Shown here: one piece after another, positions 1-39,752 of the stretch
How the letters are laid out: every line of letters begins with the position of its first letter
How positions within the stretch are numbered: position 1 is the first letter of the stretch
Source of the DNA: Escherichia phage Ebrios
Sequence record: MG966531
Length of the DNA stretch: 39,752 nucleotides
Reading direction: 5' to 3' (one strand)
Notes under the pieces: generated by a model
Told to the model about the DNA's origin: nothing
The model's input: only the letters and a program-made list of their open reading frames with translations
Database searches by the model: none
Translations under genes and position numbers: made by a program

Positions 1-209
1 TCTCACAGTGAAGAAACCCAAAGTTCCCCCATAGGGTATCCCAAGGGCCGCCCCCCTCAATGGCCCCTTGAGACGCTTTGAGAGACCCTAAGGGATGGCC
101 TAAGGTTGACCATTGAGTGACCCTAAGGACTAGGCCTAGACCTAAGGGGAGACCATTAGAGGAGACTTTGAGGGGACATTGAGTGTCCTAGTGTCCCTAT
201 CTGTTACAA
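1..209 (+). repeat. Genome left end; putative direct terminal repeat region (right copy lies outside the window)
   Basis: Starts with TCTCACAGTG as at the T7 left end; ends near ...CCCTATCTGTTACA as the T7 terminal repeat does. Length cannot be verified without the right end. Confidence 0.45.
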
Positions 210-380
210 CCTCCTAAAGTATCCCATAAAGTCACCTCATAAAGTATCTCATAAAGCCACCTCATAACGTCCTTCCTAAAGCCAACACCTAAAGTCTACA
301 CCTAAAGACGCCATCGAGTAAAGGCCTATCTTAAAGTATCCCTAAAGCCAACACCTAAGGCCAACACCTAAAGATGCCTT
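210..380 (+). repeat. Array of short CCTAAAG / CATAAAG / CACCTAAAG heptamer-type repeats near the left end
   Basis: Repeated cctaaag, cataaag, acacctaaag motifs visible directly; T7 carries similar short repeats next to its terminal repeat. Confidence 0.6.
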
Positions 381-420
381 GTTGTTAGCCATAGAGAGAT
401 AATCTTAAAATCATTGTCTT

Positions 421-443
421 TAATACAACTCACTATAGAGAGA
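421..443 (+). promoter_or_regulatory. phiOL-like phage promoter variant (TAATACAACTCACTATAGAGAGA) fused to an (AG)n run
   Basis: Matches the T7 promoter 23-mer except G-to-A at -11 and at +2; followed by agagagagagag. Confidence 0.5.
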
Positions 444-498
444 GAGAGACCACTTAAAGACCTTAAAGGGATTAATTTAAGATTTAACAAAAAGAGTA

Positions 499-535
499 TT
501 GACTTTAGGTCTAGCCTATAGGATACTTTGAGCCA
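499..535 (+). promoter_or_regulatory. Host RNAP early promoter A1 (sigma70)
   Basis: TTGACT at 499-504, 17-bp spacer, GATACT at 522-527, then ATCGAGAGGGACACGGCGAA as in the T7 A1 transcript start. Confidence 0.75.
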
Positions 536-625
536 TCGAGAGGGACACGGCGAATAACCATCCCAATTGATACCGGAGTCGACCGGATAAGTAGACAGCC
601 TGATAAGTCATACGAAAAACAGGCA

Positions 626-661
626 TTGACACCGAGAGTAACCTAAAGTAATATAATCAGC
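626..661 (+). promoter_or_regulatory. Host RNAP early promoter A2 (sigma70)
   Basis: TTGACA at 626-631, 17-bp spacer, TAATAT at 649-654. Confidence 0.6.
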
Positions 662-723
662 GTCAACACCACGGTGGCCCTCTGAAACGATATTGAAGGC
701 GTCACGGCAAAGAAAACTAGGGG

Positions 724-760
724 TTGACACTGAACGAAACACGAAGTACACTGTAAGCAA
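724..760 (+). promoter_or_regulatory. Host RNAP early promoter A3 (sigma70)
   Basis: TTGACA at 724-729, 17-bp spacer, TACACT at 747-752. Confidence 0.55.
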
Positions 761-892
761 CTTAACGAAGACACCGAACGGCACGGTATACTGTCGGGCT
801 CAGGATGGATTCCCTCTTGTGGGATGAAAAAGTGGGCATGGCGAAGGCACGAACTGCTACGCACAAGTAGCTATACCCAACGCCGAACACTG

Positions 893-945
893 AATGACTA
901 ACTCAAGGTCGTTCGCTAAGAGCGGCCTTTATGATAGTCACTCAA
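893..945 (+). promoter_or_regulatory. RNase III processing hairpin (R0.3-like)
   Basis: aactcaaggtcg...cggcctttatgat motif, which recurs between early genes at 1430, 2195, 3400, 6655, 14011, 18404 and 36689. Confidence 0.6.
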
Positions 946-970
946 CGAACTAACAAGAGGTAACACCAAA

Positions 971-1426
971 ATGATTTTCACTAAAGAACCTGCTAACGTC
1001 TTCTATGTGCTGGTCTCTGCGTTCCGCTCAAACCTCGACGACGCTGAGAATATGAGCAGACACCGCCATATGGTTAGCACTTTACGTGCCGCAGAAGGTC
1101 TTTATGGCTCCATTGAGTCAACCGATTTGACCGGATGCTATCGTGAGGAAATCGCAAGCGCACCGACTGAGGAAAAAACTGTACGTGTACGCTGCAAGGA
1201 CAAGGTGCAGGCACTCAATGTTGCACGTCTAGCTTGCAATGAGTGGGAACAAGATTGTGTGCTGGTATACAACTCCCAGACTCACACTGCCAGCCTGATG
1301 TACGCTAAAGGTCTCGATGGGTATAAGACCGAACGTCTGGGTAGCTTCCAAGAAGTACCTAAAGGCGCACCGCTGCAAGGCTGCTACACGATTGACGAGT
1401 TTGGCCGCCGCTGGCAAGTGCAATAA
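971..1426 (+). CDS. 0.3: Gene 0.3, T3-type S-adenosylmethionine-degrading enzyme (SAMase; anti-restriction)
   Basis: 151-aa ORF MIFTKEPANVFYVLVSAFRSNL... closely resembles the T3 gp0.3 SAMase as I remember it, not the 117-aa T7 Ocr; RBS AGAGG upstream. Confidence 0.85.
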   Translation: MIFTKEPANVFYVLVSAFRSNLDDAENMSRHRHMVSTLRAAEGLYGSIESTDLTGCYREEIASAPTEEKTVRVRCKDKVQALNVARLACNEWEQDCVLVYNSQTHTASLMYAKGLDGYKTERLGSFQEVPKGAPLQGCYTIDEFGRRWQVQ

Positions 1427-1429
1427 GTG

Positions 1430-1482
1430 ATAAACTCAAGGTCGTGCACGATGCGTGGCCTTTATGATTATCACTTTGGAAC
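1430..1482 (+). promoter_or_regulatory. RNase III processing hairpin (R0.5-like)
   Basis: aactcaaggtcgtgcacgatgcgtggcctttatgatt shares the recurring hairpin motif. Confidence 0.6.
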
Positions 1483-1501
1483 AACGCACGGGACTACTGT
1501 C

Positions 1502-1639
1502 ATGCTGAAACATTACGTTATGCCAATCAGGCACTCCACTGGTGCCACTGTATGCACTCCTGATGGGTTCGCAATGAAAGCGCGTATCGAGCGCCTTAAG
1601 CGTGAACTCCGCACCAATCGCAAACTGAACAACATCTGA
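1502..1639 (+). CDS. 0.5: Gene 0.5-like small early protein
   Basis: MLKHYVMPIRHSTGATVCTPDGFAMKARIERLKRELRTNRKLNNI resembles T7 gp0.5; the first in-frame ATG lies after the RNase III hairpin. Weak RBS. Confidence 0.5.
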   Translation: MLKHYVMPIRHSTGATVCTPDGFAMKARIERLKRELRTNRKLNNI

Positions 1640-1669
1640 TAACACACACACAACCTGAGGTAACACACT

Positions 1670-2194
1670 ATGAAACGCAATGCTAACGCTTATTATGAAC
1701 TGCTGGCCGCTGCCGTTGAGGCATTCAATGTGCGCATCCAAGAAGACCAATTGACCGAGCACCACGATTATCACGCTGCCTTGCACGAAGTGGTTGACAA
1801 GATGGTTCCGCACTGTTACTGGGAAATCTTCATGGTCATGGCCGCTGATGGTATTGACGTTGAGTTTGACGACGCTGGACAGATGCCAGACACCAAGGAC
1901 GTTACCCGAATCCTGCAAGCTCGCATCTATGAGGCGCTATATAACGACGTGCCTAGCGATAGTGGGATTGAATGGTACGAAGGCGAGGAGGAGGAGGAGT
2001 CTGAGGAGCCCTGCGAGTGGTACGTAATCAATGACGAGGAGTCTGGCCCGTATGTTGTGGCCTATTACGACTCACTAGAGGCAGCCATTGAGGCAGCCAA
2101 TGAGCGATACAACACGCTTGGCAAGCGGTGCCACGTTGAGGACGATGTCAGCTCAGAAGTGCTTTACAAGCCGGTTCCTACTGCTAACGAGTGA
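1670..2194 (+). CDS. Strongly acidic early protein of unknown function (gene 0.6 position)
   Basis: 174-aa ORF with RBS TGAGGT; contains the run EGEEEEESEEPCE. I do not recognise it as a T7 protein. Confidence 0.7.
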   Translation: MKRNANAYYELLAAAVEAFNVRIQEDQLTEHHDYHAALHEVVDKMVPHCYWEIFMVMAADGIDVEFDDAGQMPDTKDVTRILQARIYEALYNDVPSDSGIEWYEGEEEEESEEPCEWYVINDEESGPYVVAYYDSLEAAIEAANERYNTLGKRCHVEDDVSSEVLYKPVPTANE

Positions 2195-2240
2195 TAGCCT
2201 AAAGGTCGTTCTTTAATGAGCGGCCTTTATGATTACCACT
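2195..2240 (+). promoter_or_regulatory. RNase III processing hairpin (R0.7-like)
   Basis: cctaaaggtcgttctttaatgagcggcctttatgatt. Confidence 0.55.
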
Positions 2241-2268
2241 TGCAACCAATCATAAGGACAAACTTGAA

Positions 2269-3387
2269 ATGAACGTTAACGCAATCTCCGCCCGTGTCTC
2301 TGAAATTGCTGCTCTAGGTATCTCTGAGTTGACCAAGCGTCAGCTTATGTTGGTGGAGCTGGTTGCCGACATTGTAAACCACGAAACGGAAAACGGCTAC
2401 TTGACCATGAAAGAAGGCAACCTTCCGCTCACTATGATGCCCTATTGGAACAGCCTGATGATTTACTTGGATGATGCGGGCTTTGAGCTGCTGGGCAATG
2501 GTCACTTTTCGGCTGCCTTTAAGCACCACCTTCTGCCGCAAAAGGTTATCAAGGTGGGATTCAAAAAGGAGGACTCTGGGGCCGCCTATGCCGCGTTCTG
2601 CCGCATGAACCAAGGCAAGCAGGGTATACCTACCATCCACAACATTCAACGCCACGCTGGCTGCTACACTGTTGTCCTTGACGAGCTGCGCCCACTGGTG
2701 ACAACCCTATGGGGAGACGTTGACGAGAACTACGAAGACGAAAACGTGGTTGACCAGTTCAACACTGTGCGCGGGATTATCTCTTGCAACGAGACCTTTG
2801 GCGGTGGCGCTGACCAGCTCCTTGATGCTTTAGCGGAAACCGCAAAGGAAATCCGCAAGTTCTTCGACGGTATCGCAAGTTTCGATATGCACTCAGGGAA
2901 CGCAATGGTTGACCACAACGGGCACGTTATCATCACTGACCCCGTGTCTTTCACTGACAAGGCCGTCGAACATTCTCGGGACGGCTTTATGATTGACCCT
3001 GAGGAACTGCTTAAGGAAATCGAACAGCTTGCTGAGCTGCGAATAATTGAGCGATGCCGTGAGCGCAAGGCTAAGCGTGACCCGAAGGGACAATTCCGGC
3101 TCGACCTCAAGCAGCGCCAAAAGCGCCGCAAGGAATACAAGAAGGCCGAGCGCTTTTGGAAACGGGACGCTGCCAAGCGGGCACTCAAGGCGCACAACAG
3201 AAACGTGGCCTTTAAAGAGCTGGGCAGCACTCTCTGGATGAAAGCCTACTTCAACCTCCCCGATGCAAAGATGGTCGAAATGGAGGCGCAAATTGCCGCC
3301 AAGGTCGCTAACCGCAACCACAAAGCAATTGCACTGGGTCAGGCTCTCGACATTGACAAAGAACTTGATGCAATGTTTCAAGGTTAA
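2269..3387 (+). CDS. 0.7: Gene 0.7 Ser/Thr protein kinase / host transcription shut-off protein
   Basis: 372 aa; conserved LGNGHFSAA...KVGFKKEDSGAAY..FCRM..G..GIP......RHAGCYTVVLD block as in T7 gp0.7. Confidence 0.9.
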   Translation: MNVNAISARVSEIAALGISELTKRQLMLVELVADIVNHETENGYLTMKEGNLPLTMMPYWNSLMIYLDDAGFELLGNGHFSAAFKHHLLPQKVIKVGFKKEDSGAAYAAFCRMNQGKQGIPTIHNIQRHAGCYTVVLDELRPLVTTLWGDVDENYEDENVVDQFNTVRGIISCNETFGGGADQLLDALAETAKEIRKFFDGIASFDMHSGNAMVDHNGHVIITDPVSFTDKAVEHSRDGFMIDPEELLKEIEQLAELRIIERCRERKAKRDPKGQFRLDLKQRQKRRKEYKKAERFWKRDAAKRALKAHNRNVAFKELGSTLWMKAYFNLPDAKMVEMEAQIAAKVANRNHKAIALGQALDIDKELDAMFQG

Positions 3388-3399
3388 CAATGAGTCTTA

Positions 3400-3440
3400 T
3401 CTTCAAGGTCACTGCGGTGGCCTTTATAGGTACGATTTAC
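3400..3440 (+). promoter_or_regulatory. RNase III processing hairpin (R1-like)
   Basis: cttcaaggtcactgcggtggcctttatagg. Confidence 0.55.
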
Positions 3441-3459
3441 CAACACAACGAGGCACAAA

Positions 3460-6111
3460 ATGACTGTAATCGCAATCGAAAAGAACGACTTCTCCGACGT
3501 TGAGCTGGCTGTTATCCCGTTCAACACACTGGCAGACCACTACGGTGAGAAGCTGGCCCGCGAGCAGTTGGCACTTGAGCACGAAGCTTATGAAATGGGT
3601 GAGGCTCGTTTCCGCAAGATATTCGAGCGTCAGCTTAAGGCTGGTGAGGTTGCCGATAACGCTGCCGCTAAGCCGCTGGTCGCAACCCTGCTCCCCAAGA
3701 TGATTGAGCGAATCAACATTTGGTTCGAGGAGGTTTCCGCTAAGCGTGGCAAGCGCCCGACTGCCTTTAAGTTCCTGCAAGAGGTCAAGCCCGAGGCTAT
3801 CGCTTACATCACCATCAAGACCGTTCTGGGTGCTCTGACCAGTGCTGAGCAAACCACTGTGCAAGCCGCTGCGTCTGCTGTTGGTCGCGCCATTGAGGAC
3901 GAAGCCCGCTTTGGTCGCATCCGTGACCTTGAGGCTAAGCACTTCAAGAAGAACGTGGAGGAACAGCTCAACAAGCGCGTGGGCAACGTCTACAAGAAGG
4001 CTTTCCTGCAAGTGGTTGAGGCTGATATGCTGAGCAAGGGACTGATGGGTGGCGAAGCGTGGTCTAGCTGGCACAAAGAGGACTCCATTCATGTTGGTGT
4101 GCGTTGCATCGAAATGCTCATTGAGTCAACCGGTCTGGTCGTCCTTGAGCGTCAAAACGCTGGCGTTGTTGGCGCTGATGCTGAGACCCTGAGCCTTGCC
4201 TCTGAGTACGCTGACGCAATCGCCACCCGCGCTGGTGCTCTTGCTGGTATCTCCCCAATGTATCAACCTTGTGTAGTTCCGCCGAAGCCTTGGACAACCG
4301 TGACTGGCGGAGGCTACTGGGCTAACGGTCGTCGTCCGCTGGCTCTGGTGCGTACCCACGGCAAGAAGGCGCTGATGCGCTATGAGGACGTTTACATGCC
4401 TGAGGTTTACAAGGCGGTCAACCTTGCACAAGCCACCGCATGGAAAATCAACAAGAAGGTGCTGGCGGTAGCCAACGAGATTACCAAGTGGAAGCACTGC
4501 CCTGTTGAGGACATTCCGGCAATCGAGCGCGAGGAGTTGCCTGTTAAACCGGACGACATAGACGAGAACCCTGAGGCGCTGACCAACTGGAAACGCGCTG
4601 CTGCTGCTGTGTACCGCAAGGACAAGGCCCGCAAGTCTCGCCGTCTGTCCCTTGAGTTTATGCTTGAGCAGGCCAACAAGTTCGCAAACCACAAGGCCAT
4701 TTGGTTCCCTTACAACATGGACTGGCGTGGTCGCGTTTACGCGGTCTCCATGTTCAACCCGCAAGGCAACGATATGACCAAGGGCTTGCTGACTCTGGCT
4801 AAGGGCAAGGCAATCGGTAAGGAAGGTTTCTACTGGCTGAAAATCCACGGTGCAAACTGTGCTGGTGTCGATAAGGTTCCGTTCCCTGAGCGCATCAAGT
4901 TTATCGAAGACAACCACGAGCACATCATGGCGTCTGCTAAGAACCCGCTTGAGTACACTTGGTGGGCCGAACAGGATAGCCCGTTCTGCTTCCTTGCGTT
5001 CTGCTTTGAGTACGCTGGTGTGATGCACCACGGCTTGTCTTACAACTGCTCTCTGCCGCTGGCGTTCGATGGCTCCTGCTCTGGTATCCAGCACTTCTCC
5101 GCGATGCTGCGAGACGAAGTTGGTGGCCGTGCGGTGAACCTGCTCCCGAGCGAGACCGTGCAGGACATTTACGGCATCGTAGCCAAGAAGGTGAACGAAA
5201 TCCTGCAACGCGATGTTATCTCTGGCACCGATGACGAGTTGGTCACTGAAACCGACAAGACCACTGGGGAAATCACTGAGAAAACCGTACTGGGCACTCG
5301 CACTCTGGCGGGCCAGTGGCTGGCCTATGGGGTCAACCGTAGCGTGACCAAACGTTCCGTAATGACTCTGGCGTATGGCTCCAAGGAGTTCGGTTTCCGT
5401 CAGCAAGTCCTTGAGGACACTATCCGTCCGGCTATCGACTCCGGCAAGGGCCTGATGTTCACCATCCCGAACCAAGCGGCTGGCTACATGGCTAAGCTGA
5501 TTTGGGACTCTGTGAGTGTGACCGTGGTTGCTGCGGTAGAGGCCATGAAGTGGCTCCAAAGCGCCGCTAAACTGCTGGCCGCTGAGGTCAAGGACAAGAA
5601 GACTGGCGAGGTTCTGCGTAACCGCTGCGCTGTTCACTGGGTAACTCCCGATGGTTTCCCTGTGTGGCAGGAGTACCGCAAGCCGCTGCAAACCCGTCTG
5701 AACCTGATGTTCCTCGGTCAGTTCCGCTTGCAGCCAACCATCAACACCAACAAGGACTCTGGGATTGACGCGCACAAGCAGGAGTCGGGCATTGCGCCTA
5801 ACTTCGTTCACTCTCAGGACGGCTCTCACCTGCGCAAGACCGTAGTATGGGCTCACGAAAAGTACGGCATCGAGTCTTTCGCTCTGATTCACGACTCTTT
5901 CGGCACCATTCCGGCTGACGCTGGCAACCTGTTCAAGGCTGTGCGTGAGACAATGGTTGACACCTACGAGAACTGCGATGTTCTGGCTGACTTCTACGAG
6001 CAGTTTGCAGACCAGCTCCACGAGTCCCAACTGGACAAGATGCCTGCTCTGCCGAAGAAAGGTAACCTGAACCTGCGAGACATTCTTGAGTCTGACTTTG
6101 CATTCGCTTAA
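3460..6111 (+). CDS. 1: Gene 1, single-subunit DNA-dependent RNA polymerase of T7 specificity
   Basis: 883 aa, near-collinear with T7 RNAP as I remember it, including the C-terminal ...LRDILESDFAFA; the PTINTNKDS region matches T7 rather than T3, consistent with the CGACT promoters. Confidence 0.98.
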   Translation: MTVIAIEKNDFSDVELAVIPFNTLADHYGEKLAREQLALEHEAYEMGEARFRKIFERQLKAGEVADNAAAKPLVATLLPKMIERINIWFEEVSAKRGKRPTAFKFLQEVKPEAIAYITIKTVLGALTSAEQTTVQAAASAVGRAIEDEARFGRIRDLEAKHFKKNVEEQLNKRVGNVYKKAFLQVVEADMLSKGLMGGEAWSSWHKEDSIHVGVRCIEMLIESTGLVVLERQNAGVVGADAETLSLASEYADAIATRAGALAGISPMYQPCVVPPKPWTTVTGGGYWANGRRPLALVRTHGKKALMRYEDVYMPEVYKAVNLAQATAWKINKKVLAVANEITKWKHCPVEDIPAIEREELPVKPDDIDENPEALTNWKRAAAAVYRKDKARKSRRLSLEFMLEQANKFANHKAIWFPYNMDWRGRVYAVSMFNPQGNDMTKGLLTLAKGKAIGKEGFYWLKIHGANCAGVDKVPFPERIKFIEDNHEHIMASAKNPLEYTWWAEQDSPFCFLAFCFEYAGVMHHGLSYNCSLPLAFDGSCSGIQHFSAMLRDEVGGRAVNLLPSETVQDIYGIVAKKVNEILQRDVISGTDDELVTETDKTTGEITEKTVLGTRTLAGQWLAYGVNRSVTKRSVMTLAYGSKEFGFRQQVLEDTIRPAIDSGKGLMFTIPNQAAGYMAKLIWDSVSVTVVAAVEAMKWLQSAAKLLAAEVKDKKTGEVLRNRCAVHWVTPDGFPVWQEYRKPLQTRLNLMFLGQFRLQPTINTNKDSGIDAHKQESGIAPNFVHSQDGSHLRKTVVWAHEKYGIESFALIHDSFGTIPADAGNLFKAVRETMVDTYENCDVLADFYEQFADQLHESQLDKMPALPKKGNLNLRDILESDFAFA

Positions 6112-6131
6112 TACGACTCACTATAAGGAGC
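6109..6131 (+). promoter_or_regulatory. Phage promoter phi1.1A (variant, A at +1)
   Basis: TAATACGACTCACTATAAGGAGC, overlapping the gene 1 stop codon. Confidence 0.7.
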
Positions 6132-6146
6132 TCCCGATGGTGGTCT

Positions 6147-6169
6147 TAATACGACTCACTATTGGGAGA
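6147..6169 (+). promoter_or_regulatory. Phage promoter phi1.1B
   Basis: TAATACGACTCACTATTGGGAGACC; the same 25-mer recurs at 8135. Confidence 0.75.
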
Positions 6170-6259
6170 CCTTAAGGTTCTACTTTAAGACCCTTAAGAC
6201 TCTTACTTTAAGATTTAATTTAAGACCAAATTTAAGACTTACTCTAAGGAGACTTTAAG
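6165..6259 (+). other. AT-rich region downstream of phi1.1A/B; putative primary replication origin
   Basis: Runs of ttaag / tttaag repeats in an AT-rich stretch directly after the two promoters, where the T7 primary origin lies. Confidence 0.4.
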
Positions 6260-6382
6260 ATGCGTAACTTCGAGAAATTCACCAAGCGTTCTTCCCGCAA
6301 AGACTTCGCTGAGTTCGCCCAAGAGGGACGCAAGATGAACAAGGTCAAGCGTGACCGTTCTCACAAACGCAACTGGGCATAA
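6260..6382 (+). CDS. 1.1: Gene 1.1 small basic protein
   Basis: 40 aa, MRNFEKFTKRSSRKDF...KRDRSHKRNWA, close to T7 gp1.1; RBS TAAGGAG. Below the size cutoff of the ORF track. Confidence 0.75.
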   Translation: MRNFEKFTKRSSRKDFAEFAQEGRKMNKVKRDRSHKRNWA

Positions 6383-6392
6383 GGAGGTCTTT

Positions 6393-6632
6393 ATGGCACT
6401 CGATGTGATGTTCTTTGAGAACCGCCTCAATAAGCTGGCCGCCTACGCTAACAGCATTGGTCTGCGCCTCCGGTGGATGAACGAGCCGATGACCCTATCG
6501 CTGCGCGTGGGAATCTTTGAGCTAGGCTCTCAGGAGCCGCTTGCAGAGAAGACGTTCGAGTGGGGCGCTAGTAGCCTTGACGTAGAACGCTGGGTCGCCA
6601 CGGTCTGCAAGGACTACGCAAGCTGGAACTAA
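6393..6632 (+). CDS. 1.2: Gene 1.2-like protein (by position; possible host dGTPase inhibitor)
   Basis: 79 aa starting MALDVMFFENRLNKL; RBS AAGGAGG 6 nt upstream. The upstream extension from 6351 in the ORF track overlaps gene 1.1 and has no RBS. Confidence 0.65.
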   Translation: MALDVMFFENRLNKLAAYANSIGLRLRWMNEPMTLSLRVGIFELGSQEPLAEKTFEWGASSLDVERWVATVCKDYASWN

Positions 6633-6652
6633 TACGACTCACTATCGAGGAA
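6630..6652 (+). promoter_or_regulatory. Phage promoter phi1.3 (variant)
   Basis: TAATACGACTCACTATCGAGGAA, overlapping the gene 1.2 stop. Confidence 0.6.
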
Positions 6653-6654
6653 GA

Positions 6655-6700
6655 ATGCCCAAGGTCGCTCGCTGAGTGGCCTTCATCATTCTACTCAACA
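6655..6700 (+). promoter_or_regulatory. RNase III processing hairpin (R1.3-like)
   Basis: gcccaaggtcgctcgctgagtggccttcatcatt. Confidence 0.55.
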
Positions 6701-6720
6701 ACCTGCAAGGGAGAATCGTT

Positions 6721-7743
6721 ATGATGAACATCAAGACCAACCCATACAAAGCTGTGTCCTTCAACGAGAAATCCGTTGAGAAGGCGCTCAAGCGTTCGCA
6801 CTACCTGATTGCTGACATCAAGTATGATGGTGTGCGCGGGAACACTCTGGTCAAACCGTCTCAAGGTGCTTGCTGGCTCTCTCGGGTATCGAAACCGATT
6901 CCGGCGATTGAGCACCTGAACGATGGCGCTGCCCGTTGGGACAACCTGCTCAAGGACAACCGCTGCATGTTCCCGACTGGCTTTATGCTCGATGGCGAGC
7001 TGATGGTTGACGGTGTGGATTTCAACACTGGCTCCGGCCTGCTGCGAACCAAGTGGCTAGACTCCAAGAATCAGGAGTTCCATAATGAGTTCCTGCCGCG
7101 CAATGTCAAGAAGTCCGAGAAGATTCCGTTCCGTCTGGACGCTGGCCTGCTCAAGGTCGTAATTTACGCTGTGCTCCCGATTGAAGTGGTGGAGTCCGGC
7201 GATGACTATCCGGTCAAGAACCTGCTGATGCAGGAACACGTCAAGAACATGCTGCCTCTGCTCCGCGCTCACTTCCCTGAGATTAGCTGGCAAGCGGCTG
7301 AGTCCCATGAGGTGTACGATATGACCGAACTGTCTGCACTGTACGAAATGAAACGCGAGGAGGGTCACGAAGGTCTCATTGTGAAAGACCCGAGCGACAT
7401 CTACAAGCGCGGCAAGAAGTCTGGGTGGTACAAACTTAAGCCGGAACAAGAGGCTGACGGCATCATCCAAGGCGTCAACTGGGGAACAAAGGGCTTAGCC
7501 AACGAGGGCAAGGTAATCGGCTTTAGTGTGCTTCTTGAGTCTGGCCGTCTGGTAGATGCCAACAACGTCTCACGCGTGCTGATGGACGAGTTCACCGCCA
7601 ACGTTAAGGAGCACGGTGCGGACTATTACAACGGCTGGCAGTGCCAGATTGCCTATATGGAGGAGACCAAAGATGGCTCACTGCGTCACCCGTCTTTCAG
7701 TTGCTTCCGAGGAACTGAGGACAATCCAACAGAGAAGATATAA
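6721..7743 (+). CDS. 1.3: Gene 1.3 ATP-dependent DNA ligase
   Basis: Starts MMNIKTNPYKAVSF; active-site lysine motif IADIKYDGVRG; ends ...SLRHPSF..FRGTEDNP.EK as T7 ligase does. Confidence 0.95.
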   Translation: MMNIKTNPYKAVSFNEKSVEKALKRSHYLIADIKYDGVRGNTLVKPSQGACWLSRVSKPIPAIEHLNDGAARWDNLLKDNRCMFPTGFMLDGELMVDGVDFNTGSGLLRTKWLDSKNQEFHNEFLPRNVKKSEKIPFRLDAGLLKVVIYAVLPIEVVESGDDYPVKNLLMQEHVKNMLPLLRAHFPEISWQAAESHEVYDMTELSALYEMKREEGHEGLIVKDPSDIYKRGKKSGWYKLKPEQEADGIIQGVNWGTKGLANEGKVIGFSVLLESGRLVDANNVSRVLMDEFTANVKEHGADYYNGWQCQIAYMEETKDGSLRHPSFSCFRGTEDNPTEKI

Positions 7744-8137
7744 GCTAGACCCTGCGGCTCCTTCCGGAGTCGCTTCTTCCAAAGGTAAGCCGATTGGCTC
7801 ACGAAGAAAGGATGGCTACTGGGTTCTGTCCTGTGGTGGCAAGCACATCCTTGCGCATAGGGTAGTCTGGGTGCTTCACAATGGGCCAATACCTGATGGC
7901 TTGGTCATTGACCACATCAACAGGAATCCTAGTGACAACCGGATAGAGAACCTACGATGCGTACCGCAATCGGTGAACCTTGCGAACGTCAGTGTTCGGC
8001 CACATTGTAAGAGCGGCGAGAAGTACATTGCGTTCGATAGTAGAACTGGTCGATTCACTGTGAGAATCAGGCGGGTTAACCACGGAACCTTCGCCACTCT
8101 TGAGGAGGCGATAGCGAAGCGCGACTCTGTGATGTAA
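7673..8137 (+). CDS. HNH homing endonuclease with C-terminal AP2-like DNA-binding domain
   Basis: HNH motif HRVVWVLHNGPIPDGLVIDHINRNPSDNRIENLR....N and C-terminal GEKYIAFDSRTGRFTVRIRRVNHGTFATLEEA. ATG at 7673 has RBS GGAGGAG; the open frame extends up to the GTG at 7616, so the exact start is uncertain. Confidence 0.8.
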   Translation: MAHCVTRLSVASEELRTIQQRRYKLDPAAPSGVASSKGKPIGSRRKDGYWVLSCGGKHILAHRVVWVLHNGPIPDGLVIDHINRNPSDNRIENLRCVPQSVNLANVSVRPHCKSGEKYIAFDSRTGRFTVRIRRVNHGTFATLEEAIAKRDSVM

Positions 8138-8157
8138 TACGACTCACTATTGGGAGA
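8135..8157 (+). promoter_or_regulatory. Phage promoter, exact duplicate of the phi1.1B 25-mer
   Basis: TAATACGACTCACTATTGGGAGACC, overlapping the HNH stop codon. Confidence 0.7.
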
Positions 8158-8162
8158 CCATT

Positions 8163-8199
8163 GGCCTGCACCTCCTGAGGGTGTGGGCCTTTGTAGTTT
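8163..8199 (+). terminator. Early intrinsic terminator (TE-like) for host RNAP
   Basis: GGCCTGCACC/GGTGTGGGCC stem with 7-nt loop, then a T-rich tract TTTGTAGTTT; resembles the T7 TE hairpin CACCTTCGGGTGGGCCTTT. Confidence 0.6.
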
Positions 8200-8226
8200 C
8201 TACAAGACTCACTAAAGGAGGCCATT

Positions 8227-8478
8227 ATGCTGATGAACAACTACCTGACCAATCCGGCTCACCCGCTGAGCCCTCTGAATCCAATCAGCCCAATTAGCAT
8301 TTGGAATCAAGGATGCTCGCGAGAGGAGACCGTTGAGGTAGTCTCGCAACGCCAACACCGCGAGCTTGACCCTAAAGAGAAACTGGTACTGGGTGCTGGG
8401 TTCGGTGTCTGCCTTGCTCTGCTGCTGACCCTTGTGCTGGTTATGGTGTTCGGAGAGATTGGCCGACCGCGCCACTAA
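8227..8478 (+). CDS. Hypothetical small protein with C-terminal transmembrane helix (gene 1.4/1.5 position)
   Basis: 83 aa; RBS AAAGGAGG; Pro-rich N-terminus and hydrophobic stretch LVLGAGFGVCLALLLTLVLVMVFG. Not recognised. Confidence 0.55.
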   Translation: MLMNNYLTNPAHPLSPLNPISPISIWNQGCSREETVEVVSQRQHRELDPKEKLVLGAGFGVCLALLLTLVLVMVFGEIGRPRH

Positions 8479-8498
8479 TACGACTCACTAAAGGAGAC
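8476..8498 (+). promoter_or_regulatory. Phage promoter phi1.6-type (CACTAAAGGAG class II variant)
   Basis: TAATACGACTCACTAAAGGAGAC. Confidence 0.75.
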
Positions 8499-8502
8499 CA
8501 CT

Positions 8503-8769
8503 ATGAAATTCAAGCTGCATTACCATAAGCTGTTCAAGCACTTTACCGTTCGCCGCTCCGATACCCGAGCAATCGTGTTCACCACCGAGCGCCGCTTTGC
8601 CATTCCGCTGATTGGCCAGACTGTTGAGCTGGCCCCGAAGGTTCACGTAATCATCACCCGTGGCAAATTCCAAGAAGCAACCAACAAGACCCGTCCGGTT
8701 CTTAACGTGGCAGTGACCCGTTTCCCGTTCGTCAAGTTGCTGATTGAGCGCGTCAAGGAGGTGTTGTAA
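8503..8769 (+). CDS. 1.6: Gene 1.6 protein (unknown function)
   Basis: 88 aa, same length and position as T7 gp1.6; RBS AAAGGAGA. Confidence 0.65.
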
Positions 8770-9125
8770 TGGGACACTACGATTGCCATAAATGTGGAGA
8801 ATACCTGTGCCTTGGTGATTGCGATGTGCCTGTTGTAGTAAACGAGAAGGCCGTTGCTGTAGGGCCGAGCAAGCAAGCACCTAAGCAAATCGAAGGCGTC
8901 CAGAAGCCGTCCCACTATTACCTGTTCGATGACATCGAGGTCATTGAGGTAATCGCCCGTAGCATGACCCGCGAGCAATTCAAGGGCTATGTCCTTGGGA
9001 ACATCCTCAAGTACCGCCTGAGGGCAGGTAAGAAGGGCGAACTGGCCTACCTTGAGAAGGACATGGCGAAAGCCGAGTTCTATGAGACCCTTTACGAACA
9101 ACACAAAGGGAAATGCTATGCGTAA
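8769..9125 (+). CDS. 1.7: Gene 1.7 nucleoside-monophosphate (dGMP/dTMP) kinase, short form
   Basis: C-terminal half ...[73 protein letters not shown] matches T7 gp1.7; 118 aa versus about 196 in T7. Confidence 0.85.
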   Translation: MGHYDCHKCGEYLCLGDCDVPVVVNEKAVAVGPSKQAPKQIEGVQKPSHYYLFDDIEVIEVIARSMTREQFKGYVLGNILKYRLRAGKKGELAYLEKDMAKAEFYETLYEQHKGKCYA

Positions 9126-9309
9126 CCAACGCCAAGCCCCAACCTACCGTAATGCGTCAGACGACAAGGACTTTCCGTCCAGCCCACATCATAACCTGTG
9201 CTCCGATTGGTGCCATAGGCAGTGGGAGTCTGCCCTGAATCAGGGAGACCATCGAGCCGCTGACGCCTACATGAAGATGTACGAAATGTGGAAAGCGAGG
9301 AACCAATAA
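9118..9309 (+). CDS. 1.8: Gene 1.8 protein
   Basis: [16 protein letters not shown]...[10 protein letters not shown]...[13 protein letters not shown] resembles T7 gp1.8; start overlaps the 1.7 stop. Confidence 0.7.
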
Positions 9310-9530
9310 TGACTACTCTGTATGATACAACTACCAACAATAACATGGACAAAGGGTCTGCCGTGGTGGAAAACCGGAAGTTCTGGGCCACCGTCCAGAC
9401 CGCTGAGCACTCCTACGAAATGCCCATTTACGCTGTGAGCCTTGAAGAGGCCACCGAGCTGGCTGAGCGTCAATACGTTCCGGCAGGCTTTGAGGTAATC
9501 CGAGTGCGTCCCTGCCGACTGCCGCGTTAA
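9309..9530 (+). CDS. 2: Gene 2, inhibitor of host RNA polymerase
   Basis: ...[42 protein letters not shown] as in T7 gp2. Confidence 0.9.
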
Positions 9531-9550
9531 TACGACTCACTATTGGGGAC
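9528..9550 (+). promoter_or_regulatory. Phage promoter phi2.5
   Basis: TAATACGACTCACTATTGGGGAC. Confidence 0.75.
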
Positions 9551-9593
9551 ACACCCCGCATCAACATTAACAAGCACTTTAGGAGACTCATTT

Positions 9594-10286
9594 ATGGCTA
9601 AGAAGATTTTCACTTCCGCTCTGGGAACCGCTGAACCTTACGCTTATCTGGCTAAGCCCGACTACGGCAACGAGGAGCGTGGTTTCGGCAACCCTCGTGG
9701 TGTCTACAAGGTTGACCTGACTATTCCCAACAAAGACCCGCGCTGCCAGCGTATGGTCGATGAAATCGTGAAGTGCCACGAGGAGGCTTACGCTGCTGCC
9801 GTTGAGGAATACGAAGCCAACCCGCCTGCTGTTGCCCGTGGCAAGAAACCGTTGCAACCCTACGAGGGCGACATGCCGTTCTTCGATAATGGTGACGGTA
9901 CGACTACCTTTAAGTTTAAATGCTATGCGTCTTTCCAAGACAAGAAGACCAAAGAGACCAAGCACATCAATCTGGTTGTGGTTGACTCCAAAGGTAAGAA
10001 GATGGAAGAAGTGCCGATTATCGGTGGCGGTTCCAAGCTGAAAGTCAAATACTCTCTGGTTCCCTACAAGTGGAACACTGCGGTAGGCGCGAGCGTCAAA
10101 CTGCAACTGGAATCCGTTATGCTGGTCGAACTGGCTACCTTCGGTGGTGGCGAGGATGACTGGGCAGACGAGGTGGAAGAAGGCGGTTACGTTGCCTCTG
10201 GCTCTGCACGAAGCAAGCCACGCGACGAAGAAGACTGGTCTGAGGACACCGAAGAAGAGTCTGCTGGTGACGACGAGGACTTCTAA
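9594..10286 (+). CDS. 2.5: Gene 2.5 single-stranded DNA-binding protein
   Basis: MAKKIFTSALGTAEPYAYLAKPDYGNEERGF... with acidic C-terminal tail ...EESAGDDEDF, as in T7 gp2.5. Confidence 0.95.
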   Translation: MAKKIFTSALGTAEPYAYLAKPDYGNEERGFGNPRGVYKVDLTIPNKDPRCQRMVDEIVKCHEEAYAAAVEEYEANPPAVARGKKPLQPYEGDMPFFDNGDGTTTFKFKCYASFQDKKTKETKHINLVVVDSKGKKMEEVPIIGGGSKLKVKYSLVPYKWNTAVGASVKLQLESVMLVELATFGGGEDDWADEVEEGGYVASGSARSKPRDEEDWSEDTEEESAGDDEDF

Positions 10287-10742
10287 ATGGCTGGCGCATA
10301 CGCTGCGCGTGGTATCCGAAAGGTCGGGGCATTCCGCTCCGGCCTTGAAGATAATGTCTCTAAGCAGCTAGAGATTAAAGGAGTGAAGTTTGACTACGAG
10401 TTGTGGAAGATTCCCTACGTAGTCCCTGCAAGCAATCATTGGTATACACCAGACTTCCTGCTGCCTAACGGAATCTTCATTGAAACCAAGGGCCTATGGG
10501 AGAGTGACGACCGAAAGAAACACTTATTGATTCGTGAACAGTTTCCCGAACTGGACATCCGTCTAGTGTTCTCAAGCTCTCGCACGAAGCTATACAAAGG
10601 GTCTCCGACCAGTTACGGTGAGTGGTGCGAGAAGCACGGTATCCTGTTTGCTGACAAATTAATTCCTGTAGAATGGCTCAAAGAACCCAAAAAGGAGGTG
10701 CCATTTGACAAGCTGAAACAATCGAAGGGAGGAAAGAAGTAA
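10287..10742 (+). CDS. 3: Gene 3 endonuclease I (Holliday-junction resolvase)
   Basis: MAG..A.GIRKVGAFRSGLED.VSKQLE.KG.KF.YE.WK.PYV.PASNH.YTPDFLLPNGIF.ETKGLWESDDRKKHLLIREQ as in T7 gp3. Confidence 0.95.
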   Translation: MAGAYAARGIRKVGAFRSGLEDNVSKQLEIKGVKFDYELWKIPYVVPASNHWYTPDFLLPNGIFIETKGLWESDDRKKHLLIREQFPELDIRLVFSSSRTKLYKGSPTSYGEWCEKHGILFADKLIPVEWLKEPKKEVPFDKLKQSKGGKK

Positions 10743-11197
10743 TGTCACGAGTACAATTCAAACAGAGGGAGGCGACTAACGCCATTTTCGTACACTGCTC
10801 TGCAACCAAGGCAACTCAGGACGTTGGTGTCCGTGAGATTCGCCAGTGGCACAAGGAGCAGGGCTGGCTTGACGTAGGCTACCACTTCATCATTCGCCGT
10901 GATGGTACTGTTGAAGATGGTCGAGACGTTAACGCCGTGGGCTCTCACGCCCGTGGTCACAACCACAACTCCGTAGGCGTGTGCCTTGTTGGAGGCATTG
11001 ACGAGAAGGGTCGGCACGAAGCCAACTTCACCCCTCAACAGATGTCTTCCCTGCGCACTCTGCTGGAAGTCCTGATGGACAAGTACCCGAGCGCGGTACT
11101 GAAAGCTCACCATGATGTTGCACCGAAGGCTTGCCCTTCGTTCGACCTGCAACGCTGGTGGAAGCACAATGAGCTGGTCACTTCTGACCGAGGCTAA
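10742..11197 (+). CDS. 3.5: Gene 3.5 lysozyme (N-acetylmuramoyl-L-alanine amidase; RNAP inhibitor)
   Basis: M.RVQFKQRE...AIFVHCSATK...VGVREIRQWHKEQGWLDVGYHFII.RDGTVE...APKACPSFDL.RWW..NELVTSDRG as in T7 gp3.5. Confidence 0.95.
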   Translation: MSRVQFKQREATNAIFVHCSATKATQDVGVREIRQWHKEQGWLDVGYHFIIRRDGTVEDGRDVNAVGSHARGHNHNSVGVCLVGGIDEKGRHEANFTPQQMSSLRTLLEVLMDKYPSAVLKAHHDVAPKACPSFDLQRWWKHNELVTSDRG

Positions 11198-11217
11198 TAC
11201 GACTCACTAAAGGGAGA
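11195..11217 (+). promoter_or_regulatory. Phage promoter phi3.8
   Basis: TAATACGACTCACTAAAGGGAGA; the transcript start could form the hairpin gggagagcgtaatgttctccc. Confidence 0.8.
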
Positions 11218-11255
11218 GCGTAATGTTCTCCCTCATTCAACTAAAGGAGGAAGCT

Positions 11256-13435
<2,180 letters not shown>

Positions 13436-13473
13436 TGGGATAACCCACACACCAACCAAGAAGGAAACACACT

Positions 13474-13692
13474 ATGAGCACTATGAACATCATCAAAGGT
13501 TTTGGTCGCATGGTCGTTCGCATGTATAACCGCGAGGCTGCCCGCCTGAACAAGGTTGCCCGTGCGGAAGCCACTCTGGCCCGTGAGCTGGCCGAGCGTT
13601 CCAACAAGCTGAGTGTAAGCTCTATGAAGAACATCGACGAGGCCGCTAAGGTAGCCTCTCAGGCCCAAGAGCTGTCCAAGTTCTTCGCTTAA
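13474..13692 (+). CDS. 4.3: Gene 4.3 protein (by position)
   Basis: 72-aa ORF with RBS AAGAAGGA, between gene 4 and 4.5. Confidence 0.6.
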   Translation: MSTMNIIKGFGRMVVRMYNREAARLNKVARAEATLARELAERSNKLSVSSMKNIDEAAKVASQAQELSKFFA

Positions 13693-13735
13693 TCCTACAG
13701 ATACCAACCTGACAACCACAAGAGGAGAGTTCACT

Positions 13736-14008
13736 ATGAGCAAGGTATCCCAAACTATCGCCCTGTCCGACACCATCGACCAGTGGGGCCGCAAGGTTCA
13801 CATCAACGTTCGCAACGGTAAGGCCACTATGGTCTACCGCTGGAAGGACACCAAGTCCAACAAGAAGCATACCCAGCGCATGACTCTGAATGACGAGCAA
13901 GCGTTCCGTCTGCTGAAAGCACTGACTGGTGCTGTTGTCCACGCGGTTGAGACCAGTGGTCGCCAAGAGCAGGCTATGGAGATTCTGAACCGAATAGAGG
14001 CTGAGTGA
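13736..14008 (+). CDS. 4.5: Gene 4.5 protein (by position and size)
   Basis: 90 aa (T7 gp4.5 is about 89 aa); RBS AGAGGAGAG. Confidence 0.65.
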   Translation: MSKVSQTIALSDTIDQWGRKVHINVRNGKATMVYRWKDTKSNKKHTQRMTLNDEQAFRLLKALTGAVVHAVETSGRQEQAMEILNRIEAE

Positions 14009-14010
14009 TA

Positions 14011-14050
14011 GGCTTAAGGTCGTTCCTTCGATGGAGCGACCTTTGTGACT
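14011..14050 (+). promoter_or_regulatory. RNase III processing hairpin (R4.7-like)
   Basis: ggcttaaggtcgttccttcgatggagcgacctttgtg. Confidence 0.5.
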
Positions 14051-14051
14051 G

Positions 14052-14074
14052 TTATTCGACTCACTAATGGAGGT
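14052..14074 (+). promoter_or_regulatory. Degenerate phage promoter (phi4.7 position)
   Basis: TTATTCGACTCACTAATGGAGGT: core GACTCACTA retained, upstream TAATAC altered to TTATTC. Confidence 0.4.
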
Positions 14075-14081
14075 AGACACT

Positions 14082-14510
14082 ATGCGTAGCCAATTCGTAA
14101 TCGAAGCCGAGATTGCCAAACTGCAAGCTGAACTAGAAGACGTTAAGGCCCACGAATCGAAAGTCATTGCGGCTGCCCACATCCTGACCAACCTTGGCTG
14201 GACTTGGACTCGCAAAGACGGCTGGAAGAAACCGGTAGCTCCGATTAAGCCTACCGTGTTCGACAAGGACACCATGACCCACATCAAGAAGGGCGACTTC
14301 TGCCTGTACGCTAAGGGAACAGTTCTGGAAGGCTTTGTGCTTGTCCGTGAAGTGAACGGTGCCGAATGCACTGTATCCTATGTGTCCAGTATCGCAGAGT
14401 TCAACCGTCCGGTTGTCGCTACGTTGAAATTCCGTTGTCATGCAAACATGCTAAAGGTTGTCTCTAGCCAGACACTTGTTGACTGCATGAAGAACAACAT
14501 GGTTATTTAA
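14082..14510 (+). CDS. 4.7: Gene 4.7 protein
   Basis: 142 aa from the ATG at 14082 with RBS GGAGG; the ATG at 14067 lies inside the promoter core and has no RBS. Confidence 0.7.
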   Translation: MRSQFVIEAEIAKLQAELEDVKAHESKVIAAAHILTNLGWTWTRKDGWKKPVAPIKPTVFDKDTMTHIKKGDFCLYAKGTVLEGFVLVREVNGAECTVSYVSSIAEFNRPVVATLKFRCHANMLKVVSSQTLVDCMKNNMVI

Positions 14511-14529
14511 CCACATTTGGAGAATCACT

Positions 14530-16644
14530 ATGCTCGTTTCAGACATCGAAGCTGATGCACTCTTGGACAAAGTTACTAAGTTCCACTGTGGTGTAATCTA
14601 TGACTATCGCACAGACGAATACGTCAGTTACCGCCCTAAGGACTTCGCTGCGTACCTTGATGCGCTTGAAGCGGAGGTTGCACGAGGCGGGCTGATTGTG
14701 TTCCATAATGGTCACAAGTATGACGCTCCGGCTCTTGAGAAGCTGGCTAAGCTGGTGCTTGACCGTGAGTTCCACATCCCCAGAGAGAACTGCATCGACA
14801 CTCTCGTTATGTCTCGCCTGATTCACTCGAACCTCAAGGACACCGATATGGGCCTCCTGCGCTCCGGTAAACTGCCGGGCAAACGCTACGGTTCCCACGC
14901 TCTGGAAGCATGGGGCTACCGCTTAGGCGTAATGAAGGGTGAGTACAAGGACGACTTCAAGGCTGCTCTTGAGGAGCAAGGCGAGGAGTACGTTGAGGGC
15001 ATGGAGTGGCGCTCATTCAACGAGGACATGATGGCCTATAACGTTCAGGACGTTGTGGTCACTAAGGCACTCCTTGAGAAGCTGCTTTCCGACAAGCACT
15101 ACTTCAAGCCTGAGATTGACTTCACGGATGTCTCTGCGGATACCTTCTGGATGGAAGCTATTGAGGCGATTGACGTGGAGCACAGAGCCGCTTGGTTGCT
15201 CGCTAAGCAGGAGCGCAATGGCTACCCGTTCAACACCAAGGCTATCGAAGACCTGTACGTTGAGCTGGCCTCTCGCCGCTCTGAGCTGCTGATGCGCCTG
15301 ACTGATACCTTCGGCTCTTGGTATCAGCCAAAGGGCGGAACCGAAATGTTCCTACACCCGCGCACTGGTCAGCCGCTCCCGAAGTATCCGCGAGTGAAGA
15401 CCCCGAAGGTAGGTGGTATCTTCAAGAAGCCCAAGAACAAAGCCCAACGTGAAGGCCGTGAGCCCTGTGAGCTGGACACTCGGGACTTCGTTGCTGGTGC
15501 AGTTTACACTCCGGTGGAGCACGTAGTCTTCAACCCTTCGTCCCGTGACCACATCCAGAAGAAGCTCCAAGAGGCTGGCTGGGTTCCCGAGAAGTTCACC
15601 GATAAGGGTGCTCCGGTAGTGGACGACGAGGTGCTTGAAGGCGTTGTTGTGGATGACCCCGAGAAGCAAGCCGCTATAGACCTCATTAAGGAGTACCTGA
15701 TGATTCAGAAGCGAATCGGTCAGAGTGCTGAGGGCGACAAAGCGTGGCTGCGCTACGTTGCGGAGGACGGTAAGATTCATGGTAGTGTTAACCCGAACGG
15801 TGCGGTTACTGGCCGTGCCACTCACGCCTTCCCGAACCTTGCGCAAATACCTGGGGTTCGGTCTCCGTATGGCGAACAATGTCGTGCTGCATTCGGGGCT
15901 GAACACCATCTGGATTACGTCACTGGGGAACCTTGGGTTCAAGCTGGTATTGACGCATCTGGTCTGGAGCTGCGCTGCTTGGCCCACTTCATGGCTCGAT
16001 TCGACAACGGCGAGTATGCCCACGAGATTCTGAACGGCGACATTCACACCAAGAACCAGTTGGCTGCCGAGCTGCCGACCCGAGACAACGCCAAGACCTT
16101 CATCTATGGTTTCCTCTATGGGGCCGGAGACGAGAAGATTGGTCAGATTGTTGGTGCTGGTAAGGAACGCGGTAAGGAGCTCAAGAAGAAATTCCTTGAG
16201 AATACCCCTGCGATTGCTGCGCTCCGTGAGTCCATCCAATCGACTCTCGTTGAGAGTTCCCACTGGGTGGCTGGTGAGCAGCAAGTCAAGTGGAAGCGCC
16301 GCTGGATTAAGGGCATGGATGGTCGTAAGGTTCACGTCCGTAGCCCACACGCTGCGCTGAACACTGTGCTGCAATCCGCTGGTGCGCTTATCTGCAAACT
16401 GTGGATTATCAAGACCGAGGAAATGCTCATTGAGAAAGGCTACAAGCACGGCTGGGATGGAGACTTTGCGTATATGGCTTGGGTTCACGACGAAATCCAA
16501 GTGGCCTGCCGCACTGAGGAAATCGCCAAGGCAGTCATTGATACCGCCCAAGAGGCTATGCGCTGGGTAGGTGAGCATTGGAACTTCCGTTGCCTTCTGG
16601 ACACCGAAGGTAAGATTGGCCCGAACTGGGCTGTGTGCCACTAA
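14530..16644 (+). CDS. 5: Gene 5 DNA polymerase (family A, with 3'-5' exonuclease)
   Basis: 704 aa, same as T7 gp5; N-terminus M.VSDIEA.ALL..VTKFHCGVIYDY...EYVSYRP.DF.AYLDALEAEVARGGLIVFHNGHKYD matches. Confidence 0.98.
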   Translation: MLVSDIEADALLDKVTKFHCGVIYDYRTDEYVSYRPKDFAAYLDALEAEVARGGLIVFHNGHKYDAPALEKLAKLVLDREFHIPRENCIDTLVMSRLIHSNLKDTDMGLLRSGKLPGKRYGSHALEAWGYRLGVMKGEYKDDFKAALEEQGEEYVEGMEWRSFNEDMMAYNVQDVVVTKALLEKLLSDKHYFKPEIDFTDVSADTFWMEAIEAIDVEHRAAWLLAKQERNGYPFNTKAIEDLYVELASRRSELLMRLTDTFGSWYQPKGGTEMFLHPRTGQPLPKYPRVKTPKVGGIFKKPKNKAQREGREPCELDTRDFVAGAVYTPVEHVVFNPSSRDHIQKKLQEAGWVPEKFTDKGAPVVDDEVLEGVVVDDPEKQAAIDLIKEYLMIQKRIGQSAEGDKAWLRYVAEDGKIHGSVNPNGAVTGRATHAFPNLAQIPGVRSPYGEQCRAAFGAEHHLDYVTGEPWVQAGIDASGLELRCLAHFMARFDNGEYAHEILNGDIHTKNQLAAELPTRDNAKTFIYGFLYGAGDEKIGQIVGAGKERGKELKKKFLENTPAIAALRESIQSTLVESSHWVAGEQQVKWKRRWIKGMDGRKVHVRSPHAALNTVLQSAGALICKLWIIKTEEMLIEKGYKHGWDGDFAYMAWVHDEIQVACRTEEIAKAVIDTAQEAMRWVGEHWNFRCLLDTEGKIGPNWAVCH

Positions 16645-16664
16645 TACGACTCACTAAAGGAGGC
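16642..16664 (+). promoter_or_regulatory. Phage promoter upstream of gene 5.5 (class II CACTAAAGGAGG type)
   Basis: TAATACGACTCACTAAAGGAGGCC, overlapping the gene 5 stop; the same leader CACTAAAGGAGGCCATTATG recurs at 8210-8229. Confidence 0.75.
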
Positions 16665-16668
16665 CATT

Positions 16669-16971
16669 ATGGCTATGACCAAACGATACAAAGTAACCTT
16701 CGAGATTACCGCGAAGCTGACCACCAAGGATGTGGACGAGTTCACCAAGGGTCTTATTGAGACCTCCCGCAAAATCGTTGAAGGTAAACCCGTTAATCCA
16801 GAACTTCGTGCTTGCGTAATGGCTGCCCTTGAGGGAGGCGTTGAGGCCGCTGTTGAGTGCGCCTATCGCCGTGGTGTCCGTGAACTGATTCGCGATGCCT
16901 ACAACGAAATGTGCAGCGAGGAACGCGCAGCCACTAAGTTCTCACCAGCAACCGTGGAGGTGTTGAAATGA
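16669..16971 (+). CDS. 5.5: Gene 5.5 protein (H-NS-binding in T7)
   Basis: 100 aa starting MAMTKRYKVTFEITAKL, resembling my recollection of T7 gp5.5; RBS AAAGGAGG. Confidence 0.7.
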   Translation: MAMTKRYKVTFEITAKLTTKDVDEFTKGLIETSRKIVEGKPVNPELRACVMAALEGGVEAAVECAYRRGVRELIRDAYNEMCSEERAATKFSPATVEVLK

Positions 16972-17177
16972 GTGATTACATCAAGGTTCTTCAAGCAATC
17001 AAGGGCTGCCCTAAGTCCTTTCAGTCTAACTACGTGCGGAACAATGCGAGCCTCGTTGCTGAGGCCGCTTCCCGTGGGCACATTTCGTGCCTGACTACTG
17101 GTGGCCGCAACGCTGGGGTCTGGGAGATTACCGCATACGGTGTCCAATTCCTTGACGAAATGGGAGGTTGCGTATGA
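16968..17177 (+). CDS. 5.7: Gene 5.7 protein
   Basis: 69 aa, same length as T7 gp5.7; ATGA overlap with the 5.5 stop. Confidence 0.7.
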   Translation: MSDYIKVLQAIKGCPKSFQSNYVRNNASLVAEAASRGHISCLTTGGRNAGVWEITAYGVQFLDEMGGCV

Positions 17178-17404
17178 GCATCCGTAAGTGCTGGAATGAC
17201 GAGGTGGTCTCTATGACTGCCGAAGCGTGGAACGAGACCTTGAAGAACATCAAGGAACTCGAAGACCGCATTGAGGAGCTTGAGCAGATTTTGGCTGACC
17301 ACGAAGAAGACGTTGCGTTCCTAGATGCGCTGCGTTCTGCTGGCGTGGACAACTGGGACGGCTACGACGTTGCTTGCGAGATTCACAAAGGGGAGGGTTT
17401 CTGA
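17174..17404 (+). CDS. 5.9: Gene 5.9-like acidic protein (possible RecBCD inhibitor)
   Basis: 76 aa from ATG 17174 with RBS GGGAGG; acidic, WNDE... and ELEDRIEELEQ resemble T7 gp5.9, but longer than the 52-aa T7 protein. Confidence 0.6.
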   Translation: MSIRKCWNDEVVSMTAEAWNETLKNIKELEDRIEELEQILADHEEDVAFLDALRSAGVDNWDGYDVACEIHKGEGF

Positions 17405-18318
17405 TGGCTGTACTGAGTCTCAAAGAGTTCCGCGATATTCGCGAAGGCTGTGACGATAAGGGCATCCTTGTGATGGATGGCGACTGGCTGGTCTTTCAGG
17501 CAATGAGTGCCGCTGAGTTCGATGCCTCTTGGGAGGAGGAGATTTGGCACCGCTGCTGTGACCACGCTAAGGCCCGCCAGATTCTTGACGATTCCATCAA
17601 GTCCTACTCAACCCGCAAGAAGGCGTGGAACGGTGCGCCTATCGTTCTCTCCTTTACGGACACCATCAACTGGCGTAAGGAGCTGGTTGACCCGACATAC
17701 AAGGAGAACCGTAAGGCCACCAAGAAGCCTGTTGGCTACTTCGAGTTCCTTGACGCCCTGTTCGAGCGCCATGAGTTCTACTGTGTGCGCGAGGACATGC
17801 TGGAAGGTGATGACGTTATGGGCATCATTGGGTCTAACCCAAGTGCCTTTGGCGCCCGCAAGGCGGTCATTATCTCCTGCGACAAGGACTTCAAGACCAT
17901 CCCTGACTGCGATTTCCTGTGGTGTACCACTGGGAACATCCTGACCCAGACCCAAGAGTCCGCCGATTGGTGGCACCTGTTCCAGACCATCAAAGGTGAC
18001 ATCACCGATGGCTACTCTGGGATTGCTGGCTGGGGTGACTCCGCTGAGGGCTTCCTCAATGACCCGTTCATAACCGAGCCTCAAGTCTCCGTATTGAAGT
18101 CCGGTAAGAACAAAGGGCAGGAGGTCACGAAGTGGGTCAAACGCGCTCCTACCGAATCTGAGACGCTGTGGGACTGCATCGTGTCAATCGGTGCGAAAGC
18201 TGGGATGACCGAGGAGGATGTCATTAAGCAAGGCCAGATGGCCCGCATCCTTCGGTTCAACGACTACAACATCGACACCAAGGAGATTACGCTATGGAGA
18301 CCTTCGGCATCGTTCTGA
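17404..18318 (+). CDS. 6: Gene 6 5'-3' exonuclease
   Basis: ...REGCDDKGILVMDGDWLVFQAMSAAEFDASWEEEIWHRCCDHAKARQIL.DSIKSY... as in T7 gp6. Confidence 0.95.
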   Translation: MAVLSLKEFRDIREGCDDKGILVMDGDWLVFQAMSAAEFDASWEEEIWHRCCDHAKARQILDDSIKSYSTRKKAWNGAPIVLSFTDTINWRKELVDPTYKENRKATKKPVGYFEFLDALFERHEFYCVREDMLEGDDVMGIIGSNPSAFGARKAVIISCDKDFKTIPDCDFLWCTTGNILTQTQESADWWHLFQTIKGDITDGYSGIAGWGDSAEGFLNDPFITEPQVSVLKSGKNKGQEVTKWVKRAPTESETLWDCIVSIGAKAGMTEEDVIKQGQMARILRFNDYNIDTKEITLWRPSASF

Positions 18319-18350
18319 TAGTCGGCCTTGTGGCATTGCCGTATGTGTTG

Positions 18351-18404
18351 ATGATTTTCAAAACTGTCAAGTTCTTCAACGCAATGTCTAAGATTAAGTG
18401 GTAA
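18351..18404 (+). CDS. Possible gene 6.3-like micro-ORF
   Basis: MIFKTVKFFNAMSKIKW (17 aa), or 24 aa from the GTG at 18330; no clear RBS; call is by position only. Confidence 0.25.
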   Translation: MIFKTVKFFNAMSKIKW

Positions 18405-18475
18405 ACTCAAGGCCCTTATCGAGTCCGAAATTAATACGACTCACTATAGGAGATAGGGGCCTTTATGATTATTAC
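18404..18475 (+). promoter_or_regulatory. RNase III processing hairpin (R6.5-like) with embedded phi6.5 promoter
   Basis: aactcaaggccc...taatacgactcactatagg...ggggcctttatgatt: the hairpin arms flank the promoter. Confidence 0.6.
18432..18454 (+). promoter_or_regulatory. Phage promoter phi6.5 (class III)
   Basis: TAATACGACTCACTATAGGAGAT. Confidence 0.85.
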
Positions 18476-18518
18476 TTAAAGACCTTTAAGGTTTAACTTA
18501 GAGTGAGGAATCATTATC

Positions 18519-18767
18519 ATGTTAAAACCAATCCAACACTTTATGAATCACCCTGAGGATGTACCCGATGTGCCCCTAGCGGTCACTGAGTACCTACAGG
18601 TTCGATTCAACTATACGTACCTCGAAGCAACCGGTCACATTGGTCATATGCGAGCCTCTGGCTGTAGCGAAGCGCACATCCTTGGGTTCATACAAGGGCT
18701 GCAATACGCGGCCAACGTGATTGACGAAATCGAGTTGCGTAAGGAGCAACTGAACGAGGAGGAATAG
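18519..18767 (+). CDS. 6.5: Gene 6.5 protein
   Basis: 82-aa ORF, first gene after phi6.5; RBS GAGTGAGGAA. Confidence 0.65.
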
Positions 18768-18770
18768 GCT

Positions 18771-19022
18771 ATGTGCTTTTCGCCTAAGATTAAAGTCCCT
18801 CAGATGAACGTGGAGAAGGCCCCTGAGCCAGCACCGCTGACCGAGCTGCCAACTGGGGTAGAGTTTGGTGGTGATACTCCTACCGATGGGACTGAGGAGG
18901 AATCCGGTCGTAAGGCCCTCAAGGTCGAACGGAAGGAGACTTCGATGACCAAGCCAAAGAGTGGCCCTAGTGGTAGCATGAAGTCAACAATCCGTAAGTC
19001 CGCATTTGGGGGTGCTAAGTGA
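18771..19022 (+). CDS. 6.7: Gene 6.7 small virion protein
   Basis: 83 aa (T7 gp6.7 is about 88 aa); basic C-terminus. Confidence 0.7.
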   Translation: MCFSPKIKVPQMNVEKAPEPAPLTELPTGVEFGGDTPTDGTEEESGRKALKVERKETSMTKPKSGPSGSMKSTIRKSAFGGAK

Positions 19023-19432
19023 TGACCAAGAAGCGGTTCGTTAGTGTAGAGGCGGTCAGTCGCTTCCACGCGATTATGTGGACTGTGCAGCACCTTGGGG
19101 TGCCAACTGGGTTCCGCGACTTCTGGGATTACGAAGGATACGTCAATACCCTCATGGACGCTGCTGGGTTCGAGGAGGAGTACATAATGGACTCCACTAC
19201 TGGCAACTTGGTGGCCTACTTCGCGTGGTGTGTCAGTAACGACATCCACCACAAGGGAGACATTATGGACGTGACGAACTTGGTTATTGCCCCAGAGTTC
19301 GAGTCGCGGGAACTCCATAGGTTCCTGAGTGGCCGCTTTAAGGAGCTGGCCGAGCTGAATGGTCTACAATGGGTGTCCCGCTGTAAGCACGACTCTGCGG
19401 GGACAATGAAGGTTTACTTTAAGGAGGTATGA
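19022..19432 (+). CDS. 7: Gene 7 protein (host-range / virion)
   Basis: 136 aa from ATG 19022, which overlaps the 6.7 TGA; by position and size. Confidence 0.75.
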   Translation: MTKKRFVSVEAVSRFHAIMWTVQHLGVPTGFRDFWDYEGYVNTLMDAAGFEEEYIMDSTTGNLVAYFAWCVSNDIHHKGDIMDVTNLVIAPEFESRELHRFLSGRFKELAELNGLQWVSRCKHDSAGTMKVYFKEV

Positions 19433-19435
19433 GTC

Positions 19436-19738
19436 ATGGGTAAGAAAATCACGAAGGCGGTGAAGAAGGTGGTCAGAGAGGTTGCCCGTCCGGTCAAACA
19501 GGCTGCCAAGGAAATTACCCGTCCGATCAAACAGGTTGCTGGCGCTCTGGCAGGTACTCCTGACATGCCTGAGATTGCACCGCCGACACCTTCTGCTGCA
19601 CTGGTCGAAGTTCCTCAACAAGAGGAGGCACAGACCGATACTGATGCTGATACCGCAGCCAGCCGTAAGAAAGCCCGAGCAGGCGGTAAGAAATCGCTGA
19701 GCGTGGCCCGTAGTGCTGGTGGCGGTATAAACATATAA
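19436..19738 (+). CDS. 7.3: Gene 7.3 tail/adsorption protein
   Basis: 100 aa (T7 gp7.3 is about 99 aa); Lys/Ala-rich with internal repeat VARPVKQAAKEITRPIKQVAG. Confidence 0.75.
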   Translation: MGKKITKAVKKVVREVARPVKQAAKEITRPIKQVAGALAGTPDMPEIAPPTPSAALVEVPQQEEAQTDTDADTAASRKKARAGGKKSLSVARSAGGGINI

Positions 19739-19751
19739 AGAGGAGTGACAC

Positions 19752-21362
19752 ATGGCTGAGAAACGCACTGGCTTTGCCGAGGAGGGCGCGAAGTCCGTGT
19801 ACGAACGCTTGAAGAACGACCGTGCTCCCTATGAGACACGAGCCGAGAACTGTGCGAAGTACACCATTCCGTCCCTCTTTCCGAAAGACTCAGATAACGC
19901 ATCGACTGACTACACGACTCCGTGGCAAGCGGTAGGTGCCCGTGGTCTGAACAACCTAGCGTCTAAGCTCATGCTTGCGCTGTTCCCGATGCAGACGTGG
20001 ATGAAGCTGACTATCTCCGAGTTTGAAGCCAAGCAACTGTTAGGAGACCCCGAAGGTCTCGCCAAGGTTGACGAAGGACTCTCGATGGTCGAGCGAATCA
20101 TTATGAACTACATCGAATCCAATAGCTACCGTGTTACCCTCTTTGAGGCCCTTAAGCAACTTGTGGTGGCTGGTAACGTCCTTCTGTACTTACCTGAACC
20201 CGAGGGTGTCTCGTATAACCCGATGAAGCTGTACCGACTGTCTTCTTATGTTGTCCAGAGAGACGCATACGGCAACGTACTTCAAATGGTTACTCGCGAC
20301 CAGATTGCTTTTGGTGCCCTCCCTGAGGATGTTCGCAAGGCTGTAGAGGGCCAAGGTGGCGAGAAGAAGCCTGACGAAATCGTTGACGTTTACACTCACG
20401 TCTACCTTGACGATGAATCTGGCGAATACCTCAGATACGAGGAGGTGGAAGGTAACGAGATTCAGGGCTCTGACGGTTCATACCCGAGGGACGCCTGCCC
20501 GTACATTCCGATTCGCATGGTTCGTCTGGATGGTGAATCCTATGGCCGCTCCTACATTGAGGAGTACCTTGGGGACTTGCGTTCCCTTGAGAACCTTCAA
20601 GAGTCCATCGTGAAGATGTCGATGATTAGCTCCAAGGTCATTGGTCTGGTTAACCCTGCTGGTATCACCCAGCCGCGCAGACTGACCAAAGCCCAAACGG
20701 GTGACTTTGTGACTGGCCGACCGGAGGACATTTCGTTCCTCCAACTGGAAAAGCAAGCAGACTTCTCTGTGGCTAAGGCCGTCAGTGACGCTATCGAGGC
20801 TCGCCTCTCGTTTGCCTTCATGTTGAACTCTGCGGTTCAGCGTACTGGCGAGCGGGTGACTGCCGAGGAAATCCGATACGTTGCGTCCGAACTCGAAGAT
20901 ACTCTTGGCGGTGTCTACTCCATCCTCTCTCAGGAACTCCAATTGCCTCTGGTACGTGTGCTGCTCAAGCAACTCCAAGCAACCCAACAGATTCCTGAGC
21001 TGCCCAAGGAGGCCGTAGAGCCGACCATTAGTACAGGTCTGGAAGCAATCGGTCGGGGCCAAGACCTCGATAAGTTGGAACGCTGTGTGGCCGCTTGGAC
21101 TGCCCTTGCGCCTATGCAGGAAGACCCTGACATTGACGTTGCAGTCATTAAGCTACGAATAGCTAACGCTATCGGTATCGACACGTCTGGCATCCTGCTG
21201 ACTGACGAGCAGAAGCAACAGCGGGCCGCCATGAAGGCTGCTCAGATGGGCATGGACTCCGGTGCTGCTGCACTTGGTCAAGGCATGGCCGCTCAGGCTA
21301 CAGCTTCACCCGAGGCGATGGTCGCTGCTGCCGACTCCGTGGGCCTCAAGGTAGGACTTTAA
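19752..21362 (+). CDS. 8: Gene 8 portal (head-to-tail connector) protein
   Basis: 536 aa, same as T7 gp8; gene order 7.3-8-9. Confidence 0.93.
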   Translation: MAEKRTGFAEEGAKSVYERLKNDRAPYETRAENCAKYTIPSLFPKDSDNASTDYTTPWQAVGARGLNNLASKLMLALFPMQTWMKLTISEFEAKQLLGDPEGLAKVDEGLSMVERIIMNYIESNSYRVTLFEALKQLVVAGNVLLYLPEPEGVSYNPMKLYRLSSYVVQRDAYGNVLQMVTRDQIAFGALPEDVRKAVEGQGGEKKPDEIVDVYTHVYLDDESGEYLRYEEVEGNEIQGSDGSYPRDACPYIPIRMVRLDGESYGRSYIEEYLGDLRSLENLQESIVKMSMISSKVIGLVNPAGITQPRRLTKAQTGDFVTGRPEDISFLQLEKQADFSVAKAVSDAIEARLSFAFMLNSAVQRTGERVTAEEIRYVASELEDTLGGVYSILSQELQLPLVRVLLKQLQATQQIPELPKEAVEPTISTGLEAIGRGQDLDKLERCVAAWTALAPMQEDPDIDVAVIKLRIANAIGIDTSGILLTDEQKQQRAAMKAAQMGMDSGAAALGQGMAAQATASPEAMVAAADSVGLKVGL

Positions 21363-21382
21363 TACGACTCACTATAGGGAGA
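21360..21382 (+). promoter_or_regulatory. Phage promoter phi9 (class III)
   Basis: TAATACGACTCACTATAGGGAGA exact consensus, overlapping the gene 8 stop. Confidence 0.9.
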
Positions 21383-21428
21383 CCACACAACGGTTTCCCT
21401 GTAGTTTTAACTTTTAAGGAGATTGATA

Positions 21429-22352
21429 ATGGCTGGTGAATCTAACGCTGACGTTTACGCATCCTTTGGTGTTAACTCTGCTGTGATGACTGGGGACTCT
21501 GTAAGTACCCATGAGCAAAACATGCTGGCTCTTGATGTTGCTGCCCGTGATGGCGATGATGCAATCGAGCTGGGCGAACCGACCGAGCGTGACCTTTATG
21601 ACAACTCTGACCCGTTCGGTCAAGAGGACGACGAAGGTCGCATTCAGGTTCGTATTGGCGAAGACGGTCAGTCCGTTGAAGAAGTCTCCCAAGAGGTTGA
21701 GACTGGTGGTGAACAAGATGGCGAACCAACCGAGTTCACTCCGCTGGGTGATACACCTGAGGCACTGAAAGCTGCCCAAGCGCAACTGGCTGAGCATGAC
21801 GCTGGCTTCCAAGAGATGATTGGCATGGCGATGGAACGTGGCTTGACCGCTGAGACCATCGAGCGAATCCAAGCCGAGTATGACTCCGAAGCTGGTATCT
21901 CTGATAAGTCCTATAAGGAACTCGCTGAGATTGGCTACACCAAGGGTTTCATCGACTCTTACATCCGTGGTCAAGAAGCTCTCGTTGAGCAGTACGTTGC
22001 GGGTATCGTAGAGTACGCTGGTGGTCGTGAGCAATTCGATGCTCTGTACCAGCACCTTGAGAACACCAACCCAGAGGCATCCAAGGCCCTTGAGACTGCC
22101 CTTGAGAACCTTGACGTTGCAACCGTTAAGGCAATCATCAATCTGGCTGGTGAATCCCGTGCGAAGACCTTTGGTCGCAAGCCGACCCGAAGTGTCACTC
22201 AACGTGCTGTCCCTGCGAAACCTCAGGCTCCCAAGAAGGTAGGCTTTGAGTCACGCGCTGAAATGGTCAAAGCAATGAGCGATGTACGCTACAGGACTGA
22301 CGCTAAGTATCGCGCAGAAGTTGAGCAGAAAGTGTGGAACTCCAACTTCTGA
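21429..22352 (+). CDS. 9: Gene 9 capsid assembly (scaffolding) protein
   Basis: MAGESNADVYASFGVNSAVM... and C-terminus ...RYRTDAKYRAEVEQKVWNSNF match T7 gp9; acidic. Confidence 0.92.
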   Translation: MAGESNADVYASFGVNSAVMTGDSVSTHEQNMLALDVAARDGDDAIELGEPTERDLYDNSDPFGQEDDEGRIQVRIGEDGQSVEEVSQEVETGGEQDGEPTEFTPLGDTPEALKAAQAQLAEHDAGFQEMIGMAMERGLTAETIERIQAEYDSEAGISDKSYKELAEIGYTKGFIDSYIRGQEALVEQYVAGIVEYAGGREQFDALYQHLENTNPEASKALETALENLDVATVKAIINLAGESRAKTFGRKPTRSVTQRAVPAKPQAPKKVGFESRAEMVKAMSDVRYRTDAKYRAEVEQKVWNSNF

Positions 22353-22364
22353 CCAACGGTAAAT

Positions 22365-22387
22365 TAATACGACTCACTATAGGGAGA
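22365..22387 (+). promoter_or_regulatory. Phage promoter phi10 (class III)
   Basis: TAATACGACTCACTATAGGGAGA followed by a long leader and RBS AAGGAG before gene 10. Confidence 0.9.
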
Positions 22388-22451
22388 AGGTAATCCGCCG
22401 ACTCCCTGTAATCCAACTTTGAAGTTAACTTTGATAGAAGGAGAATGAACT

Positions 22452-23489
22452 ATGGCTAACATGCAAGGCGGTCAACAACTGGGTACTAACCAAGGCAAGG
22501 GCGCTAACAACGCTGGTGACAAGCTCGCACTGTTCTTGAAGGTATTCGGTGGCGAAGTCCTGACTGCGTTCGCTCGTACCTCTGTGACCACTTCTCGTCA
22601 CATGATGCGCTCCATTTCAAGTGGTAAGTCAGCTCAGTTCCCTGTGCTGGGTCGAACCAATGCGGCCTATTTGGCACCGGGCGCGAACCTCGATGACATC
22701 CGTAAGGATATTCCGCATACCGAGAAGACCATTTCCATTGATGGTCTACTGACTGCGGACGTTCTGATTTACGACATCGAGGACGCAATGAACCACTATG
22801 ATGTTCGCTCTGAGTACACCGCCCAACTTGGTGAGTCTCTGGCGATGGCAGCTGACGGTGCTGTATTGGCTGAAATCGCTGGTCTGTGCAACCTGCCGGA
22901 AGCTACCAACGAGAACATCACTGGTCTTGGCAAGGCAACCATTCTGGAAACCTCTAAGCCGAAGGGCGAGCTGTCTACCCCTGCGGCAATCGGTATCGAA
23001 GTCATTGAGCTGCTGGCCCGTGCCCGCGCTGCTCTGACCAAGAACTACGTTCCGGCTTCCGACCGTGTGTTCTTCTGTGACCCTGACACCTACTCTGCGA
23101 TTCTGTCTTCGCTGATGCCGAACGCTGCGAACTACGCTGCAATCATCGACCCTGAGCGTGGCTCTATCCGCAACGTCATGGGCTTTGAGGTAGTTGAGGT
23201 TCCGCACCTGACCTCTGGTGGTGCTGGCGATAGCCGTGAGGAGCGGGATTCCACCCAGAAGCACCAGTTCCCTGCTACCGTTCAGGGTAACGCCAAGGTT
23301 GCCAAGAGCAACGTTATCGGCCTGTTCATGCACCGCTCTGCGGTAGGTACTGTCAAGCTGAAAGATTTGGCTCTGGAGCGCGCTCGCCGTGCTAACTTCC
23401 AAGCTGACCAAATCATTGCTAAGTACGCTATGGGCCACGGTGGTCTGCGACCGGAAGCTGCTGGTGCCATCGTTTTCAAGGCGGGGTAA
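22452..23489 (+). CDS. 10A: Gene 10A major capsid protein
   Basis: 345 aa; GGQQ.GTNQGKG...GDKLALFLKVFGGEVLTAFARTSVTTSRHM and C-terminus AKYAMGHGGLRPEAAGA.VFK match T7 gp10A. Confidence 0.98.
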   Translation: MANMQGGQQLGTNQGKGANNAGDKLALFLKVFGGEVLTAFARTSVTTSRHMMRSISSGKSAQFPVLGRTNAAYLAPGANLDDIRKDIPHTEKTISIDGLLTADVLIYDIEDAMNHYDVRSEYTAQLGESLAMAADGAVLAEIAGLCNLPEATNENITGLGKATILETSKPKGELSTPAAIGIEVIELLARARAALTKNYVPASDRVFFCDPDTYSAILSSLMPNAANYAAIIDPERGSIRNVMGFEVVEVPHLTSGGAGDSREERDSTQKHQFPATVQGNAKVAKSNVIGLFMHRSAVGTVKLKDLALERARRANFQADQIIAKYAMGHGGLRPEAAGAIVFKAG

Positions 23490-23647
23490 TGCTGGGAGAG
23501 GCCTCAACGGTCGCTGCTAGTACCGAAGAGGTGAGTGTTACTTCAACAGAAGAAACCTTAACGCCAGCACAGAAGGCCGCACGTACCCGCGCTGCTAACA
23601 AAGCCCGAAAGGAAGCTGAGTTGGCTGCTGCCACCGCTGAGCAATAA
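23469..23647 (+). CDS. 10B: Gene 10B C-terminal extension, reached by -1 frameshift near the end of 10A (minor capsid protein)
   Basis: The -1 frame is open from the T-run GTTTTCAAG (23472-23480) to TAA at 23645-23647, encoding ...GVMLGEASTVAAS...TLTPAQKAARTRAANKARKEAELAAATAEQ. Confidence 0.6.
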
Positions 23648-23696
23648 CTAGCATAACCCCTTGGGGCCTCTAAACGGGTCTTGAGGGGTTTTTTCG
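23648..23696 (+). terminator. Tphi late transcription terminator
   Basis: CTAGCATAACCCCTTGGGGCCTCTAAACGGGTCTTGAGGGGTTTTTTCG matches the T7 Tphi sequence almost base for base. Confidence 0.92.
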
Positions 23697-23719
23697 CGTT
23701 AACCACATAAGGAGGCTCT

Positions 23720-24310
23720 ATGCGCTCTTATGACATGAGTGTTGAGACCGCCGCTGAGCTTGCAGCCGTGAACGACATCTTGGCCGCTATCGGTGAACCT
23801 CCGGTATCGACCCTTGAAGGTGACTCGAACGCTGACGTTGCGAACGCCCGCCGGATTCTCAACAAGATTAACCGTCAAGTCCAATCACAGGGCTGGACGT
23901 TCAACATTGAGGAAGGCGTAATGCTTCTCCCTGACGTGTTCTCCAACCTGATTACCTACAGTGACGACTACCTGTCCATTATGTCTCCTTCTGGACAATC
24001 AACCTACGTCAATCGTGGTGGTTACGTCTACGACCGGACTAACCGGACAGACCGCTTCACTGAGGCTATTACCGTAAACCTGATTCGTCTCCGTGAGTTT
24101 GACGAAATGCCAGAGTGCTTCCGCTATTGGATTGTCACTAAGGCGTCCCGTCAGTTCAACAACCGGTTCTTCGGGGCACCAGAAGTAGAAGGTGTCCTCC
24201 AAGAGGAAGAAGACGAAGCACGGCGACTCTGCATGGAGTACGAAATGGACTACGGTGGGTACAACATGCTGGATGGTGATGCGTTCACTTCTGGTCTACT
24301 GACTCGCTAA
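23720..24310 (+). CDS. 11: Gene 11 tail tubular protein A
   Basis: 196 aa, same as T7 gp11; first gene after Tphi; RBS TAAGGAGG. Confidence 0.93.
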
Positions 24311-24321
24311 TAGGAGGCACT

Positions 24322-26703
24322 ATGGCTCTAATTTCTCAAGCCATTAAGAACTTGAAGGGTGGTATCAGCCAACAGCCTGACATCCTTCGCTATCCCGACC
24401 AAGGCTCTCGCCAAGTCAATGGGTGGTCTTCGGAGTCTGAGGGTCTTCAAAAGCGCCCTCCTATGGTGTTCATCAAGACCCTTGGCGACCAAGCCGCTTT
24501 GGGTAAGTCTCCGTACATCCACTTGATTAACCGTGACGAATACGAGCGGTACTACGTTGTGTTCACTGGTAGCGGTATCCGAGTGTTCGACCTTGCTGGT
24601 AACGAGAAGGCTGTCCGGTACAGCGCGAACAAATCATACATCACCACGGCCACTCCAAGGGAAGACCTTCGGATGGTAACGGTGGCTGACTACACGTTCA
24701 TCGTGAACAGGAACTACACTGTTGCTTCCGGCGGTTCCATCAACATGCACGGGTTCAACCCTAAGCAGGACGCCTTGATTAACGTTCGAGGTGGCCAGTA
24801 TGGACGAACTCTGCAAGTGATGATTAACGGTGGCACTCAGGCGACCTACCGGATTCCAAATGGTGACAACCCTACGCACGTTCAGAATACCGATGCCCAA
24901 TGGCTGGCAGAGGAGCTAGCCAAACAGTTGCGAGTCAACCTCCCTGCGTGGTCATTCACAGTCGGCCAAGGGTACATCCACATCGTGGCCCCTGCTGGTC
25001 AACAGATTGATTCCCTTGTGACGAAGGATGGTTACGCTGACCAGCTAATCAGTCCCGTGACTCACTACGCCCAGACCTTCACTAAGTTGCCGCTCAACGC
25101 TCCCGATGGGTACATCGTGAAGATTGTTGGGGACACCGCTAAGTCTGCCGACCAGTATTACGTGAAGTACGATGCGTCCCGTAAGGTCTGGTCTGAGGTT
25201 GTTGGGTGGAACGTGGAGGTTAACCTTCGGGCCGAGACGATGCCACATGCGCTCGTTCGGGCTGCTGATGGTAACTTCGAGTTCAAGACGCTGAGCTGGT
25301 CTGACCGGAAGTGCGGTGACAACGACACTAACCCGTGGCCCTCATTTGTTGACTCGACCATCAACGATGTGTTCTTCTTCCGTAACCGTCTGGGCTTCCT
25401 GACTGGCGAGAACATCGTGCTCAGTCGAACCGGTAAATACTTCAACTTCTTCCCTGCGTCCGTTGCGAACCTTAGCGATGATGACCCGATTGACGTTGCT
25501 GTGAGTGTGAACCGGATTTCCATCTTGAAGTACGCCGTTCCGTTCTCTGAGGAGCTGCTGATTTGGTCTGACGAGACTCAGTTCGTGTTGACCTCTGCGG
25601 GAACCTTAACGTCCCGTTCGGTTGAGCTGAACCTGACCACTCAGTTCGATGTGCAAGACCGAGCTCGTCCCTACGGGATTGGTCGTAACGTGTACTTTGC
25701 GAGCCCACGGTCTAGCTTTACGTCCATCAGCCGTTACTATGCGGTGCAGGATGTAAGTTCCGTGAAGAACGCCGAGGACATTACCGCCCACGTCCCGAAC
25801 TACATCCCGAATGGTGTGTTCGCCATCTGTGGCTCTGGAACCGAGAACTTCTGCTCAGTGCTGACCGATGGAGACCCTAGCAAGATTTTCATCTACAAGT
25901 TCCTGTACCTCAACGAGGAGCTTCGCCAACAGTCTTGGTCTCACTGGGACTTTGGGCCGAACGTTCAGGTACTCGCTTGTCAAGCTATCGGGTCTGACAT
26001 GTACGTGGTGATGCGGAACCAATATAACACCTTTATGTCTCGAATATCTTTCACTAAGAACGCCATCGACATCGTTGGGGAGCCTTACCGAGCCTATCTG
26101 GACTTCAAGGTTGCCTACACGATTCCCGCTGGTACTTACAACGATGATACCTACGAGACAACAATCAATCTCTCGACCATCTACGGTGCTCGTTTTGACC
26201 GTGGTGAGGTGACTCTTCTGGAGCCTGATGGTCGTTCCCACACCTTTGAAGACCCCGATGGCGGCTGGGCCAATGAGCCGCTGATTCGCCTAACGGGTAA
26301 CATGGAGGGCAAGAGGGTGTTCCTTGGTTTCAACTTCGCGTTCGTCTATGAGTTCTCGAAGTTCCTCATTAAGCAGACCGCCGATGACGGTTCAACCGCT
26401 ACCGAGGACATTGGGCGACTCCAACTGCGAAGGGCATGGGTGAACTACGAGGACTCTGGCACCTTCGACATCTACGTGGAGAACCAATCGTCAAACTGGA
26501 AGTACACGATGGCTGGTGGCCGCTTGGGCTCCAACTCGCTGAGGGCCAGTAAGTTGAACCTTGGCACGGGCCAGTACCGATTCCCTGTAGCGGGGAACGC
26601 CAAGTTCACTACGGTCTTCATCACGTCTGACGAGGCCACACCGCTGAACGTTATCGGCTGTGGCTGGGAAGGCAACTACCTGCGCCGGAGTTCCGGCATC
26701 TAA
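24322..26703 (+). CDS. 12: Gene 12 tail tubular protein B
   Basis: 793 aa (T7 gp12 is about 794 aa); RBS TAGGAGG. Confidence 0.93.
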   Translation: MALISQAIKNLKGGISQQPDILRYPDQGSRQVNGWSSESEGLQKRPPMVFIKTLGDQAALGKSPYIHLINRDEYERYYVVFTGSGIRVFDLAGNEKAVRYSANKSYITTATPREDLRMVTVADYTFIVNRNYTVASGGSINMHGFNPKQDALINVRGGQYGRTLQVMINGGTQATYRIPNGDNPTHVQNTDAQWLAEELAKQLRVNLPAWSFTVGQGYIHIVAPAGQQIDSLVTKDGYADQLISPVTHYAQTFTKLPLNAPDGYIVKIVGDTAKSADQYYVKYDASRKVWSEVVGWNVEVNLRAETMPHALVRAADGNFEFKTLSWSDRKCGDNDTNPWPSFVDSTINDVFFFRNRLGFLTGENIVLSRTGKYFNFFPASVANLSDDDPIDVAVSVNRISILKYAVPFSEELLIWSDETQFVLTSAGTLTSRSVELNLTTQFDVQDRARPYGIGRNVYFASPRSSFTSISRYYAVQDVSSVKNAEDITAHVPNYIPNGVFAICGSGTENFCSVLTDGDPSKIFIYKFLYLNEELRQQSWSHWDFGPNVQVLACQAIGSDMYVVMRNQYNTFMSRISFTKNAIDIVGEPYRAYLDFKVAYTIPAGTYNDDTYETTINLSTIYGARFDRGEVTLLEPDGRSHTFEDPDGGWANEPLIRLTGNMEGKRVFLGFNFAFVYEFSKFLIKQTADDGSTATEDIGRLQLRRAWVNYEDSGTFDIYVENQSSNWKYTMAGGRLGSNSLRASKLNLGTGQYRFPVAGNAKFTTVFITSDEATPLNVIGCGWEGNYLRRSSGI

Positions 26704-26731
26704 CAGTTTCTCCCTGTAGTTGGGTCAAGAT

Positions 26732-26754
26732 TAATTCGACTCACTATAGGGAGA
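26732..26754 (+). promoter_or_regulatory. Phage promoter phi13 (variant, T at -13)
   Basis: TAATTCGACTCACTATAGGGAGA followed by ACAATACGACTACGGGGAGGG as in the T7 phi13 leader. Confidence 0.75.
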
Positions 26755-26782
26755 ACAATACGACTACGGGGAGGGTTTCTTA

Positions 26783-27190
26783 ATGTTCATCCGTAACACT
26801 ACACCTAACGATTTCACTATGTTCACTCCGGCCTACCATGACATTCTTGAGGCTAAGGCTATGGGCATCACCCCAAGTTTCCCTGACGCTTCCGAGTGTG
26901 TCACGCTAGACCACGGTGGAACTCCTCTGGCTATCGGAGGTAACTGCGGCGACCAATGCTGGTTCGTGACGAGCGACCAAGCGTGGAAGCTCTCAAGGAA
27001 AGACAAGATGCGTTTCCGTAAGGCAATCATGGAGTACCGCGATAAGATGCTTGAGAAGTACCCTGTGCTCTGGAATTACGTGTGGGTAGGCAATACCACT
27101 CACATTAGGTTCCTCAAGACTATCGGAGCGGTGTTCCATGAAGAATACACTCGTGATGGTCAGTTTAAACTATTCACGATAAGGAGGTGA
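26783..27190 (+). CDS. 13: Gene 13 internal virion protein A
   Basis: 135 aa (T7 gp13 is about 138 aa), first gene after phi13. Confidence 0.85.
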   Translation: MFIRNTTPNDFTMFTPAYHDILEAKAMGITPSFPDASECVTLDHGGTPLAIGGNCGDQCWFVTSDQAWKLSRKDKMRFRKAIMEYRDKMLEKYPVLWNYVWVGNTTHIRFLKTIGAVFHEEYTRDGQFKLFTIRR

Positions 27191-27194
27191 CGCT

Positions 27195-27785
27195 ATGTGC
27201 TGGATGGCCGCAATTCCTATCGCAATGGCTGGCGCTCAGGCCGTTAGTGGTCAAGCCACTGAGGCCAACGTTCTTGGTGCTCAGATTAACGCTGGTCGCC
27301 GTCAAGCGATGGAACTCCTAAAGCAGACAAACATTCAGAATGCGGACTTAACGCTTCAAGCAAAGTCCAACCTTGAGGAAGCCTCTGCGGAACTGTCTAC
27401 TCAGAACATGCAGAAAGTTCAAGCTATGGGCGCTATCCGTGCGGCTATCGGAGAGTCAAACCTTGAGGGCCGCTCAATGGAGCGAATCCAGAGAGTGACC
27501 GAGGGACAATTCATCCGAGAGGCCAACATGGTCACTGAGAACTACCGTCGGAACTATCAGGCTATCTTCGCCCAACAGATTGGTGCCCACCAGTCTACCG
27601 TAAGTCAAATCCAAGAGATTTACAAAGGGGAGCCGAAGGGTAAGAGCAAGCTGCAACAGATTCTCGACCCGCTGGCTGTTGTCGGTGGTCAGACTGCCTC
27701 TGCGTATGCTTCTGGTGCGTTCGATGGGCCAGCCTTCGGAGGCAAGTCCTCTAGCAAGTCCACCGCGAAAGGAGGTAAGAAATGA
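27195..27785 (+). CDS. 14: Gene 14 internal virion protein B
   Basis: 196 aa, same as T7 gp14; RBS AAGGAGGTGA. Confidence 0.88.
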   Translation: MCWMAAIPIAMAGAQAVSGQATEANVLGAQINAGRRQAMELLKQTNIQNADLTLQAKSNLEEASAELSTQNMQKVQAMGAIRAAIGESNLEGRSMERIQRVTEGQFIREANMVTENYRRNYQAIFAQQIGAHQSTVSQIQEIYKGEPKGKSKLQQILDPLAVVGGQTASAYASGAFDGPAFGGKSSSKSTAKGGKK

Positions 27786-30037
27786 GTAAACTGAGTGCCG
27801 CGCTTCAAGTGGCCCAACCGGGTCTTAGCCGTCTGCGGTCTGGTGGAGGTGGTATGGGCTACCGTGCTGCCACTACTCAAGCGGAAGACGTAAGGCCGAG
27901 TCTTCTGGACTCTGTGCTGCGATTCGCTAAGGCTGGTGCCGACATGTACCAAGCAAAGGAGCAACGCCAACGTGACCTTGCGGATGAACGCTCCAACGAG
28001 ATTATCCGTAAGTTGACCCCTGAGCAACGCCGTCAAGCCCTGAACAACGGGACTCTGCTATATCAGGATGACCCATACGCTATGCAAGCACTTAGGGTCA
28101 AGTCTGGCCGTAACGCTGCGTATCTTGTCGATGACGAGGTGATGCAGAAGGTACGCATGGGCCACTTCCGTTCCCGAGAGGAAATGGAGGAGTACCGCCA
28201 CCAGCGTCTCCAAGAAGGCGCTAAGTCCTACGCTGAGTCCTTCGGGATTGACCCTGATGACGCTGACTTCCAACGAGGGTTTAACGGTGACATCACCGAG
28301 CGTAACATTTCGCTGTACGGTGCTCACGATAACTTCCTGAGCGAACAGGCTCAGAAGGGTGCCATCGTGAACAACCGAGTGGAACTCAACGCTGTCCTTA
28401 ATGACCCCGAGCTGCTGCGCCGCCCTGACTCTGGGCACTTCTTCGAGACATGGATGAACAACAACCTAGCCTCTGGCGCAATCCCTAGTGATGCCCAAGC
28501 GACCCAGCTTATTAGTCAGTCGTTCAGCGACATTTCTAATCGGGCTGGTGGTGCTGACTTCCTGTTGCAAGTCGAGAACAAGAAGGTGACACTCAACGGG
28601 GCCACTTCGACTTACCGAGAGTTACTTGGGGACGAACAGTGGAATGCCCTGATGGTCAACGCTCAGAAGTCCCAGTTCGAGAATGACGCAAAGCTCAACG
28701 AGAAGTACCGCTTGCAGATTAACTCTGCGCTCAATCAGGATGACCCTCGCCAGTCTTGGGAAATGCTTCAAGGCATCAAAGAGGAGCTGGACAAGATTCA
28801 GCCTGACGAGCAGATGACCCCTCAACGGGAATGGCTCATTAGTGCTCAGACCCAAGTGCAGGACAAGATGCGAGCATGGACAGACGCCCAAGCGAAAGCT
28901 CTGGACGATGCCCAAAAGTCCCTCAACAAGCGAGCCGTTATTGACGCTCAGTTCGAGAAGCGTATGGCTGGTCAGTGGGTCTCTACCGACCTCAAAGACA
29001 TGCCAACCAACGAGAACACTGGGGAGTTCAAGCGGAGTGACTTGGTGAACTATGCCAACGCCAAACTCGCTGAGATTGACCAGATGCAGATTCCCGATGG
29101 GGCCAAAGACCGCTTGAAGTTGAAGTACCTTCGGGCCGACTCAAAGGATGGAGCTTTCCGTTCCGCCTTCGGCACTATGGTGACTGATGCTGGTCAAGAG
29201 TGGTCTTCTGCTGTGATTAACGGTAAGATGCCCAACGAGACTCCTGCTCTGGACGCTCTGCGCCGAGTTCGTAACGCTGACCCTCAACTGATGGCCGCCC
29301 TCTACCCAGATGCCGCCGAGTTGTTCCTGACGATGGACATGATGGACAAGCAGGGGATTGATGCTCAAGTCATTATCGACGCTGACCGTCTGGTTTCCAC
29401 TCGCTCCAAGGAGCAACGGTTCGAGGACGATAAGGCGTTCGAGTCTGCCCTGAACAGCTCAACGGCTGCCGAGATTGCCCGTATGCCCGCTTCCCTTCGG
29501 GACTCTGCACGGAAGATTTATGACTCCGTTAAGTACCGCTCAGGGAACGAGAATATGGCAATGGAGCAGATGACTAAGTTCCTTCAAGATTCCACCTACA
29601 CCTTCGAGTCCGATGGTGTGGAGAGTGGGACTATCGGTGTCATTCCGAAGAACATGATGCAGGTCAGCGATGACCCCAAATCGTGGGAGCAGGGACGTGA
29701 CATCCTTGAGGAGGCCCGTAAGGGTATCATTGCGCAGAACCCTTGGATTACCAACCAGCAACTCACCATGTACGCTCAAGGCGAGTCAATCTACATGATG
29801 GACACCACTGGTGAAGTTCGCATTCGGTATGACAAGGAGCTGCTGACCAAGGTGTGGCAGGAGAACTCCCGCCGAGCCGAAGAGAAAGCCCGAGAGGAAG
29901 CCTTAGCCAAGGCCAACAAGCGAGCACCAATCACCGCGGTCAACAAGGCCAAGGAAACCGCTCGTAAGCGCTCTGAGGAGAAACGTAAGCGTACTCCGAA
30001 GTGGATTTACCGTAAACCGCCTGAGGGCGAACAATAA
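27782..30037 (+). CDS. 15: Gene 15 internal virion protein C (ejectosome core)
   Basis: 751 aa (T7 gp15 is about 747 aa); ATGA overlap with gene 14. Confidence 0.9.
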   Translation: MSKLSAALQVAQPGLSRLRSGGGGMGYRAATTQAEDVRPSLLDSVLRFAKAGADMYQAKEQRQRDLADERSNEIIRKLTPEQRRQALNNGTLLYQDDPYAMQALRVKSGRNAAYLVDDEVMQKVRMGHFRSREEMEEYRHQRLQEGAKSYAESFGIDPDDADFQRGFNGDITERNISLYGAHDNFLSEQAQKGAIVNNRVELNAVLNDPELLRRPDSGHFFETWMNNNLASGAIPSDAQATQLISQSFSDISNRAGGADFLLQVENKKVTLNGATSTYRELLGDEQWNALMVNAQKSQFENDAKLNEKYRLQINSALNQDDPRQSWEMLQGIKEELDKIQPDEQMTPQREWLISAQTQVQDKMRAWTDAQAKALDDAQKSLNKRAVIDAQFEKRMAGQWVSTDLKDMPTNENTGEFKRSDLVNYANAKLAEIDQMQIPDGAKDRLKLKYLRADSKDGAFRSAFGTMVTDAGQEWSSAVINGKMPNETPALDALRRVRNADPQLMAALYPDAAELFLTMDMMDKQGIDAQVIIDADRLVSTRSKEQRFEDDKAFESALNSSTAAEIARMPASLRDSARKIYDSVKYRSGNENMAMEQMTKFLQDSTYTFESDGVESGTIGVIPKNMMQVSDDPKSWEQGRDILEEARKGIIAQNPWITNQQLTMYAQGESIYMMDTTGEVRIRYDKELLTKVWQENSRRAEEKAREEALAKANKRAPITAVNKAKETARKRSEEKRKRTPKWIYRKPPEGEQ

Positions 30038-30056
30038 GTGAAAGAAGGAGACCCTA

Positions 30057-33000
30057 ATGGATAAGTACGATAAGAACGTACCAACTGAGTACGATGGTCT
30101 GTTCCAGAAAGCTGCTGATGCCAACGGGGTCTCCTATGACCTTCTGCGCAAAGTGGCGTGGACAGAATCCCGCTTCAAGCCTACCGCCAAGTCTAAGACT
30201 GGCCCGTTGGGCATGATGCAATTCACACAGGCAACCGCTAAGGCGATGGGCCTCAAAGTAACCGGAGGTGATGACGACGAACGTCTGGTGCCCGAACTGG
30301 CAATCAACGCTGCCGCTAAGCACCTAGCGACCCTCGTGGGGAAGTTCGACGGTGACGAACTCAAGGCTGCCCTTGCGTACAACCAAGGGGAAGGCCGAGT
30401 TGGCGGTAAGCAATTGGAAGCCTACGCCCGAGGCGACTTCGCGTCTATCTCTGAGGAAGGTCGCAACTATCTGCGCTCCCTGATGGACGTGGCTAAATCT
30501 CCTATGGCTGGTCAATTGGAGTCCTTTGGTGGCATCACCCCGAAGGGTACTGGTATCCCTGCTGACCAAGCGTTTGCAGGAATCACCAACGACCGGAAGC
30601 GCAAGGTAGGCACTGACCTGCCGGAGTCCACTGGGTTTGACGTTAAGGGTATCGCACAGGAGGGAAAGGCCGACTCGTTCGGTCATTCCTTTTGGAAGTA
30701 CCACGGTGAAACCCTTGACGAATACAACGAGCGTTCCACATTCTTCGGATTCTCTGGTGCTGCCGAAGCCGAACTCTCTAATTCACTCCTTGGAGTTGCC
30801 GCTCGTGCTGCTCGCCTCGACAACGGTTACGATGTTTTCATCGACACTATTACGCCGACTCGCTGGAACTCTCACGTCTGGACTCAAGAAGAGTTAGCGA
30901 AGATTAGAACTGAGGTGAAGAACCCTGCGTACATCAACGTGGTAACTGGTGGTTCCCCAGAGAACCTTGACGCCCTCATTAAGCTGGCTAACGATAACTA
31001 TGCGCTGGACGCTAAGGCGGCTGATGCGGGCCTTGGGGCTAAGCTGAGTGCGGGTGTCTTGGGTGCTGGTGTTGACCCGTTGAGTTACGTTCCGATGGTA
31101 GGCGTGACTGGTAAGGGATTCAAACTGGTGAACAAGGCGATGGTAGTAGGTGGCCAGAGTGCTGGACTTAACGTAATCTCTGAGGGTCTGCGTACCTCCG
31201 TTGCTGGTGGTGATGCTGACTACGCTGGTGCTGCCTTGGGTGGCTTTGTGTTCTCCGCTGGCATGACTGCCTTGGGTGACACCTTGGCTTCCCGAATGAG
31301 CCGCAATAAGCCGGACGCTCAGTTCACCAACGAGTTCGCTGGGCCAGCCATCCGAATGGAGGCCCGAGAGACTGCACGTAACGCCAACTCCACTGACCTG
31401 TCCCGAGTGAACACCGAGGGCATGGAGTTCAAAGGAGAACACAACGGTGTTCCGTATGCAGACTTCAAGGCCGAGGAAGGCGCTGTAGTCCTACACGATG
31501 GTTCAGTCATTAGTGCTGGCAACCCGATTAACCCGAAGACTCTGAAAGAGTTCTCCGAGGTTGACCCAGAGAAGGCCGCTTGGGGCATCCGCCTTGGTGG
31601 GCTGACCGAGATTGGCTTGAAGACCCTTGGGTCTACCAATGCTGACGTTCGGAGACTTGCGAGTGACCTTGTGCGCTCACCGACTGGTATGGAGTCCGGT
31701 GCTTCTGGTAAGTTCGGGGCTACCGCCTCTGACATCCATGAGCGTCTTAAGGGCACCGACCAGCGCACCTACAACGAGCTGTATGCTGCGATGCGGGTAG
31801 CGATGGATGACCCTGAGTTCTCCACTGGTGCCGCCAAGATGTCTCGGGAACAGGCCCGCTACGAGGTTTACCGCAGGGCTGCCCTTGCGATTGAGCGACC
31901 GGAACTCCAAGCAAACCTGACGAAGGCTGAGCTAGGCGTGATGAACATCATCAAGCGGCACTTCGACACTAAGCGTGAACTGATGGAGAACCCTGCGACC
32001 TTTGGGCGATTGGATGCCAAGAGTATCTTCCCAGAGAGTCGCCATAAGGGAACCTACGTCCCGCACGTTTACGACCGAAGTGCTAAGCAACTGATGATTC
32101 GGCGGTACGGTGCCGAAGGTCTCCAAGAGGCCATTGCCCGTTCGTGGCTCACCAGCTACGCATCCCGTCCCGAGGTTAAGGCACGAGTTGATGAAATGCT
32201 GGCTGAACTTCACGGTGTCAAAGAGGTAACGCCAGACATGGTGACTAAACACGCTATGGACAAGGCTTACGGTATCTCTCACTCCGACCATTTCTCCAAT
32301 AGCTCTATCATTGACGAGAACATCGAGGGTCTGGTAGGTATCGAGAACAACTCCTTCTTGGAGGCTCGTAACCTCTTTGACTCTGACCTTCCGGTGACTC
32401 TGCCGGACGGCCAACAGTTCTCCGTGAATGACCTGCGTGACTTCGATATGTTCCGCATCATGCCAGCGTATGACCGCCGCATCAACGGTGACATTGCCAT
32501 CATGGGCTCAACAGGGAAGACCACTAAGGAACTAAAGGACTCCATAATGGAGCTGAGCAAGAAGGCCGAGAACAACGGTCAGCTAAAGGGCGAAGTGGAG
32601 GCTCTCAAGGATACCGTCAAGATTCTCACTGGGCGAGCCCGTAGGAATCAAGACACTGCCTTCGAGACTGCGCTACGTTCCATCAATGACCTTGGGTTCT
32701 TCGCTAAGAACGCCTACATGGGCGCTCAGAACATCACCGAGATTGCTGGTATGCTGGCAACAGGTAACGTTCGAGCATTGGGTCATGGTATCCCGATTCT
32801 GCGGGACACTCTCTACAAGTCTAAACCTGTGAGTGCTTCTGAGCTCAAGGAAATCCATTCGTCTCTGTTCGGACGTGAGGTTGACCAGTTGATTCGTCCC
32901 AAGCGAGCTGACATTGTGCAACGCCTTCGGGAATCGACCGACACTGGGCCACTCACCGCCAACATCGTTGGAACCTTGAAGTACAGCACTCAGGAACTTG

Positions 33001-34022
33001 CAGCCCGCTCTCCGTGGACTAAGCTGCTGAATGGTACGTCCAACTACATTCTCGATGCCGCACGTCAAGGGCTCCTTGGGGATGTCATTGAGGCGACCCT
33101 CAAGGGCAAGACTACCAAGTGGGAATCTGAGGGTTTCCTTCGAGGTGCCTCTGTGTCTCCTGAGCAGATGGCCGGAATCCGGTCACTCATTAAGGAACAC
33201 ATGGTTCGTGGAGAGGACGGTAAGTATTCCGTTAAGGACAAGCAGGCATTCAGTCTTGACCCACGGGCGATGGACTTGTGGCGACTGGCCGATAAGGTTG
33301 CCGATGAAGCGATGCTGAGGCCGCACAAGGTTTCCTTACAGGACTCCAAGGCGTTCGGTGCGCTTGGTCGGATGGCGTTGCAGTTCAAGACCTTCACCAT
33401 CAAGTCCCTGAACTCCAAGTTCCTGCGGATGTTCTACGATGGCTACAAAAATAGCCGAGCGATTGACGCTGCACTCACTGGGATTATCTCAATGGGTCTT
33501 GCTGGCGGATACTACGCTATGGCTGCCCACGCTAAAGCCTACGCTCTACCTGAGGAGCGGCGAAAGGAGTACCTTGAGAAAGCACTGAACCCGACCATGA
33601 TTGCTCACGCTTCATTGTCCAGAAGTGCCCAACTGGGTGCCCCGATGGCGATGGTTGACCTTGTAGGTGGTGGTGTCTTCGGCTTTGAGTCCTCAAAGAT
33701 GGCCCGTTCGTCAATCCTTCCTAAGGACACTTCGTACCAGCGCGACCCCAACAAGCCGTACACCGCTCAGGAGGTACTTGGAAACATGGGGCCTAACCTG
33801 CTGGAGCAGATGCCTTCGGCTGGCTTTGTGGCTAACGTTGGTGCTTCCGTGCTTAACGCTGCGGGAGTCGCTACGGCACCCAACAAGGCTACCGAGCAGG
33901 ACTTTATGACTGGCTTGATGAACTCCTCTAAGGAGCTCGTACCGAATGACCCGTTGACCCAACAGCTAATCCTCAAAATCTACGAAGCCAATGGCATCAA
34001 TTTGAAGGAGAAGCGCAAGTAA
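30057..34022 (+). CDS. 16: Gene 16 internal virion protein D with N-terminal lytic transglycosylase domain
   Basis: 1321 aa; N-terminus MDKYDKNVP..YDGLFQKAADANGVSYDLLRKVAWTESRF.PTAKSKTGPLGMMQFT.ATAKA.GL matches T7 gp16. Confidence 0.95.
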   Translation: MDKYDKNVPTEYDGLFQKAADANGVSYDLLRKVAWTESRFKPTAKSKTGPLGMMQFTQATAKAMGLKVTGGDDDERLVPELAINAAAKHLATLVGKFDGDELKAALAYNQGEGRVGGKQLEAYARGDFASISEEGRNYLRSLMDVAKSPMAGQLESFGGITPKGTGIPADQAFAGITNDRKRKVGTDLPESTGFDVKGIAQEGKADSFGHSFWKYHGETLDEYNERSTFFGFSGAAEAELSNSLLGVAARAARLDNGYDVFIDTITPTRWNSHVWTQEELAKIRTEVKNPAYINVVTGGSPENLDALIKLANDNYALDAKAADAGLGAKLSAGVLGAGVDPLSYVPMVGVTGKGFKLVNKAMVVGGQSAGLNVISEGLRTSVAGGDADYAGAALGGFVFSAGMTALGDTLASRMSRNKPDAQFTNEFAGPAIRMEARETARNANSTDLSRVNTEGMEFKGEHNGVPYADFKAEEGAVVLHDGSVISAGNPINPKTLKEFSEVDPEKAAWGIRLGGLTEIGLKTLGSTNADVRRLASDLVRSPTGMESGASGKFGATASDIHERLKGTDQRTYNELYAAMRVAMDDPEFSTGAAKMSREQARYEVYRRAALAIERPELQANLTKAELGVMNIIKRHFDTKRELMENPATFGRLDAKSIFPESRHKGTYVPHVYDRSAKQLMIRRYGAEGLQEAIARSWLTSYASRPEVKARVDEMLAELHGVKEVTPDMVTKHAMDKAYGISHSDHFSNSSIIDENIEGLVGIENNSFLEARNLFDSDLPVTLPDGQQFSVNDLRDFDMFRIMPAYDRRINGDIAIMGSTGKTTKELKDSIMELSKKAENNGQLKGEVEALKDTVKILTGRARRNQDTAFETALRSINDLGFFAKNAYMGAQNITEIAGMLATGNVRALGHGIPILRDTLYKSKPVSASELKEIHSSLFGREVDQLIRPKRADIVQRLRESTDTGPLTANIVGTLKYSTQELAARSPWTKLLNGTSNYILDAARQGLLGDVIEATLKGKTTKWESEGFLRGASVSPEQMAGIRSLIKEHMVRGEDGKYSVKDKQAFSLDPRAMDLWRLADKVADEAMLRPHKVSLQDSKAFGALGRMALQFKTFTIKSLNSKFLRMFYDGYKNSRAIDAALTGIISMGLAGGYYAMAAHAKAYALPEERRKEYLEKALNPTMIAHASLSRSAQLGAPMAMVDLVGGGVFGFESSKMARSSILPKDTSYQRDPNKPYTAQEVLGNMGPNLLEQMPSAGFVANVGASVLNAAGVATAPNKATEQDFMTGLMNSSKELVPNDPLTQQLILKIYEANGINLKEKRK

Positions 34023-34042
34023 TACGACTCACTATAGGGAGA
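34020..34042 (+). promoter_or_regulatory. Phage promoter phi17 (class III)
   Basis: TAATACGACTCACTATAGGGAGA, overlapping the gene 16 stop. Confidence 0.9.
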
Positions 34043-34092
34043 GGGAAGACCTCCTTCTCCCGCTTTCTGATTCACTTTAAGAGGAGGTTTGC

Positions 34093-36048
34093 ATGGCTAA
34101 CGTGATTAAAACTGTGCTGACTTATCCGCTGGATGGCTCGACTACGGACTTCAACATCCCGTTCGAGTATCTGGCCCGTAAGTTTGTAGTGGTGACTCTG
34201 CTTGGTGCAGACCGCCGAGTCCTGACGTTGCCCACCGATTACCGATTCGCTACCCGCACGGTCATTGCAACCAACAAGGCGTGGGGGCCAGCCGATGGTT
34301 ACACTCAAATCGAAATCCGCCGAGTGACTTCGGCCACTGAGCGACTGGTGGACTTTACGGATGGCTCGATTCTCCGAGCGTATGACCTGAACGTCGCCCA
34401 AATCCAGACCATGCACGTTGCTGAGGAGGCCCGTAACATGACCGCCGATACTATCGGTGTCAACAACGATGGTCACTTGGATGCCCGTGGTCGTAGGATT
34501 GTTAACTTGGCGTATGCCACAAGTGACTATGATGCCGTTCCTTTAAAGCAGATTAAAGAGCGTGAATTCTCTGCATGGAATGCCGTAACAAAAGCTAACG
34601 AACACGCTGACCGTTCCAATAAGGAAGCAAACAGTTCTCGTGACGAGGCCAACCGCGCTCAACGTGAAGCTGACCGCTCAACGCAACAGGCAGGCGTCTC
34701 TACTCAACAAGCAGTCGAGTCCAAGAAGCAAGCTGACCGTTCCGGCTCCGAGGCTAACCGAGCTAAAGGCTATGCTGATGGCATGACCGCAAGCGTCGCT
34801 GAGGCCAAGACGCAAGCTGACCGTTCCGGCTCTGAGGCCAATCGTGCCAGTGATGGGGCCAATCGTGCTGCCGGAGAAGTGACTAAAGCTGCTGCTGAGG
34901 TTGCCAAGGCTGCTGCACATGTTGAGACCGCTAAGGGACATGCTGATAGGGCTAACGTTGAGGCAAACCGCTCCAAAGGTGAGGCTGACCGTGCTAAGTC
35001 TGAGGCCAATAGGGCACAACAAGCAGTCCAATACGTGAAAGACCTTGGTGCTGTTCCTGTAGGTACTATCGCTATGTTCGGAACTGCCGCCATTCCTGCT
35101 GGCTGGTTGTCCCTTATGGAGGACGACCCTATCTTTGATGTTAGGGTTTACCCAGACTTGGCCAGATTGTACCCTACAGGACACCTACCGTCCTATAAGG
35201 ACAGGGTGCCGGAAGGTGTAGGCTCAGGTATCACTCTTGGTCAGAAACGCGCTGGTAATGTTGGTGTAACTTCGGCTATTATGCTACAGACCGATACAGT
35301 TGACTTAAACCATTCACATGATTTCTCAGGGAGCACAACAAGTGGTGGCGAACATGAGCACTTCATTAACTCACTAAACCAGCGGTCTGACTCAGGGGTT
35401 TACCCTACAATCGAATGGTCGAACTGGCGCTCGCCAAACCCGCCAAACTGGACTAAGACAGCAATTGGTGGTAAGCATTCCCACTCAGTCAGTGGTATTA
35501 CAGCCGGTATGAAAAATGGAGTTGGTCAGAAACACAACCACACTATCTCTGGTGTAGTTGGGTCTGGTCGGAACTTAGTTGATGCAACGGGTACTATTTT
35601 TGCGATTAAAGCATTTGGGACAGTTGCCAATGAAGGGTCTCTAGATGCACCTGCACTTAGTGGCTCAATCCAGCGTGTTAACAACAGGGTCAGTACACTT
35701 GAAACAGCAGTTGGGTATGGGAGGAAGGTGAACATTTCCGACCTTCTTGTTCCAGCAACTGGGTGGACTTTTAATAATGATGAATGCCCAGTCCTAGAGA
35801 CAGCTAGTGGGTACATCGTGAGAGCCATATTCCGAGGAATTGGAAGCTCTGGCTCTACAACACGCAACATGTGTACGTTGAAAGCTGGTCTCAAGTGTGT
35901 TGGTTATTCAGCCGCTGTTGTGTATAACCCTACCCTTCCAACAGGAGCTGGTTATGTCGAGTTACTACACCCAAATTACCTAGCCGTTGCTGGGAGTAAT
36001 GGCCCGTATGGGTGGGTTATGGCAACACTAACATTAGAGAAAGTATAA
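34093..36048 (+). CDS. 17: Gene 17 tail fibre, chimeric: T7-like N-terminal and shaft regions, divergent distal collar/HxH domain
   Basis: First ~150 aa match T7 gp17 (MANVIKTVLTY.LDGS...VNNDGHLDARGRRIVNLA); middle has ADRS/EANRA-type repeats; distal ~330 aa carry PVGTIAMFGTAAIPAGWL and HSH/HEH/HSHS/HNH motifs. 651 aa versus 553 in T7. Confidence 0.9.
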   Translation: MANVIKTVLTYPLDGSTTDFNIPFEYLARKFVVVTLLGADRRVLTLPTDYRFATRTVIATNKAWGPADGYTQIEIRRVTSATERLVDFTDGSILRAYDLNVAQIQTMHVAEEARNMTADTIGVNNDGHLDARGRRIVNLAYATSDYDAVPLKQIKEREFSAWNAVTKANEHADRSNKEANSSRDEANRAQREADRSTQQAGVSTQQAVESKKQADRSGSEANRAKGYADGMTASVAEAKTQADRSGSEANRASDGANRAAGEVTKAAAEVAKAAAHVETAKGHADRANVEANRSKGEADRAKSEANRAQQAVQYVKDLGAVPVGTIAMFGTAAIPAGWLSLMEDDPIFDVRVYPDLARLYPTGHLPSYKDRVPEGVGSGITLGQKRAGNVGVTSAIMLQTDTVDLNHSHDFSGSTTSGGEHEHFINSLNQRSDSGVYPTIEWSNWRSPNPPNWTKTAIGGKHSHSVSGITAGMKNGVGQKHNHTISGVVGSGRNLVDATGTIFAIKAFGTVANEGSLDAPALSGSIQRVNNRVSTLETAVGYGRKVNISDLLVPATGWTFNNDECPVLETASGYIVRAIFRGIGSSGSTTRNMCTLKAGLKCVGYSAAVVYNPTLPTGAGYVELLHPNYLAVAGSNGPYGWVMATLTLEKV

Positions 36049-36060
36049 GGAGACAATACA

Positions 36061-36177
36061 ATGGCCCTTGAAACTTCACAGGCAGGAGACCAGCTCTTAT
36101 GGGCACTCCCTGTTGGTGGAGCTATTGCCACTAACATTGTGGCTATACAGTTCATAGGCCTTACACTTAACGACTAA
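36061..36177 (+). CDS. Small hydrophobic ORF between tail fibre and holin genes (unknown)
   Basis: 38-aa ORF MALETSQAGDQLLWALPVGGAIATNIVAIQFIGLTLND with RBS TAAGGAGA 7 nt upstream; T7 has no gene here as far as I recall. Confidence 0.35.
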   Translation: MALETSQAGDQLLWALPVGGAIATNIVAIQFIGLTLND

Positions 36178-36198
36178 CTATATGGAGACATTTCGTGT

Positions 36199-36402
36199 AT
36201 GTTGACGCTAGATTTTAACAACGAGGTCATTAAGGCTGCGCCCATTGCTGGCGTGGCCGGTGCCGATGGTGTGGCTCGCCTGTTCTGGGGCTTGTCGCTT
36301 AACGAGTGGTTCTACGTGGCCGCTATCGCCTACACAGTGGTTCAGATTGGTGCCAAGGTAGTCGATAAAGTAATTGACTGGAAGAAAGCCAGTAAGGAGT
36401 AA
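36199..36402 (+). CDS. 17.5: Gene 17.5 holin
   Basis: 67 aa, ML.LDFNNE.IKAAPI.G...ARLF.GLSLNEWFYVAAIAYTVVQIGAKVVDK.IDWKKA.KE as in T7 gp17.5. Confidence 0.92.
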   Translation: MLTLDFNNEVIKAAPIAGVAGADGVARLFWGLSLNEWFYVAAIAYTVVQIGAKVVDKVIDWKKASKE

Positions 36403-36407
36403 CCACT

Positions 36408-36686
36408 ATGAGCAAACAACAGGACAAGAGCCTGACGGTGTTCCTCGAAATGTTGGACACTGCGATGGCTCAACGAATGCTTGCAGACCTTGGGGATGAC
36501 GACCGCCGTTCTCCTCAACTCTACAACGCAATCAACAAACTACTTGACCGCCATAAGTTCCAAATCGGCAAGCTGCAACCTGACGAGCACATTCTCGGTG
36601 GACTTGCGGGTGCCTTGGAGGAATACAAGGCGAAGGTGGGCGATACTGGTCTGACTGACGACGACCTGTACTCCACCATCCAGTGA
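36408..36686 (+). CDS. 18: Gene 18 terminase small subunit (DNA maturation protein A)
   Basis: MSKQQDKSLTVFLEMLDTAMAQRMLADL... matches T7 gp18. Confidence 0.92.
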   Translation: MSKQQDKSLTVFLEMLDTAMAQRMLADLGDDDRRSPQLYNAINKLLDRHKFQIGKLQPDEHILGGLAGALEEYKAKVGDTGLTDDDLYSTIQ

Positions 36687-36688
36687 CA

Positions 36689-36735
36689 TACTCAAGGTCT
36701 CCCATTCGGGTGACCTTTATGGATGTCATTGACAC
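36689..36735 (+). promoter_or_regulatory. RNase III processing hairpin (R18.5-like)
   Basis: atactcaaggtctcccattcgggtgacctttatgg. Confidence 0.55.
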
Positions 36736-36752
36736 AAACAGAAGGAGGTACT

Positions 36753-37190
36753 ATGGGACTTCTCAAGAAGCTGATTCCGTGGGTCTTCGCTGGGATGCTG
36801 TTCGGAACTGGATGGCATCTGGGCGCTGACTCTATGGATACTAAATGGAAACAGGAGGTACATCGTGAGTACGTTAAGAAAACCGAGGCAAGAGCTGCCA
36901 CTCAAGCAGAAGTCGATAAGATTAGCCAAGGATACCAGCAAAAGCTGTCCACTCTGGAGGGCGACACTGATAGGCTTGTTACTGGCCTGCGTAGCGACAA
37001 TAAGCGGCTGCGTGTCCGCATCAAGCAACTTAGTGAAACCCCAAATGGTGACAGTGGATGCTTCCCTGATGGTCGAGCCGAACTTGACGAACGAGATGCT
37101 AAGCGTATTCTCGCAGTGACCCAAAAGGCAGACGCATGGATTCGCGCTCTGCAAGAGACTATCAGGAAACTTCAAGAACAAAATCAATAG
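36753..37190 (+). CDS. 18.5: Gene 18.5 i-spanin (Rz-like)
   Basis: 145 aa from ATG 36753 with RBS GAAGGAGG; N-terminal TM segment LIPWVFAGMLFGTGW, then coiled-coil-like region. Confidence 0.85.
   Translation: MGLLKKLIPWVFAGMLFGTGWHLGADSMDTKWKQEVHREYVKKTEARAATQAEVDKISQGYQQKLSTLEGDTDRLVTGLRSDNKRLRVRIKQLSETPNGDSGCFPDGRAELDERDAKRILAVTQKADAWIRALQETIRKLQEQNQ
36865..37119 (+). CDS. 18.7: Gene 18.7 o-spanin (Rz1-like), embedded in the +1 frame of 18.5
   Basis: GTG start with RBS AGGAGG; lipobox-like LLACVATISGC and C-terminus PQMVTVDASLMVEPNLTNEMLSVFSQ resemble T7 gp18.7. Confidence 0.85.
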   Translation: MSTLRKPRQELPLKQKSIRLAKDTSKSCPLWRATLIGLLLACVATISGCVSASSNLVKPQMVTVDASLMVEPNLTNEMLSVFSQ

Positions 37191-37291
37191 GAGGTACTCT
37201 ACGGTTCTATTTCGTGAGAACATCGTGCGGACTTACTGGAACGCCTGATGATACGGAGTAATCCGTTAGAGATAACATTTGGAGGAACGCT

Positions 37292-39052
37292 ATGTCTGTG
37301 CAGTCTAACCGTAATGCGCTCGTAGTGGCGCAACTGAAAGGCGACTTCGTGGCGTTCCTGTTCGTCCTTTGGAGGGCTCTGAATCTACCGGAGCCCACAA
37401 AGTGTCAAATTGACATGGCCCGAACGCTGGCGAATGGGGACAACAAGAAGTTCATCCTACAGGCTTTCCGAGGTATCGGTAAGTCGTTCATTACGTGTGC
37501 CTTCGTTGTGTGGTCGCTGTGGCGTGACCCTCAATTGAAGATTCTCATTGTGTCTGCCTCTAAGGAACGTGCAGACGCTAACTCAATCTTTATCAAGAAC
37601 ATCATCGACCTGTTGCCCTTCTTGGCTGAGCTGAAGCCTAGAGCTGGTCAGCGGGACTCCGTAATCAGCTTTGACGTTGGCCCTGCGAAGCCTGACCACT
37701 CTCCGAGTGTGAAGTCCGTGGGTATCACTGGTCAGTTGACTGGTAGTCGTGCCGACATCATCATTGCGGATGACGTTGAGATTCCGTCTAACAGTGCGAC
37801 TATGGGTGCCCGAGAGAAGCTGTGGACTCTGGTTCAGGAGTTCGCTGCGTTGCTTAAGCCCCTGTCGACTTCCCGAGTGATTTACCTTGGGACACCTCAG
37901 ACAGAAATGACCCTCTACAAGGAACTGGAAGATAACCGTGGCTACACCACCATCATCTGGCCTGCCCTGTACCCGAGGAGCCGTGAAGAAGACCTGTACT
38001 ACTCACAGCGTCTCGCACCGATGCTCCGAGCGGAGTACGACGAGAACCCTGAGGCCCTGTCTGGTACACCTACCGACCCTGTGCGCTTCGATAGGGAAGA
38101 CCTGAGGGAACGTGAGCTGGAATACGGCAAGGCTGGCTTTACGTTGCAGTTCATGCTCAACCCTAACCTGAGTGATGCTGAGAAGTACCCTCTGAGGCTC
38201 CGTGACGCTATCGTAGCGGCTCTGGACTTGGAGAAGGCACCGATGCACTACCAGTGGCTCCCGAACCGTCAGAACCTCATTGAGGAGCTGCCAAACGTGG
38301 GCCTTAAGGGTGATGACCTTCATACGTATCACGCTTGCTCCAACAACACCAGTAAGTACCAACAGAAGATTCTGGTCATTGACCCGAGTGGTCGTGGTAA
38401 GGACGAAACTGGCTGGGCAGTACTCTATACGCTCAACGGCTACATCTACCTTATGGAGGCCGGAGGTTGCCGTGATGGTTACTCTGATAAGACGCTCGAA
38501 TTGCTCGCTAAGAAGGCCAAGCAGTGGCAAGTCCAGACTGTGGTCTTCGAGAGTAACTTCGGTGACGGTATGTTCGGTAAGGTGTTCTCTCCGATTCTCC
38601 TTAAGCACCACAACGCTGTCCTTGAGGAAATCCGTGCGAGAGGCATGAAGGAGGTTCGCATCTGTGATACTCTGGAACCTGTCATGCAGACTCACCGCTT
38701 GGTTATCCGCGATGAAGTCATTAGGGCCGACTATCAGACCGCTAGGGACGCTGATGGCAAGCATGACGTGAAATACTCACTGTTCTACCAGATGACCCGT
38801 ATCACCAGAGAGAAGGGAGCACTGGCTCACGATGACCGCTTGGATGCTCTGGCGCTTGGCGTAGAGTTCCTTAGGGAGTCCATGCAGCTCGACTCAGTGA
38901 AAGTGGAGGATGAACAGCTCGCAGACTTCCTTGAAGACCATATGAACCGTCCTGCGGTCTCTGGTCACAATATCATGGAGCTGGCTGTGGGTGGCCTTCA
39001 CATCTACTCTGAGGATGACGATGGGTTCTCCGGTGGGTTCATTGAGTGGTGA
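37292..39052 (+). CDS. 19: Gene 19 terminase large subunit (DNA maturation protein B)
   Basis: 586 aa, same as T7 gp19; Walker A-like motif near the N-terminus ([10 protein letters not shown]); RBS TGGAGGAA. Confidence 0.96.
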
Positions 39053-39133
39053 TTTAGTCACGTAATGTGCATAAGGAAGCACTTTAGGCCACGGAAGGCC
39101 AATATGATAAGTTGCTGATTTCCAAGGACAAAT

Positions 39134-39156
39134 TAATACGACTCACTATAGGGAGA
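39134..39156 (+). promoter_or_regulatory. Phage promoter phiOR (class III)
   Basis: TAATACGACTCACTATAGGGAGAGG. Confidence 0.9.
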
Positions 39157-39310
39157 GGAGGGACTAAAGGTTATATATAGTGTACTGAATGAATAGACTT
39201 TGAGTGCATAAAGACCGAATAAAGTCCTACCTAAAGTTTCCATTAAGTGGTGGTGGTTATTATCAACAATACACCACCTAACTCTAAGAACACTCTAAGG
39301 AGGAGACCTC

Positions 39311-39463
39311 ATGTTCCGCTTTGTGCTGACCCTGCTGAAACATAGGGTCACTTACCGATTTCTCGTTGTACTTGTTGCTGCCCTTGGGTGTGCATCAACT
39401 ATTGGGGACACCATCGGTACATTGGAGTCTTACGTCTGTGCTGTACTCTCTTGTAGCGATTAG
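39311..39463 (+). CDS. 19.5: Gene 19.5 small hydrophobic protein
   Basis: MFRFVLTLLKHRVTYRFLVVLVAALGCAST... (50 aa) resembles T7 gp19.5; RBS TAAGGAGGAG. Below the ORF-track cutoff. Confidence 0.8.
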   Translation: MFRFVLTLLKHRVTYRFLVVLVAALGCASTIGDTIGTLESYVCAVLSCSD

Positions 39464-39479
39464 GGTTCTAGTGACCGAA

Positions 39480-39740
39480 TGAATCAGCATTGCTTTCCGC
39501 TTAGCTGTGGCCTACTGGGTCTACCTAAGGCTCAACGCTGAGGGATTCAGCGGTATGATTACATCACACCACTTCATCCCTATAGAGTCAAGTCCTAAGG
39601 TATACCCTATAGGCCACACCTAAGGACTATCAATGGGTCTACCCAAAAGTCCACCTAAGGGTGGGCTGTACTGTGTGTGGTCTTAAAGAGGGAACCTAAG
39701 GAGGTGCCCTAAGGAGACCCTTTAAAATATACCACAAAAA
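39480..39740 (+). repeat. Right-end region with short CCTAAGG-type repeats, just before the expected right terminal repeat
   Basis: Recurrent cctaagg / acctaagg motifs; the window ends ...AAAATCTGAGCGACTA, as T7 does immediately before its right terminal repeat. Confidence 0.5.
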
Positions 39741-39752
39741 TCTGAGCGACTA

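What the first reader, a model, noticed from the sequence alone, without database searches (positions are those of the whole stretch)
1670..2194. Highly acidic 174-aa early protein: candidate DNA-mimic anti-defence factor
This ORF lies in the early anti-host region between the SAMase gene and the 0.7 kinase. By my hand count it has about 41 Asp/Glu against about 11 Lys/Arg, with a run EGEEEEESEEPCE, and I cannot match it to a T7 early protein. Strongly acidic small early proteins in this neighbourhood are typically DNA mimics such as Ocr. Together with the T3-type 0.3 next door it may form a stacked anti-restriction module.
Basis: partly seen in the sequence, partly recalled or inferred. Interest (0 to 1): 0.7.

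Follow-up and report, generated by a model that had tools for sequence, protein, structure and literature searches.

The report
Long-form Ocr DNA-mimic anti-restriction gene
The acidic 174-residue early protein is a clear homologue of phage T7's Ocr, the classic DNA-mimic that blocks host restriction. It is an ordinary member of a known family, here carrying an extra uncharacterised C-terminal domain and sitting next to a second anti-restriction gene (SAMase).

Summary
The ORF at 1670..2194 (+) is real: 174 aa, 41 Asp/Glu against 11 Lys/Arg, pI 4.2, net charge about -30. The window is Escherichia phage Ebrios, and this is gene ebrios_3, deposited as "hypothetical protein".

It is not an orphan. 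Residues 7-97 match Pfam PF08684 "DNA mimic ocr" (E 5e-26). They are 50% identical to T7 gp0.3. The predicted fold matches solved Ocr structures. The dimer-interface residues F54 and A58 and 16 of 22 T7 acidic positions are kept.

The statement that no T7 early protein matches is wrong.

It is the long Ocr form, as in K1F gene 0.3: Ocr core, then an acidic linker, then a ~50-aa beta-beta-alpha-beta module. That module has no Pfam family. It shows suggestive but unproven similarity to the T7 RNA polymerase inhibitor Gp2 (hhalign 85%), and Gp2's essential Arg58 is replaced by an invariant Glu.

A T3-type SAMase cassette lies upstream. SAMase next to Ocr occurs in only 15 of 1028 phage records.

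Verdict: an ordinary member of a known family, of low to moderate interest.

The parts
1670..2194 (+). Long-form Ocr (gp0.3-type DNA mimic) CDS, 174 aa; Escherichia phage Ebrios gene ebrios_3
   Evidence: ORF. 100% identical to the NCBI protein 'hypothetical protein ebrios_3'. PF08684, phrog_2568 and PDB 1s7z matches.
1670..1978 (+). Ocr core domain, residues 1-103 (four helices: 7-25, 35-45, 50-60, 78-96)
   Evidence: Pfam match over residues 7-97. AF2 helices with pLDDT mostly 86-95. Foldseek hits to 9ex7_C, 8q56_B, 8v45_O and 1s7z at 49-50% identity. 45 of 90 residues identical to T7 Ocr, F54/A58 kept, 16 of 22 acidic positions kept.
1979..2017 (+). Acidic linker, residues 104-116 (EGEEEEESEEPCE; 9 D/E, 0 K/R). 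It corresponds to the acidic C-terminal tail of short Ocr proteins.
   Evidence: Composition. In the alignment, short forms end inside this acidic run.
2018..2167 (+). C-terminal beta-beta-alpha-beta(-beta) module, residues 117-166. It is specific to long Ocr proteins, has no Pfam family, and is possibly Gp2-like.
   Evidence: AF2 strands 117-121, 129-133, 154-158 and 164-166 and helix 136-150. No Pfam hit at E<=10. A profile search of 1.84 billion representatives found it essentially only in Ocr-long proteins, plus P0124 and P0128. hhalign to Gp2 gave 84.6%.
1657..1661 (+). Shine-Dalgarno GAGGT, 8 nt upstream of the ATG
   Evidence: Read directly from the sequence.
971..1426 (+). T3-type SAM lyase (SAMase) gene, the partner anti-restriction gene
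   Evidence: PF23780 E 2.9e-44. 88% nucleotide identity to T3 gene 0.3.
1502..1639 (+). Small 45-aa 0.6-type ORF immediately upstream, on the same RNase III fragment as the Ocr gene
   Evidence: phrog_8393 E 1.3e-25. Orthologues in relatives carry PF26851 Phage_T7_0_6. IME15 note '0.6A'.
893..950 (+). RNase III-type processing hairpin (R0.3 equivalent); left boundary of the SAMase cassette
   Evidence: Fold -20.8 kcal/mol, z -5.2. The T3 match is annotated 'RNase III recognition site R0.3'. Homology to the SAMase-less relative L052 ends at 936.
1426..1483 (+). RNase III-type hairpin (R0.5 equivalent) between SAMase and the 0.6-like/Ocr pair
   Evidence: Fold z -3.3. Aligned with the other hairpins at 83% mean column identity. 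T3 annotation R0.5.
2192..2250 (+). RNase III-type hairpin downstream of the Ocr gene, before the kinase gene
499..752 (+). Three sigma-70-type early promoters (499-527, 626-654, 724-752) that would drive the early operon
   Evidence: Consensus scan, 9-10 of 12 matches. The positions correspond to A1-A3 of T7-like phages (established knowledge).
2269..3387 (+). gp0.7-type serine/threonine kinase, the downstream neighbour
   Evidence: phrog_2828 E 6e-148.

Best explanation
The ORF encodes a long-form member of the Ocr (T7 gp0.3) family. It is inferred to be transcribed by host RNA polymerase from the early promoters as DNA enters the cell. RNase III would release it on a fragment together with a small 0.6-type ORF. 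The N-terminal ~100 residues should fold into the four-helix Ocr domain and dimerise through the conserved F54/A58 interface. The conserved Asp/Glu array would imitate the phosphate backbone of bent B-form DNA. [quoted passage not shown] The upstream T3-type SAMase acts in parallel by destroying S-adenosylmethionine, the cofactor these systems need. After the acidic linker comes a ~50-residue beta-beta-alpha-beta module that T7 Ocr lacks. T7 Ocr truncated at residue 99 is still active, so this module is most likely an accessory domain on a flexible tether at the tips of the dimer, not part of the mimic. Shown here: homology, fold, conserved key residues and gene context. Inferred: dimerisation, the targets, and everything about the role of the C-terminal module.
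For: Family and fold:
- Pfam PF08684 'DNA mimic ocr', E 4.7e-26, 91.6 bits against a cut-off of 25, residues 7-97.
- phrog_2568 'ocr-like anti-restriction', E 1.7e-54, residues 1-150.
- phmmer to PDB 1s7z/2y7c Ocr, E 2.5e-22.
- AF2 model with four helices at the T7 Ocr positions.
- The eight best Foldseek PDB hits are all Ocr chains, at 49-50% identity.

Key residues:
- 45 of 90 residues are identical to T7 Ocr without a gap.
- 16 of 22 acidic positions are retained, including the whole 60-68 patch and D74.
- F54 and A58 are invariant in 46 family members.
- Literature: the E59-D67/D73 patch is the most important for activity, and Ocr99 is still active (PMC3439906). F54/A58 are needed for dimerisation and for full R-M/BREX inhibition (PMC7261183, PMC9122126). 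A distant Ocr homologue, SP6 Gp5, also inhibits BREX (PMC11341690).

Context and distribution:
- Early promoters and RNase III hairpins flank the gene.
- The long form is widespread and conserved: 107 of the 120 best hits, and K1F gene 0.3 is annotated 'antirestriction protein'.
Against: There are no experimental data for any long-form Ocr. Six of T7's 22 core acidic positions are lost, although three new ones are gained. I could not inspect the surface charge geometry of the model, and no dimer was modelled. The loop at residues 61-80 is predicted with low confidence (pLDDT 52-57). Ebrios was isolated and propagated on E. coli C (PMC6013611), which I recall lacks a type I R-M system, so the gene was not under such selection in the laboratory. 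A conserved extra domain could redirect or change the activity.
Confidence: 0.85

Rival explanations
1. The protein is mainly a host-transcription inhibitor. The C-terminal module would be a diverged copy of the RNA polymerase inhibitor Gp2. It would dock the Ocr DNA mimic, which in T7 already binds the RNAP DNA channel, onto host RNA polymerase. That would give an early shut-off function beyond anti-restriction.
For: hhalign of a 107-sequence C-module profile against a 108-sequence Gp2 profile gives probability 84.6%, P 6.8e-6, over 38 columns spanning beta1-beta2-helix. Controls are far lower: 120 column-shuffled alignments score 9.0 +/- 1.9 (max 14.2) against 30.5, reversed scores 12.4, and Gp2 against the Ocr N-domain scores 6.0. 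The C-module HMM picks the phage's own gp2 ORF as best non-self hit among 460 six-frame ORFs (E 0.0035; the next is 0.61). Foldseek matches RNAP/Gp2 chains 4llg_M and 4lk0_M at 24-25% identity with TM 0.47-0.53. T7 Ocr binds RNAP (PMC7064336).
Against: The Foldseek matches are not significant (E 0.65-0.9, probability 0.41), and T4 Dmd and designed proteins score similarly. There is no Pfam PF16857 hit, and the reciprocal Gp2 HMM search is not significant (E 3.2). Gp2's essential R56 and R58 (PMC3541766) are conserved in 106 and 108 of 108 Gp2 sequences. In the low-confidence beta3 part of the alignment, R58 falls on a Glu present in 105 of 107 C modules, and R58E abolishes Gp2 activity. The phage also keeps a normal gp2 (9309..9530, PF16857 E 1.8e-25).
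Confidence: 0.12
2. The C-terminal module is a counter-counter-defence device. It would mask or alter Ocr so that systems which sense Ocr, such as PARIS (AriA/AriB), are not triggered, while restriction inhibition is kept.
For: PARIS is triggered by direct binding of T7 Ocr and of other small acidic proteins, possibly through positively charged pores in the AriA hexamer (PMC11464382). Single changes such as F54V can separate PARIS triggering from EcoKI inhibition (PMC9122126). The module has been gained or lost repeatedly among closely related Ocr cores: short forms are 75-78% identical to the Ebrios core, against 50% for T7. The same module, with the same acidic linker, is fused to an unrelated N-terminal domain in the first early gene of another RNAP-encoding phage contig (P0124/L091). 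That suggests a portable accessory function.
Against: This is pure inference with no direct evidence. F54, the residue changed in PARIS escape mutants, is unchanged here. The module itself is acidic (12 D/E against 4 K/R), so it would not obviously hide negative charge.
Confidence: 0.15
3. The ORF is merely an acidic gene 0.4-0.6-type early protein with an unrelated or no anti-defence role, and the acidity is incidental.
For: It occupies the map position of T7/T3 genes 0.4-0.65, between 0.3 and 0.7.
Against: The Ocr family assignment is unambiguous. The 0.6-type protein is the separate 45-aa ORF at 1502..1639.
Confidence: 0.02

Closest known systems
T7 gp0.3 Ocr (PDB 1s7z; Pfam PF08684)
   Same: Homologous over residues 8-97 with no gap and 50% identity. 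It has the same four helices, the conserved dimer-interface residues F54/A58, 16 of 22 acidic positions, and an acidic stretch after helix 4. It is an early class I gene between the early promoters and gene 0.7.
   Different: 174 aa against 117 aa, with an extra ~50-aa beta-beta-alpha-beta module after the acidic tail. It is not the first gene of the genome: a SAMase and a 0.6-type ORF precede it. Six core acidic positions have changed.
Long-form Ocr proteins: K1F gene 0.3 'antirestriction protein' (DQ111067, 169 aa), IME15 D876_gp03 'ocr-like anti-restriction', Kosakonia phage Kc166A 'protein Ocr'
   Same: The same two-domain architecture. IME15 is 92% identical and K1F 55% identical over residues 19-168. 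These are the true family of this protein.
   Different: K1F-type phages carry it as the first early gene with no SAMase. None has been characterised biochemically as far as the held literature shows.
T3 gp0.3 SAMase / SAM lyase (the neighbour, not the ORF itself)
   Same: A functional analogue at the same locus. Both defeat type I R-M and BREX (bioRxiv 10.1101/2023.02.27.530186).
   Different: An unrelated fold and mechanism: SAM cleavage and MetK inhibition against DNA mimicry. The literature usually describes them as alternatives at the gp0.3 locus (PMC8594841). Here both are present.
T7 Gp2, host RNA polymerase inhibitor (PF16857; PDB 4llg)
   Same: The C-terminal module has the same size and beta-beta-alpha-beta order. 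It shares a motif around the helix (SLEEAxExAxxxYxxxG). hhalign gives 85%.
   Different: No Pfam match. The invariant Arg56-Val-Arg58-Pro that binds the beta' jaw is replaced by His/Lys-Val-Glu. The module is fused to Ocr and is not free-standing.
SP6 Gp5 and other short Ocr homologues
   Same: The same Ocr core. SP6 Gp5 has been shown to inhibit Salmonella BREX (PMC11341690), which supports transfer of function across the family.
   Different: Short forms lack the C module.

Membership tests
Ocr / gp0.3 DNA mimic (Pfam PF08684) | Sequence match to the family profile above the curated threshold | tested here: met
   91.6 bits against a gathering cut-off of 25, E 4.7e-26, profile positions 5-95 of 101. 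phrog_2568 E 1.7e-54. phmmer to T7 Ocr chains E 2.5e-22.
Ocr / gp0.3 DNA mimic (Pfam PF08684) | Four-helix Ocr fold | tested here: met
   AF2 helices 7-25, 35-45, 50-60 and 78-96. Foldseek ranks 1-8 are all Ocr chains, probability 1.0, target TM 0.62-0.70. The loop at residues 61-80 has low confidence.
Ocr / gp0.3 DNA mimic (Pfam PF08684) | Dimer-interface residues (T7 F54, A58) | tested here: met
   F54 and A58 are present and invariant in 46 of 46 aligned family members. Their role is taken from PMC7261183 and PMC9122126. Dimerisation itself was not modelled.
Ocr / gp0.3 DNA mimic (Pfam PF08684) | Array of surface Asp/Glu that mimics DNA phosphates, including the critical 59-67/73 patch | tested here: met
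   16 of 22 T7 acidic positions are kept. D60, D63, E65, D67, D68, D74 and D77 are all acidic and nearly invariant in the family. The importance of the patch comes from PMC3439906.
Ocr / gp0.3 DNA mimic (Pfam PF08684) | Charge spacing that matches B-form DNA on the folded dimer | not testable with these tools
   Model coordinates are not exposed and no dimer prediction is offered.
Ocr / gp0.3 DNA mimic (Pfam PF08684) | Early (class I) expression from host-RNAP promoters | tested here: met
   By position only. Three sigma-70-like promoters at 499-752 and RNase III-type hairpins flank the gene, and it lies upstream of the phage RNAP gene. Expression was not measured.
Ocr / gp0.3 DNA mimic (Pfam PF08684) | Binding and inhibition of type I R-M or BREX methyltransferase | not testable with these tools
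   Needs biochemistry or plating assays.
Gp2 RNA polymerase inhibitor (Pfam PF16857), C-terminal module only | Match to the family profile | tested here: not met
   No Pfam hit at E<=10 for the module. The Gp2 HMM against the ORF gives E 3.2 in a 460-ORF database.
Gp2 RNA polymerase inhibitor (Pfam PF16857), C-terminal module only | Remote homology by profile-profile comparison, and the same fold | tested here: inconclusive
   hhalign 84.6%, P 6.8e-6, well above shuffled controls. Foldseek to 4llg_M gives E 0.65 and TM 0.47-0.53. The fold is common among small phage proteins.
Gp2 RNA polymerase inhibitor (Pfam PF16857), C-terminal module only | Invariant Arg56 and Arg58 in strand beta3, which contact the beta' jaw | tested here: not met
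   Gp2 has R56 in 106 of 108 and R58 in 108 of 108 sequences. The module has H/K-V-E, with Glu in 105 of 107 at the position aligned to R58; this part of the alignment has low confidence. R58E abolishes Gp2 function (PMC3541766).
T7 gene 0.6 family (PF26851) | Sequence membership | tested here: not met
   The acidic ORF has only the Ocr match. The 0.6-type protein is the separate ORF 1502..1639.

The most novel reading that the evidence does not exclude
Long Ocr proteins would be two-part anti-host effectors. The conserved C-terminal beta-beta-alpha-beta module would be an ancient, diverged relative of the RNAP inhibitor Gp2. It would be portable, since it is also fused through the same acidic linker to an unrelated early-protein domain in P0124. 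It would give the DNA mimic a second host target or shield it from Ocr-sensing abortive-infection systems. In the Ebrios/IME15 clade this sits beside a horizontally acquired T3-type SAMase cassette, giving three layers of anti-restriction in one early operon.
Probability: 0.3. Interest if true: 0.55.

Novelty: new member of a known kind. Interest (0 to 1): 0.3.

Why it matters
For annotation, ebrios_3 should be named an Ocr-family anti-restriction protein instead of "hypothetical protein".

For biology there are three modest points.

1. About one in eight Ocr-bearing phage records (73 of 566) carries the long form, and its extra domain has never been studied. Any work that uses T7 Ocr as the model for "Ocr-like" genes ignores it.

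2. The common statement that T7-like phages carry either Ocr or SAMase is not strictly true. A small set from four genera carries both, which implies selection for redundancy against SAM-dependent defences.

3. The SAMase cassette is bounded by repeated RNase III hairpins. That suggests how early anti-defence genes are shuffled between T7-like phages.

None of this changes current understanding of DNA mimicry.

Tried and rejected
- **Orphan acidic protein or 0.6-family protein:** rejected by the Pfam, PHROG and PDB matches.
- **BLASTP of the C module against the phage's Gp2:** no alignment.
- **Pfam on the C module and three homologues at E<=10:** nothing meaningful. PHROGs gave only E 0.057.
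- **Profile search of the C module against 1.84 billion representatives:** 9 hits. The multi-stretch ones (P0122, P0123, P0125-P0127) are repetitive or low-complexity proteins and were discarded.
- **Foldseek PDB of the C module:** no hit below E 0.6. T4 Dmd antitoxin had TM 0.55-0.58 but 4% identity, so I did not treat it as homology.
- **First Gp2 homologue search with a single sequence:** only 4 proteins and 1 locus. I had to repeat it with alignments.
- **IMG/VR sample of 42 Ocr loci:** SAMase was found only in the IME15 copy, which underestimated the tandem. A fused SAMase+Ocr query then found 15 records.
- **Literature:** I found no paper that discusses the long Ocr form or Ocr+SAMase co-occurrence. 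The Ebrios genome announcement does not mention the gene.

Full report
**Observation.** A GAGGT ribosome-binding site lies 8 nt upstream. The exact composition is 26 Glu + 15 Asp = 41 acidic residues against 11 Lys/Arg, with pI 4.18 and net charge about -30 at pH 7. The run EGEEEEESEEPCE occupies residues 104-116. At 23.6% Asp+Glu it is the most acidic ORF of 100 aa or more in the window. The neighbours are as described. A SAM lyase lies at 971..1426 (PF23780, E 2.9e-44). A gp0.7-type kinase lies at 2269..3387 (phrog_2828, E 6e-148), followed by the phage RNA polymerase at 3460..6111.

**Identity of the window.** The protein is 100% identical to "hypothetical protein ebrios_3 [Escherichia phage Ebrios]", on a contig of 39,752 bp. 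That is the length of the window and of the published genome (PMC6013611). The genome announcement does not discuss this gene. The closest records are Stenotrophomonas phage IME15 and Aeromonas phages avDM11-UST, PZL-Ah1 and KFSA9. In those records the orthologue is already labelled "ocr-like anti-restriction" (RefSeq IME15) or "overcome classical restriction gp0.3" (avDM11-UST).

**What it is.**
- Pfam PF08684 "DNA mimic ocr" scores 91.6 bits against a cut-off of 25 (E 4.7e-26) over residues 7-97.
- PHROG 2568 "ocr-like anti-restriction" gives E 1.7e-54 over residues 1-150.
- phmmer against PDB sequences finds T7 Ocr (1s7z, 2y7c and complexes) at E 2.5e-22.
- The alignment to T7 Ocr is gapless over residues 8-97, with 45 of 90 identities.
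- An AlphaFold2 model built on 46 family members (mean pLDDT 80.9) has helices at 7-25, 35-45, 50-60 and 78-96.
- Its eight best Foldseek PDB matches are all Ocr chains, free or bound to BrxX/PglX, AriA, a Vibrio type I methyltransferase, or RNA polymerase.

**Functional residues.** T7 studies show three relevant things. Residues 99-116 are dispensable. The acidic patch E59-D67 plus D73 (numbering without Met1) matters most (PMC3439906). [quoted passage not shown] In Ebrios, F54 and A58 are present and are invariant in all 46 aligned family members. Sixteen of T7's 22 acidic positions in the core are retained, including every position of the critical patch (D60, D63, E65, D67, D68, D74, D77). 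Three new acidic positions appear. I could not examine the three-dimensional charge pattern or model the dimer.

**Architecture.** Of the 120 best database hits, 107 are 160 aa or longer (most 166-178 aa) and 12 are 109-117 aa. The alignment shows that short forms end within the acidic run. Long forms continue into a conserved ~50-residue segment.
- The long form includes K1F gene 0.3, annotated "antirestriction protein" in 2005, as well as CLB_P1 and Kosakonia phage Kc166A.
- In the phage collection, 566 records carry an Ocr homologue and 73 cover at least 80% of the long form.
- AF2 predicts the extra segment as strands 117-121 and 129-133, helix 136-150, and strands 154-158 and 164-166. This holds in the full-length model and for the module modelled alone (pLDDT 84.9).
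- The full-length pTM of 0.56 suggests no fixed orientation between the two domains.
- Family invariants of the module are V119, D122, G126, L136, A139, Y147, G151, V156, E157, D159 and P168.

**What the C-terminal module might be.** It has no Pfam family. A profile search of 1.84 billion representative proteins found it almost only in Ocr-long proteins. Two exceptions are informative. P0128 is a 62-aa free-standing copy. P0124 has an unrelated N-terminal domain (phrog_9294) joined by a similar acidic linker to the same module. P0124 is the first gene upstream of an RNA polymerase gene on its contig, which is the gene 0.3 position. So the module looks portable.

Foldseek against the PDB gave no significant hit. 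Among the top matches were T7 Gp2 bound to E. coli RNA polymerase (4llg_M, 4lk0_M: E 0.65-0.9, 24-25% identity, TM 0.47-0.53) and T4 Dmd. I followed the Gp2 lead as follows.
- BLASTP against the phage's own Gp2 finds nothing.
- hhalign of an 18-sequence module alignment against Ebrios Gp2 gives 57%.
- With 107 module sequences and 108 Gp2 sequences it rises to 84.6% (P 6.8e-6, score 30.5, 38 columns covering beta1, beta2 and the helix).
- Controls are much lower. Column-shuffled Gp2 alignments score 9.0 +/- 1.9 (max 14.2, n = 120), reversed scores 12.4, and Gp2 against the acidic Ocr N-domain scores 6.0.
- A module HMM searched against all 460 six-frame ORFs of the window ranks gp2 first after self (E 0.0035; the next is 0.61). 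The reciprocal search is not significant.

Evidence against functional equivalence:
- Gp2 needs R56 and R58 in strand beta3 to bind the beta' jaw, and R58E abolishes activity (PMC3541766).
- These residues are conserved in 106 and 108 of 108 Gp2 sequences. The module has H/K-V-E there, with Glu in 105 of 107 at the position aligned to R58. That part of the alignment has low confidence.
- In the BFVD viral structure library the fold is shared by many small uncharacterised phage proteins.

I conclude that common ancestry with Gp2 is possible, roughly even odds. Gp2-type binding to the beta' jaw is unlikely.

**Gene context and the "stacked module".** Three sigma-70-type promoters lie at 499-527, 626-654 and 724-752. 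Conserved hairpins lie at 893-950, 1426-1483 and 2192-2250, with a further one at 3385-3460. The first two correspond to the sites annotated R0.3 and R0.5 in T3. Together they would divide the early transcript into SAMase | 0.6-type ORF + Ocr | kinase | RNAP. So SAMase and Ocr are co-expressed early genes.

The BASEL phage paper states that Studiervirinae carry either an Ocr-type mimic or a SAM hydrolase at this locus (PMC8594841). A fused SAMase+Ocr-core query found both genes adjacent in 15 of 1028 records that hold either gene. These are:
- the IME15/Ebrios clade;
- Escherichia phages AV103, P151 and P694;
- Salmonella phage RPN15;
- Enterobacter phage IME278;
- Shigella phage A7, where the order is reversed.

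Inspection of four of them (RPN15, AV103, IME278, A7), together with the IME15 clade, shows that the tandem spans four genera. In those four the Ocr is short (111-125 aa). Only the IME15/Ebrios clade is seen to pair a SAMase with a long Ocr. P151 and P694 were not inspected.

A metagenomic relative whose RNA polymerase is 99% identical (L052/L053) has the 0.6-type ORF, long Ocr and kinase but no SAMase. Its homology to the window stops at 936, inside the first hairpin, and resumes at 1506. The intervening SAMase cassette is 88% identical to T3 at the nucleotide level. The SAMase therefore looks like a T3-type cassette gained or lost between repeated RNase III hairpins.

**Mechanism.**
- Shown: family membership, fold, conserved interface and acidic residues, and early-operon position.
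- Inferred from the family (PMC3439906, PMC7261183, PMC11341690): a dimeric DNA mimic that blocks the DNA-binding sites of type I R-M enzymes and of BREX PglX/BrxX.
- Inferred from T3 work (bioRxiv 10.1101/2023.02.27.530186): the SAMase removes the SAM cofactor in parallel.
- Open: the role of the C module. Candidate roles are a second host target, including RNAP, evasion of Ocr-sensing systems such as PARIS (PMC11464382), or oligomerisation.

**Verdict.** The finding is not novel as a kind: it is a database-recognisable Ocr family member left unnamed in one GenBank record. Residual interest lies in the unstudied C-terminal module and in the uncommon Ocr+SAMase pairing.

Noticed in passing
window 937-1505 compared with L052 3689-3844: The SAMase cassette is absent from a relative whose RNAP is 99% identical. 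Homology breaks at the R0.3 hairpin and resumes at the 0.6-type ORF. The cassette is flanked by two copies of the RNase III hairpin and is 88% identical to T3 at the nucleotide level. This suggests cassette exchange at the hairpin repeats.
   Followed up: partly
L091 987-1382 (P0124): A 131-aa protein with an unrelated N-terminal domain (phrog_9294, unknown function), an acidic linker, and the same C-terminal module as long Ocr. It is the first gene upstream of an RNA polymerase gene on a 4.2-kb contig. The module appears portable between early proteins.
   Followed up: partly
L092 131-319 (P0128): A free-standing 62-aa copy of the C-terminal module on a 528-bp metagenomic contig. No context is available.
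   Followed up: no
L090 (Shigella phage A7) 1075-1946; L087, L088, L089: SAMase and short Ocr genes are adjacent in Berlinvirus (order Ocr then SAMase), Teetrevirus, Kayfunavirus and another Teseptimavirus. The tandem has therefore arisen more than once.
   Followed up: partly
window 9309-9530: The phage's own Gp2 (PF16857, E 1.8e-25) is 73 aa. It has a 9-residue N-terminal extension relative to the 64-aa T7 protein, if the upstream ATG is used.
   Followed up: no
window 418-442: The sequence TTAATACAACTCACTATAGAGAGA resembles a T7/T3-type phage RNA polymerase promoter. It lies upstream of the host-type early promoters, like phiOL in T7.
   Followed up: no
window 7616-8137: A 173-aa ORF (GTG start) with an HNH-like motif (DHINRNPSDNRIENLR) lies between the ligase-region genes. 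It may be a homing endonuclease, and may be the ORF the genome paper calls unique to Ebrios. It was not searched.
   Followed up: no
window 180-400: A dense array of short direct repeats (cctaaag / acctcataaag variants) lies near the left end, as is typical next to the terminal repeat of T7-like genomes.
   Followed up: no
window 1436-1918 (-) and 1794-2027 (+): Long overlapping ORFs (160 aa and 77 aa) lie in other frames across the Ocr gene. They are most likely by-products of the biased codon content, not genes.
   Followed up: no

What the first reader, a model, noticed from the sequence alone, without database searches (positions are those of the whole stretch)
7616..8160. HNH-AP2 homing endonuclease gene inserted at the 3' end of the DNA ligase gene, flanked by a duplicated promoter
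An ORF encoding an HNH nuclease motif (HRVVWVLHNG...VIDHINRNPSDNRIENLR...N) plus an AP2-like DNA-binding tail sits between the ligase stop and the TE terminator, where T7 has gene 1.4. Its best start (ATG 7673, RBS GGAGGAG) lies 71 nt inside the ligase reading frame. Directly after it is a promoter whose 25-nt sequence is identical to phi1.1B at 6147. That arrangement is what a homing-endonuclease gene that brought its own promoter copy would leave behind.
Basis: partly seen in the sequence, partly recalled or inferred. Interest (0 to 1): 0.6.

Follow-up and report, generated by a model that had tools for sequence, protein, structure and literature searches.

The report
HNH homing endonuclease gene after ligase
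A selfish nuclease gene of an already catalogued T7-group family (gene 1.45 of Yersinia phage phiYeO3-12) sits behind the DNA ligase gene of this phage; it arrived by recombination together with the last ~320 bases of the ligase gene, and the promoter after it belongs to the phage rather than to the insert.

Summary

The gene is the orthologue of phiYeO3-12 gene 1.45 and KP32 gene 9: about 70% amino-acid identity, the same locus and the same 71-nt overlap.

The closest relatives (IME15 and three Aeromonas phages) are collinear but lack it. Window-to-IME15 divergence in the ligase gene jumps from 1.9% to 31% at about 7413-7420. That fits import of the gene together with the ligase 3' end, as in homing with co-conversion. 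Deleted and decayed copies exist in other phages. dN/dS outside the overlap is about 0.1.

The idea that the insert brought its own promoter copy is refuted. Relatives without the HNH gene carry the same promoter fused to the ligase stop codon, just upstream of TE. In every lineage examined the HNH reading frame ends inside that phage's own promoter type.

Verdict: an ordinary new member of a known, biochemically uncharacterised family of homing endonuclease genes. Its composite 5' end (ligase +1 frame, then a TE-like hairpin) is a modest curiosity.

The parts
6721..7743 (+). DNA ligase gene (T7 gene 1.3 homologue), 340 aa. Its last 71 nt are shared with the HNH ORF in another frame.
   Evidence: Pfam DNA_ligase_A_M E 5e-29 and DNA_ligase_C E 1e-38. 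Same length as, and collinear with, the IME15 ligase.
7420..8134 (+). Tract foreign to the IME15-type backbone: the ligase 3' end (about 320 nt) plus the HNH-specific sequence. It is interpreted as a homing/co-conversion tract. The left crossover lies at about 7413-7420 against IME15 and about 7455 against KFSA9. The right crossover is at the promoter.
   Evidence: Against IME15 there are 13 mismatches in 6721-7419 and 99 in 7420-7743 (Fisher p 2e-40). Window 7744-8130 has no counterpart in IME15 or KFSA9. The HNH-bearing metagenomic relative L012 has the same breakpoint.
7659..7665 (+). Shine-Dalgarno sequence GGAGGAG for the HNH ORF, lying inside ligase codons.
   Evidence: Read directly from the sequence. 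GGAGGAG in the window, L012 and the KP32-type loci, GGAGGAA in phiYeO3-12 and CQ615, GGAGGT in L014 and L067. Three of the four closest HNH-less relatives have GGAAGAG (PZL-Ah1 has GGAGGAG).
7673..8137 (+). HNH homing-endonuclease gene, 154 aa plus stop. It is the orthologue of phiYeO3-12 gene 1.45 and KP32 gene 9.
   Evidence: tblastn gives 67-74% identity over residues 1-154 to more than 40 Studiervirinae genomes; in all but a few rows the annotated features under the match include 'DNA ligase'. Annotated regions. dN/dS outside the overlap is 0.08-0.11.
7754..7773 (+). Small conserved hairpin GCGGCUCC-UUCC-GGAGUCGC, 10 nt after the ligase stop and inside HNH codons 28-34 (AAPSGVA). It looks like a remnant of the early terminator TE.
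   Evidence: RNA folds. It aligns to T7/T3 TE. The equivalent site is annotated 'putative TE' in phiYeO3-12. In orthologue L014 it is a full terminator-like site (9-bp stem, T run).
7850..7978 (+). HNH_3 catalytic domain (residues 60-102). It includes the invariant D80-H81, N89, N93 and N105.
8009..8134 (+). AP2-like DNA-binding tail: three beta strands (119-122, 127-132, 135-140) plus a helix (143-153). It is shortened by 4 residues relative to homologues that score with Pfam AP2.
8135..8159 (+). Resident phage-RNAP promoter, identical over 25 nt to phi1.1B at 6147. Its TAA is the HNH stop codon.
   Evidence: The same promoter is present in the HNH-less relatives, where its TAA is the ligase stop codon.
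8163..8199 (+). Early terminator TE (11-bp stem, then TTTGTAGTTT), belonging to the IME15-type backbone.
   Evidence: Terminator scan. Fold -22.6 kcal/mol, z -3.6. Conserved in IME15, KFSA9 and L012.

Best explanation
ORF 7673-8137 is a free-standing homing endonuclease gene (HEG). It has an HNH ββα-metal nuclease core like that of I-HmuI and an AP2-like DNA-binding tail. It is the orthologue of gene 1.45 of Yersinia phage phiYeO3-12.

How it likely works (inferred). During mixed infection the enzyme cuts or nicks the ligase/TE region of a related genome that lacks the gene. Repair copies the HEG-bearing allele across the break. This transfers the gene and co-converts flanking DNA.

What is shown for this lineage. 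An IME15-type phage carries a block running from about 7420, inside the ligase gene, to the resident promoter at 8135. The right-hand crossover was probably inside that promoter, which every T7-group phage carries in near-identical copies.

The reading frame is composite:
- Codons 1-24 are the +1 frame of the last 24 ligase codons. The SD and ATG are made from ligase codons.
- Codons 28-34 run through a TE-like hairpin.
- The stop codon is the TAA of the promoter.

Because of the overlap, the ligase allele that travels with the HEG reads F(S/T)CF instead of FVMF. The FVMF codons (GTAATG) put a TAA in the HEG frame.

The promoter is not cargo.

Shown: domains, fold, orthology, presence/absence, breakpoint, purifying selection, degenerate copies. 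Inferred: cleavage, target site, direction of transfer, expression.
For: Domains and fold:
- HNH_3 at E 1e-21.
- Catalytic D-H...N...N columns invariant in 82 homologues.
- AF2 model pLDDT 89.9.
- Of the 120 homologues listed, 29 carry PF00847 together with PF13392.

Orthology and conserved architecture:
- 67-74% identity to genes that lie at or overlapping the ligase gene in phiYeO3-12, KP32, Patroon, CQ615 and others.
- phiYeO3-12 gene 1.45 is annotated at 7903-8376 and ligase at 6933-7973, which is the same 71-nt overlap.
- ATG at -71 and ligase F[ST]CF in every HNH-bearing locus examined.

Presence/absence and import:
- The window is collinear with IME15 and KFSA9 at 88-97% identity, except for a few blocks. 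One of these is 7744-8130.
- Ligase divergence from IME15 steps from 13/699 to 99/324 mismatches, p 2e-40.
- L012 is an IME15-type contig carrying the HNH gene at 93-94% identity. It shares the same left breakpoint and the same right junction.

HEG life cycle. Among 58 IMG/VR ligase loci:
- 5 carry full copies.
- 2 carry internal-deletion derivatives (L019, L025).
- 1 carries a decayed remnant (L016).
- The rest have none.

Selection: dN/dS is 0.08-0.11 for codons 25-154. It is 0.6-2.2 in the HNH frame for the overlap codons, which is what one expects if the ligase frame dictates that stretch.

Promoter is resident.
Against: No biochemical or genetic evidence of cleavage or homing exists for any member of this orthologue group, as far as I could find.

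The direction of exchange is not proven. The IME15 clade could instead have received an HNH-less ligase 3' end from elsewhere.

The donor is not in the databases. The nearest orthologue outside this lineage is only about 74% identical, so the transfer is not recent or the donor has not been sampled.

The KFSA9 breakpoint (about 7455) differs from the IME15 one (about 7420). This shows extra recombination in the region, and that need not be HEG-driven.

Pfam AP2 does not score.
Confidence: 0.85

Rival explanations
1. One reading: the homing-endonuclease gene is a cassette that carries its own promoter copy, duplicated from phi1.1B, and left it behind at its 3' end.
For: The 25-nt sequence at 8135-8159 is identical to that at 6147-6171.
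Against: All four HNH-less relatives have the same promoter at the same place, fused to the ligase stop codon and directly upstream of TE. In IME15 it already matches phi1.1B at 23 of 25 positions. In phiYeO3-12, KP32 and CQ615 the orthologous ORF abuts promoters of the T3, KP32 and T7-phi1.5 types respectively, that is, each phage's own specificity.
Confidence: 0.03
2. The gene is ancestral in this clade. IME15 and the Aeromonas phages lost it by acquiring an HNH-less ligase 3' end from another phage, or by deletion. On this view the window shows vertical inheritance, not invasion.
For: Deletion derivatives and remnants exist in other lineages (L019, L025, L016). The breakpoints differ between IME15 and KFSA9. 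The direction cannot be read from pairwise divergence alone.
Against: Simple deletion would not produce 31% divergence over the adjoining 320 nt of the ligase gene. The ligase tail of the window carries the F[ST]CF, SD and ATG signature shared with HNH-bearing phages of other genera. That fits a block travelling with the HEG. Four sampled relatives lack the gene and two sequences have it (the window and L012).
Confidence: 0.1
3. It is a domesticated nuclease that the phage needs, for example for host DNA breakdown, exclusion of competitors or DNA processing. On this view it is not a selfish mobile gene.
For: Strong purifying selection, dN/dS about 0.1. The gene is conserved across several genera of Studiervirinae.
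Against: It is absent from the closest relatives and from T7 and T3. Degenerate copies occur in KP32-like phages, so it is dispensable. It is not next to the terminase gene, unlike the packaging-associated HNH proteins. Purifying selection is also expected of an actively homing gene.
Confidence: 0.07
4. The HNH domain is made as a ligase-HNH fusion by a programmed +1 frameshift near the end of the ligase gene, not from its own start codon.
For: The HNH frame is open from 7616 onward, well inside the ligase gene, and is +1 relative to it.
Against: An SD plus ATG at -71 is conserved in all orthologues, which is enough for independent initiation. No slippery or shifty motif was identified. The upstream +1-frame sequence is not conserved as protein.
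Confidence: 0.02

Closest known systems
Gene 1.45 of Yersinia phage phiYeO3-12 (AJ251805, CAB63597; 'homologous to HNH endonuclease'), and its orthologues such as Klebsiella phage KP32 gene 9
   Same: 73% (phiYeO3-12) and 68% (KP32) amino-acid identity over the whole protein. Same locus directly after ligase gene 1.3. Same 71-nt overlap with the ligase gene. Same TE-like hairpin in codons about 28-34. The reading frame ends in the next phage promoter.
   Different: The backbone here is IME15-type Teseptimavirus, not T3-type or KP32-type. The window keeps a full TE terminator downstream of the gene as well as the hairpin. In phiYeO3-12 the hairpin is the only TE candidate. The stop codon here is the first triplet of the promoter.
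HNH-AP2 family of homing endonuclease genes (Magnani et al. 2004, PMC520932, as cited in PMC10448857)
   Same: N-terminal HNH_3 nuclease plus a C-terminal three-strand/one-helix DNA-binding module. 29 of the 120 listed homologues score with both Pfam families. The fold matches plant AP2 domains.
   Different: The tail here is shortened (a 4-residue gap in the beta2-beta3 region and no C-terminal extension). It falls below detection by Pfam AP2.
I-HmuI (PDB 1U3E), the intron-encoded HNH nicking endonuclease of Bacillus phage SPO1
   Different: I-HmuI is intron-encoded and uses a different C-terminal DNA-binding region. Whether the enzyme here nicks or makes a double-strand cut is unknown.
Free-standing homing endonucleases of T4 (SegG, MobE)
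   Same: A gene placed between conserved genes. The flanking conserved gene is co-converted, possibly from a distant cleavage site. Distribution among relatives is sporadic (concept from PMC2790892 and PMC2988022; pattern here).
   Different: SegG belongs to a different nuclease family (GIY-YIG). There are no experimental data for the present gene. Here the HEG's own start lies inside the neighbouring gene.
T7 gene 1.4
   Same: Occupies roughly the same inter-genic neighbourhood, between ligase and phi1.5.
   Different: Not homologous. T7 gene 1.4 is a 51-aa ORF lying downstream of TE.

Membership tests
HNH endonuclease, HNH_3 (PF13392) | Profile match above the Pfam gathering score | tested here: met
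   76.6 bits against a cut-off of 24.8, E 1.2e-21, residues 60-102.
HNH endonuclease, HNH_3 (PF13392) | Catalytic His and metal-binding Asn residues of the ββα-Me motif are intact | tested here: met
AP2 DNA-binding domain (PF00847) | Profile match to Pfam AP2 | tested here: not met
   No hit at E<=10, whether the whole protein or the isolated tail is scanned.
AP2 DNA-binding domain (PF00847) | Three-stranded sheet packed on one helix, superimposable on solved AP2 domains | tested here: met
Free-standing homing endonuclease gene | Present or absent at one locus in otherwise collinear close relatives | tested here: met
   Absent from IME15, KFSA9, avDM11 and PZL-Ah1. Present in the window and L012. 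phiYeO3-12 has it and T3 does not.
Free-standing homing endonuclease gene | Co-conversion tract in flanking DNA | tested here: met
   Divergence in the ligase gene steps from 1.9% to 31% at about 7420, p 2e-40, with the same breakpoint in L012. The direction of transfer is inferred.
Free-standing homing endonuclease gene | Degenerate or deleted copies occur in some lineages (invasion-decay-loss cycle) | tested here: met
   L019 and L025 carry an internal deletion. L016 carries a scrambled remnant.
Free-standing homing endonuclease gene | Site-specific cleavage of the HEG-less allele, and biased inheritance in crosses | not testable with these tools
   No experimental report was found for this orthologue group.
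phiYeO3-12 gene 1.45 orthologue group | Full-length similarity, the same genomic position and the same overlap with the ligase gene | tested here: met
   72.7% identity over residues 1-154. 71-nt overlap in both.

The most novel reading that the evidence does not exclude
The HEG reading frame is a composite created by overprinting. Its first 24 codons are the +1 frame of the ligase C-terminus, and the next codons run through the early terminator TE. Three things would follow. (i) A specific ligase allele (F[S/T]CF, lacking the +1-frame TAA of FVMF) is an obligatory passenger of the mobile element. (ii) Host-RNAP transcripts that stop at the embedded TE cannot encode the nuclease. Expression would therefore be gated to terminator read-through or to phage-RNAP transcription. 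(iii) T7-group promoters serve as portable right-hand homology that lets the cassette enter phages with different RNAP specificities.
Probability: 0.35. Interest if true: 0.45.

Novelty: new member of a known kind. Interest (0 to 1): 0.22.

Why it matters
In itself it matters little. Genes of this family have been annotated as HNH endonucleases after the ligase gene of T7-group phages since the phiYeO3-12 genome record.

It is a clean natural example of homing-type mosaicism in Studiervirinae:
- a datable-looking co-conversion tract inside an essential-type gene;
- full, deleted and decayed copies at one locus;
- a HEG whose start, leader and stop are all borrowed from resident sequences (ligase codons, TE, promoter).

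The family has not been characterised biochemically. The ligase/TE junction of IME15-type, T3 or T7 DNA is therefore an obvious candidate substrate. A site-specific HNH-AP2 enzyme acting on T7-group genomes could be a useful tool for phage engineering.

Tried and rejected
- **Literature on gene 1.45.** Full-text searches found no functional study. The original phiYeO3-12 genome paper is not held. What I say about its annotation therefore comes from the GenBank record.
- **The 83-aa ORF downstream (8227-8478) as part of the same imported block.** Rejected. L012 has the HNH gene but keeps the IME15-type 27-aa ORF. The ORF has no homologue in the phage database, PHROGs or Pfam.
- **Intragenomic duplication from the window's second HNH gene (11223-11744).** Rejected. 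The two are only 32% identical.
- **GTG 7616 as the start.** Rejected in favour of ATG 7673. The ATG at that position is shared by all orthologues and most have a GGAGG-type SD before it; the upstream +1-frame sequence is not conserved as protein; and the ATG matches the phiYeO3-12 annotation.
- **The hairpin 7754-7773 as a working terminator in the window.** Not supported. It lacks a T run and fails the terminator scan, and its fold z-score is only -1.85. I treat it as a TE-like remnant.

Full report
**1. What is in the sequence**

The window is a complete-looking T7-group genome with 16 promoters of the form TAATACGACTCACTA....

- The ligase gene (T7 gene 1.3 homologue) runs from 6721 to 7743 (Pfam DNA_ligase_A_M and DNA_ligase_C).
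- In the +1 frame an ORF is open from 7616 to the TAA at 8135-8137.
- The only credible start is ATG 7673, seven bases after GGAGGAG (7659-7665). There is no other ATG, GTG or TTG in frame before the nuclease motif.
- From that ATG the protein has 154 residues, and the gene overlaps the ligase gene by 71 nt.
- Immediately after the ORF lies the promoter TAATACGACTCACTATTGGGAGACC (8135-8159). It is identical over 25 nt to the promoter at 6147.
- A strong terminator hairpin follows at 8163-8189 with a T tract.

**2. What the protein is**

- Pfam HNH_3 scores 76.6 bits (cut-off 24.8, E 1e-21) on residues 60-102.
- PHROG 99 'HNH endonuclease' gives E 5e-44.
- The only solved structure found by sequence is the homing endonuclease I-HmuI (E 2e-4).
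- In an alignment of 82 homologues, D80, H81, N89, N93 and N105 are invariant, and all are present here.

Pfam AP2 does not score, either on the whole protein or on the isolated tail. The AP2 claim therefore needed another test.

- An AlphaFold model built on the 82-sequence alignment is confident (mean pLDDT 89.9; 94-97 in the tail). It shows three strands and a helix at residues 119-153.
- 29 of the 120 more distant homologues listed carry PF00847 together with PF13392. The window's tail aligns with their AP2 segment, with a 4-residue gap.

The tail is thus a shortened AP2-like module. The N-terminal HNH plus C-terminal AP2 architecture is a recognised family of homing endonucleases (Magnani et al. 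2004, as cited in PMC10448857).

**3. It is a known gene at a known place**

tblastn against 50,697 phage records finds 59 records at 60-80% identity. In all but a few of the 40 listed, the annotated features under the match include 'DNA ligase'. They include:

- Yersinia phage phiYeO3-12 gene 1.45 (73% identity);
- Klebsiella phage KP32 gene 9;
- Klebsiella phage Patroon;
- Escherichia phage CQ615.

In the phiYeO3-12 record, gene 1.45 is annotated at 7903-8376 and ligase at 6933-7973. That is the same 71-nt overlap. The record also annotates a 'putative early terminator TE' inside gene 1.45 and promoter phi1.5 across its stop codon. I found no functional study of this gene.

**4. Present or absent in a collinear background, with a co-conversion tract**

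The nearest genomes are Stenotrophomonas phage IME15 and three Aeromonas phages: KFSA9, avDM11-UST and PZL-Ah1. Whole-genome blastn shows collinearity at 88-97% identity, interrupted by a few blocks. One of those blocks is window 7744-8130.

In all four relatives the ligase stop codon is the first triplet of the promoter...GAGAAGATG-TAAT(T/A)CGACTCACTATTGGG(G)AGACTAC. The same TE hairpin follows directly.

The difference is not confined to the ORF. Against IME15, the ligase gene has:

| Region | Mismatches | Divergence |
|---|---|---|
| 6721-7419 | 13 | 1.9% |
| 7420-7743 | 99 | 31% |

Fisher's exact test gives p = 2e-40. Over that 3' stretch the window is closer to HNH-bearing phages of other genera than to IME15.

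A metagenomic contig (L012, Logan SRR28338924) is IME15-like and carries the HNH gene at 93-94% identity. It has the same left breakpoint and the same right junction. The acquisition therefore predates the split between the window and L012.

This is the pattern left by homing with co-conversion of a flank. The direction of transfer remains an inference.

**5. The promoter is resident, not cargo**

- The HNH-less relatives have this promoter at this position.
- In IME15 it already matches phi1.1B at 23 of 25 positions. Two substitutions make the window's copies identical.
- The orthologous ORF ends inside a T3-type promoter in phiYeO3-12 (…ATTAACCCTCACTAA).
- It ends inside a KP32-type promoter in KP32 (…ATTAATTAGGACCCACTATAGGAGA).
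- It ends inside the T7-type phi1.5 promoter in CQ615 (…GCTAATACGACTCACTAA).

So the right edge of the cassette is always the next promoter of the resident phage. That promoter also supplies the last codons and the stop. The likely reason is that near-identical promoters provide recombination homology. The 'brought its own promoter copy' reading is refuted.

**6. The overlap and the composite 5' end**

I extracted the ligase tail from 58 IMG/VR loci plus the reference phages.

- Every locus with a full HNH gene has ATG at -71 and ligase ...PSF[S/T]CFRGTED....
- Most HNH-less phages have FVMF or FDKW.
- The FVMF codons (GTAATG) put a TAA into the HNH frame. T7 itself has the SD and the ATG, but only a 9-codon ORF.

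The ligase allele and the HEG are therefore coupled.

dN/dS measured in the HNH frame is 0.6-2.2 over the 24 overlap codons. It is 0.08-0.11 over codons 25-154. The leader is thus dictated by the ligase frame, while the nuclease body is under purifying selection.

Ten bases after the ligase stop there is a conserved hairpin: GCGGCUCC-UUCC-GGAGUCGC at 7754-7773 (loop UUCG in the orthologues), encoding AAPSGV.

- It aligns with TE of T7 and T3.
- In orthologue L014 the same position holds a full terminator-like site: a 9-bp stem followed by TTTTTGCGTT.
- In the window it lacks a T run and fails the terminator scan. The real TE of the IME15 backbone lies downstream.

**7. Life-cycle evidence**

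In KP32-like loci L019 and L025 the gene carries an internal deletion. This leaves 37 N-terminal codons and an out-of-frame 3' end. L016 holds a scrambled remnant. L015 has the FTCF ligase tail but no HNH sequence.

Full, decaying and absent states at one locus are what a selfish homing gene is expected to show.

**8. Verdict**

The identification as an HNH/AP2-like homing endonuclease gene with a start inside the ligase gene is supported. The promoter-cargo mechanism is not.

The element is a new member (about 70% identity) of an already annotated but experimentally uncharacterised orthologue group. Interest is low to modest.

The most interesting residue is the composite architecture: ligase +1 frame, then a TE-like hairpin, then the nuclease, then a promoter-supplied stop. 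With it goes the obligatory hitch-hiking ligase allele.

Noticed in passing
window 11223-11744 (+): A second free-standing HNH gene (173 aa). It scores above the Pfam cut-off for both HNH_3 (E 1e-9) and AP2 (E 8e-9). It lies directly after the promoter at 11195 and overlaps the start of the primase/helicase gene (11722). The block 11234-11870 has no counterpart in IME15. It is only 32% identical to the ligase-side HNH protein.
   Followed up: partly
window 8227-8478 (+): An 83-aa ORF with a hydrophobic C-terminal segment replaces the 27-aa ORF found at this position in IME15, KFSA9 and L012. It has no match in the phage database (tblastn), PHROGs or Pfam. It is an orphan gene whose acquisition was independent of the HNH gene.
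   Followed up: partly
window 34545-36044: This part of the tail-fibre region has no blastn match to IME15, and a differently placed gap against KFSA9. It is probably a swap of the receptor-binding domain.
   Followed up: no
L012 1789-2280: The metagenomic relative carries yet another HNH_3 gene, with a weak AP2 hit, between the RNA polymerase gene and gene 1.1. The window has only promoters there.
   Followed up: partly
L019 about 2226-2330; L025 about 2247-2350; L016 about 2223-2400: KP32-like viral contigs L019 and L025 carry internal-deletion derivatives of the ligase-side HNH gene. Teseptimavirus-like contig L016 carries a scrambled remnant. L015 keeps the FTCF ligase tail with no HNH sequence at all.
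   Followed up: yes
L014 2233-2264: In this orthologue a complete terminator-like site (9-bp stem, UUCG loop, TTTTTGCGTT) lies inside the N-terminal coding part of the HNH ORF. This suggests that the reading frame passes through a functional early terminator.
   Followed up: partly
L008 (T7) about 1486-1515 of the locus, i.e. the last 70 nt of T7 gene 1.3: T7 itself has GGAGGAA plus an ATG in the +1 frame of the ligase 3' end. This gives only a 9-codon ORF (MALCGTHRS*), closed by the TAA within the FVMF codons. It could be a pre-existing feature that the HEG exploited, or a footprint.
   Followed up: no
window 14075-14518 versus KFSA9: The window's 147-aa ORF (14067-14510, no Pfam hit) is replaced in KFSA9 by a non-homologous gene annotated 'endonuclease VII'. 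IME15 shares the window's version.
   Followed up: no

What the first reader, a model, noticed from the sequence alone, without database searches (positions are those of the whole stretch)
8200..8478. Unknown small membrane protein in the 1.4/1.5 slot, preceded by a promoter-decayed copy of the gene 5.5 leader
An 83-aa ORF with a Pro-rich N-terminus and a C-terminal hydrophobic helix lies directly after the TE terminator. Its upstream sequence GACTCACTAAAGGAGGCCATTATG is the same promoter-core plus leader plus start module found in front of gene 5.5 at 16648-16671, but here the TAATAC recognition element has decayed to CTACAA. This looks like a translation-initiation cassette copied by recombination, with the promoter part then lost.
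Basis: seen in the sequence. Interest (0 to 1): 0.5.

Follow-up and report, generated by a model that had tools for sequence, protein, structure and literature searches.

The report
Orphan membrane gene with hybrid leader
A real but function-unknown small membrane-protein gene of the T7-like coliphage Ebrios sits behind a dead promoter stub, and that stub-plus-leader arose when a neighbouring gene was deleted between two promoter repeats; it is not a copy of the gene 5.5 leader.

Summary
The window is Escherichia phage Ebrios. The ORF at 8227-8478 is its ORF10, which the 2018 genome note called unique.

**Observation: correct.** There is an 83-aa ORF after a TE-like terminator. A 24-nt exact match lies at 8206-8229 and 16648-16671. 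CTACAA stands where TAATAC should be.

**The gene looks real.**
- It has seven near-identical relatives and one 45%-identical relative, in the same slot wherever the context could be read.
- dN/dS is 0.25-0.33.
- It has a strong ribosome-binding site.
- It has a confident C-terminal transmembrane helix and a conserved (Pro-x-x)5 stretch.

**The "copy of the 5.5 leader" reading is not supported.**
- The dead stub (TTCTACAAGACTCACTAAAGGAG) sits after TE in every relative examined, in front of three different genes.
- Contig L012 is collinear with Ebrios at 94% identity. It carries an extra 119-aa gene there, followed by the ORF's own near-consensus promoter.
- Ebrios equals L012 minus 386 bp, between two exact 15-nt repeats (GACTCACTAAAGGAG).
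- The perfect match to the 5.5 leader therefore comes from the shared class II promoter/leader convention plus one base.

Published T7 promoter-variant data predict about 1% activity for the stub. Transcription most likely comes from the promoter at 8135.

Overall this is ordinary T7-group plasticity around an uncharacterised accessory gene.

The parts
8135..8157 (+). T7-type promoter TAATACGACTCACTATTGGGAGA, predicted +1 at G8152. It overlaps the stop codon of the upstream HNH gene. It is the likely proximal promoter for the ORF.
   Evidence: One mismatch to the consensus. It is conserved at this position in IME15, avDM11-UST, KFSA9, L005, L009 and L012. The -1 A>T variant kept 43% activity in vitro in Komura et al. 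2018, S2 File.
8163..8199 (+). TE-like intrinsic terminator for host RNA polymerase: hairpin 8163-8189 plus T-rich tail. It would also form the 5' stem of the transcript from the 8135 promoter.
   Evidence: 11-pair stem with 7 GC pairs and tail TTTGTAGTTT. It occupies the same position as annotated TE of T7. In the RNA fold of 8152-8260, nt 2-50 form the stem and the Shine-Dalgarno region is unpaired in the centroid structure. The overall energy is no better than shuffled sequence, z = -0.54.
8200..8222 (+). Hybrid pseudo-promoter. -17..-12 is CTACAA, where the promoters of this genome have TAATAC. -11..+4 is the intact class II core GACTCACTAAAGGAG.
   Evidence: The dead upstream half is shared by all relatives. 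The core has further decayed in KFSA9 (GGCCAACTAAAGGAG) and L009 (GACTCACTTGAGGAG), while GGAG is invariant. The -14C/-12A double mutant alone gave about 2% of wild-type T7 RNAP activity.
8206..8220 (+). Single retained copy of the 15-nt direct repeat GACTCACTAAAGGAG, which is the deletion junction.
   Evidence: BLAST of L012 and L005 against the window gives left and right alignments that overlap exactly on 8206-8220. In L012 the two repeat copies lie 386 bp apart. Three-way junction alignment is A5.
8217..8221 (+). Shine-Dalgarno GGAGG, 5 nt upstream of the ATG.
   Evidence: Read from the sequence. GGAG is invariant in all seven orthologous elements.
8227..8478 (+). Gene B = Ebrios ORF10 (ebrios_10, YP_009799388.1), an 83-aa predicted single-pass membrane protein.
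   Evidence: Nine family members were found. dN/dS is 0.25-0.33. Synteny holds in L005, L009 and L012.
8254..8298 (+). Residues 10-24, PAHPLSPLNPISPIS: a (Pro-hydrophobic-polar)5 stretch, inferred to form an amphipathic polyproline-II segment.
   Evidence: Prolines at 10, 13, 16, 19 and 22. The period of 3 is kept in the 45%-identical homologue P0009, with prolines at 10, 13, 19, 22 and 25. AlphaFold2 gives no confident fold here.
8383..8454 (+). Residues 53-76, LVLGAGFGVCLALLLTLVLVMVFG: the transmembrane helix, with a conserved G-x-G-x-G motif at its start.
   Evidence: Kyte-Doolittle maximum 2.72. AlphaFold2 helix 49-79 with pLDDT up to 94. Nearly invariant in the family.
8476..8498 (+). phi1.6-type promoter TAATACGACTCACTAAAGGAGAC. 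It overlaps the ORF's stop codon and forms the right-hand boundary of the cassette.
   Evidence: It lies in front of gene 1.6, which matches phrog_1777 at E = 7.5e-35.
16642..16671 (+). Promoter and leader in front of gene 5.5, the sequence the finding compared against.
   Evidence: It is identical, with its flanks, in IME15 and KFSA9, so it is ancestral at that site. Gene 5.5 matches phrog_1452.

Best explanation
The ORF at 8227-8478 is a genuine, non-essential accessory gene of a small clade of T7-like phages, called 'gene B' here. It encodes a single-pass membrane protein. Residues 1-31 are uncharged and carry a (Pro-x-x)5 stretch. Residues 32-52 form a charged linker. Residues ~53-76 form a C-terminal transmembrane helix.

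It lies in a tandem array of mini-cassettes between TE and gene 1.6, each led by a promoter. The fullest relative, L009, has this order: TE, dead promoter stub, gene A (119 aa), promoter, gene B, phi1.5, gene 1.5 (27 aa), phi1.6, gene 1.6.

Every unit begins with the same class II core GACTCACTAAAGGAG, so units are lost (or gained) by recombination or slippage between these direct repeats. In the Ebrios lineage a 386-bp unit was deleted. That unit held gene A plus the upstream half of gene B's own promoter. The deletion fused the long-dead post-TE stub (CTACAA) to gene B's own leader (GGAGG(A>C)CATTATG).

The result resembles a decayed copy of the 5.5 leader only because all class II promoter/leader modules of this phage share the core and an R-CC-N-Y-TATG type leader.

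Shown:
- the repeat-bounded indel
- the orthology of the stub
- conservation and purifying selection on the gene
- the hydrophobic helix

Inferred:
- The stub is essentially inactive as a promoter (about 1% of consensus) and works as a ribosome-binding site.
- Gene B is transcribed by the phage RNA polymerase from the promoter at 8135 (+1 at 8152) and by read-through from upstream promoters, as a middle (class II) gene. Host-polymerase transcripts stop at TE.
- The protein is tail-anchored, with its N-terminus in the cytoplasm, where the proline stretch would bind a host or phage partner at the membrane.
For: Identity of the window: the cluster look-up names the protein 'hypothetical protein ebrios_10 [Escherichia phage Ebrios]' on a 39,752-bp contig. 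The genome note says 'ORF10 appears to be unique to phage Ebrios' (PMC6013611).

The gene is real:
- Seven 83-aa relatives at 89-93% identity.
- One 84-aa homologue, P0009, at E = 1.1e-11 and 45% identity. It keeps the Pxx periodicity, the ET(V/I)..V.Q motif and the G-x-G-x-GV..ALL.TLVL helix.
- dN/dS of 0.25, 0.27 and 0.33 in three pairs, with 12 of 23 differences at third codon positions.
- GGAGG lies 5 nt before the ATG.

Synteny and the array: L005, L012 and L009 all carry gene A then gene B after TE, and L009 also has gp1.5 behind an intact phi1.5.

The deletion:
- L012 1-3292 matches window 4926-8220 at 94.2%.
- L012 3664-4166 matches window 8206-8708 at 94.2%.
- The overlap is the 15-nt repeat, and the repeat copies are 386 bp apart.
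- Alignment A5 shows the window element equals the L012 left flank plus the L012 right flank.

The stub is ancient and not selected as a promoter: alignment A3 and searches show it in every relative. The core is mutated in KFSA9 and L009, while the promoters in the same loci stay at or near consensus.

Predicted promoter activity, from Komura et al. 2018 S2 File (wild type about 169):
- TAACAAGACTCACTATAGG: 4.1 and 3.0
- -14C alone: 24.7
- -16T: 114.5
- -17C with -2A: 116

Multiplied together, these give roughly 1% for CTACAAGACTCACTAAAGG. Ebrios RNA polymerase is 90% identical to T7's. The base-contacting residues N748, R756 and Q758 are kept, with three substitutions elsewhere in the specificity loop and one (K93S) in the AT-rich loop.

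The 5.5 leader is ancestral at its own site. Leaders of unrelated class II promoters already match at 7-8 of 9 positions.

The helix is supported.
Against: - Direction of the event is inferred by parsimony only. Gene A-B adjacency is seen in both deep branches of the B family. The reverse reaction, integration of a circular gene-A unit at the 15-nt core, would give the same junctions.
- The genomic contexts of five of the nine family members (P0003-P0007) could not be retrieved.
- The single base that makes the match to the 5.5 leader perfect (C8222) could be a point change or a short conversion tract from the 5.5 leader. The data cannot tell which.
- Promoter inactivity is extrapolated from T7 RNAP in vitro data on single and double mutants, not measured on this sequence or with this polymerase.
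- There is no direct evidence of transcription, translation, membrane insertion, topology or any function. Counting flanking charges only weakly favours N-in (4 K+R before the helix versus 2 after; 2 versus 2 in P0009).
- The RNA fold of the 5' UTR is no more stable than shuffled sequence.
Confidence: 0.72

Rival explanations
1. One reading: the promoter + leader + start module of gene 5.5 was copied in front of this ORF by recombination. Its TAATAC recognition element then decayed to CTACAA by point mutation.
For: There is a 24/24 identity between 8206-8229 and 16648-16671. The 5.5 module is conserved and could act as a donor. Window base C8222 matches the 5.5 leader, whereas L005 and L012 have A.
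Against: - CTACAA and the core are orthologous to the post-TE element of all relatives, in front of other genes.
- The leader and first codons match gene B's own leader in L005 and L012.
- No 5.5-specific flank is shared on either side of the 24 nt.
- The phi1.6 leader, 250 bp away, differs by only 2 of 24 bases.
Confidence: 0.05
2. Insertion rather than deletion. The Ebrios arrangement (stub directly in front of gene B) is ancestral. Gene A, carrying the upstream half of a promoter, was inserted into the 15-nt core in other lineages, for example through a circular intermediate as described for T4-type PeSL mini-circles.
For: The junctions are symmetric, so the reverse reaction gives the same structure. 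Gene A is rare and has only distant relatives, in unrelated large phages. That fits a mobile unit. PeSL mini-circles are documented in PMC2839356.
Against: - Gene A precedes gene B in L005, L012 and L009, whose gene B is only 45% identical. The A-B pairing is therefore at least as old as the split of the B family.
- Ebrios gene B nests within the 83-aa subgroup that has gene A.
- The promoter in front of gene B, GTAATTACGACTCACTAAAGGAGG, is identical in L005, L009 and L012.
Confidence: 0.15
3. The stub is still a working weak promoter, kept to give gene B (or whichever gene is first after TE) a low, separately timed transcript.
For: The -11..+4 core, which holds the most critical contacts, is intact in 5 of 7 genomes. 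Komura's data show about 2% residual activity for the -14C/-12A double mutant, so activity is not zero.
Against: - Two lineages have mutated critical core positions without losing the downstream gene. KFSA9 is changed at -10, -8 and -7, and L009 at -3 and -2.
- A promoter that kept 43% of consensus activity in vitro sits only 65 bp upstream and would swamp any such signal.
- At 94% overall identity, conservation of 15 nt carries little information.
Confidence: 0.08
4. The ORF is not a functional gene. It would be a chance open frame or a decaying remnant.
For: It has no Pfam, PHROG, PADLOC or PDB match. It is absent from IME15-type relatives. The N-terminus is of low complexity. The antisense frame is also open.
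Against: - The frame, length and start are intact in nine sequences, down to 45% identity.
- dN/dS is 0.25-0.33.
- It has an optimal SD spacing, and its own conserved promoter in relatives.
- Every protein-coding gene identified here lies on the + strand, and no phage promoter faces leftward.
Confidence: 0.03

Closest known systems
T7 genes 1.4 and 1.5 with promoter phi1.5 (the TE-to-gene-1.6 interval of phage T7)
   Same: The genomic slot is the same: after ligase and TE, before phi1.6 and gene 1.6. It likewise holds tiny hydrophobic proteins of unknown function, each with a class II promoter whose AAAGGAG doubles as the Shine-Dalgarno. Relatives of Ebrios keep a true gp1.5 homologue, MALIFAFVAVLLWVALTASDDHDNHAI, against T7's ...LALHCSDDDMPDGHA.
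   Different: Gene B is not homologous to gp1.4 (hhalign probability 0.6%). It has no evident resemblance to gp1.5, which was compared by eye only. It is longer, has its transmembrane helix at the C-terminus, and carries a proline-repeat N-terminus. Ebrios has lost gene 1.5 altogether.
Deletions between short direct repeats in T7 DNA (Studier et al. 1979; Kong & Masker 1994, PMC196806; both as cited in PMC5630979)
   Same: An exact short direct repeat (15 nt) flanks the missing segment in the undeleted relative. One copy remains in the deleted genome, and the flanks are collinear.
   Different: Here it is a natural difference between wild phages, inferred by comparison and not observed in the laboratory. 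The repeats are promoter cores, so the event rewires transcription signals.
[quoted passage not shown]
   Same: Repeated regulatory motifs bracket small non-essential orphan genes in a hyperplastic region and serve as the recombination points for gene gain, loss and replacement.
   Different: The repeats here are phage-RNA-polymerase promoters of 15-23 nt, with no stem-loop attached to each unit. They are not sigma-70 promoters. No mini-circles were looked for. This is a resemblance in how it works, not membership.

Membership tests
Functional T7-type (class II) promoter | Upstream AT-rich recognition element, TAATA at -17..-13, and C at -12 | tested here: not met
   The window has CTACAA, mismatched at -17, -16, -14 and -12. 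In Komura 2018 S2 File, -14C alone gave 15% and -14C/-12A gave about 2% of wild type.
Functional T7-type (class II) promoter | Specificity-loop contacts at -11..-5 (GACTCAC) and initiation region TAAAGGAG | tested here: met
   8206-8220 is identical to the core of phi1.6 and of the 5.5 promoter.
Functional T7-type (class II) promoter | Conserved as a promoter among relatives | tested here: not met
   No relative has TAATAC here. KFSA9 and L009 carry extra changes at critical core positions, while the neighbouring promoters stay at or within two bases of consensus.
Functional T7-type (class II) promoter | Initiation by the phage RNA polymerase at the predicted +1 (G8217) | not testable with these tools
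   This needs in vitro transcription or 5'-end mapping.
Copy of the gene 5.5 promoter/leader module | Shared sequence beyond what all class II promoter/leaders share, or shared flanks | tested here: not met
   Identity stops at both ends of the 24 nt. The phi1.6 leader is 22/24 identical. Leaders of unrelated genes match at 7-8 of 9 positions.
Copy of the gene 5.5 promoter/leader module | Absence of the module at this locus in relatives (i.e. a derived insertion) | tested here: not met
   Both halves are present at this locus in relatives. The stub is in all seven, and the leader is in L005 and L012.
Deletion between direct repeats | Two exact repeat copies flank the segment in the undeleted genome, one copy remains in the deleted genome, and the flanks are collinear | tested here: met
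   In L012 the repeat GACTCACTAAAGGAG lies at 3278-3292 and 3664-3678. The window has one copy at 8206-8220. The flanks are 94.2% identical on both sides.
Deletion between direct repeats | Polarity: the longer form is ancestral | tested here: inconclusive
   Parsimony favours it, because A-B adjacency is seen in both B subfamilies. Five family members could not be placed in a genomic context.
T7 gp1.4 / gp1.5 protein families | Detectable sequence homology | tested here: not met
   hhalign against gp1.4 gives probability 0.6%. gp1.5 was compared by eye only. There is no PHROG hit, although gene 1.6 and gene 5.5 hit theirs.
Single-pass (tail-anchored) membrane protein | One hydrophobic segment of about 20 residues near the C-terminus, predicted helical, with no N-terminal signal peptide | tested here: met
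   Kyte-Doolittle maximum 2.72 at residues 57-75. AlphaFold2 helix 49-79 with pLDDT 78-94. The only weak database hits are to transmembrane helices. The N-terminus has no hydrophobic stretch.
Single-pass (tail-anchored) membrane protein | Membrane insertion and N-in/C-out topology | not testable with these tools
   Only a charge count is available: 4 K+R before the helix versus 2 after in Ebrios, and 2 versus 2 in P0009. It needs fusion-reporter or protease-accessibility experiments.
PeSL-type mobile regulatory cassette (T4-type phages) | Composite sigma-70 early promoter plus terminator stem-loop repeated between orphan genes | tested here: not met
   The repeats here are phage-polymerase promoter cores. 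Only one stem-loop (TE) is present in the array.

The most novel reading that the evidence does not exclude
Gene B, with its usual partner gene A, is a previously unrecognised accessory module of T7-like phages. Its membrane-anchored protein would use an amphipathic polyproline-II (Pro-hydrophobic-polar)5 arm to bind a host envelope or defence component. Its far higher protein divergence than its neighbour in the same genome pair (45% versus 89% identity) would reflect an arms race. More generally, class II promoter cores would act in T7-like phages as the recombination joints of a hyperplastic cassette array, the counterpart of T4 PeSLs.
Probability: 0.15. Interest if true: 0.55.

Novelty: new member of a known kind. 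Interest (0 to 1): 0.3.

Why it matters
- It corrects a published statement. ORF10 is not unique to Ebrios. It belongs to a small, conserved family found only in a few T7-like phages.
- It gives a clean natural example of how identical promoter cores in T7-like genomes act as break-and-join points. These add, remove or re-lead small accessory genes, and leave hybrid signals that look like decayed copies.
- For annotation, a promoter-like core with a good Shine-Dalgarno should not be read as a promoter, or as a paralogous copy, without comparing relatives.
- For biology, it nominates an orphan membrane protein with an unusual conserved proline repeat for functional testing. The mechanism of the rearrangement itself is already textbook for T7.

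Tried and rejected
**Searches for the ORF that found nothing**
- tblastn of the ORF and of P0009 against 50,697 GenBank phage records gave no match. Ebrios itself did not appear in this search either.
- Pfam gave only sub-threshold transmembrane-like noise. PHROGs gave nothing below E = 0.08. PADLOC gave nothing. PDB sequences gave only non-significant matches to receptor transmembrane helices. Rfam gave nothing over 7600-9000.
- IMG/VR, JGI metagenome contigs and GTDB genome contigs hold no relatives.
- The 1.84-billion representative search added only P0009 and a spurious repeat protein, P0010.

**Steps that failed or were skipped**
- Fold search was not run. Only the transmembrane helix of the AlphaFold2 model is confident (mean pLDDT 61).

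**Ideas rejected**
- Homology to T7 gp1.4.
- The antisense 87-aa ORF at 8212-8475. It is open in relatives too, but 12 of the 23 base differences fall at third positions of the sense frame, all genes run rightward and no promoter faces it.
- A foreign-composition argument. The ORF has GC 0.55 and GC3 0.62, within the range of its neighbours.
Full report
**What the window is.** The window carries 16 matches to the T7 promoter consensus, all on the + strand. It has a T7-like gene order. An exact-sequence cluster look-up names the ORF product 'hypothetical protein ebrios_10 [Escherichia phage Ebrios]', on a contig of 39,752 bp, which is the window's length. The Ebrios genome announcement (PMC6013611) states that the phage is related to Stenotrophomonas phage IME15. 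It also states that 'ORF10 appears to be unique to phage Ebrios'.

**Checking the observation.**
- The ORF is 8227-8478, 83 aa.
- A terminator-like hairpin at 8163-8189 with a T-rich tail lies just upstream. It is in the position of T7's annotated TE.
- GACTCACTAAAGGAGGCCATTATG occurs exactly at 8206-8229 and 16648-16671, against none expected by chance.
- The phi1.6 leader at 8482-8505 differs by only two bases.
- At -17..-12 the element reads CTACAA where the promoters of this genome read TAATAC.
- The protein has a strongly hydrophobic stretch, with a Kyte-Doolittle maximum of 2.72 at residues 57-75.
- AlphaFold2, run on a 3-sequence alignment, predicts a confident helix only at 49-79. The N-terminal half has pLDDT below 50.
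- Prolines occur at residues 10, 13, 16, 19 and 22.

**Is the gene real?**
- The 5.8-billion-protein search found one cluster of eight 83-aa sequences, one of them Ebrios's own protein, so seven relatives at 89-93% identity.
- A profile search of 1.84 billion representatives added one 84-aa homologue, P0009 (E = 1.1e-11, 45% identity). It keeps the three-residue proline periodicity, a central ET(V/I)..V.Q motif, and the G-x-G-x-GV..ALL.TLVL helix.
- Nei-Gojobori estimates for three pairs give dN/dS of 0.25-0.33, with about as many synonymous as non-synonymous differences.
- GGAGG lies 5 nt before the ATG.
- Nothing matches in Pfam, PHROGs, PADLOC, PDB, IMG/VR, JGI metagenomes, GTDB genomes or 50,697 GenBank phages.
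- The conclusion is a genuine but rare orphan family. The published 'unique' label is outdated.

**What lies at this locus in relatives.** Each arrangement below starts after the ligase stop, a promoter (TAAT[A/T]CGACTCACTATTGGGAG) and TE.

| Genome(s) | Element after TE | Genes that follow |
|---|---|---|
| IME15, avDM11-UST, KFSA9 | CTACAAGACTCACTAAAGGAGAACCATCATG (KFSA9's copy is further decayed) | Unannotated 27-aa ORF (MALIFAFVAVLLWVALTASDDHDNHAI), a clear homologue of T7 gp1.5; then phi1.6 and gene 1.6 |
| L005, L012 | Same stub | 119-aa gene A; then GTAATTACGACTCACTAAAGGAGGACATTATG and gene B; then phi1.6 |
| L009 (contig from a 39.9-kb phage) | CTGTAAGACTCACTTGAGGAG | Gene A; TAATTAC promoter and gene B; intact phi1.5 (TAATACGACTCACTAAAGGAGAACCACTATG) and gp1.5; phi1.6 and gene 1.6 |
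| Ebrios (window) | CTACAAGACTCACTAAAGGAGGCCATTATG | Gene B; then phi1.6 and gene 1.6 |

Alignment A3 shows that the sequence from the promoter through TE to ...AAAGGAG is orthologous in all of them. Homology ends right after GGAG.

**How the Ebrios element arose.** L012 is collinear with the window at 94.2% identity on both sides:
- L012 1-3292 matches window 4926-8220, including the HNH gene.
- L012 3664-4166 matches window 8206-8708.

The two alignments overlap on window 8206-8220. That stretch is the 15-nt sequence GACTCACTAAAGGAG, which occurs twice in L012, 386 bp apart. Alignment A5 shows the window element is the left flank of L012's first copy joined to the right flank of its second.

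This is the signature of a deletion between direct repeats, a process long documented in T7 (Studier et al. 1979; Kong & Masker 1994, as cited in PMC5630979). The deletion removed gene A and the upstream half of gene B's own promoter.

The polarity rests on parsimony. Gene A precedes gene B in both deep branches of the B family, and Ebrios's B nests in the subgroup that has A. The reverse event, insertion of a circular gene-A unit, cannot be excluded, and I give it about 0.15.

The other arrangements fit the same logic. IME15-type genomes lack A and B, and L005 and L012 lack gene 1.5. Gene 1.5 knock-outs arise repeatedly in evolved T7 and T3 lines (PMC2696425), which fits its dispensability.

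**Why it looks like the 5.5 leader.** The promoter and leader before gene 5.5 are identical, flanks included, in IME15 and KFSA9, so they are ancestral at that site. All class II modules here share the core and a similar leader:

| Module | Bases after GGAG |
|---|---|
| phi1.6, window | ACCACTATG |
| phi1.6, L009 | GCCGCTATG |
| gene B, L005/L012 | GACATTATG |
| gene 5.5 | GCCATTATG |

 A single base (C8222, A in L005 and L012) turns a 23/24 match into 24/24. No sequence outside the 24 nt is shared. The 'copied from 5.5, then decayed' model is therefore not supported. The dead upstream half is older than the junction, not younger.

**Is the stub a promoter?**
- No relative has TAATAC at this site.
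- Two lineages have mutated critical core positions while keeping GGAG. The element therefore seems to be kept as a ribosome-binding site, not as a promoter.
- Ebrios RNA polymerase is 90% identical to T7's. It keeps the base-contacting residues N748, R756 and Q758. The rest of the specificity loop has three substitutions and the AT-rich loop one, K93S. T7 data should therefore transfer.

Komura et al. 2018 (PMC5937735, S2 File; wild type about 169 RNA/DNA reads) report:

| Variant | Activity |
|---|---|
| -14C | 24.7 |
| -14C/-12A | 4.1 and 3.0 |
| -16T | 114.5 |
| -17C with -2A | 116 |
| -2A | 137.7 |
| -1T (as in the 8135 promoter) | 73.3 |

Multiplying these gives roughly 1% of consensus for the stub. 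This is an extrapolation, not a measurement.

The promoter at 8135-8157 would start transcription at G8152, 75 nt before the ATG. The predicted 5' UTR folds its first 50 nt into the TE stem and leaves the Shine-Dalgarno free, although the fold is no better than shuffled controls. It is established for T7 that host-polymerase transcripts end at TE. From that I infer that gene B is a phage-polymerase-dependent middle gene.

**What the protein may do.**
- Shown: a conserved C-terminal hydrophobic helix with a G-x-G-x-G start; an uncharged 31-residue N-terminus with a conserved (Pro-hydrophobic-polar) repeat of period 3; and a charged linker.
- Inferred: a tail-anchored inner-membrane protein, N-terminus cytoplasmic. 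The charge count favours this only weakly. Its proline stretch would form an amphipathic polyproline-II arm for protein binding.
- In the same genome pair (L005 versus L009), gene B is 45% identical at the protein level while gene A is 89% identical. Either gene B evolves much faster, or alleles are swapped as cassettes.
- It is dispensable, since IME15-type relatives lack it.
- I commit to 'accessory membrane-anchored binding protein acting at the inner membrane during the middle phase' as the most likely role, with low confidence in any specific target.

**Comparison with known systems, and verdict.**
- The slot equals T7's 1.4/1.5 interval, but the protein is not homologous to gp1.4. By eye it does not resemble gp1.5 either.
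- The rearrangement is a standard direct-repeat deletion.
- The array behaves like T4-type PeSL cassettes (PMC2839356) without being one.
- Verdict: this is a new member of known kinds. It is a tidy and instructive case with an untested orphan protein, but it would not surprise a T7 specialist.

Noticed in passing
window 7616-8137 (+); L009 3130-3520; L012 2815-3205: An HNH homing-endonuclease gene (Pfam HNH_3, E = 1.4e-21; phrog_99) lies between the ligase gene and the promoter/TE. It overlaps the ligase 3' end in another frame. Its stop codon overlaps the promoter, just as the ligase stop does in IME15, which lacks the gene. The gene is intact in L012. In L009 it carries an in-frame TAG (GAG>TAG), so it is a pseudogene there.
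   Followed up: partly
L001 1598-1681 (IME15); L002 1599-1682 (avDM11-UST); L003 1917-2000 (KFSA9); L009 4281-4364: A 27-aa homologue of T7 gp1.5 (MALIFAF[V/I]AVL[L/F]WVALTASDDHDNHAI) is present but not annotated in the GenBank records of IME15, avDM11-UST and KFSA9. Ebrios, L005 and L012 have lost it.
   Followed up: yes
window 8135-8199: A near-consensus phage promoter sits immediately upstream of the host-polymerase terminator TE, so its transcript begins with the terminator hairpin. T7 has no promoter at this position. The arrangement is conserved across the whole IME15/Ebrios clade.
   Followed up: partly
L005 520-879; L012 3300-3659; L009 3612-3971: Gene A (119 aa, MTKQTVSLKGIQTVRNEV...) is the usual upstream partner of gene B. 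It has no Pfam hit and a weak match to phrog_6273 (unknown function). It has only about 33% identical relatives, in large Escherichia and Campylobacter phages. It is absent from Ebrios.
   Followed up: partly
window 8771-8881: The 5' part of the gene 1.7 homologue (8769-9125, a 118-aa nucleotide kinase) does not align with IME15, L005 or L009, although both flanks do at 92-96% identity. The Ebrios protein has a different, Cys-rich N-terminus ([19 protein letters not shown]...) and is 16 aa longer than the 102-aa version in relatives. This is a second small mosaic replacement, 300 bp downstream of the finding.
   Followed up: no
window 7411-7595 versus L005 1-185: The 3' part of the ligase gene is only 74% identical between Ebrios and L005. 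Against L009 and L012 it is 94% identical, and against IME15 the ligase region is about 91% identical. This points to mosaic exchange within the ligase gene among these phages.
   Followed up: no
window 14052-14085: Another class II-like module with an imperfect upstream half, TTATTCGACTCACTAATGGAGGTAGACACTATG, has a promoter core that runs into a Shine-Dalgarno and a start codon. By the Komura data its two upstream changes (-16T, -13T) are mild, so it is probably still an active promoter.
   Followed up: no
window 8212-8475 (-): An 87-aa antisense ORF spans the whole of gene B. The same antisense frame is open in L005 and L009 too. It is most likely a by-product of codon composition, since no leftward promoter exists in the window.
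   Followed up: partly

Follow-up and report, generated by a model that had tools for sequence, protein, structure and literature searches.

The 23-mer at positions 14052 to 14074 of the window (the whole stretch of DNA analysed here, a complete T7-like phage genome of 39,752 bp that belongs to the IME15 group) is very likely the positional orthologue of the T7 class II (middle) promoter phi4.7, conserved and not decaying. It is an ordinary, known kind of element, a class II promoter fused to a hairpin and to a ribosome-binding site (RBS), and we propose that the junction runs from the end of gene 4.5 through an R4.7-type RNase III hairpin, the promoter, and a Shine-Dalgarno sequence into gene 4.7. 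The first-pass annotation had treated the element as a decayed promoter, an instance of promoter erosion; we find instead that its upstream deviations are ancestral, maintained, and paired in a conserved hairpin and that its core remains whole between -12 and -3. The features of the junction are as follows.

13736 to 14008, + strand: gene 4.5 (inhibitor of toxin/antitoxin system; Pfam PF17574 TA_inhibitor, E = 5e-41)
14003 to 14057, + strand: two-stem RNA hairpin, orthologue of the T7 RNase III site R4.7 by fold and conservation
14003 to 14011 (GAGUGAUAG) paired with 14049 to 14057 (CUGUUAUUC), + strand: lower stem of the hairpin
14016 to 14026 paired with 14033 to 14043, + strand: upper stem of the hairpin, with the AAGGUC...GACCUU box
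14044 to 14048, + strand: 3' internal loop, the probable cleavage region
14052 to 14074, + strand: phage RNA polymerase promoter, very likely the orthologue of T7 class II phi4.7, spanning -17 to +6
14067 to 14069, + strand: in-frame ATG at promoter positions -2 to +1, very unlikely to be a start codon
14069 to 14073, + strand: Shine-Dalgarno GGAGG of gene 4.7, equal to transcript positions +1 to +5
14082 to 14510, + strand: gene 4.7 (142 aa; 429-nt coding sequence [CDS]; Met-Arg start; 7 orthologues)

The records nearest to the window are those of Stenotrophomonas phage IME15 and the Aeromonas phages PZL-Ah1, avDM11-UST, and KFSA9, all of them Teseptimavirus, at about 93 to 96% identity. The gene order 4.3, 4.5, hairpin, promoter, 4.7, 5 is the same as in T7, and all of the genes identified in the window and in the records of its relatives lie on the + strand; a 241-aa minus-strand open reading frame (ORF) at 13646 to 14371, antisense to genes 4.5 and 4.7, was rejected as spurious. 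Gene 1 (3460 to 6108) encodes the phage RNA polymerase (RNAP), which aligns with T7 RNAP at 90% identity. We take the AT-rich recognition loop to be the segment AKRGKRPTA and the specificity loop to span residues ~739 to 770; both segments are identical in the alignment of the window and T7 enzymes, and a cognate polymerase with T7 specificity is encoded by the same genome.

Approximately 17 phage-polymerase promoters were recognized in the window, all on the + strand, including five perfect copies of the consensus (TAATACGACTCACTATAGGGAGA). The site under study (TTATTCGACTCACTAATGGAGGT, 14052 to 14074; TTATTCGACTCACTAATGGAGG when taken to 14073) keeps the core GACTCACTA at 14058 to 14066, exactly as the first-pass annotation had described it. 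This exact 9-mer occurs 19 times in the window, every time on the + strand, and 29 matches are found if up to one mismatch is allowed, as against 9.3 expected. With a weight matrix built from the other phage promoters of the window, the site scores 25.1 bits, compared to 31.7 to 39.6 bits for the accepted promoters and 12.6 bits for the best background site; it is the weakest-scoring intergenic promoter except for a site at 8200, and the match is not a product of chance. The consensus is matched at 16 of 23 positions, with complete identity from -12 to -3, a span that takes in the specificity region (-12 to -5) and part of the TATA-like region (-4 to -1). The earlier statement that the upstream TAATAC has been lost needs correction: the hexamer, TTATTC, departs from it at -16 and -13 alone, and four of the six bases are retained. 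Further departures from the class III consensus are A at -2, which is usual in class II promoters, T at -1, and the bases from +3 to +6.

The placement of the site (on the + strand in the intergenic gap that separates gene 4.5 from gene 4.7, +1 being 13 nt upstream of the 14082 ATG) is that of T7 phi4.7, which is annotated between the same two genes with its start at T7 nt 13915 and reads CTATTCGACTCACTATAGGAGAT, followed by ATTACCATG. By homology with this mapped start, transcription in the present phage would initiate at G 14069. The records of T7, 13a, and ETEP21B all mark a promoter at the homologous site, and TATTCGACTCACTA is invariant in the alignment of the window, its four close relatives, and T7. 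Since -16T and -13T are common to T7 phi4.7, whose functional status has been accepted ever since annotation of the T7 sequence, and invariant in this alignment, they are ancestral. The entire 23-mer is identical in the window, avDM11, IME15, PZL-Ah1, and KFSA9, despite a divergence of ~5% between the genomes. The likeness to T7 phi4.7 further extends to the nonconsensus (C/T)TATTC hexamer, the identical GACTCACTA core, and a GGAG at +1 that doubles as the gene 4.7 Shine-Dalgarno sequence, the distance between +1 and the ATG being 12 to 13 nt. The differences are at -17 (T in the window and C in T7), -2 (A and T), -1 (T and A), and +5/+6 (GT and AT); of these, the -2A/-1T pair makes an ATG in the window, whereas T7 phi4.7 has none (it reads TAT AGG there). 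The resulting CACTAATGG variant is also found at the homologous promoter of Berlinvirus and in the phi4.3 equivalent of the window itself. The Berlinvirus equivalent, annotated in ETEP21B, similarly shows an upstream CTATTC, CACTAATGGGAGA, and an ATG at -2 to +1. It differs in having A at -11, which reflects a different polymerase specificity, in lying ~15 nt from the hairpin, and in that its ATG is in a different frame from gene 4.7.

KFSA9 has, in place of gene 4.7, a gene for a 145-aa Endonuclease_7 protein (PF02945; L005 1877 to 2314, equivalent to 14075 to 14530 of the window). Homology between the window and KFSA9 ends directly after promoter position +6, and thus the promoter forms the left edge of the gene swap.

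To gauge the expected activity, we used the in vitro data for single substitutions with T7 RNAP, given as RNA/DNA read ratios (Komura et al. 2018; PMC5937735, S2 File). In the accessible part of that file, the wild-type promoter has an activity of 142 to 188 (mean, 169), as compared to 192 for -13T (113% of wild type), 161 and 138 for -2A, 149 for -17C, 114.5 for -16T (68%), and 73.3 for -1T (~43%), so that each single deviation of the site keeps 43 to 113% of activity. The same part of the file has no entry for -11 A or -11 T variants or for the double and quadruple combinations (TTATTC... and ...CTAATGG). Multiplication of the single-mutant values gives an extrapolated combined activity of ~0.3 of wild type, a figure that assumes independence and ignores the initial transcribed sequence, which is not GGGAGA; the promoter at 14052 is likely weaker than the consensus. 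T at -1 is not peculiar to it: it recurs in four further promoters that are otherwise consensus or near consensus, those at 6147 and 8135 being otherwise perfect. The five sites with this base (CACTATTGG or CACTAATGG) lie at 6147 to 6169, 8135 to 8157, 9528 to 9550, 13420 to 13442, and 14052 to 14074. To our knowledge, all 17 T7 promoters have A at -1, and -1T looks like a habit of the lineage that extends to Berlinvirus phi4.7.

The hairpin that precedes the promoter is supported by fold, covariation, and family membership. The RNA from 13996 to 14062 folds as a two-stem hairpin with a minimum free energy of -32.1 kcal/mol (z = -6.2), comprising a lower stem of 9 to 10 bp, an upper stem of 11 bp, and an internal loop with sides of 4 and 5 nt; folding of the same region of T7 yields the same two-stem architecture. 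In the window, the final sense codon (GAG) and the stop codon (TGA, 14006 to 14008) of gene 4.5 both fall within the 5' arm of the hairpin. We aligned 13 Teseptimavirus sequences with the promoter-stem overlap layout, leaving out 13a and PSP2-22, in which the lower stems are rearranged. Across these, the lower stem is 100% paired, the upper stem 96%, and 98% of cells overall, as against only 37 to 60% in slid controls. Four pairs are altered on both sides, although these compensatory changes derive from ~5 distinct stem haplotypes and hence from few independent events. At promoter position -17, the T7 group has a G:C pair, the window group and Rambo have an A:U pair, and NC-A has a G.U pair; the pair that includes -16 is either G.U or G:C, and the stem-closing pair likewise displays compensatory changes.

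Hairpins of the AAGGYC...GRCCTT type occur eight times in the window, all on the + strand, against 0.25 expected (upper stems at 905, 1438, 2202, 3405, 6661, 10320, 14016, and 36694), and most of them have GAGUGAUA/UAUCACU-type lower stems, as in the T7-type RNase III site family. Their positions match what we take to be the map positions of T7 R0.3, R0.5, R1, R1.3, R4.7, and R18.5; the one at 10320, which lies within a coding region, may be coincidental or an extra site. The hairpin at 14003 to 14057 shares with T7 R4.7 and with the early and late RNase III hairpins the two stems, the internal loop, and the AAGGUC...GRCCUU upper stem, and with T7 R4.7 in particular the placement directly after gene 4.5 and a 3' lower arm that enters the promoter. 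It differs from the T7 hairpins in an upper stem that is one pair longer, with a 6-nt loop, and in a 5' arm that overlaps the gene 4.5 stop, whereas that of T7 begins just after the stop. In the T7 fold, the cleavage coordinate of R4.7, which we take to be 13892 (Dunn & Studier 1983), belongs to the 3' internal loop; the equivalent cleavage by RNase III in the window would likewise fall in that loop, at ~14044 to 14048. R4.7 is a recognized T7 RNase III cleavage site (PMC6938266). A scan of 13400 to 14600 against Rfam (E <= 1) matched no family, which says nothing against the hairpin because no curated family covers the T7 RNase III sites. Phages of the K11-like and T3-like groups retain the hairpin before gene 4.7 with no promoter there; of the two elements, the hairpin has the greater age and the wider distribution.

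The geometry of the two elements suggests why the upstream half of the promoter departs from the consensus. Positions -17 to -12 are the last six bases of the lower stem's 3' arm (CUGUUAUUC), in which precisely -16T and -13T find a G and an A as their partners on the 5' side; the consensus A, in either place, would undo the pairing there. Positions -17, -15, -14, and -12 fit promoter and stem alike, two of them through G.U wobbles that are not needed in the other hairpins of the family. The chances are about even that -17 to -12 is dual coded, serving as DNA for the AT-rich recognition loop and as RNA for the RNase III stem's 3' arm, and that this double constraint, not drift, fixes -16T and -13T and makes -17 covary with a base that lies 45 nt farther upstream. 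In that case, the strength of phi4.7 would be capped by an RNA-structure requirement across Teseptimavirus. The overlap itself is visible in the T7 sequence. Searches for phi4.7 and R4.7 in the literature turned up no more than Jack et al. 2019 and one related preprint, and no paper stating a covariation or constraint argument for phi4.7/R4.7 was found in the searchable literature.

Downstream of the promoter, the start of gene 4.7 shows a Shine-Dalgarno/ATG arrangement. The GGAGG lies 8 nt upstream of the ATG at 14082, and the predicted anti-Shine-Dalgarno pairing is -10.6 kcal/mol before 14082 and +0.4 kcal/mol before the in-frame ATG at 14067, which is 15 nt, or five codons, upstream of 14082 to 14084 and would give an ORF of 147 aa (14067 to 14510). 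T7 shows the same GGAG/ATG layout (GGAGAUAUUACCAUG), and in ETEP21B the RBS is annotated at +2 to +5. Among seven gp4.7 orthologues from two genera (39 to 51% identity to the window protein), all have Met-Arg at the equivalent of 14082; the CDS length is the same as that annotated in the three closest records (IME15, avDM11, and PZL-Ah1), and gp4.7 matched no Pfam family. The first-pass annotation had already favored 14082 with its upstream GGAGG and had noted that the 14067 ATG extends the ORF by five codons with no RBS, and both points are borne out by these data. Its warning of an annotation trap was also apt: N30 (L006 408 to 881), 64795_ec1 (L011 406 to 849), and PSP2-22 (L007 440 to 895) have the gene annotated from in-frame ATGs inside the hairpin, ahead of the transcription start of the promoter, and the annotated gp4.7 of these three phages is probably 12 to 22 residues too long. 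The conserved start of gene 4.7 is the ATG at 14082, and a start at 14067 is very unlikely.

Three other readings of the site must be weighed. That it is a decaying, essentially nonfunctional relic, with gene 4.7 expressed only by read-through from upstream promoters, gains something from its second-lowest score among the intergenic promoter-like sites, from the drop in activity that -1T alone causes, and from the loss of the promoter in relatives. Genuine erosion is seen in Yersinia phage Rambo (ATCATTCACTTATAGGAGG; L013 401 to 469), where the core is deleted and the hairpin kept, and genuine damage in HZP2 (L024) and HZ2R8 (L028), where the critical -11 is A or T (~671 to 693) and the phi4.3 promoters keep G; together with its lack in the K11-like and T3-like phages, these cases indicate that phi4.7 is dispensable in evolution. 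Yet we consider decay improbable for the window: all of the upstream-half deviations are common to the functional phi4.7 of T7 and invariant across the clade, the core is intact and the 23-mer identical in five diverged genomes, no deviation is disabling singly in the accessible in vitro data (PMC5937735), -1T is present in several strong-looking promoters of the same genome, and KFSA9 kept the promoter although the downstream gene was swapped. Thus, erosion of phi4.7 happens within the group, but not in this genome. A second reading accepts a maintained promoter and holds that its nonconsensus upstream half has been preserved for the benefit of a weak promoter (e.g., for low or lysozyme-sensitive class II expression before gene 5), the hairpin overlap being incidental. 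The Berlinvirus phages 285P, ETEP21B, ErnstBeyeler, and PYPS50 speak for it, as they have CTATTC at -17 to -12 unpaired, with the promoter ~15 nt past a rebuilt lower stem, and this retention outside the stem weakens the pairing-constraint idea; moreover, models of T7 generally give class II promoters a low strength compared to phi10 (0.01; PMC6938266). We regard selected weakness as possible, though rather unlikely. Weakness alone does not predict that -17 and -16 should vary within Teseptimavirus and still always pair with the 5' arm, -13T and -16T make the promoter barely weaker in the in vitro values accessible to us (PMC5937735), and pEa57, in which the promoter is likewise detached from the stem, has the hexamer TAATAC. 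The Berlinvirus segment UAUGAAAUCUAUUC looks like a relic of a T7-type 3' arm, and the CTATTC there may simply be inherited, or may persist because a weak promoter is tolerable or of use. As against plain inheritance or selection for weakness, the pairing constraint appears to be the likeliest factor holding -16 and -13 within Teseptimavirus, at about half confidence.

The remaining alternative concerns translation: the ATG at 14067 might be a real alternative start on read-through mRNA processed by RNase III, yielding a 147-aa isoform (MEVDT-gp4.7). No stop codon separates this in-frame ATG from the one at 14082, it is shared by avDM11, IME15, and PZL-Ah1, and it would lie ~20 nt from the new 5' end after cleavage. 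Nevertheless, we judge such a start highly improbable, as it has no upstream Shine-Dalgarno complementarity, its conservation is explained by the promoter itself, and the orthologues align from the Met-Arg at 14082. In Berlinvirus, furthermore, the promoter ATG is not in frame with gene 4.7; in KFSA9 it begins a mini-ORF of 4 codons, and T7 has TAT AGG in its place. By homology with the +1 of T7, RNA initiated at the promoter would not contain the ATG, since the ATG spans -2 to +1.

The reading of a conserved phi4.7 orthologue leads to the following proposal for the working of the junction. The phage RNAP would bind 14052 to 14074 and initiate at G 14069, and the first five bases of the resulting mRNA, GGAGG, would be the ribosome-binding site for the ATG at 14082. 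Read-through transcripts from upstream promoters would include the hairpin at 14003 to 14057, and cleavage of these by host RNase III would be expected within the 3' internal loop, as in T7. The segment from -17 to -12 may then represent a maintained compromise, a promoter that is somewhat weakened and not eroding. For annotation, a phi4.7 promoter and an R4.7-type hairpin should be marked here, with the gene 4.7 start at 14082; the database records of several relatives start gene 4.7 at spurious upstream ATGs within the hairpin or promoter. The junction is a small example of overlapping codes (the stop codon overlaps the RNA stem, the stem overlaps the promoter, and the promoter overlaps the ribosome-binding site) and a reminder that a nonconsensus promoter sequence need not mean decay. 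Its interest is minor and lies in the same bases serving promoter and hairpin arm, with covariation at -17; it opens no new question.

Other promoter-like sites of the window display related features. In the phi4.3-like promoter at 13420 to 13442 (TAATACGACTCACTAATGGGATA), the gene 4 stop codon TAA (13420 to 13422) occupies positions -17 to -15, and an ATG is again found at -2 to +1, followed by GGA TAA. We know of no T7 counterpart of the promoter-like TATTACGACTCACTAGAGGCAGC at 2063 to 2085 (23.9 bits), which lies within an early-region ORF (1670 to 2194). A second site that is nonconsensus at -17 to -12 (CTACAAGACTCACTAAAGGAGGC, 8200 to 8222) abuts a two-stem hairpin at 8153 to 8201 (-26.9 kcal/mol; z = -2.9), just downstream of the near-perfect promoter at 8135, and may be another promoter/hairpin overlap.

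What the first reader, a model, noticed from the sequence alone, without database searches (positions are those of the whole stretch)
16642..16668. Extra phage promoter immediately upstream of gene 5.5
A full class II promoter (TAATACGACTCACTAAAGGAGGCC) overlaps the gene 5 stop codon and would drive 5.5, 5.7 and 5.9. I do not recall a promoter at this position in T7, where gene 5.3 follows gene 5. Independent transcription of the 5.5-5.9 block (an H-NS binder and a putative RecBCD inhibitor in T7) could boost anti-host functions in this phage.
Basis: partly seen in the sequence, partly recalled or inferred. Interest (0 to 1): 0.4.

Follow-up and report, generated by a model that had tools for sequence, protein, structure and literature searches.

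The report
Clade-specific extra T7-type promoter before gene 5.5
This T7-like phage (Ebrios) and its four closest relatives carry a complete phage-polymerase promoter wedged between the DNA polymerase gene and the anti-host gene 5.5, a position where T7 and every other relative examined has none; it is an ordinary kind of element in an unusual place.

Summary
TAATACGACTCACTAAAGGAGGC lies at 16642-16664 (+). Its first three bases are the gene 5 stop codon. The predicted start is G16659, and the gene 5.5 ATG is at 16669. A matrix built from T7's 17 promoters scores it 33.9 bits; T7's own class II promoters score 25.9-35.8. It matches T7 phi1.5 at 22 of 23 positions. The window's RNA polymerase is 90% identical to T7's and has an almost unchanged specificity loop.

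T7 has no promoter between phi4.7 and phi6.5; gene 5.3, a PD-(D/E)XK endonuclease, sits there instead. Among 80 related viral contigs, 50,697 phage records and one metagenome scan, only the IME15 clade has this promoter: IME15, PZL-Ah1, avDM11-UST, KFSA9 and this phage. It is identical in all five, and none of the four database records of relatives annotates it.

No terminator follows before Tphi at 23655-23694. The promoter would therefore add transcripts for 5.5, 5.7, 5.9, gene 6 and beyond, not only for 5.5-5.9.

Function is inferred, not shown. Conservation alone is weak evidence: the chance that a given 23-mer is invariant is about 0.16.

Verdict: a new member of a known kind, a class II T7-type promoter ("phi5.5"). 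Interest is low to moderate.

The parts
16642..16664 (+). Phage RNA polymerase promoter, positions -17 to +6 ('phi5.5'): TAATACGACTCACTAAAGGAGGC
   Evidence: Scores 33.9 bits on the T7 matrix. Matches T7 phi1.5 at 22/23 positions and the class III consensus at all 13 positions from -17 to -5. Identical in IME15, PZL-Ah1, avDM11-UST and KFSA9.
16642..16644 (+). TAA stop codon of gene 5 (DNA polymerase), which is also promoter positions -17 to -15
16659..16659 (+). Predicted transcription start (+1, G)
   Evidence: Inferred by register with T7's mapped promoters. Not measured.
16659..16663 (+). GGAGG Shine-Dalgarno sequence of gene 5.5, which is also +1 to +5 of the transcript; 5 nt then separate it from the ATG
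   Evidence: T7 phi1.5, 1.6, 4.3 and 4.7 and window sites 8476 and 14052 have the same arrangement.
14530..16644 (+). Gene 5, DNA polymerase (704 aa, 90.8% identical to T7 gp5)
16669..16971 (+). Gene 5.5 (100 aa), H-NS inhibitor family; a very divergent allele, 31% identical to T7 gp5.5 and at most 43% to any phage outside the clade
16968..17177 (+). Gene 5.7 (69 aa, 84% identical to T7 gp5.7)
   Evidence: The function of T7 gp5.7 is taken from PMC5569994.
17174..17404 (+). Gene 5.9-like (76 aa), RecBCD inhibitor family
   Evidence: Pfam PF25708 at E=2e-13 and PHROG 4790. The start follows the homologous IME15 CDS.
17404..18318 (+). Gene 6, exonuclease (87% identical to T7 gp6); also downstream of the promoter
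14052..14074 (+). Nearest upstream phage promoter (phi4.7 equivalent)
18432..18454 (+). Nearest downstream phage promoter (phi6.5 equivalent)
23655..23694 (+). Tphi terminator hairpin and T-run, identical to T7's; the first terminator downstream of the promoter
8471..8496 (+). phi1.6-equivalent promoter region, sharing 26 identical nt (GCCACTAATACGACTCACTAAAGGAG) with 16637-16662
8206..8229 (+). 3' part of a degenerate promoter-like site, sharing 24 identical nt (GACTCACTAAAGGAGGCCATTATG) with 16648-16671

Best explanation
The element is a functional class II-type promoter for the phage's own T7-like RNA polymerase. It sits in the 24-nt gap between gene 5 and gene 5.5.

Proposed mechanism, inferred from T7:
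- The polymerase's specificity loop and AT-rich recognition loop bind positions -17 to -5, which here match the consensus at all 13 positions.
- The enzyme melts roughly -4 to +2 and initiates at G16659.
- The transcript begins GGAGGCCAUUAUG, so the gene 5.5 ribosome-binding site is its 5' end. T7 phi1.5, 1.6, 4.3 and 4.7 are built the same way.

No terminator lies before Tphi. The promoter therefore adds transcripts for 5.5 (H-NS inhibitor family), 5.7, 5.9 (RecBCD inhibitor family), gene 6 and the genes up to gene 10. These come on top of read-through from phi4.7 and earlier promoters. It splits what would be the longest promoter-free stretch of the middle region, 14052 to 18432.

Shown here: the sequence, its position, its restriction to the IME15 clade, the cognate polymerase and the identity of the downstream genes. 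Inferred: that initiation happens, how strong it is, and whether it benefits the phage.
For: - Sequence and score: the site scores 33.9 bits on a matrix of T7's 17 promoters, inside the range of T7's proven class II promoters (25.9-35.8). It is 22/23 identical to T7 phi1.5, with 0.00 matches expected by chance.
- Polymerase: the window's gene 1 product is 90.4% identical to T7 RNA polymerase. The specificity-loop stretch QTRLNLMFLGQFRLQPTINTNKDS and the AT-rich loop stretch AKRGKRPTAF are both unchanged. The window's other 16 strong sites sit at T7-syntenic positions.
- Orientation and spacing: it is on the coding strand, 10 nt upstream of an ATG, as at four T7 class II promoters.
- Conservation: the 23-mer and its flanks (16636-16719) are invariant in five phages that differ at 7.6% of aligned columns. 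Several other class II promoters in the same genomes vary by 1-3 nt.
- Downstream: genes identified; no terminator until Tphi.
Against: - There is no transcript or in vitro data for any member of the clade.
- Conservation is weak evidence. A pre-specified 23-mer is invariant by chance with P about 0.16. An invariant run of 84 nt or more occurs somewhere in 29% of permutations, and the invariant run extends 51 nt into the 5.5 coding sequence.
- T7 and all other relatives examined do without a promoter here, so any benefit is not general.
- A Shine-Dalgarno sequence at the extreme 5' end may translate 5.5 poorly from this particular transcript.
Confidence: 0.85

Rival explanations
1. The promoter may be active, but it is a selectively neutral by-product of ectopic recombination or gene conversion between promoter copies, not an adaptation to raise 5.5-5.9 expression. 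Other promoter cassettes in the same genome supplied the sequence. Short homologies served as anchors: CCACTAAT on the left and CTA(A/T)AGGAG on the right.
For: The element reads like a patchwork of two other sites in the window. It shares 26 nt with the phi1.6 region at 8471-8496, including 5 nt upstream of the promoter, and 24 nt with 8206-8229, including the SD, spacer and ATG. The junction in other Teseptimavirus genomes, TAATTCTATAGGAGA, already holds both anchors. The element's conservation is not significantly above background.
Against: It is retained unchanged in five isolates from different countries and hosts, while other class II promoters in those genomes drift. A strong extra promoter in a 40-kb genome with tightly programmed transcription is unlikely to have no effect.
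Confidence: 0.2
2. The promoter is ancestral to Teseptimavirus. It was lost in the T7 lineage through a short internal deletion and, in T7 itself, through insertion of the 5.3 endonuclease cassette. On this reading the IME15 clade retained it; it did not gain it.
For: T7-group junctions read CAC TAA T-TCTATAGGAGA, which is TAAT plus CTATAGGAGA, a promoter missing about 7 nt. In T7 the 11-mer ACTATAGGAGA lies immediately before 5.5. It is the only copy of that 11-mer outside promoters, against about 0.01 expected. The junction is a proven insertion hot spot for PD-(D/E)XK, HNH and small ORFs.
Against: TAA is the stop codon and AGGAGA is the SD, so only about 5 nt of the resemblance is unexplained. 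Outgroup genera (T3-like, Berlin-like, Przondovirus) have short junctions that do not resemble their own promoters. A single gain in the IME15 lineage needs one step fewer. CTATAG also encodes the last codon and the stop of T7 gene 5.3.
Confidence: 0.25
3. The sequence is a promoter look-alike that is not used in vivo. Its conserved role would be only as the gene 5 stop codon plus the gene 5.5 ribosome-binding site.
For: The stop codon and the SD account for 8 of the 23 positions. The site has no experimental support. Conservation is not distinguishable from that of the adjacent coding sequence.
Against: All 80 relatives achieve stop plus SD with a 15-21 nt junction lacking the 13-nt binding region. 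A perfect -17 to -5 match by chance has an expectation of 0.00. The near-identical T7 phi1.5 is listed among the T7 promoters annotated in V01146.
Confidence: 0.07
4. The promoter serves mainly as a replication origin or recombination hot spot, as the phi1.1A/B primary origin and the secondary origins at T7 promoters do, with gene expression secondary.
For: From established knowledge of T7, transcription from phage promoters can prime DNA replication. Variable-site density is high just upstream, at 16450-16635, with different groupings of the five phages. This is compatible with recombination nearby.
Against: No AT-rich region follows the promoter; coding sequence starts 10 nt downstream. Divergence from T7 begins 40-50 nt inside gene 5.5, not at the promoter.
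Confidence: 0.05

Closest known systems
T7 class II promoter phi1.5 (T7 start site 7778)
   Same: 22 of 23 positions are identical; only +6 differs. Both have A at -2 and a GGAGG start that doubles as the Shine-Dalgarno sequence of a gene starting a few nt downstream.
   Different: The location differs: phi1.5 precedes gene 1.5, while this element lies between genes 5 and 5.5, where T7 has no promoter. This element also overlaps the stop codon of an essential gene.
T7 promoters phi1.6, phi4.3 and phi4.7 (promoter-embedded ribosome-binding sites)
   Same: The architecture is the same: the promoter fills a short intergenic gap, the transcript starts with GGAG, and the ATG follows at about +11 to +15.
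   Different: Those promoters are positionally conserved across the T7 group. This one is confined to the IME15 clade.
T7 gene 5/5.3/5.5 region
   Same: The flanks are homologous: the gene 5 C-terminus (...CH*) and the 5.5 N-terminus (MAMTK...).
   Different: T7 carries a 357-nt PD-(D/E)XK endonuclease gene (5.3) and no promoter. The window has a 24-nt gap that is a promoter.
Junction in 5.3-less T7-group phages such as phiA1122
   Same: Gene 5 is directly followed by 5.5, and the sequences TAAT and CTATAGGAGA are shared.
   Different: The junction is 19 nt long and lacks the core ACGACTCA. No site of 14 bits or more on the T7 matrix is found there.

Membership tests
T7-type single-subunit RNA polymerase promoter | 23-bp conserved sequence from -17 to +6, with the binding region -17 to -5 matching the consensus | tested here: met
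   All 13 positions from -17 to -5 match, and 19/23 match the class III consensus. The site scores 33.9 bits, against 25.9-38.6 for T7's 17 promoters.
T7-type single-subunit RNA polymerase promoter | A cognate polymerase with matching recognition elements is encoded in the same genome | tested here: met
   Gene 1 (3460-6111) is 90.4% identical to T7 RNA polymerase. The specificity loop and the AT-rich recognition loop are essentially unchanged.
T7-type single-subunit RNA polymerase promoter | Same orientation as the genes, and part of a genome-wide set of like sites | tested here: met
   Every site of 15 bits or more is on the + strand, and these sites are syntenic with T7's and with those of KFSA9 and IME15.
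T7-type single-subunit RNA polymerase promoter | Transcription initiates at +1 G in vitro or in vivo | not testable with these tools
   No transcript data were found for Ebrios, IME15, PZL-Ah1, avDM11-UST or KFSA9.
T7 class II (middle) promoter subclass | Departs from the invariant class III 23-mer and lies in the DNA-metabolism gene region | tested here: met
   It differs from the consensus at -2, +3, +4 and +6, the same kind of departures as T7 phi1.5, 1.6 and 4.3, and it lies between genes 5 and 5.5.
T7 class II (middle) promoter subclass | Middle timing, weaker than class III, and shut off through lysozyme (gp3.5) inhibition | not testable with these tools
   Needs infection time courses. 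A gp3.5 homologue is present, 79% identical to T7's.
T7-type replication origin (promoter plus AT-rich region) | An AT-rich non-coding stretch immediately downstream of the promoter | tested here: not met
   The 5.5 coding sequence begins 10 nt after +1, and there is no AT-rich spacer.
Free-standing homing endonuclease insertion at the gene 5/5.5 junction (T7 5.3 type) | An endonuclease ORF between genes 5 and 5.5 | tested here: not met
   The gap is 24 nt with no ORF. T7 5.3 is a PD-(D/E)XK protein, and relatives carry HNH or small ORFs there.

The most novel reading that the evidence does not exclude
The gene 5/5.5 junction carried this promoter in the ancestor of T7 and its close relatives. 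The T7 lineage then destroyed it, by a roughly 7-nt internal deletion in phiA1122-type phages and by invasion of the 5.3 endonuclease cassette in T7. On this reading the ACTATAGGAGA just before T7 gene 5.5 is a promoter fossil. It would be a case of mobile endonuclease genes and small deletions rewiring the transcription map of a model phage.
Probability: 0.25. Interest if true: 0.35.

Novelty: new member of a known kind. Interest (0 to 1): 0.25.

Why it matters
T7's promoter map is usually treated as the template for all close relatives. Here a small clade that infects E. coli, Aeromonas and Stenotrophomonas has an additional, perfectly formed middle promoter directly in front of the host-takeover genes 5.5, 5.7 and 5.9 and the exonuclease gene 6. 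The same clade lacks a phi4c equivalent.

If the promoter is active, it changes the relative dosage of these genes against the DNA polymerase gene. It would also be a natural example of promoter gain, or loss in T7, in a very well understood regulatory system.

The practical value is modest. Annotators of IME15-like genomes should add the promoter, and it is an easy target for testing how promoter placement tunes anti-defence gene expression.

Tried and rejected
- RNA structure in the leader: folds of 16659-16740, 16610-16740 and 16630-16690 are no more stable than shuffles (z = -0.16, +0.57, +0.55). No Rfam family matches anywhere in the window. I found no riboregulator or RNase III-like hairpin at the site.
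- The promoter as the exact left boundary of an imported 5.5 cassette: rejected. Identity to T7 stays high through the first 40-50 nt of gene 5.5 and drops only after about 16700.
- Conservation as proof of function: the invariant 84-nt run is only the second longest in 3.5 kb, and runs of that length or more arise in 29% of permutations.
- Search for the same junction elsewhere: only IME15 in IMG/VR, none in JGI metagenomes, and only the five IME15-clade records in the phage collection.
- Literature: searches for a described 'phi5.5' promoter or for transcript maps of this clade found nothing relevant. The Ebrios genome announcement and the KFSA9 paper do not mention promoters. The IME15 announcement is not held in the library.
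- T7's left junction TGATAC as half of a split promoter: I first read it that way. Other 5.3-bearing phages lack TAC there, so that part is probably coincidence.

Full report
**What the window is.** The window is 39,752 bases long. Its nearest database relative is Stenotrophomonas phage IME15, at 96% identity over the tested region. Length and relationship match the genome announcement of Escherichia phage Ebrios: 39,752 bp, 52.9% G+C, related to IME15 (PMC6013611). That paper lists ORFs only and says nothing about promoters.

**The observation.** The sequence around the finding reads gtgtgccacTAATACGACTCACTAAAGGAGGCCATTATGGCT.
- TAA at 16642-16644 ends the 704-aa DNA polymerase ORF, 14530-16644.
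- In the register of T7 promoters, -17 to +6 is 16642-16664 and +1 is G16659.
- The gene 5.5 ATG is at 16669.

The 21-mer with up to 3 mismatches occurs 11 times, always on the + strand, with 0.00 expected from shuffles.

I built a position weight matrix from the 17 promoters annotated in the T7 record V01146. It scores the site 33.9 bits. T7's own class II promoters score 25.9-35.8, its class III promoters 38.6, and the best non-promoter site in T7 scores 10.1. The site is identical to T7 phi1.5 at 22 of 23 positions and to the consensus at all 13 positions of the binding region, -17 to -5.

**Comparison with T7.** V01146 annotates no T7 promoter between phi4.7 (13915) and phi6.5 (18545). Gene 5 is followed by gene 5.3 and then 5.5. 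The T7 sequence reads ...tgccacTGAtacaggaggctactcATG (start of 5.3) ... ggcataaaactataggagaaattattATG (start of 5.5). T7 gp5.3 is a PD-(D/E)XK endonuclease by Pfam (PF11645, E=1e-10).

**How widespread is it?**
- I collected 80 viral contigs encoding close relatives of the gene 5 C-terminus and extracted the gene 5/5.5 junction of each. Only the IME15 contig has the promoter.
- T7-group phages without 5.3 have a 19-nt junction, CACTAATTCTATAGGAGAAATTATTATG. Przondovirus, T3-like and Berlin-like phages have 15-21 nt junctions that carry only a Shine-Dalgarno sequence.
- Sixteen contigs have an inserted ORF at the junction: 5.3-like PD-(D/E)XK, HNH, or small ORFs of 53-126 aa.
- Scanning the same loci with the T7 matrix finds phi4.7 and phi6.5 in every T7-specificity phage. 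Nothing at or near the junction reaches 14 bits except in IME15.
- In the 50,697-record phage collection the junction is found only in IME15 (two records), Aeromonas phages PZL-Ah1, avDM11-UST and KFSA9.
- An exact-pattern scan for the gene 5 end fused to the promoter (TGYCAYTAATACGACTCACTA) finds only IME15 in IMG/VR and nothing in JGI metagenomes.
- None of the four database records of relatives annotates a promoter here.

**Is it likely to work?**
- *Polymerase.* The window's gene 1 product (3460-6111) is 90.4% identical to T7 RNA polymerase. The specificity-loop stretch QTRLNLMFLGQFRLQPTINTNKDS and the AT-rich loop stretch AKRGKRPTAF are both unchanged.
- *Other promoters.* The window's other strong sites fall at T7-syntenic places: OL, 1.1A, 1.1B, 1.3, 1.5, 1.6, 2.5, 3.8, 4.3, 4.7, 6.5, 9, 10, 13, 17 and OR. 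The same set, including the gene 5/5.5 site, recurs in KFSA9 and IME15. None of the three genomes has a phi4c equivalent.
- *Architecture.* The promoter fills a short intergenic gap, the transcript begins GGAG(G), and an ATG follows about 10-15 nt later. T7 phi1.5, 1.6, 4.3 and 4.7 are built the same way.
- *Conservation.* Across the five clade genomes, 16636-16719 is invariant, while 7.6% of aligned columns vary. This is only weak support. A pre-specified 23-mer is invariant by chance with P about 0.16. The 84-nt run is the second longest in 3.5 kb, and runs of that length or more appear in 29% of permutations. It is still notable that several other class II promoters differ by 1-3 nt among Ebrios, KFSA9 and IME15, and this one does not.
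- *RNA structure.* The leader shows no RNA structure beyond shuffled controls, and no Rfam family matches the window.

**What it would transcribe.** The downstream genes are:
- 5.5: Pfam PF11247, E=5e-9; PHROG 1452 'Gp5.5-like host HNS inhibition', E=2e-30.
- 5.7: PHROG 1334; 84% identical to T7 gp5.7, a host RNA polymerase inhibitor per PMC5569994.
- A 76-aa 5.9 homologue: Pfam PF25708 'gp5.9 RecBCD inhibitor', E=2e-13.
- Gene 6 exonuclease: 87% identical to T7 gp6.

The pattern scan finds no terminator between the promoter and the phi9/phi10 region. A copy of T7's Tphi hairpin, identical in sequence, lies at 23655-23694. The promoter would therefore add to transcription of everything from 5.5 to gene 10, not of 5.5-5.9 alone. 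It divides the 4.4-kb promoter-free interval 14052-18432 into 2.6 kb and 1.8 kb.

**Origin.** Gene 5.5 is strikingly divergent: 31% amino-acid identity to T7 gp5.5 and at most 43% to any phage outside the clade. It lies between conserved genes 5 (91%) and 5.7 (84%). Gene 5.9 is also divergent. However, a nucleotide identity profile against T7 shows that similarity continues through the promoter-proximal 40-50 nt of 5.5 and falls only after about 16700. The promoter is therefore not the edge of an imported cassette; it lies between two colinear, homologous flanks.

The element shares 26 nt with the phi1.6 region (8471-8496) and 24 nt with a degenerate site (8206-8229). This is compatible with templated patching from other promoter copies.

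The T7-group junction TAAT-TCTATAGGAGA looks like a promoter lacking about 7 nt. T7's ACTATAGGAGA before 5.5 is the only copy of that 11-mer outside promoters. This permits the alternative that the promoter is ancestral and was lost in the T7 lineage. Stop codon and SD explain most of the resemblance, and outgroups lack any promoter here. I therefore rate gain in the IME15 lineage as more likely, and loss at about 0.25.

**Verdict.** It is a previously unannotated, clade-specific instance of a thoroughly known element type. Activity is inferred with high confidence from the sequence and the cognate polymerase. Adaptive value is unproven. Interest is low to moderate.

Noticed in passing
window 2063-2085 (+): TATTACGACTCACTAGAGGCAGC scores 22 bits on the T7 matrix. 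It lies inside the ocr-like ORF 1670-2194 and is identical in KFSA9 and IME15. T7 has no counterpart. It could be a second extra phage promoter, upstream of the kinase and RNA polymerase genes.
   Followed up: partly
window 8200-8229 (+): A degenerate promoter-like site, CTACAAGACTCACTAAAGGAGGC (18 bits). Its last 17 nt plus the following CATTATG are identical to 16648-16671. IME15 has a related site, but KFSA9 has none at 15 bits or more.
   Followed up: partly
window 11195-13420 (gene 4 region): No equivalent of T7 promoter phi4c is present in Ebrios, KFSA9 or IME15. The clade therefore has phi5.5 but lacks phi4c.
   Followed up: partly
window 16669-16971 and 17174-17404: Genes 5.5 and 5.9 are hypervariable islands. 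Gene 5.5 is 31% identical to T7's, and gene 5.9 is not detected by tblastn with the T7 protein. They lie between well conserved genes 5 (91%), 5.7 (84%) and 6 (87%). Nucleotide identity to T7 falls to 28-55% inside them.
   Followed up: partly
loci L010, L012, L014, L017, L020, L032, L035, L047, L074, L078, L080, L081, L085, just after locus position 2953: The gene 5/5.5 junction is an insertion hot spot in relatives. It holds PD-(D/E)XK (T7 5.3-like), HNH endonuclease and several unrelated small ORFs of 53-126 aa, each with its own SD.
   Followed up: partly
L003 (T7) 16833-16843: ACTATAGGAGA lies directly upstream of T7 gene 5.5 and is the only copy of that 11-mer in T7 outside annotated promoters. 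It overlaps the last codon and the stop of gene 5.3. It is either a promoter fossil or a coincidence.
   Followed up: partly
window 16408-16557: Within the gene 5 C-terminal region, KFSA9 alone carries a dense cluster of substitutions, which suggests a recombinant patch. Just upstream of the promoter (16572-16635), Ebrios and KFSA9 share alleles against the other three phages.
   Followed up: no
window 6109-6169: The phi1.1A and phi1.1B equivalents are only 38 nt apart, against 75 nt in T7.
   Followed up: no
window 36166-36188 (+): A weak promoter-like site before the holin region: 13.8 bits here, but 23.4 bits in KFSA9 and 20.1 bits in IME15. T7 has no phage promoter at that position.
   Followed up: no

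What the first reader, a model, noticed from the sequence alone, without database searches (positions are those of the whole stretch)
34729..34852. Imperfect direct DNA repeat inside the tail-fibre shaft coding region
The ~40-bp segment CAAGCTGACCGTTCCGGCTC(C/T)GAGGC(T/C)AA(C/T)CG(A/T)GC occurs at 34729-34768 and again at 34813-34852, encoding two QADRSGSEANRA units within a longer series of ADRx/EANRx repeats. Such repeats are substrates for slippage or recombination that changes shaft length and fibre reach.
Basis: seen in the sequence. Interest (0 to 1): 0.2.

Follow-up and report, generated by a model that had tools for sequence, protein, structure and literature searches.

The report
Heptad repeats in T7-like tail-fibre shaft
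The repeated DNA is real, but it is the ordinary nucleotide trace of a repeated seven-residue motif that builds the coiled-coil rod of a T7-like phage tail fibre; one close relative shows that these repeats can recombine and lengthen the rod by exactly ten such units.

Summary
Two 47-nt copies (34717-34763 and 34801-34847, 41/47 identical, sharing a perfect 20-mer) lie 84 nt apart in gene 17 (34093-36048). This is far above the codon-shuffle null and slightly above what the protein sequence alone would give.

The pair is the strongest match within a 21-nt (heptad) periodic region. That region holds 22 unbroken heptads of the form x-[A/V]-[D/N]-R-[A/S]-x-x, spanning aa 164-317. It is predicted as one continuous helix (aa 151-319) and corresponds to the triple coiled-coil proximal section of T7 gp17.

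The repeat pair is old. It is present, with copy-specific synonymous differences, in most of 13 compared phages. The length of this shaft type is invariant in about 80 records.

Aeromonas phage KFSA9 carries a perfect 210-nt (70 aa, 10 heptad) tandem duplication.

Across T7-like phages, shaft lengths differ only by whole heptads (115, 122, 157 and 227 aa). No nucleic-acid-level function was found. Verdict: a known kind of feature, of low interest.

The parts
34093..36048 (+). Gene 17, tail fibre protein (651 aa plus stop)
   Evidence: ORF. Pfam PF03906 (Phage_T7_tail) over aa 1-155, E 1.7e-61. T7 gp17 PDB chains 7boz/7ey9, E 7.9e-84. Lies between gene 16 (30057-34022) and genes 18/19, as in annotated relatives.
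34093..34557 (+). N-terminal tail-anchor domain (aa 1-155)
   Evidence: Pfam PF03906. 97-98% nt identity to IME15, avDM11-UST and KFSA9.
34543..35049 (+). Alpha-helical shaft (aa 151-319), containing 22 unbroken heptads at aa 164-317 (34582-35043)
   Evidence: Heptad table. Position 2 is A16/V6 and position 5 is A12/S8/M/V. No Pro. Hydrophobicity period is exactly 3.50, with power 155 against 39 +/- 10 in shuffles. AlphaFold2 single-sequence model gives one helix over fragment residues 12-180, pLDDT about 90-94. DNA self-identity is 0.446 at offsets that are multiples of 21, against 0.297 at other multiples of 3.
34717..34763 (+). Repeat copy 1 (ESKKQADRSGSEANRA).
   Evidence: family D1.
34801..34847 (+). 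Repeat copy 2 (EAKTQADRSGSEANRA).
   Evidence: family D1 (87% to copy 1).
34606..34617 (+). First occurrence of the 12-mer GCTGACCGTTCC (ADRS); left exchange site of the KFSA9 duplication
   Evidence: 12-mer at 34606, 34732, 34816; family D4.
34732..34743 (+). Second occurrence of the 12-mer, inside copy 1
34816..34827 (+). Third occurrence of the 12-mer, inside copy 2; right exchange site of the KFSA9 duplication
   Evidence: The megablast match to KFSA9 breaks at gene nt 735, which is window 34827.
34606..34815 (+). The 210-nt (10-heptad) unit that is single here and tandemly duplicated in Aeromonas phage KFSA9
   Evidence: alignment. KFSA9 unit 1 versus unit 2 is 210/210; the window unit is 199/210 to each.
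35008..36045 (+). C-terminal receptor-binding module of non-T7 type, joined to the shaft inside the last EAN/EAD heptad
   Evidence: All relatives diverge from the window after ...GCTAAGTCTGAGGCC. The only nt match is Aeromonas phage T7-Ah, 86% over gene nt 928-1622. T7-Ah gp17 shares AQAVQDVKNLGAVPVGTIVMFG and onward. Weak Collar PF07484 hit and weak T4 gp37 2xgf hit.

Best explanation
The repeat is the DNA-level image of a repeated heptad motif, x-[A/V]-[D/N]-R-[A/S]-x-x, in the proximal shaft of the gp17 tail fibre. That shaft is a long parallel alpha-helical coiled coil, trimeric by homology with T7, that links the N-terminal tail anchor to the receptor-binding tip. The small residues at heptad positions 2 and 5 form the core, and each heptad adds about 1 nm of rod. 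The two QADRSGSEANRA copies are an old internal duplication, or conversion product, of part of this array. They are kept alike mainly by selection on the protein. Because the repeats are all in the 21-nt phase, they also act as occasional substrates for unequal exchange or replication slippage. Such events add or remove whole heptads without breaking the coiled-coil register. Relative to the window, KFSA9 shows one such event: +10 heptads, or about +10 nm. Shown here: the repeat, the heptad phase, the helix prediction, the KFSA9 duplication with its junction, the length invariance elsewhere, and length quantisation in heptads. Inferred: the trimeric state, the mechanism of the exchange, and any effect on host reach.
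For: 1. Repeat significance: 36/40 against nulls of 24.7 and 29.6. Ten of the 12 best self-matches fall at offsets divisible by 21. Autocorrelation is 0.446 against 0.297. 2. Coiled-coil signature: 22 unbroken heptads with an Ala/Val and Ala/Ser core, and hydrophobicity period exactly 3.50. The model is a single 169-residue helix at high pLDDT. 3. Comparison with T7: its proximal section is described as a triple-helical coiled coil ending at a hinge at aa ~266-272 (PMC13485008). The window aligns collinearly to T7 gp17 over aa 1-266. 4. Age of the pair: both copies occur in 11 of 14 sequences at 36-44/47 identity. The copy-specific synonymous differences (GCT AAC CGA versus GCC AAT CGT) are conserved by position. 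5. Length change by exchange: KFSA9 has a perfect 210-nt duplication with a 12-mer junction. 6. Length quantisation: the distance from DAVP to EADKL is 115 aa in T7/T3-type fibres, 122 in IME15, 157 in the Berlin type and 227 in KFSA9. All equal 3 mod 7, so the differences are 1, 6 and 10 heptads. 7. T7 is reported to delete between direct repeats at a frequency that rises exponentially with repeat length (Pierce et al. 1991, as cited in PMC4362386). 8. No RNA family, no promoter or terminator in the repeat, and RNA folding weaker than shuffles, z = +1.89.
Against: The oligomeric state and real coiled-coil packing were not modelled, since only a monomer was predicted. Only one of about 83 records shows a length change. 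A perfect 210-nt duplication in a single deposited assembly could be an assembly or propagation artefact. The excess of DNA identity over the synonymous-permutation null is modest (36 against a maximum of 34) and rests on gene-wide codon usage. An Ala/Ser-rich core is unusual for canonical coiled coils, so the exact packing is uncertain.
Confidence: 0.85

Rival explanations
1. Pure protein-level convergence. The two copies are similar only because the coiled coil demands the same residues and the phage uses a narrow codon set. On this view there is no shared descent or DNA exchange between the copies, and no role as a recombination substrate.
For: All self-similarity is in heptad phase. The motif A-[DN]-R-[AS] recurs 12 times. 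Four of the last five codons of the copies differ at synonymous sites.
Against: The observed 36/40 exceeds all 100 synonymous-codon permutations of the same protein, whose maximum is 34. The first six codons use identical codons in both copies in almost every phage. The KFSA9 junction shows the 12-mer has in fact been used for an exchange.
Confidence: 0.1
2. Ongoing intragenic gene conversion (concerted evolution) keeps the copies alike and moves patches between heptad blocks. The repeat family would then be actively homogenised and not merely conserved.
For: Codons 218 and 246, the same position in the two copies, covary between lineages: GGC/GGC in the window and KFSA9, GAC/GAC in EG1, and AAC/AAC in seven others. 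IME390 (L018) also has Asp at both positions. In PYPS50, Yepe2 and Sekstaphage-1, copy 2 is replaced by an AKGHADRSNK-type block resembling the heptads at 34603 and 34939.
Against: Flanking copy-specific synonymous differences persist in the same phages, so any conversion tract would be under about 27 nt. AAC to GAC is a single change that could recur independently. Parallel selection on equivalent surface positions is not excluded. There are only two or three lineage events.
Confidence: 0.3
3. The repeat is a nucleic-acid-level functional element, such as an RNA structure, a regulatory site, a programmed slippage site, or a diversity-generating template/variable pair.
For: None found beyond the existence of the repeat.
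Against: No Rfam match at E <= 1. No promoter-like or terminator-like site in 34560-35050. RNA folding is weaker than in 197 of 200 shuffles. Differences between the copies are T/G, A/C, C/T, T/C, C/T and A/T, so they are not adenine-specific as in DGRs. TRF finds no tandem array.
Confidence: 0.02

Closest known systems
Proximal (coiled-coil) section of bacteriophage T7 gp17 tail fibre (Steven et al. 1988, cited in PMC11990801; PMC13485008)
   Same: Same gene position. The N-terminal anchor domain is homologous (E 7.9e-84). A heptad-periodic helical rod begins at the same DAVP..Q motif. NEANR/EADR-type motifs are also present in T7 (L031).
   Different: The shaft here is 157 aa from DAVP to the EADKL-equivalent position, against 115 aa in T7, a difference of 6 heptads. 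The shaft sequence is only about 40% identical to T7. The tip module is not T7-like.
Berlinvirus-type gp17 shaft (Yersinia phage Berlin, Yepe2; Escherichia phages S523, BA14, 285P, FE44)
   Same: The shaft is collinear and of the same length, 77-93% nt identical. The same two-copy QADRSxSEANRA repeat occurs at the same positions.
   Different: The window combines this shaft with an IME15-like N-terminal domain and a T7-Ah-like tip. It has Gly in place of Asn at the sixth repeat residue in both copies.
Aeromonas phage vB_AroA_KFSA9 gp17 (PQ824399.1)
   Same: Same anchor and same shaft sequence, about 95-98% nt identity. Same GGC codon in both copies.
   Different: KFSA9 carries a perfect 210-nt tandem duplication of window-equivalent 34606-34815. 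It also has a T7-like EADKL hinge and a different tip.
Deletion/duplication between short direct repeats in T7 (Pierce, Kong & Masker 1991, as cited in PMC4362386)
   Same: A T7-like replisome and recombination system. The direct repeats are 12-20 nt and lie 84-210 nt apart. The KFSA9 junction falls exactly in a 12-nt identity.
   Different: The published system measured deletions of engineered inserts. Here the documented natural event is a duplication, and its frequency is unknown. The original paper could not be read.

Membership tests
T7-type tail fibre gp17 | N-terminal Phage_T7_tail domain (PF03906) that docks on the tail | tested here: met
   E 1.7e-61, 207 bits against a cutoff of 25.2, aa 1-155. 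T7 gp17 PDB chains at E 7.9e-84.
T7-type tail fibre gp17 | Gene position between gene 16 (internal virion protein D) and genes 17.5/18/19 | tested here: met
   ORFs. The annotated relatives have the same order.
T7-type tail fibre gp17 | T7-like distal half-fibre and tip domain after an EADKL hinge | tested here: not met
   The window diverges from all T7- and Berlin-type relatives after aa ~306. The tip resembles T7-Ah gp17, with weak Collar and T4 gp37 similarity.
Alpha-helical coiled coil | Unbroken heptad periodicity with apolar or small residues at the a and d positions | tested here: met
   22 heptads. Position 2 is A16/V6 and position 5 is A12/S8/M/V. Period is 3.50, power 155 against a shuffle maximum of 85.
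Alpha-helical coiled coil | Continuous helix without helix breakers | tested here: met
   No Pro in aa 157-317. AF2 gives a helix over aa 151-319, pLDDT about 90-94.
Alpha-helical coiled coil | Parallel trimer | not testable with these tools
   Only monomer prediction is offered. Trimer status is inferred from T7 gp17 (PMC13485008).
Tandem-repeat or contingency locus with variable copy number | Head-to-tail array of near-identical units | tested here: not met
   TRF returns 0 rows at score >= 30. Outside the 47-nt core the copies are only 56/84 identical over the full 84-nt unit.
Tandem-repeat or contingency locus with variable copy number | Copy number differs among close relatives | tested here: inconclusive
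   One variant (KFSA9, +210 nt) was found. There were no indels in 12 aligned phages or in the listed Berlin-type rows among 82 covering records.
Diversity-generating retroelement target | Template/variable repeat pair differing at adenines, plus a nearby reverse transcriptase | tested here: not met
   Differences between the copies are not A-specific. The window was not scanned for a reverse transcriptase.

The most novel reading that the evidence does not exclude
The in-phase 12-20-nt repeats of the shaft could form a built-in 'length ratchet'. Recurrent unequal exchange and short-tract gene conversion among heptad blocks would generate fibre-length variants in whole heptads. Selection would then use these variants when the phage meets hosts with different surface-layer thickness. 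The KFSA9 +10-heptad fibre (listed host: Aeromonas hydrophila) would be an adaptive example. The paired G/G, D/D and N/N states of the two copies would be the footprint of conversion.
Probability: 0.12. Interest if true: 0.4.

Novelty: already known. Interest (0 to 1): 0.15.

Why it matters
The main value is as a clean negative: the repeat needs no special explanation beyond coiled-coil heptads. Three modest points are useful. First, there is a natural, sequence-resolved case of a fibre shaft lengthened by 10 heptads through a 12-nt in-phase repeat. Second, shaft lengths across T7-like phages are quantised in heptads (115, 122, 157 and 227 aa). This is practical knowledge for anyone engineering chimeric T7-family tail fibres, because junctions and length changes should preserve the 7-residue register. 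Third, gene 17 here is a three-part mosaic of anchor, shaft and tip, with junctions at the ends of the coiled coil.

Tried and rejected
- Tandem Repeats Finder on the gene found nothing. The repeat is dispersed, not tandem.
- The word-indexed protein search with the shaft, which I limited to E <= 1e-20, returned a single 330-aa hit and gave no length survey. The threshold was too strict for a low-complexity coiled coil, and I did not spend a second search.
- The IMG/VR scan returned 23 loci, mostly the same isolate genomes already in the phage collection.
- The metagenome scan returned only 6 loci, all with T7-type or other shafts. These were not included in the length table.
- A nucleic-acid-level function was rejected: no Rfam match, no promoter or terminator in the repeat, and no stable RNA fold.
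- A DGR-type reading was rejected because the copy differences are not adenine-specific.
- The two long antisense ORFs over the shaft (34678-35184 and 34770-35093, minus strand) were treated as by-products of the Ala/Glu/Arg-codon-rich repeat and not as genes. No homology test was run on them.
- The original T7 direct-repeat deletion paper (PMC328481) is not held. It is cited only through PMC4362386.
- A T7 coevolution paper (PMC9797572) reports many gp17 mutations, but the passages read did not mention shaft indels.

Full report
**Context**

The window is a complete-length T7-like podophage genome of 39,752 bp. It is about 93-95% identical at nucleotide level, over 86-94% of its first 25 kb, to Stenotrophomonas phage IME15 and to Aeromonas phages PZL-Ah1, KFSA9 and avDM11-UST.

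The finding lies in the ORF 34093-36048 (+), 651 aa. This is gene 17, the tail fibre:
- Pfam PF03906 (T7 tail fibre N-terminal domain) covers aa 1-155 at E 1.7e-61.
- T7 gp17 chains in the PDB match at E 7.9e-84.
- The neighbours are gene 16 upstream and genes 18/19 downstream, as in annotated relatives.

Yes. The 20-mer CAAGCTGACCGTTCCGGCTC is present at both 34729 and 34813.

The similarity ends at 34763/34847, not at 34768/34852, and it extends 12 nt further upstream. The best description is 34717-34763 versus 34801-34847: 41/47 identical, 84 nt apart (family D1).

In an exhaustive ungapped self-comparison of the gene, this is the best 40-nt match, at 36/40:

| Comparison | Matches out of 40 |
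|---|---|
| Observed pair | 36 |
| Codon-shuffled genes (100) | 24.7 +/- 0.9, max 28 |
| Same protein, synonymous codons permuted (100) | 29.6 +/- 1.4, max 34 |

There is also a small excess of identity beyond what the amino-acid repeat dictates.

**What the repeat belongs to**

Ten of the 12 best self-matches lie at offsets divisible by 21 nt. Within the shaft, mean base identity is 0.446 at offsets that are multiples of 21. It is 0.297 at other multiples of 3 and 0.231 out of frame.

Laid out in sevens, aa 164-317 form 22 uninterrupted heptads of the type x-[A/V]-[D/N]-R-[A/S]-x-x:
- Position 2 is Ala 16 / Val 6.
- Position 5 is Ala 12 / Ser 8 / Met 1 / Val 1.
- There is no proline.
- The hydrophobicity spectrum peaks at exactly 3.50 residues. 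Its power is 155, against 39 +/- 10 (max 85) in 500 shuffles, with almost nothing at 3.6.

A period of 3.50 is the signature of a coiled coil; a free alpha-helix would give 3.6. AlphaFold2 on the single sequence gives one continuous helix over aa 151-319, with pLDDT about 90-94.

In T7 the equivalent proximal section is described as a triple-helical coiled coil. It runs from a 'shoulder' at aa ~144-160 to a hinge at aa ~266-272 (PMC13485008). The trimeric state here is inferred from that homology and was not tested.

**Age and conservation**

I aligned the shaft of 13 other phages: KFSA9, S523, EG1, Carena, PhiV-1, FE44, 285P, BA14, Yanou, PYPS50, Yepe2, Sekstaphage-1 and BSP161.

- Eleven of the 14 sequences, counting the window, carry both copies at the same positions, with 36-44/47 identity between the copies.
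- The copy-specific synonymous differences (GCT AAC CGA in copy 1, GCC AAT CGT in copy 2) are conserved by position across phages.
- The pair therefore predates the divergence of these phages and has been kept by selection on the protein.
- In PYPS50, Yepe2 and Sekstaphage-1, copy 2 is replaced by an AKGHADRSNK-type block resembling other heptads of the same shaft (28-33/47).

**Does it change shaft length?**

There is one clear case. KFSA9 gp17 (693 aa) is 95-98% identical to the window through the anchor and shaft, but contains an extra 210 nt.

- The extra segment is a perfect tandem duplication: unit 1 versus unit 2 is 210/210.
- The perfect direct repeat runs 222 nt, because both units and the following sequence begin with GCTGACCGTTCC.
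- In the window this 12-mer occurs at 34606, 34732 and 34816, and 34816 minus 34606 is 210.
- The KFSA9 allele is thus exactly what an unequal exchange or template switch between the first and third 12-mers would produce.
- The gain is 70 aa, or 10 heptads. At about 0.15 nm per residue of coiled coil (textbook geometry, an inference), that is about 10 nm of extra rod.

Against a view of the locus as freely variable:
- The other 12 aligned phages have no indel anywhere in the shaft.
- In a tblastn survey, every listed Berlin-type record matches 207 aa to exactly 621 nt, from 91% down to 66% identity. Eighty-two records cover at least 80% of the query.
- In the blastn survey, 70 of 74 records cover the region in one collinear place.

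**Length quantisation across the family**

I measured the distance from the conserved DAVP motif at the start of the rod to the EADKL motif just before the T7 hinge:

| Fibre type | DAVP to EADKL (aa) |
|---|---|
| T7, phiA1122/T3-type and relatives | 115 |
| IME15 | 122 |
| All Berlin-type shafts | 157 |
| KFSA9 | 227 |

All four values equal 3 mod 7, so the differences are 1, 6 and 10 heptads. In this sample, shaft length evolves only in whole heptads. That is expected if the coiled-coil register must be preserved and if in-phase repeats mediate the changes.

T7 itself is reported to delete between direct repeats at a frequency that rises exponentially with repeat length (Pierce, Kong & Masker 1991, as summarised in PMC4362386). 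The original paper was not available.

**Hint of exchange between copies**

The sixth residue of the repeat (codons 218 and 246) covaries between the two copies:
- GGC/GGC in the window and KFSA9.
- GAC/GAC in EG1. IME390 (L018) also has Asp at both positions.
- AAC/AAC in seven others.

In a parallel coiled coil these positions are 28 residues apart, about 4 nm, so direct contact is unlikely. Short-tract gene conversion is the simplest reading. Parallel selection or independent single-base changes are not excluded, and the flanking copy-specific sites would limit any conversion tract to under about 27 nt.

**No nucleic-acid-level function**

- There is no Rfam match at E <= 1 in 34000-36500.
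- There is no promoter-like or terminator-like site within the repeat region.
- RNA of 34700-34870 folds less stably than 197 of 200 shuffles (z = +1.89).
- The differences between the copies are not adenine-specific, so a DGR-like pair is rejected.

**Mosaic structure of the gene**

- Anchor: 97-98% identical to IME15-group phages, whose shafts differ.
- Shaft: Berlin-type, 93% identical to Escherichia phage S523.
- Tip: sequence after about 35007 is unrelated to T7- or Berlin-type distal fibres. It matches only Aeromonas phage T7-Ah, at 86% nt, whose gp17 shares the junction AQAVQ-VK-LGAVPVGTI-MFG.
- The shaft-tip junction sits inside the last EAN/EAD heptad.

**Verdict**

It is a known kind of feature and of low interest.

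Noticed in passing
window 35008-36045 (gp17 aa ~306-651): The fibre tip is not T7-like. It has a weak Collar-domain hit (PF07484, aa 324-373, E 0.0038, below the curated cutoff) and a weak match to the T4 gp37 tip (2xgf, E 0.0026). It contains several His-x-His motifs (HSHDFSG, EHEHF, KHSHSVSG, KHNHTISG). The only nucleotide relative is Aeromonas phage T7-Ah (86%). Gene 17 is therefore a three-part mosaic of anchor, shaft and tip.
   Followed up: partly
window 34744-34746 and 34828-34830 (codons 218 and 246): The same position of the two repeat copies covaries between phage lineages: Gly/Gly here and in KFSA9, Asp/Asp in EG1 and IME390, Asn/Asn in seven others. This hints at short-tract gene conversion between the copies.
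   Followed up: partly
L010, L011 and L012 (PYPS50, Yepe2, Sekstaphage-1), region aligned to window 34790-34850: In these three phages the second copy is replaced by an AAKGHADRSNK/AAKGHAESASK-type block. It resembles other heptads of the same shaft (window 34603 and 34939), suggesting patchwise exchange among heptad blocks.
   Followed up: no
window 34678-35184 and 34770-35093, minus strand: Two long antisense ORFs (168 and 107 aa) overlap the shaft. They are probably artefacts of the repetitive GC-rich codon pattern. No homology test was run.
   Followed up: no
window 34037-34061 (+), between gene 16 stop (34022) and gene 17 start (34093): A 10-pair GC-rich hairpin (GGGAGAGGGAAGACCTCCTTCTCCC) sits in the short intergenic space, followed by a T-poor tail. 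Relatives annotate a phage promoter (phi17) in this gap. The role of the hairpin was not examined.
   Followed up: no
window 34705-34727 and 35017-35039: QQAVESKK and QQAVQYVK are encoded by 23-nt segments that are 78% identical (D5). The second lies right at the shaft-tip module junction. This may be chance, or a trace of the recombination that joined the modules.
   Followed up: no
whole window: No record in the phage collection matches gene 17 end to end: 0 of 53 records cover at least 80% of it. The best genome-wide relatives are about 93-95% identical over 86-94% of the first 25 kb. The phage appears to be an undescribed member of the IME15 / PZL-Ah1 / KFSA9 group with a novel fibre combination.
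   Followed up: partly

What the first reader, a model, noticed from the sequence alone, without database searches (positions are those of the whole stretch)
36049..36198. Unannotated 38-aa hydrophobic ORF between tail fibre and holin genes
The gap between gene 17 and 17.5 holds a small ORF with a well-placed RBS (TAAGGAGA, 7 nt from the ATG) encoding MALETSQAGDQLLWALPVGGAIATNIVAIQFIGLTLND, with one likely membrane-spanning segment. T7 has no gene here as far as I recall. It sits just downstream of the swapped fibre tip, so it may have been acquired with it, for example as a fibre-associated or lysis-associated micropeptide.
Basis: seen in the sequence. Interest (0 to 1): 0.45.

Follow-up and report, generated by a model that had tools for sequence, protein, structure and literature searches.

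The report
Leftover front half of a holin gene
The small ORF between the tail-fibre and holin genes is the truncated first half of a second, foreign holin gene that came in with a swapped fibre tip and is now decaying, so it is an ordinary recombination scar rather than a new gene.

Summary
The ORF is real: 36061..36177, 38 aa, with a good Shine-Dalgarno sequence (SD). It is not a new gene. It is codons 1-37 of the 67-aa T7-family holin (PF10746) carried by Aeromonas phages T7-Ah, PZL-Ah152 and PT2 (82% identity, E 3e-21). It is cut off just before the second transmembrane helix. At that point the DNA switches into a T7-promoter-like element that sits in front of the phage's own intact gene 17.5, and that element supplies the stop codon.

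Nine truncated copies in IME15-like phages share this exact junction, so the truncation happened once. The copies are decaying. There are two independent 1-nt frameshifts and one ATG>GTG change. One copy has three charge-introducing substitutions. The close relative KFSA9 lacks the remnant entirely. Variant alleles run 16 nonsynonymous to 10 synonymous in the truncated copies, against 1 to 8 in intact holins.

In the window, a T7-Ah-like block runs unbroken from the fibre C-terminal half through the remnant (35020-36173). A functional micropeptide is not supported. Interest is low. The one mildly interesting point is that the remnant seems to have served as the right-hand homology arm for repeated fibre-tip swaps.

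The parts
35020..36048 (+). C-terminal half of tail-fibre gene 17 (the whole gene is 34093..36048). This is the T7-Ah-like imported fibre tip and forms the left part of the imported block.
   Evidence: blastn shows window 35020-36173 matching T7-Ah continuously at 79% identity, while 34000-35007 is KFSA9/IME15-like at 94-98%. tblastn of the tip gives 76% aa identity to T7-Ah and L017 and 70-71% to L014/L016.
36047..36054 (+). Shine-Dalgarno TAAGGAGA, inherited from the donor holin gene's translation start region.
   Evidence: It aligns with TAAGGAGG in front of the intact holins of T7-Ah, PZL-Ah152 and PT2.
36061..36177 (+). 38-codon ORF. It is the 5' remnant (codons 1-37) of a T7-Ah-type class II holin gene and lacks TMD2 and the charged C-terminal tail.
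   Evidence: BLASTP gives 31/38 identical residues to residues 1-38 of the T7-Ah holin, E 3e-21. The T7-Ah holin hits PF10746 at 44.8 bits against a cutoff of 25.4. Constraint is relaxed and relatives carry frameshifts.
36166..36188 (+). Recombination junction and degenerate T7-type promoter-like element, CTTAACGACTAACTATATGGAGA. The crossover lies within CTTAACGA (36166-36173). The TAA stop at 36175-36177 comes from a C>A change at promoter position -7.
   Evidence: Homology to intact holins ends at the same nucleotide in every copy, and homology to KFSA9 begins at 36166. The core matches the consensus ACTCACTATAGGGAGA with 2 mismatches. The window's other promoters are TAATACGACTCACTATAGGGAGA.
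36199..36402 (+). Intact resident holin gene 17.5 (67 aa).
   Evidence: PF10746 at 112.5 bits and phrog_920 holin. It is about 80% nt identical to T7 gene 17.5.

Best explanation
The 38-codon ORF is a non-functional 5' remnant of a xenologous holin gene, that is, a recombination scar. In T7-Ah-like Aeromonas phages, a 67-aa T7-family holin gene starts 12 nt after the fibre gene. An ancestor of the IME15-like phages, the group this window belongs to, imported a fibre-tip segment from such a phage. The right-hand crossover was illegitimate. It joined holin codon 37/38 (GGGCCTTACACTTAACGA|ATGG) to a similar short sequence (GGGCCATCTTTACGA|CTCACTATAGG) inside a T7-promoter-like element that lies upstream of the resident gene 17.5. 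The fragment kept the donor's SD and ATG, so it still reads as an ORF and may well be translated. It encodes only the N-terminal tail and the weakly hydrophobic first helix. Its stop codon is supplied accidentally by the promoter-like sequence. Since then it has drifted without protein-level selection. Shown here: the homology, the shared junction, the mosaic block, the decay and the dispensability. Inferred: the microhomology mechanism, the direction of transfer, and the lack of any activity of the peptide.
For: (1) Homology. The ORF is 82% identical over all 38 residues to residues 1-38 of the T7-Ah, PZL-Ah152, PT2 and PZL-Ah8 holins. Those proteins are PF10746/phrog_920 members. The ORF is also 34% identical to the N-terminal half of the window's own gp17.5.
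(2) Truncation point. The DNA alignments show homology to intact holins ending at holin nt 113 in every truncated copy, followed by CGACT(C/A)ACTATAGGGAGA and gene 17.5.
(3) Single event. The same junction is present in window, IME15, PZL-Ah1, avDM11, PVN09, ENA L018 and Logan L014-L017.
(4) Variable stop. It is a TAA created by the -7 C>A change in window and avDM11, and the TAG of TATAGGG two codons later in IME15, PZL-Ah1, L017 and L018.
(5) Decay. PVN09 has ATG>GTG plus a 1-nt deletion. L014-L016 have a different 1-nt deletion that gives a frameshifted 47-aa product. L017 has A15E, G20R and F31R.
(6) Dispensability. KFSA9 is 96-98% identical in the flanks but has no remnant, only a hairpin plus the promoter-like element.
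(7) Selection. Over the 36 shared codons, variant alleles are 16 nonsynonymous to 10 synonymous in truncated copies and 1 to 8 in intact holins (Fisher p = 0.018). Intact-versus-intact pairs have pN = 0 with up to 7 synonymous differences. Window, IME15 and PZL-Ah1 against T7-Ah give pN/pS of 1.5-3.1.
(8) An open frame is expected by chance at this divergence: P(no stop after 8 substitutions) = 0.74.
(9) Mosaic block. Window 35020-36173 is T7-Ah-like.
Against: SD and ATG are retained in 8 of the 9 truncated copies, and the holin frame is still open in 6 of them. The avDM11 and L018 copies carry only mild changes: L16I and I26V in avDM11, L16I and Q30R in L018. avDM11 against intact holins gives pN/pS of 0.10-0.15, although much of that synonymous divergence may predate the truncation. 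In the window/IME15/PZL-Ah1 clade, R14W and R29I raise the hydropathy of the segment from 1.09 to 1.58-1.72, which could be read as adaptation towards a true membrane peptide. Divergence is low (4-8 nt per copy), so the selection tests have little power. The allele counts are not independent events. No expression or phenotype data exist.
Confidence: 0.85

Rival explanations
1. The fragment is a functional micropeptide. It would be a TMD1-only holin fragment that inserts in the membrane and modulates the resident gp17.5 holin, acting as a trans antiholin or a lysis timer.
For: It retains a strong SD and ATG and is homologous to the N-terminal helix of gp17.5, so heterotypic interaction is conceivable. 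R14W and R29I in the window clade raise hydrophobicity to a KD of 1.72. From general knowledge, TMD1 of the phage 21 pinholin acts as an inhibitor of TMD2. gp17.5 is only a timer in T7, where its deletion delays lysis by 2.8 min (PMC2680503), so fine-tuning of lysis is plausible.
Against: There are two independent frameshifts, one lost ATG, charged substitutions inside the helix in L017, and complete absence in KFSA9. The ratio of nonsynonymous to synonymous variants is far above that of intact holins. The stop codon position is not conserved.
Confidence: 0.07
2. The ORF acts as an upstream ORF. Its translation, which ends 21 nt before the 17.5 ATG, would open mRNA structure or deliver ribosomes to the weak 17.5 start (GGAGA, 10-nt spacer), so the act of translation matters and the peptide does not.
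For: The stop lies at 36175-36177 and the holin ATG at 36199. The only SD-like motif for 17.5 is the GGAGA of the promoter-like element. The predicted local hairpin includes the 17.5 start region. Tolerance of frameshifted versions fits this idea, because those versions still terminate close to, or overlapping, the 17.5 start (1436-1579 against 1573-1776).
Against: KFSA9 expresses the same 17.5 context with no upstream ORF. The fold is not better than shuffled sequence (z = -1.55). There is no direct evidence.
Confidence: 0.05
3. It is a fibre-associated peptide, such as a chaperone or assembly factor, that was acquired with the fibre tip.
For: It sits immediately downstream of the fibre gene and inside the same imported block.
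Against: It is homologous to a holin, not to any fibre chaperone. The same remnant follows three unrelated fibre tips. It is frameshifted in phages with the homologous tip.
Confidence: 0.01

Closest known systems
T7-family class II holin, gp17.5 (Pfam PF10746 Phage_holin_2_2; phrog_920), specifically the T7-Ah / PZL-Ah152 / PT2 / PZL-Ah8 variant
   Same: Residues 1-37 are 82% identical to the N-terminal half of these holins. The SD is the same. The position immediately after the fibre gene is the same.
   Different: It stops at residue 38. It lacks the main hydrophobic helix (WFYVASIGYVLVQVWAVLY) and the lysine-rich C-terminal tail. It gives no Pfam or PHROG hit on its own. It evolves without the constraint seen in the intact genes.
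Gene remnants and boundary scars of modular (mosaic) phage recombination, as described for lambdoid and T7-group phages (general knowledge)
   Same: A module, here the fibre tip, was imported through one imprecise crossover that left a partial gene beside the resident orthologue. The junction shows short sequence similarity.
   Different: Here the crossover fell between a coding sequence and a phage-RNAP promoter-like element. The scar has kept an intact translation start and therefore mimics a small gene.
IME15 'hypothetical protein' AFV51479.1 (40 aa) and avDM11-UST UYD60842.1 (38 aa)
   Same: They are orthologous copies of the same remnant at the same locus, 79-89% identical.
   Different: The IME15 copy ends two codons later (…TDSL). 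Neither record identifies it as a holin fragment.
Antiholins and TMD1-type holin inhibitors (lambda S107, phage 21 S21-71 / TMD1)
   Same: The only shared feature is a holin-derived N-terminal segment encoded next to a holin gene.
   Different: Known antiholins are full-length or dual-start products and are conserved. This fragment is not conserved and has no demonstrated activity.

Membership tests
T7-family holin (PF10746 / gp17.5) | Significant sequence homology to family members | tested here: met
   BLASTP against the T7-Ah holin gives 82% identity, E 3e-21. Against the window's gp17.5 it gives 34% identity, E 1e-4. The T7-Ah holin itself scores 44.8 bits on PF10746 against a cutoff of 25.4.
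T7-family holin (PF10746 / gp17.5) | Profile match above the Pfam gathering score | tested here: not met
   The 38-aa ORF gives no Pfam or PHROG hit at E<=1.
T7-family holin (PF10746 / gp17.5) | Full length of about 67 aa with the second, strongly hydrophobic helix (WFYVA...) and a charged C-terminal tail | tested here: not met
   The alignment shows the ORF ending at the residue before W38/F39, so residues 39-67 are absent. In intact proteins the hydropathy maximum lies at residues 37-57.
T7-family holin (PF10746 / gp17.5) | Hole-forming / lysis-timing activity | not testable with these tools
   It needs lambda holin-defective (S-minus) complementation or phage knockouts. For T7 gp17.5 itself, see PMC2680503.
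Functional small protein-coding gene | Reading frame conserved in relatives | tested here: not met
   There are frameshifts in PVN09 and in L014-L016, an ATG>GTG change in PVN09, and no ORF in KFSA9.
Functional small protein-coding gene | Purifying selection (nonsynonymous changes far fewer than synonymous) | tested here: not met
   Truncated copies show 16 nonsynonymous to 10 synonymous variant alleles, against 1 to 8 in intact holins (p = 0.018). pN/pS is 1.0-3.1 within the window clade and against T7-Ah. The numbers are small.
Functional small protein-coding gene | Translation initiation signals | tested here: met
   TAAGGAGA, a 6-nt spacer, then ATG. These are inherited from the donor holin gene.
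Antiholin | Physical interaction with, and delay of, the cognate holin | not testable with these tools
The lack of conservation argues against it.
T7 RNA polymerase promoter (element at 36166-36188) | Match to the phage's own 23-nt consensus TAATACGACTCACTATAGGGAGA, especially -12..-7 and +1 | tested here: inconclusive
   The window copy matches at 17/23 positions, with changes at -7 (C>A) and +1 (G>T). Relatives have a perfect -12..+6 but a non-consensus -17..-13. Activity was not measured.

The most novel reading that the evidence does not exclude
The holin remnant persists because it is useful as DNA, not as a peptide. It gives IME15-like phages about 130 bp of 88-95% identity to the start of the holin gene of T7-Ah-like phages, which makes a fixed right-hand homology arm. 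Together with the conserved fibre N-terminal region on the left, this would allow repeated cassette exchange of fibre tips, and so host-range switching, between the two lineages. Three unrelated fibre tips sit left of the same unique junction. Each is collinear, right up to the junction, with a different intact-holin phage: window with T7-Ah, IME15/PZL-Ah1 with PZL-Ah152, and PVN09 with Logan L019. A less likely alternative is that the peptide is a trans-acting TMD1 antiholin.
Probability: 0.4. Interest if true: 0.35.

Novelty: new member of a known kind. Interest (0 to 1): 0.15.

Why it matters
The main value is for annotation. This ORF, and its annotated 'hypothetical protein' counterparts in IME15 and avDM11-UST, should be labelled a holin gene fragment and not counted as a novel small protein. 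It is also a clean, nucleotide-resolved example of how T7-group phages swap fibre tips. One crossover was illegitimate and landed in a promoter-like sequence. The resulting scar then appears to have been reused as a homology arm for further tip exchanges between two Aeromonas-infecting lineages. That is relevant to host-range evolution and to engineering fibre swaps, but it fits established ideas of modular phage evolution.

Tried and rejected
- Direct Pfam and PHROG scans of the 38-aa peptide gave no hits because it is too short. The identification came from tblastn against phage genomes.
I used the 40-aa IME15 orthologue instead.
- Two IMG/VR pattern scans returned only IME15 itself, and the metagenome contig scan found nothing. 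Extra copies came from the protein collection and its contigs.
- An RNA element was rejected: there was no Rfam match at E<=1, the fold z-score was -1.55, and there was no terminator on the + strand.
- No tandem repeats were found in 34000-36400.
- My first parsimony count was corrupted by an off-by-one start for PVN09. I discarded it and redid it.
- A fibre chaperone was rejected on the holin homology.
- The antisense 59-aa ORF at 35976..36155 was given no weight. Every gene found in this part of the window and every annotated gene in the relatives' loci lies on the + strand, T7-group phages are known to transcribe one strand only, and I found nothing in its favour (I did not search it separately).
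- Literature searches found nothing on this ORF.

Full report
**1. Observation**

Gene 17 (tail fibre, 34093..36048) and gene 17.5 (holin, 36199..36402) are separated by 150 nt. That gap contains an ATG ORF at 36061..36177 encoding MALETSQAGDQLLWALPVGGAIATNIVAIQFIGLTLND. TAAGGAGA lies at 36047-36054, 6 nt upstream of the ATG. The peptide's most hydrophobic 19-residue window scores 1.72 on the Kyte-Doolittle scale (residues 18-36). T7 has only a 58-nt spacer here, containing a hairpin and the 17.5 SD. ORF length alone is not informative, since one search lists 64 ORFs of at least 20 aa in 4 kb.

**2. What the phage is**

Window 15000-39752 is about 97% identical to Stenotrophomonas phage IME15 and Aeromonas phage PZL-Ah1. 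It is about 96% identical to Aeromonas phages KFSA9 and avDM11-UST, all Teseptimavirus. It is about 78% identical to T7. The window carries eleven sites within 3 mismatches of the T7 consensus promoter TAATACGACTCACTATAGGGAGA, so its RNA polymerase has T7-like specificity.

**3. What the ORF is**

- tblastn of the peptide finds it in 13 phage records.
- In IME15, PZL-Ah1 and avDM11-UST it is a 38-40-aa ORF at the same locus. It is annotated 'hypothetical protein' in IME15 and avDM11-UST and not annotated in PZL-Ah1.
- In Aeromonas phages T7-Ah, PZL-Ah152, PT2 and PZL-Ah8 the match is the first 38 residues of a 67-aa 'class II holin' that starts 12 nt after the fibre gene.
- BLASTP of the window ORF against the T7-Ah holin gives 31/38 identities with no gaps, E 3e-21.
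- The T7-Ah protein is a true T7-family holin: PF10746 at 44.8 bits against a cutoff of 25.4, and phrog_920.
- The mini-ORF also aligns to the N-terminal half of the window's own gp17.5: ALPVGGAIATNIVAIQFIGLTLND against AAPIAGVAGADGVARLFWGLSLNE, 34% identity.
- It ends exactly one residue before the conserved WFYVA... helix. It therefore lacks the main transmembrane helix and the charged C-terminal tail.

**4. The junction**

DNA alignments show that homology to the intact holins ends at holin nt 113, at ...GGGCCTTACACTTAACGA|ATGGTTT. In the truncated copies the sequence continues ...CTTnnCGA|CT(C/A)ACTATAGGGAGACATTTCGTGTATG, which is positions -12 to +6 of the T7 promoter consensus followed by the 17.5 start.

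KFSA9 has no remnant. Its spacer is a hairpin (GGCCCACGGAAGGGCC, resembling T7's AGTCCACGGATGGACT) followed by ATCTTTACGACTCACTATAGGAGA and gene 17.5. I infer that the crossover happened within CTT(A/T)ACGA, a 7-of-8 match between donor holin codons 35-38 and the recipient's promoter-like element, with GGGCC also shared just upstream. This points to microhomology-guided illegitimate recombination.

The ORF's stop codon is accidental:
- In the window and avDM11 it is a TAA created by a C>A change at promoter position -7.
- In IME15, PZL-Ah1, L017 and L018 it is the TAG of TATAGGG, two codons later.

**5. A single event, then decay**

A search of the large protein collection with the 40-aa IME15 version found three more truncated forms and one more intact holin. 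Their contigs show the same gene order.

All nine truncated copies share the identical junction. They are the window, IME15, PZL-Ah1, avDM11, PVN09, ENA L018, and Logan L014, L016 and L017. L015 encodes the same frameshifted product as L014 and L016.

Signs of decay:
- PVN09 has ATG>GTG and a 1-nt deletion near codon 16.
- L014-L016 have an independent 1-nt deletion at codon 27, which gives a 47-aa frameshifted product.
- L017 has A15E, G20R and F31R inside the hydrophobic stretch.
- PZL-Ah1 has a 2-nt deletion in the SD region.

Selection tests over the 36 shared codons:
- Intact holins differ by up to 7 synonymous and 0 nonsynonymous changes in pairwise comparisons.
- One intact holin, L019, has D10E.
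- Window, IME15 and PZL-Ah1 against T7-Ah give pN/pS of 1.5-3.1.
- Variant alleles are 16 nonsynonymous to 10 synonymous in truncated copies, against 1 to 8 in intact copies (Fisher p = 0.018).
- Counts are small and alleles are not independent events, so this is supporting evidence, not decisive on its own. The indels and the absence in KFSA9 carry more weight.
- An ORF that is still open is expected by chance. Only 12 of 324 possible single substitutions create a stop, so P(no stop after the window's 8 substitutions) is 0.74.

**6. Link to the fibre tip**

- Window 34000-35007 is KFSA9/IME15-like (94-98%).
- Window 35020-36173 aligns continuously to T7-Ah (79%) through the fibre C-terminal half, the spacer and the holin 5' part.
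- From 36166 onward the window is IME15/KFSA9-like again (95%).

Relatives with the homologous tip are T7-Ah (intact holin), L017 (charged substitutions) and L014/L016 (frameshift).

Three unrelated tips lie to the left of the same unique junction. Each tip is collinear, up to the junction, with a different intact-holin phage: window with T7-Ah, IME15/PZL-Ah1 with PZL-Ah152, and PVN09 with L019. The junction arose once. Later tip replacements must therefore have crossed over homologously within or just before the remnant, which is 88-95% identical to intact holin 5' ends. I infer that the scar has acted as a homology arm for fibre-tip exchange. This is a consequence of the scar, not a demonstrated selected function.

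**7. Other readings**

- No Rfam family matches.
- The RNA fold is not distinguishable from shuffled sequence (z = -1.55).
- There is no + strand terminator.
- A TMD1-only antiholin-like peptide, or a uORF coupling effect on 17.5, cannot be excluded without experiments. Both are disfavoured by the decay pattern and by KFSA9.
- T7 gp17.5 is itself only a lysis timer, and its deletion delays lysis by 2.8 min (PMC2680503). Any modulatory effect would therefore be subtle.

**8. Verdict**

The feature is real but ordinary. It is a truncated holin pseudogene fragment left by modular recombination, and it still looks like a gene because it kept the donor's ribosome-binding site and start codon. My confidence in this reading is 0.85. 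Interest is low (0.15). The only modestly interesting aspects are the nucleotide-resolved junction in a promoter-like element and the apparent reuse of the scar as a recombination arm.

Noticed in passing
window 36166-36188 (+): There is a T7-type promoter-like element directly upstream of gene 17.5, where T7 has none. Positions -12..+6 are a perfect consensus in IME15, PZL-Ah1, PVN09, L014, L016, L017 and L018, but -17..-13 are non-consensus (CTTnn). The window copy carries -7 C>A and +1 G>T, avDM11 carries -7 C>A, and KFSA9 lacks one G of GGG. This may be a weak lineage-specific phi17.5 promoter that is degenerating in some members.
   Followed up: partly
window 36184-36198 (+): The only SD-like motif in front of the resident holin ATG (36199) is the GGAGA of the promoter-like element, with a long 10-nt spacer. 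T7 has AGGAGG with a 5-nt spacer and a GTG start instead. Holin translation may therefore be set up differently in this lineage.
   Followed up: no
window 34093-36048 (+), gene 17: The fibre is a three-part mosaic. It has a T7-type N-terminal domain (PF03906, residues 1-155), a KFSA9-like alanine/arginine-rich coiled-coil region (to about 35007), and a T7-Ah-like tip with several HxH motifs (HSHDFSG, EHEHF, KHSHSVSG, KHNHTISG) and a sub-threshold Collar-domain hit. The HxH motifs recall metal-binding fibre needles such as T4 gp37/gp12, but that is from memory and was not tested.
   Followed up: partly
L002 2704-3642 (T7-Ah); same position in L007, L011, L012: In T7-Ah-like phages the intact holin is followed by a 312-aa ORF with an Sf6-type tail-needle-knob domain (PF16532, E 3e-20), lying between the holin and gene 18. 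This gene is absent from the window and from T7.
   Followed up: partly
L003 / L013 (Escherichia phages vB_Eco_Mak, Titus), 936-2504: These E. coli phages carry a more distant version of the same holin type (about 50% identity to the mini-ORF). They also have three extra ORFs between the fibre gene and the holin, so the fibre-to-holin interval is a hot spot for insertions in this group.
   Followed up: no
window 35976-36155 (-): A 59-aa antisense ORF overlaps the fibre gene's end and the mini-ORF. I found nothing that supports it as a gene, and I did not test it separately.
   Followed up: no
L014 4484-4579, L015 3287-3382: Metagenomic relatives carry an HNH endonuclease gene (PF13392) immediately after the large terminase gene. 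I did not check whether the window has one.
   Followed up: no
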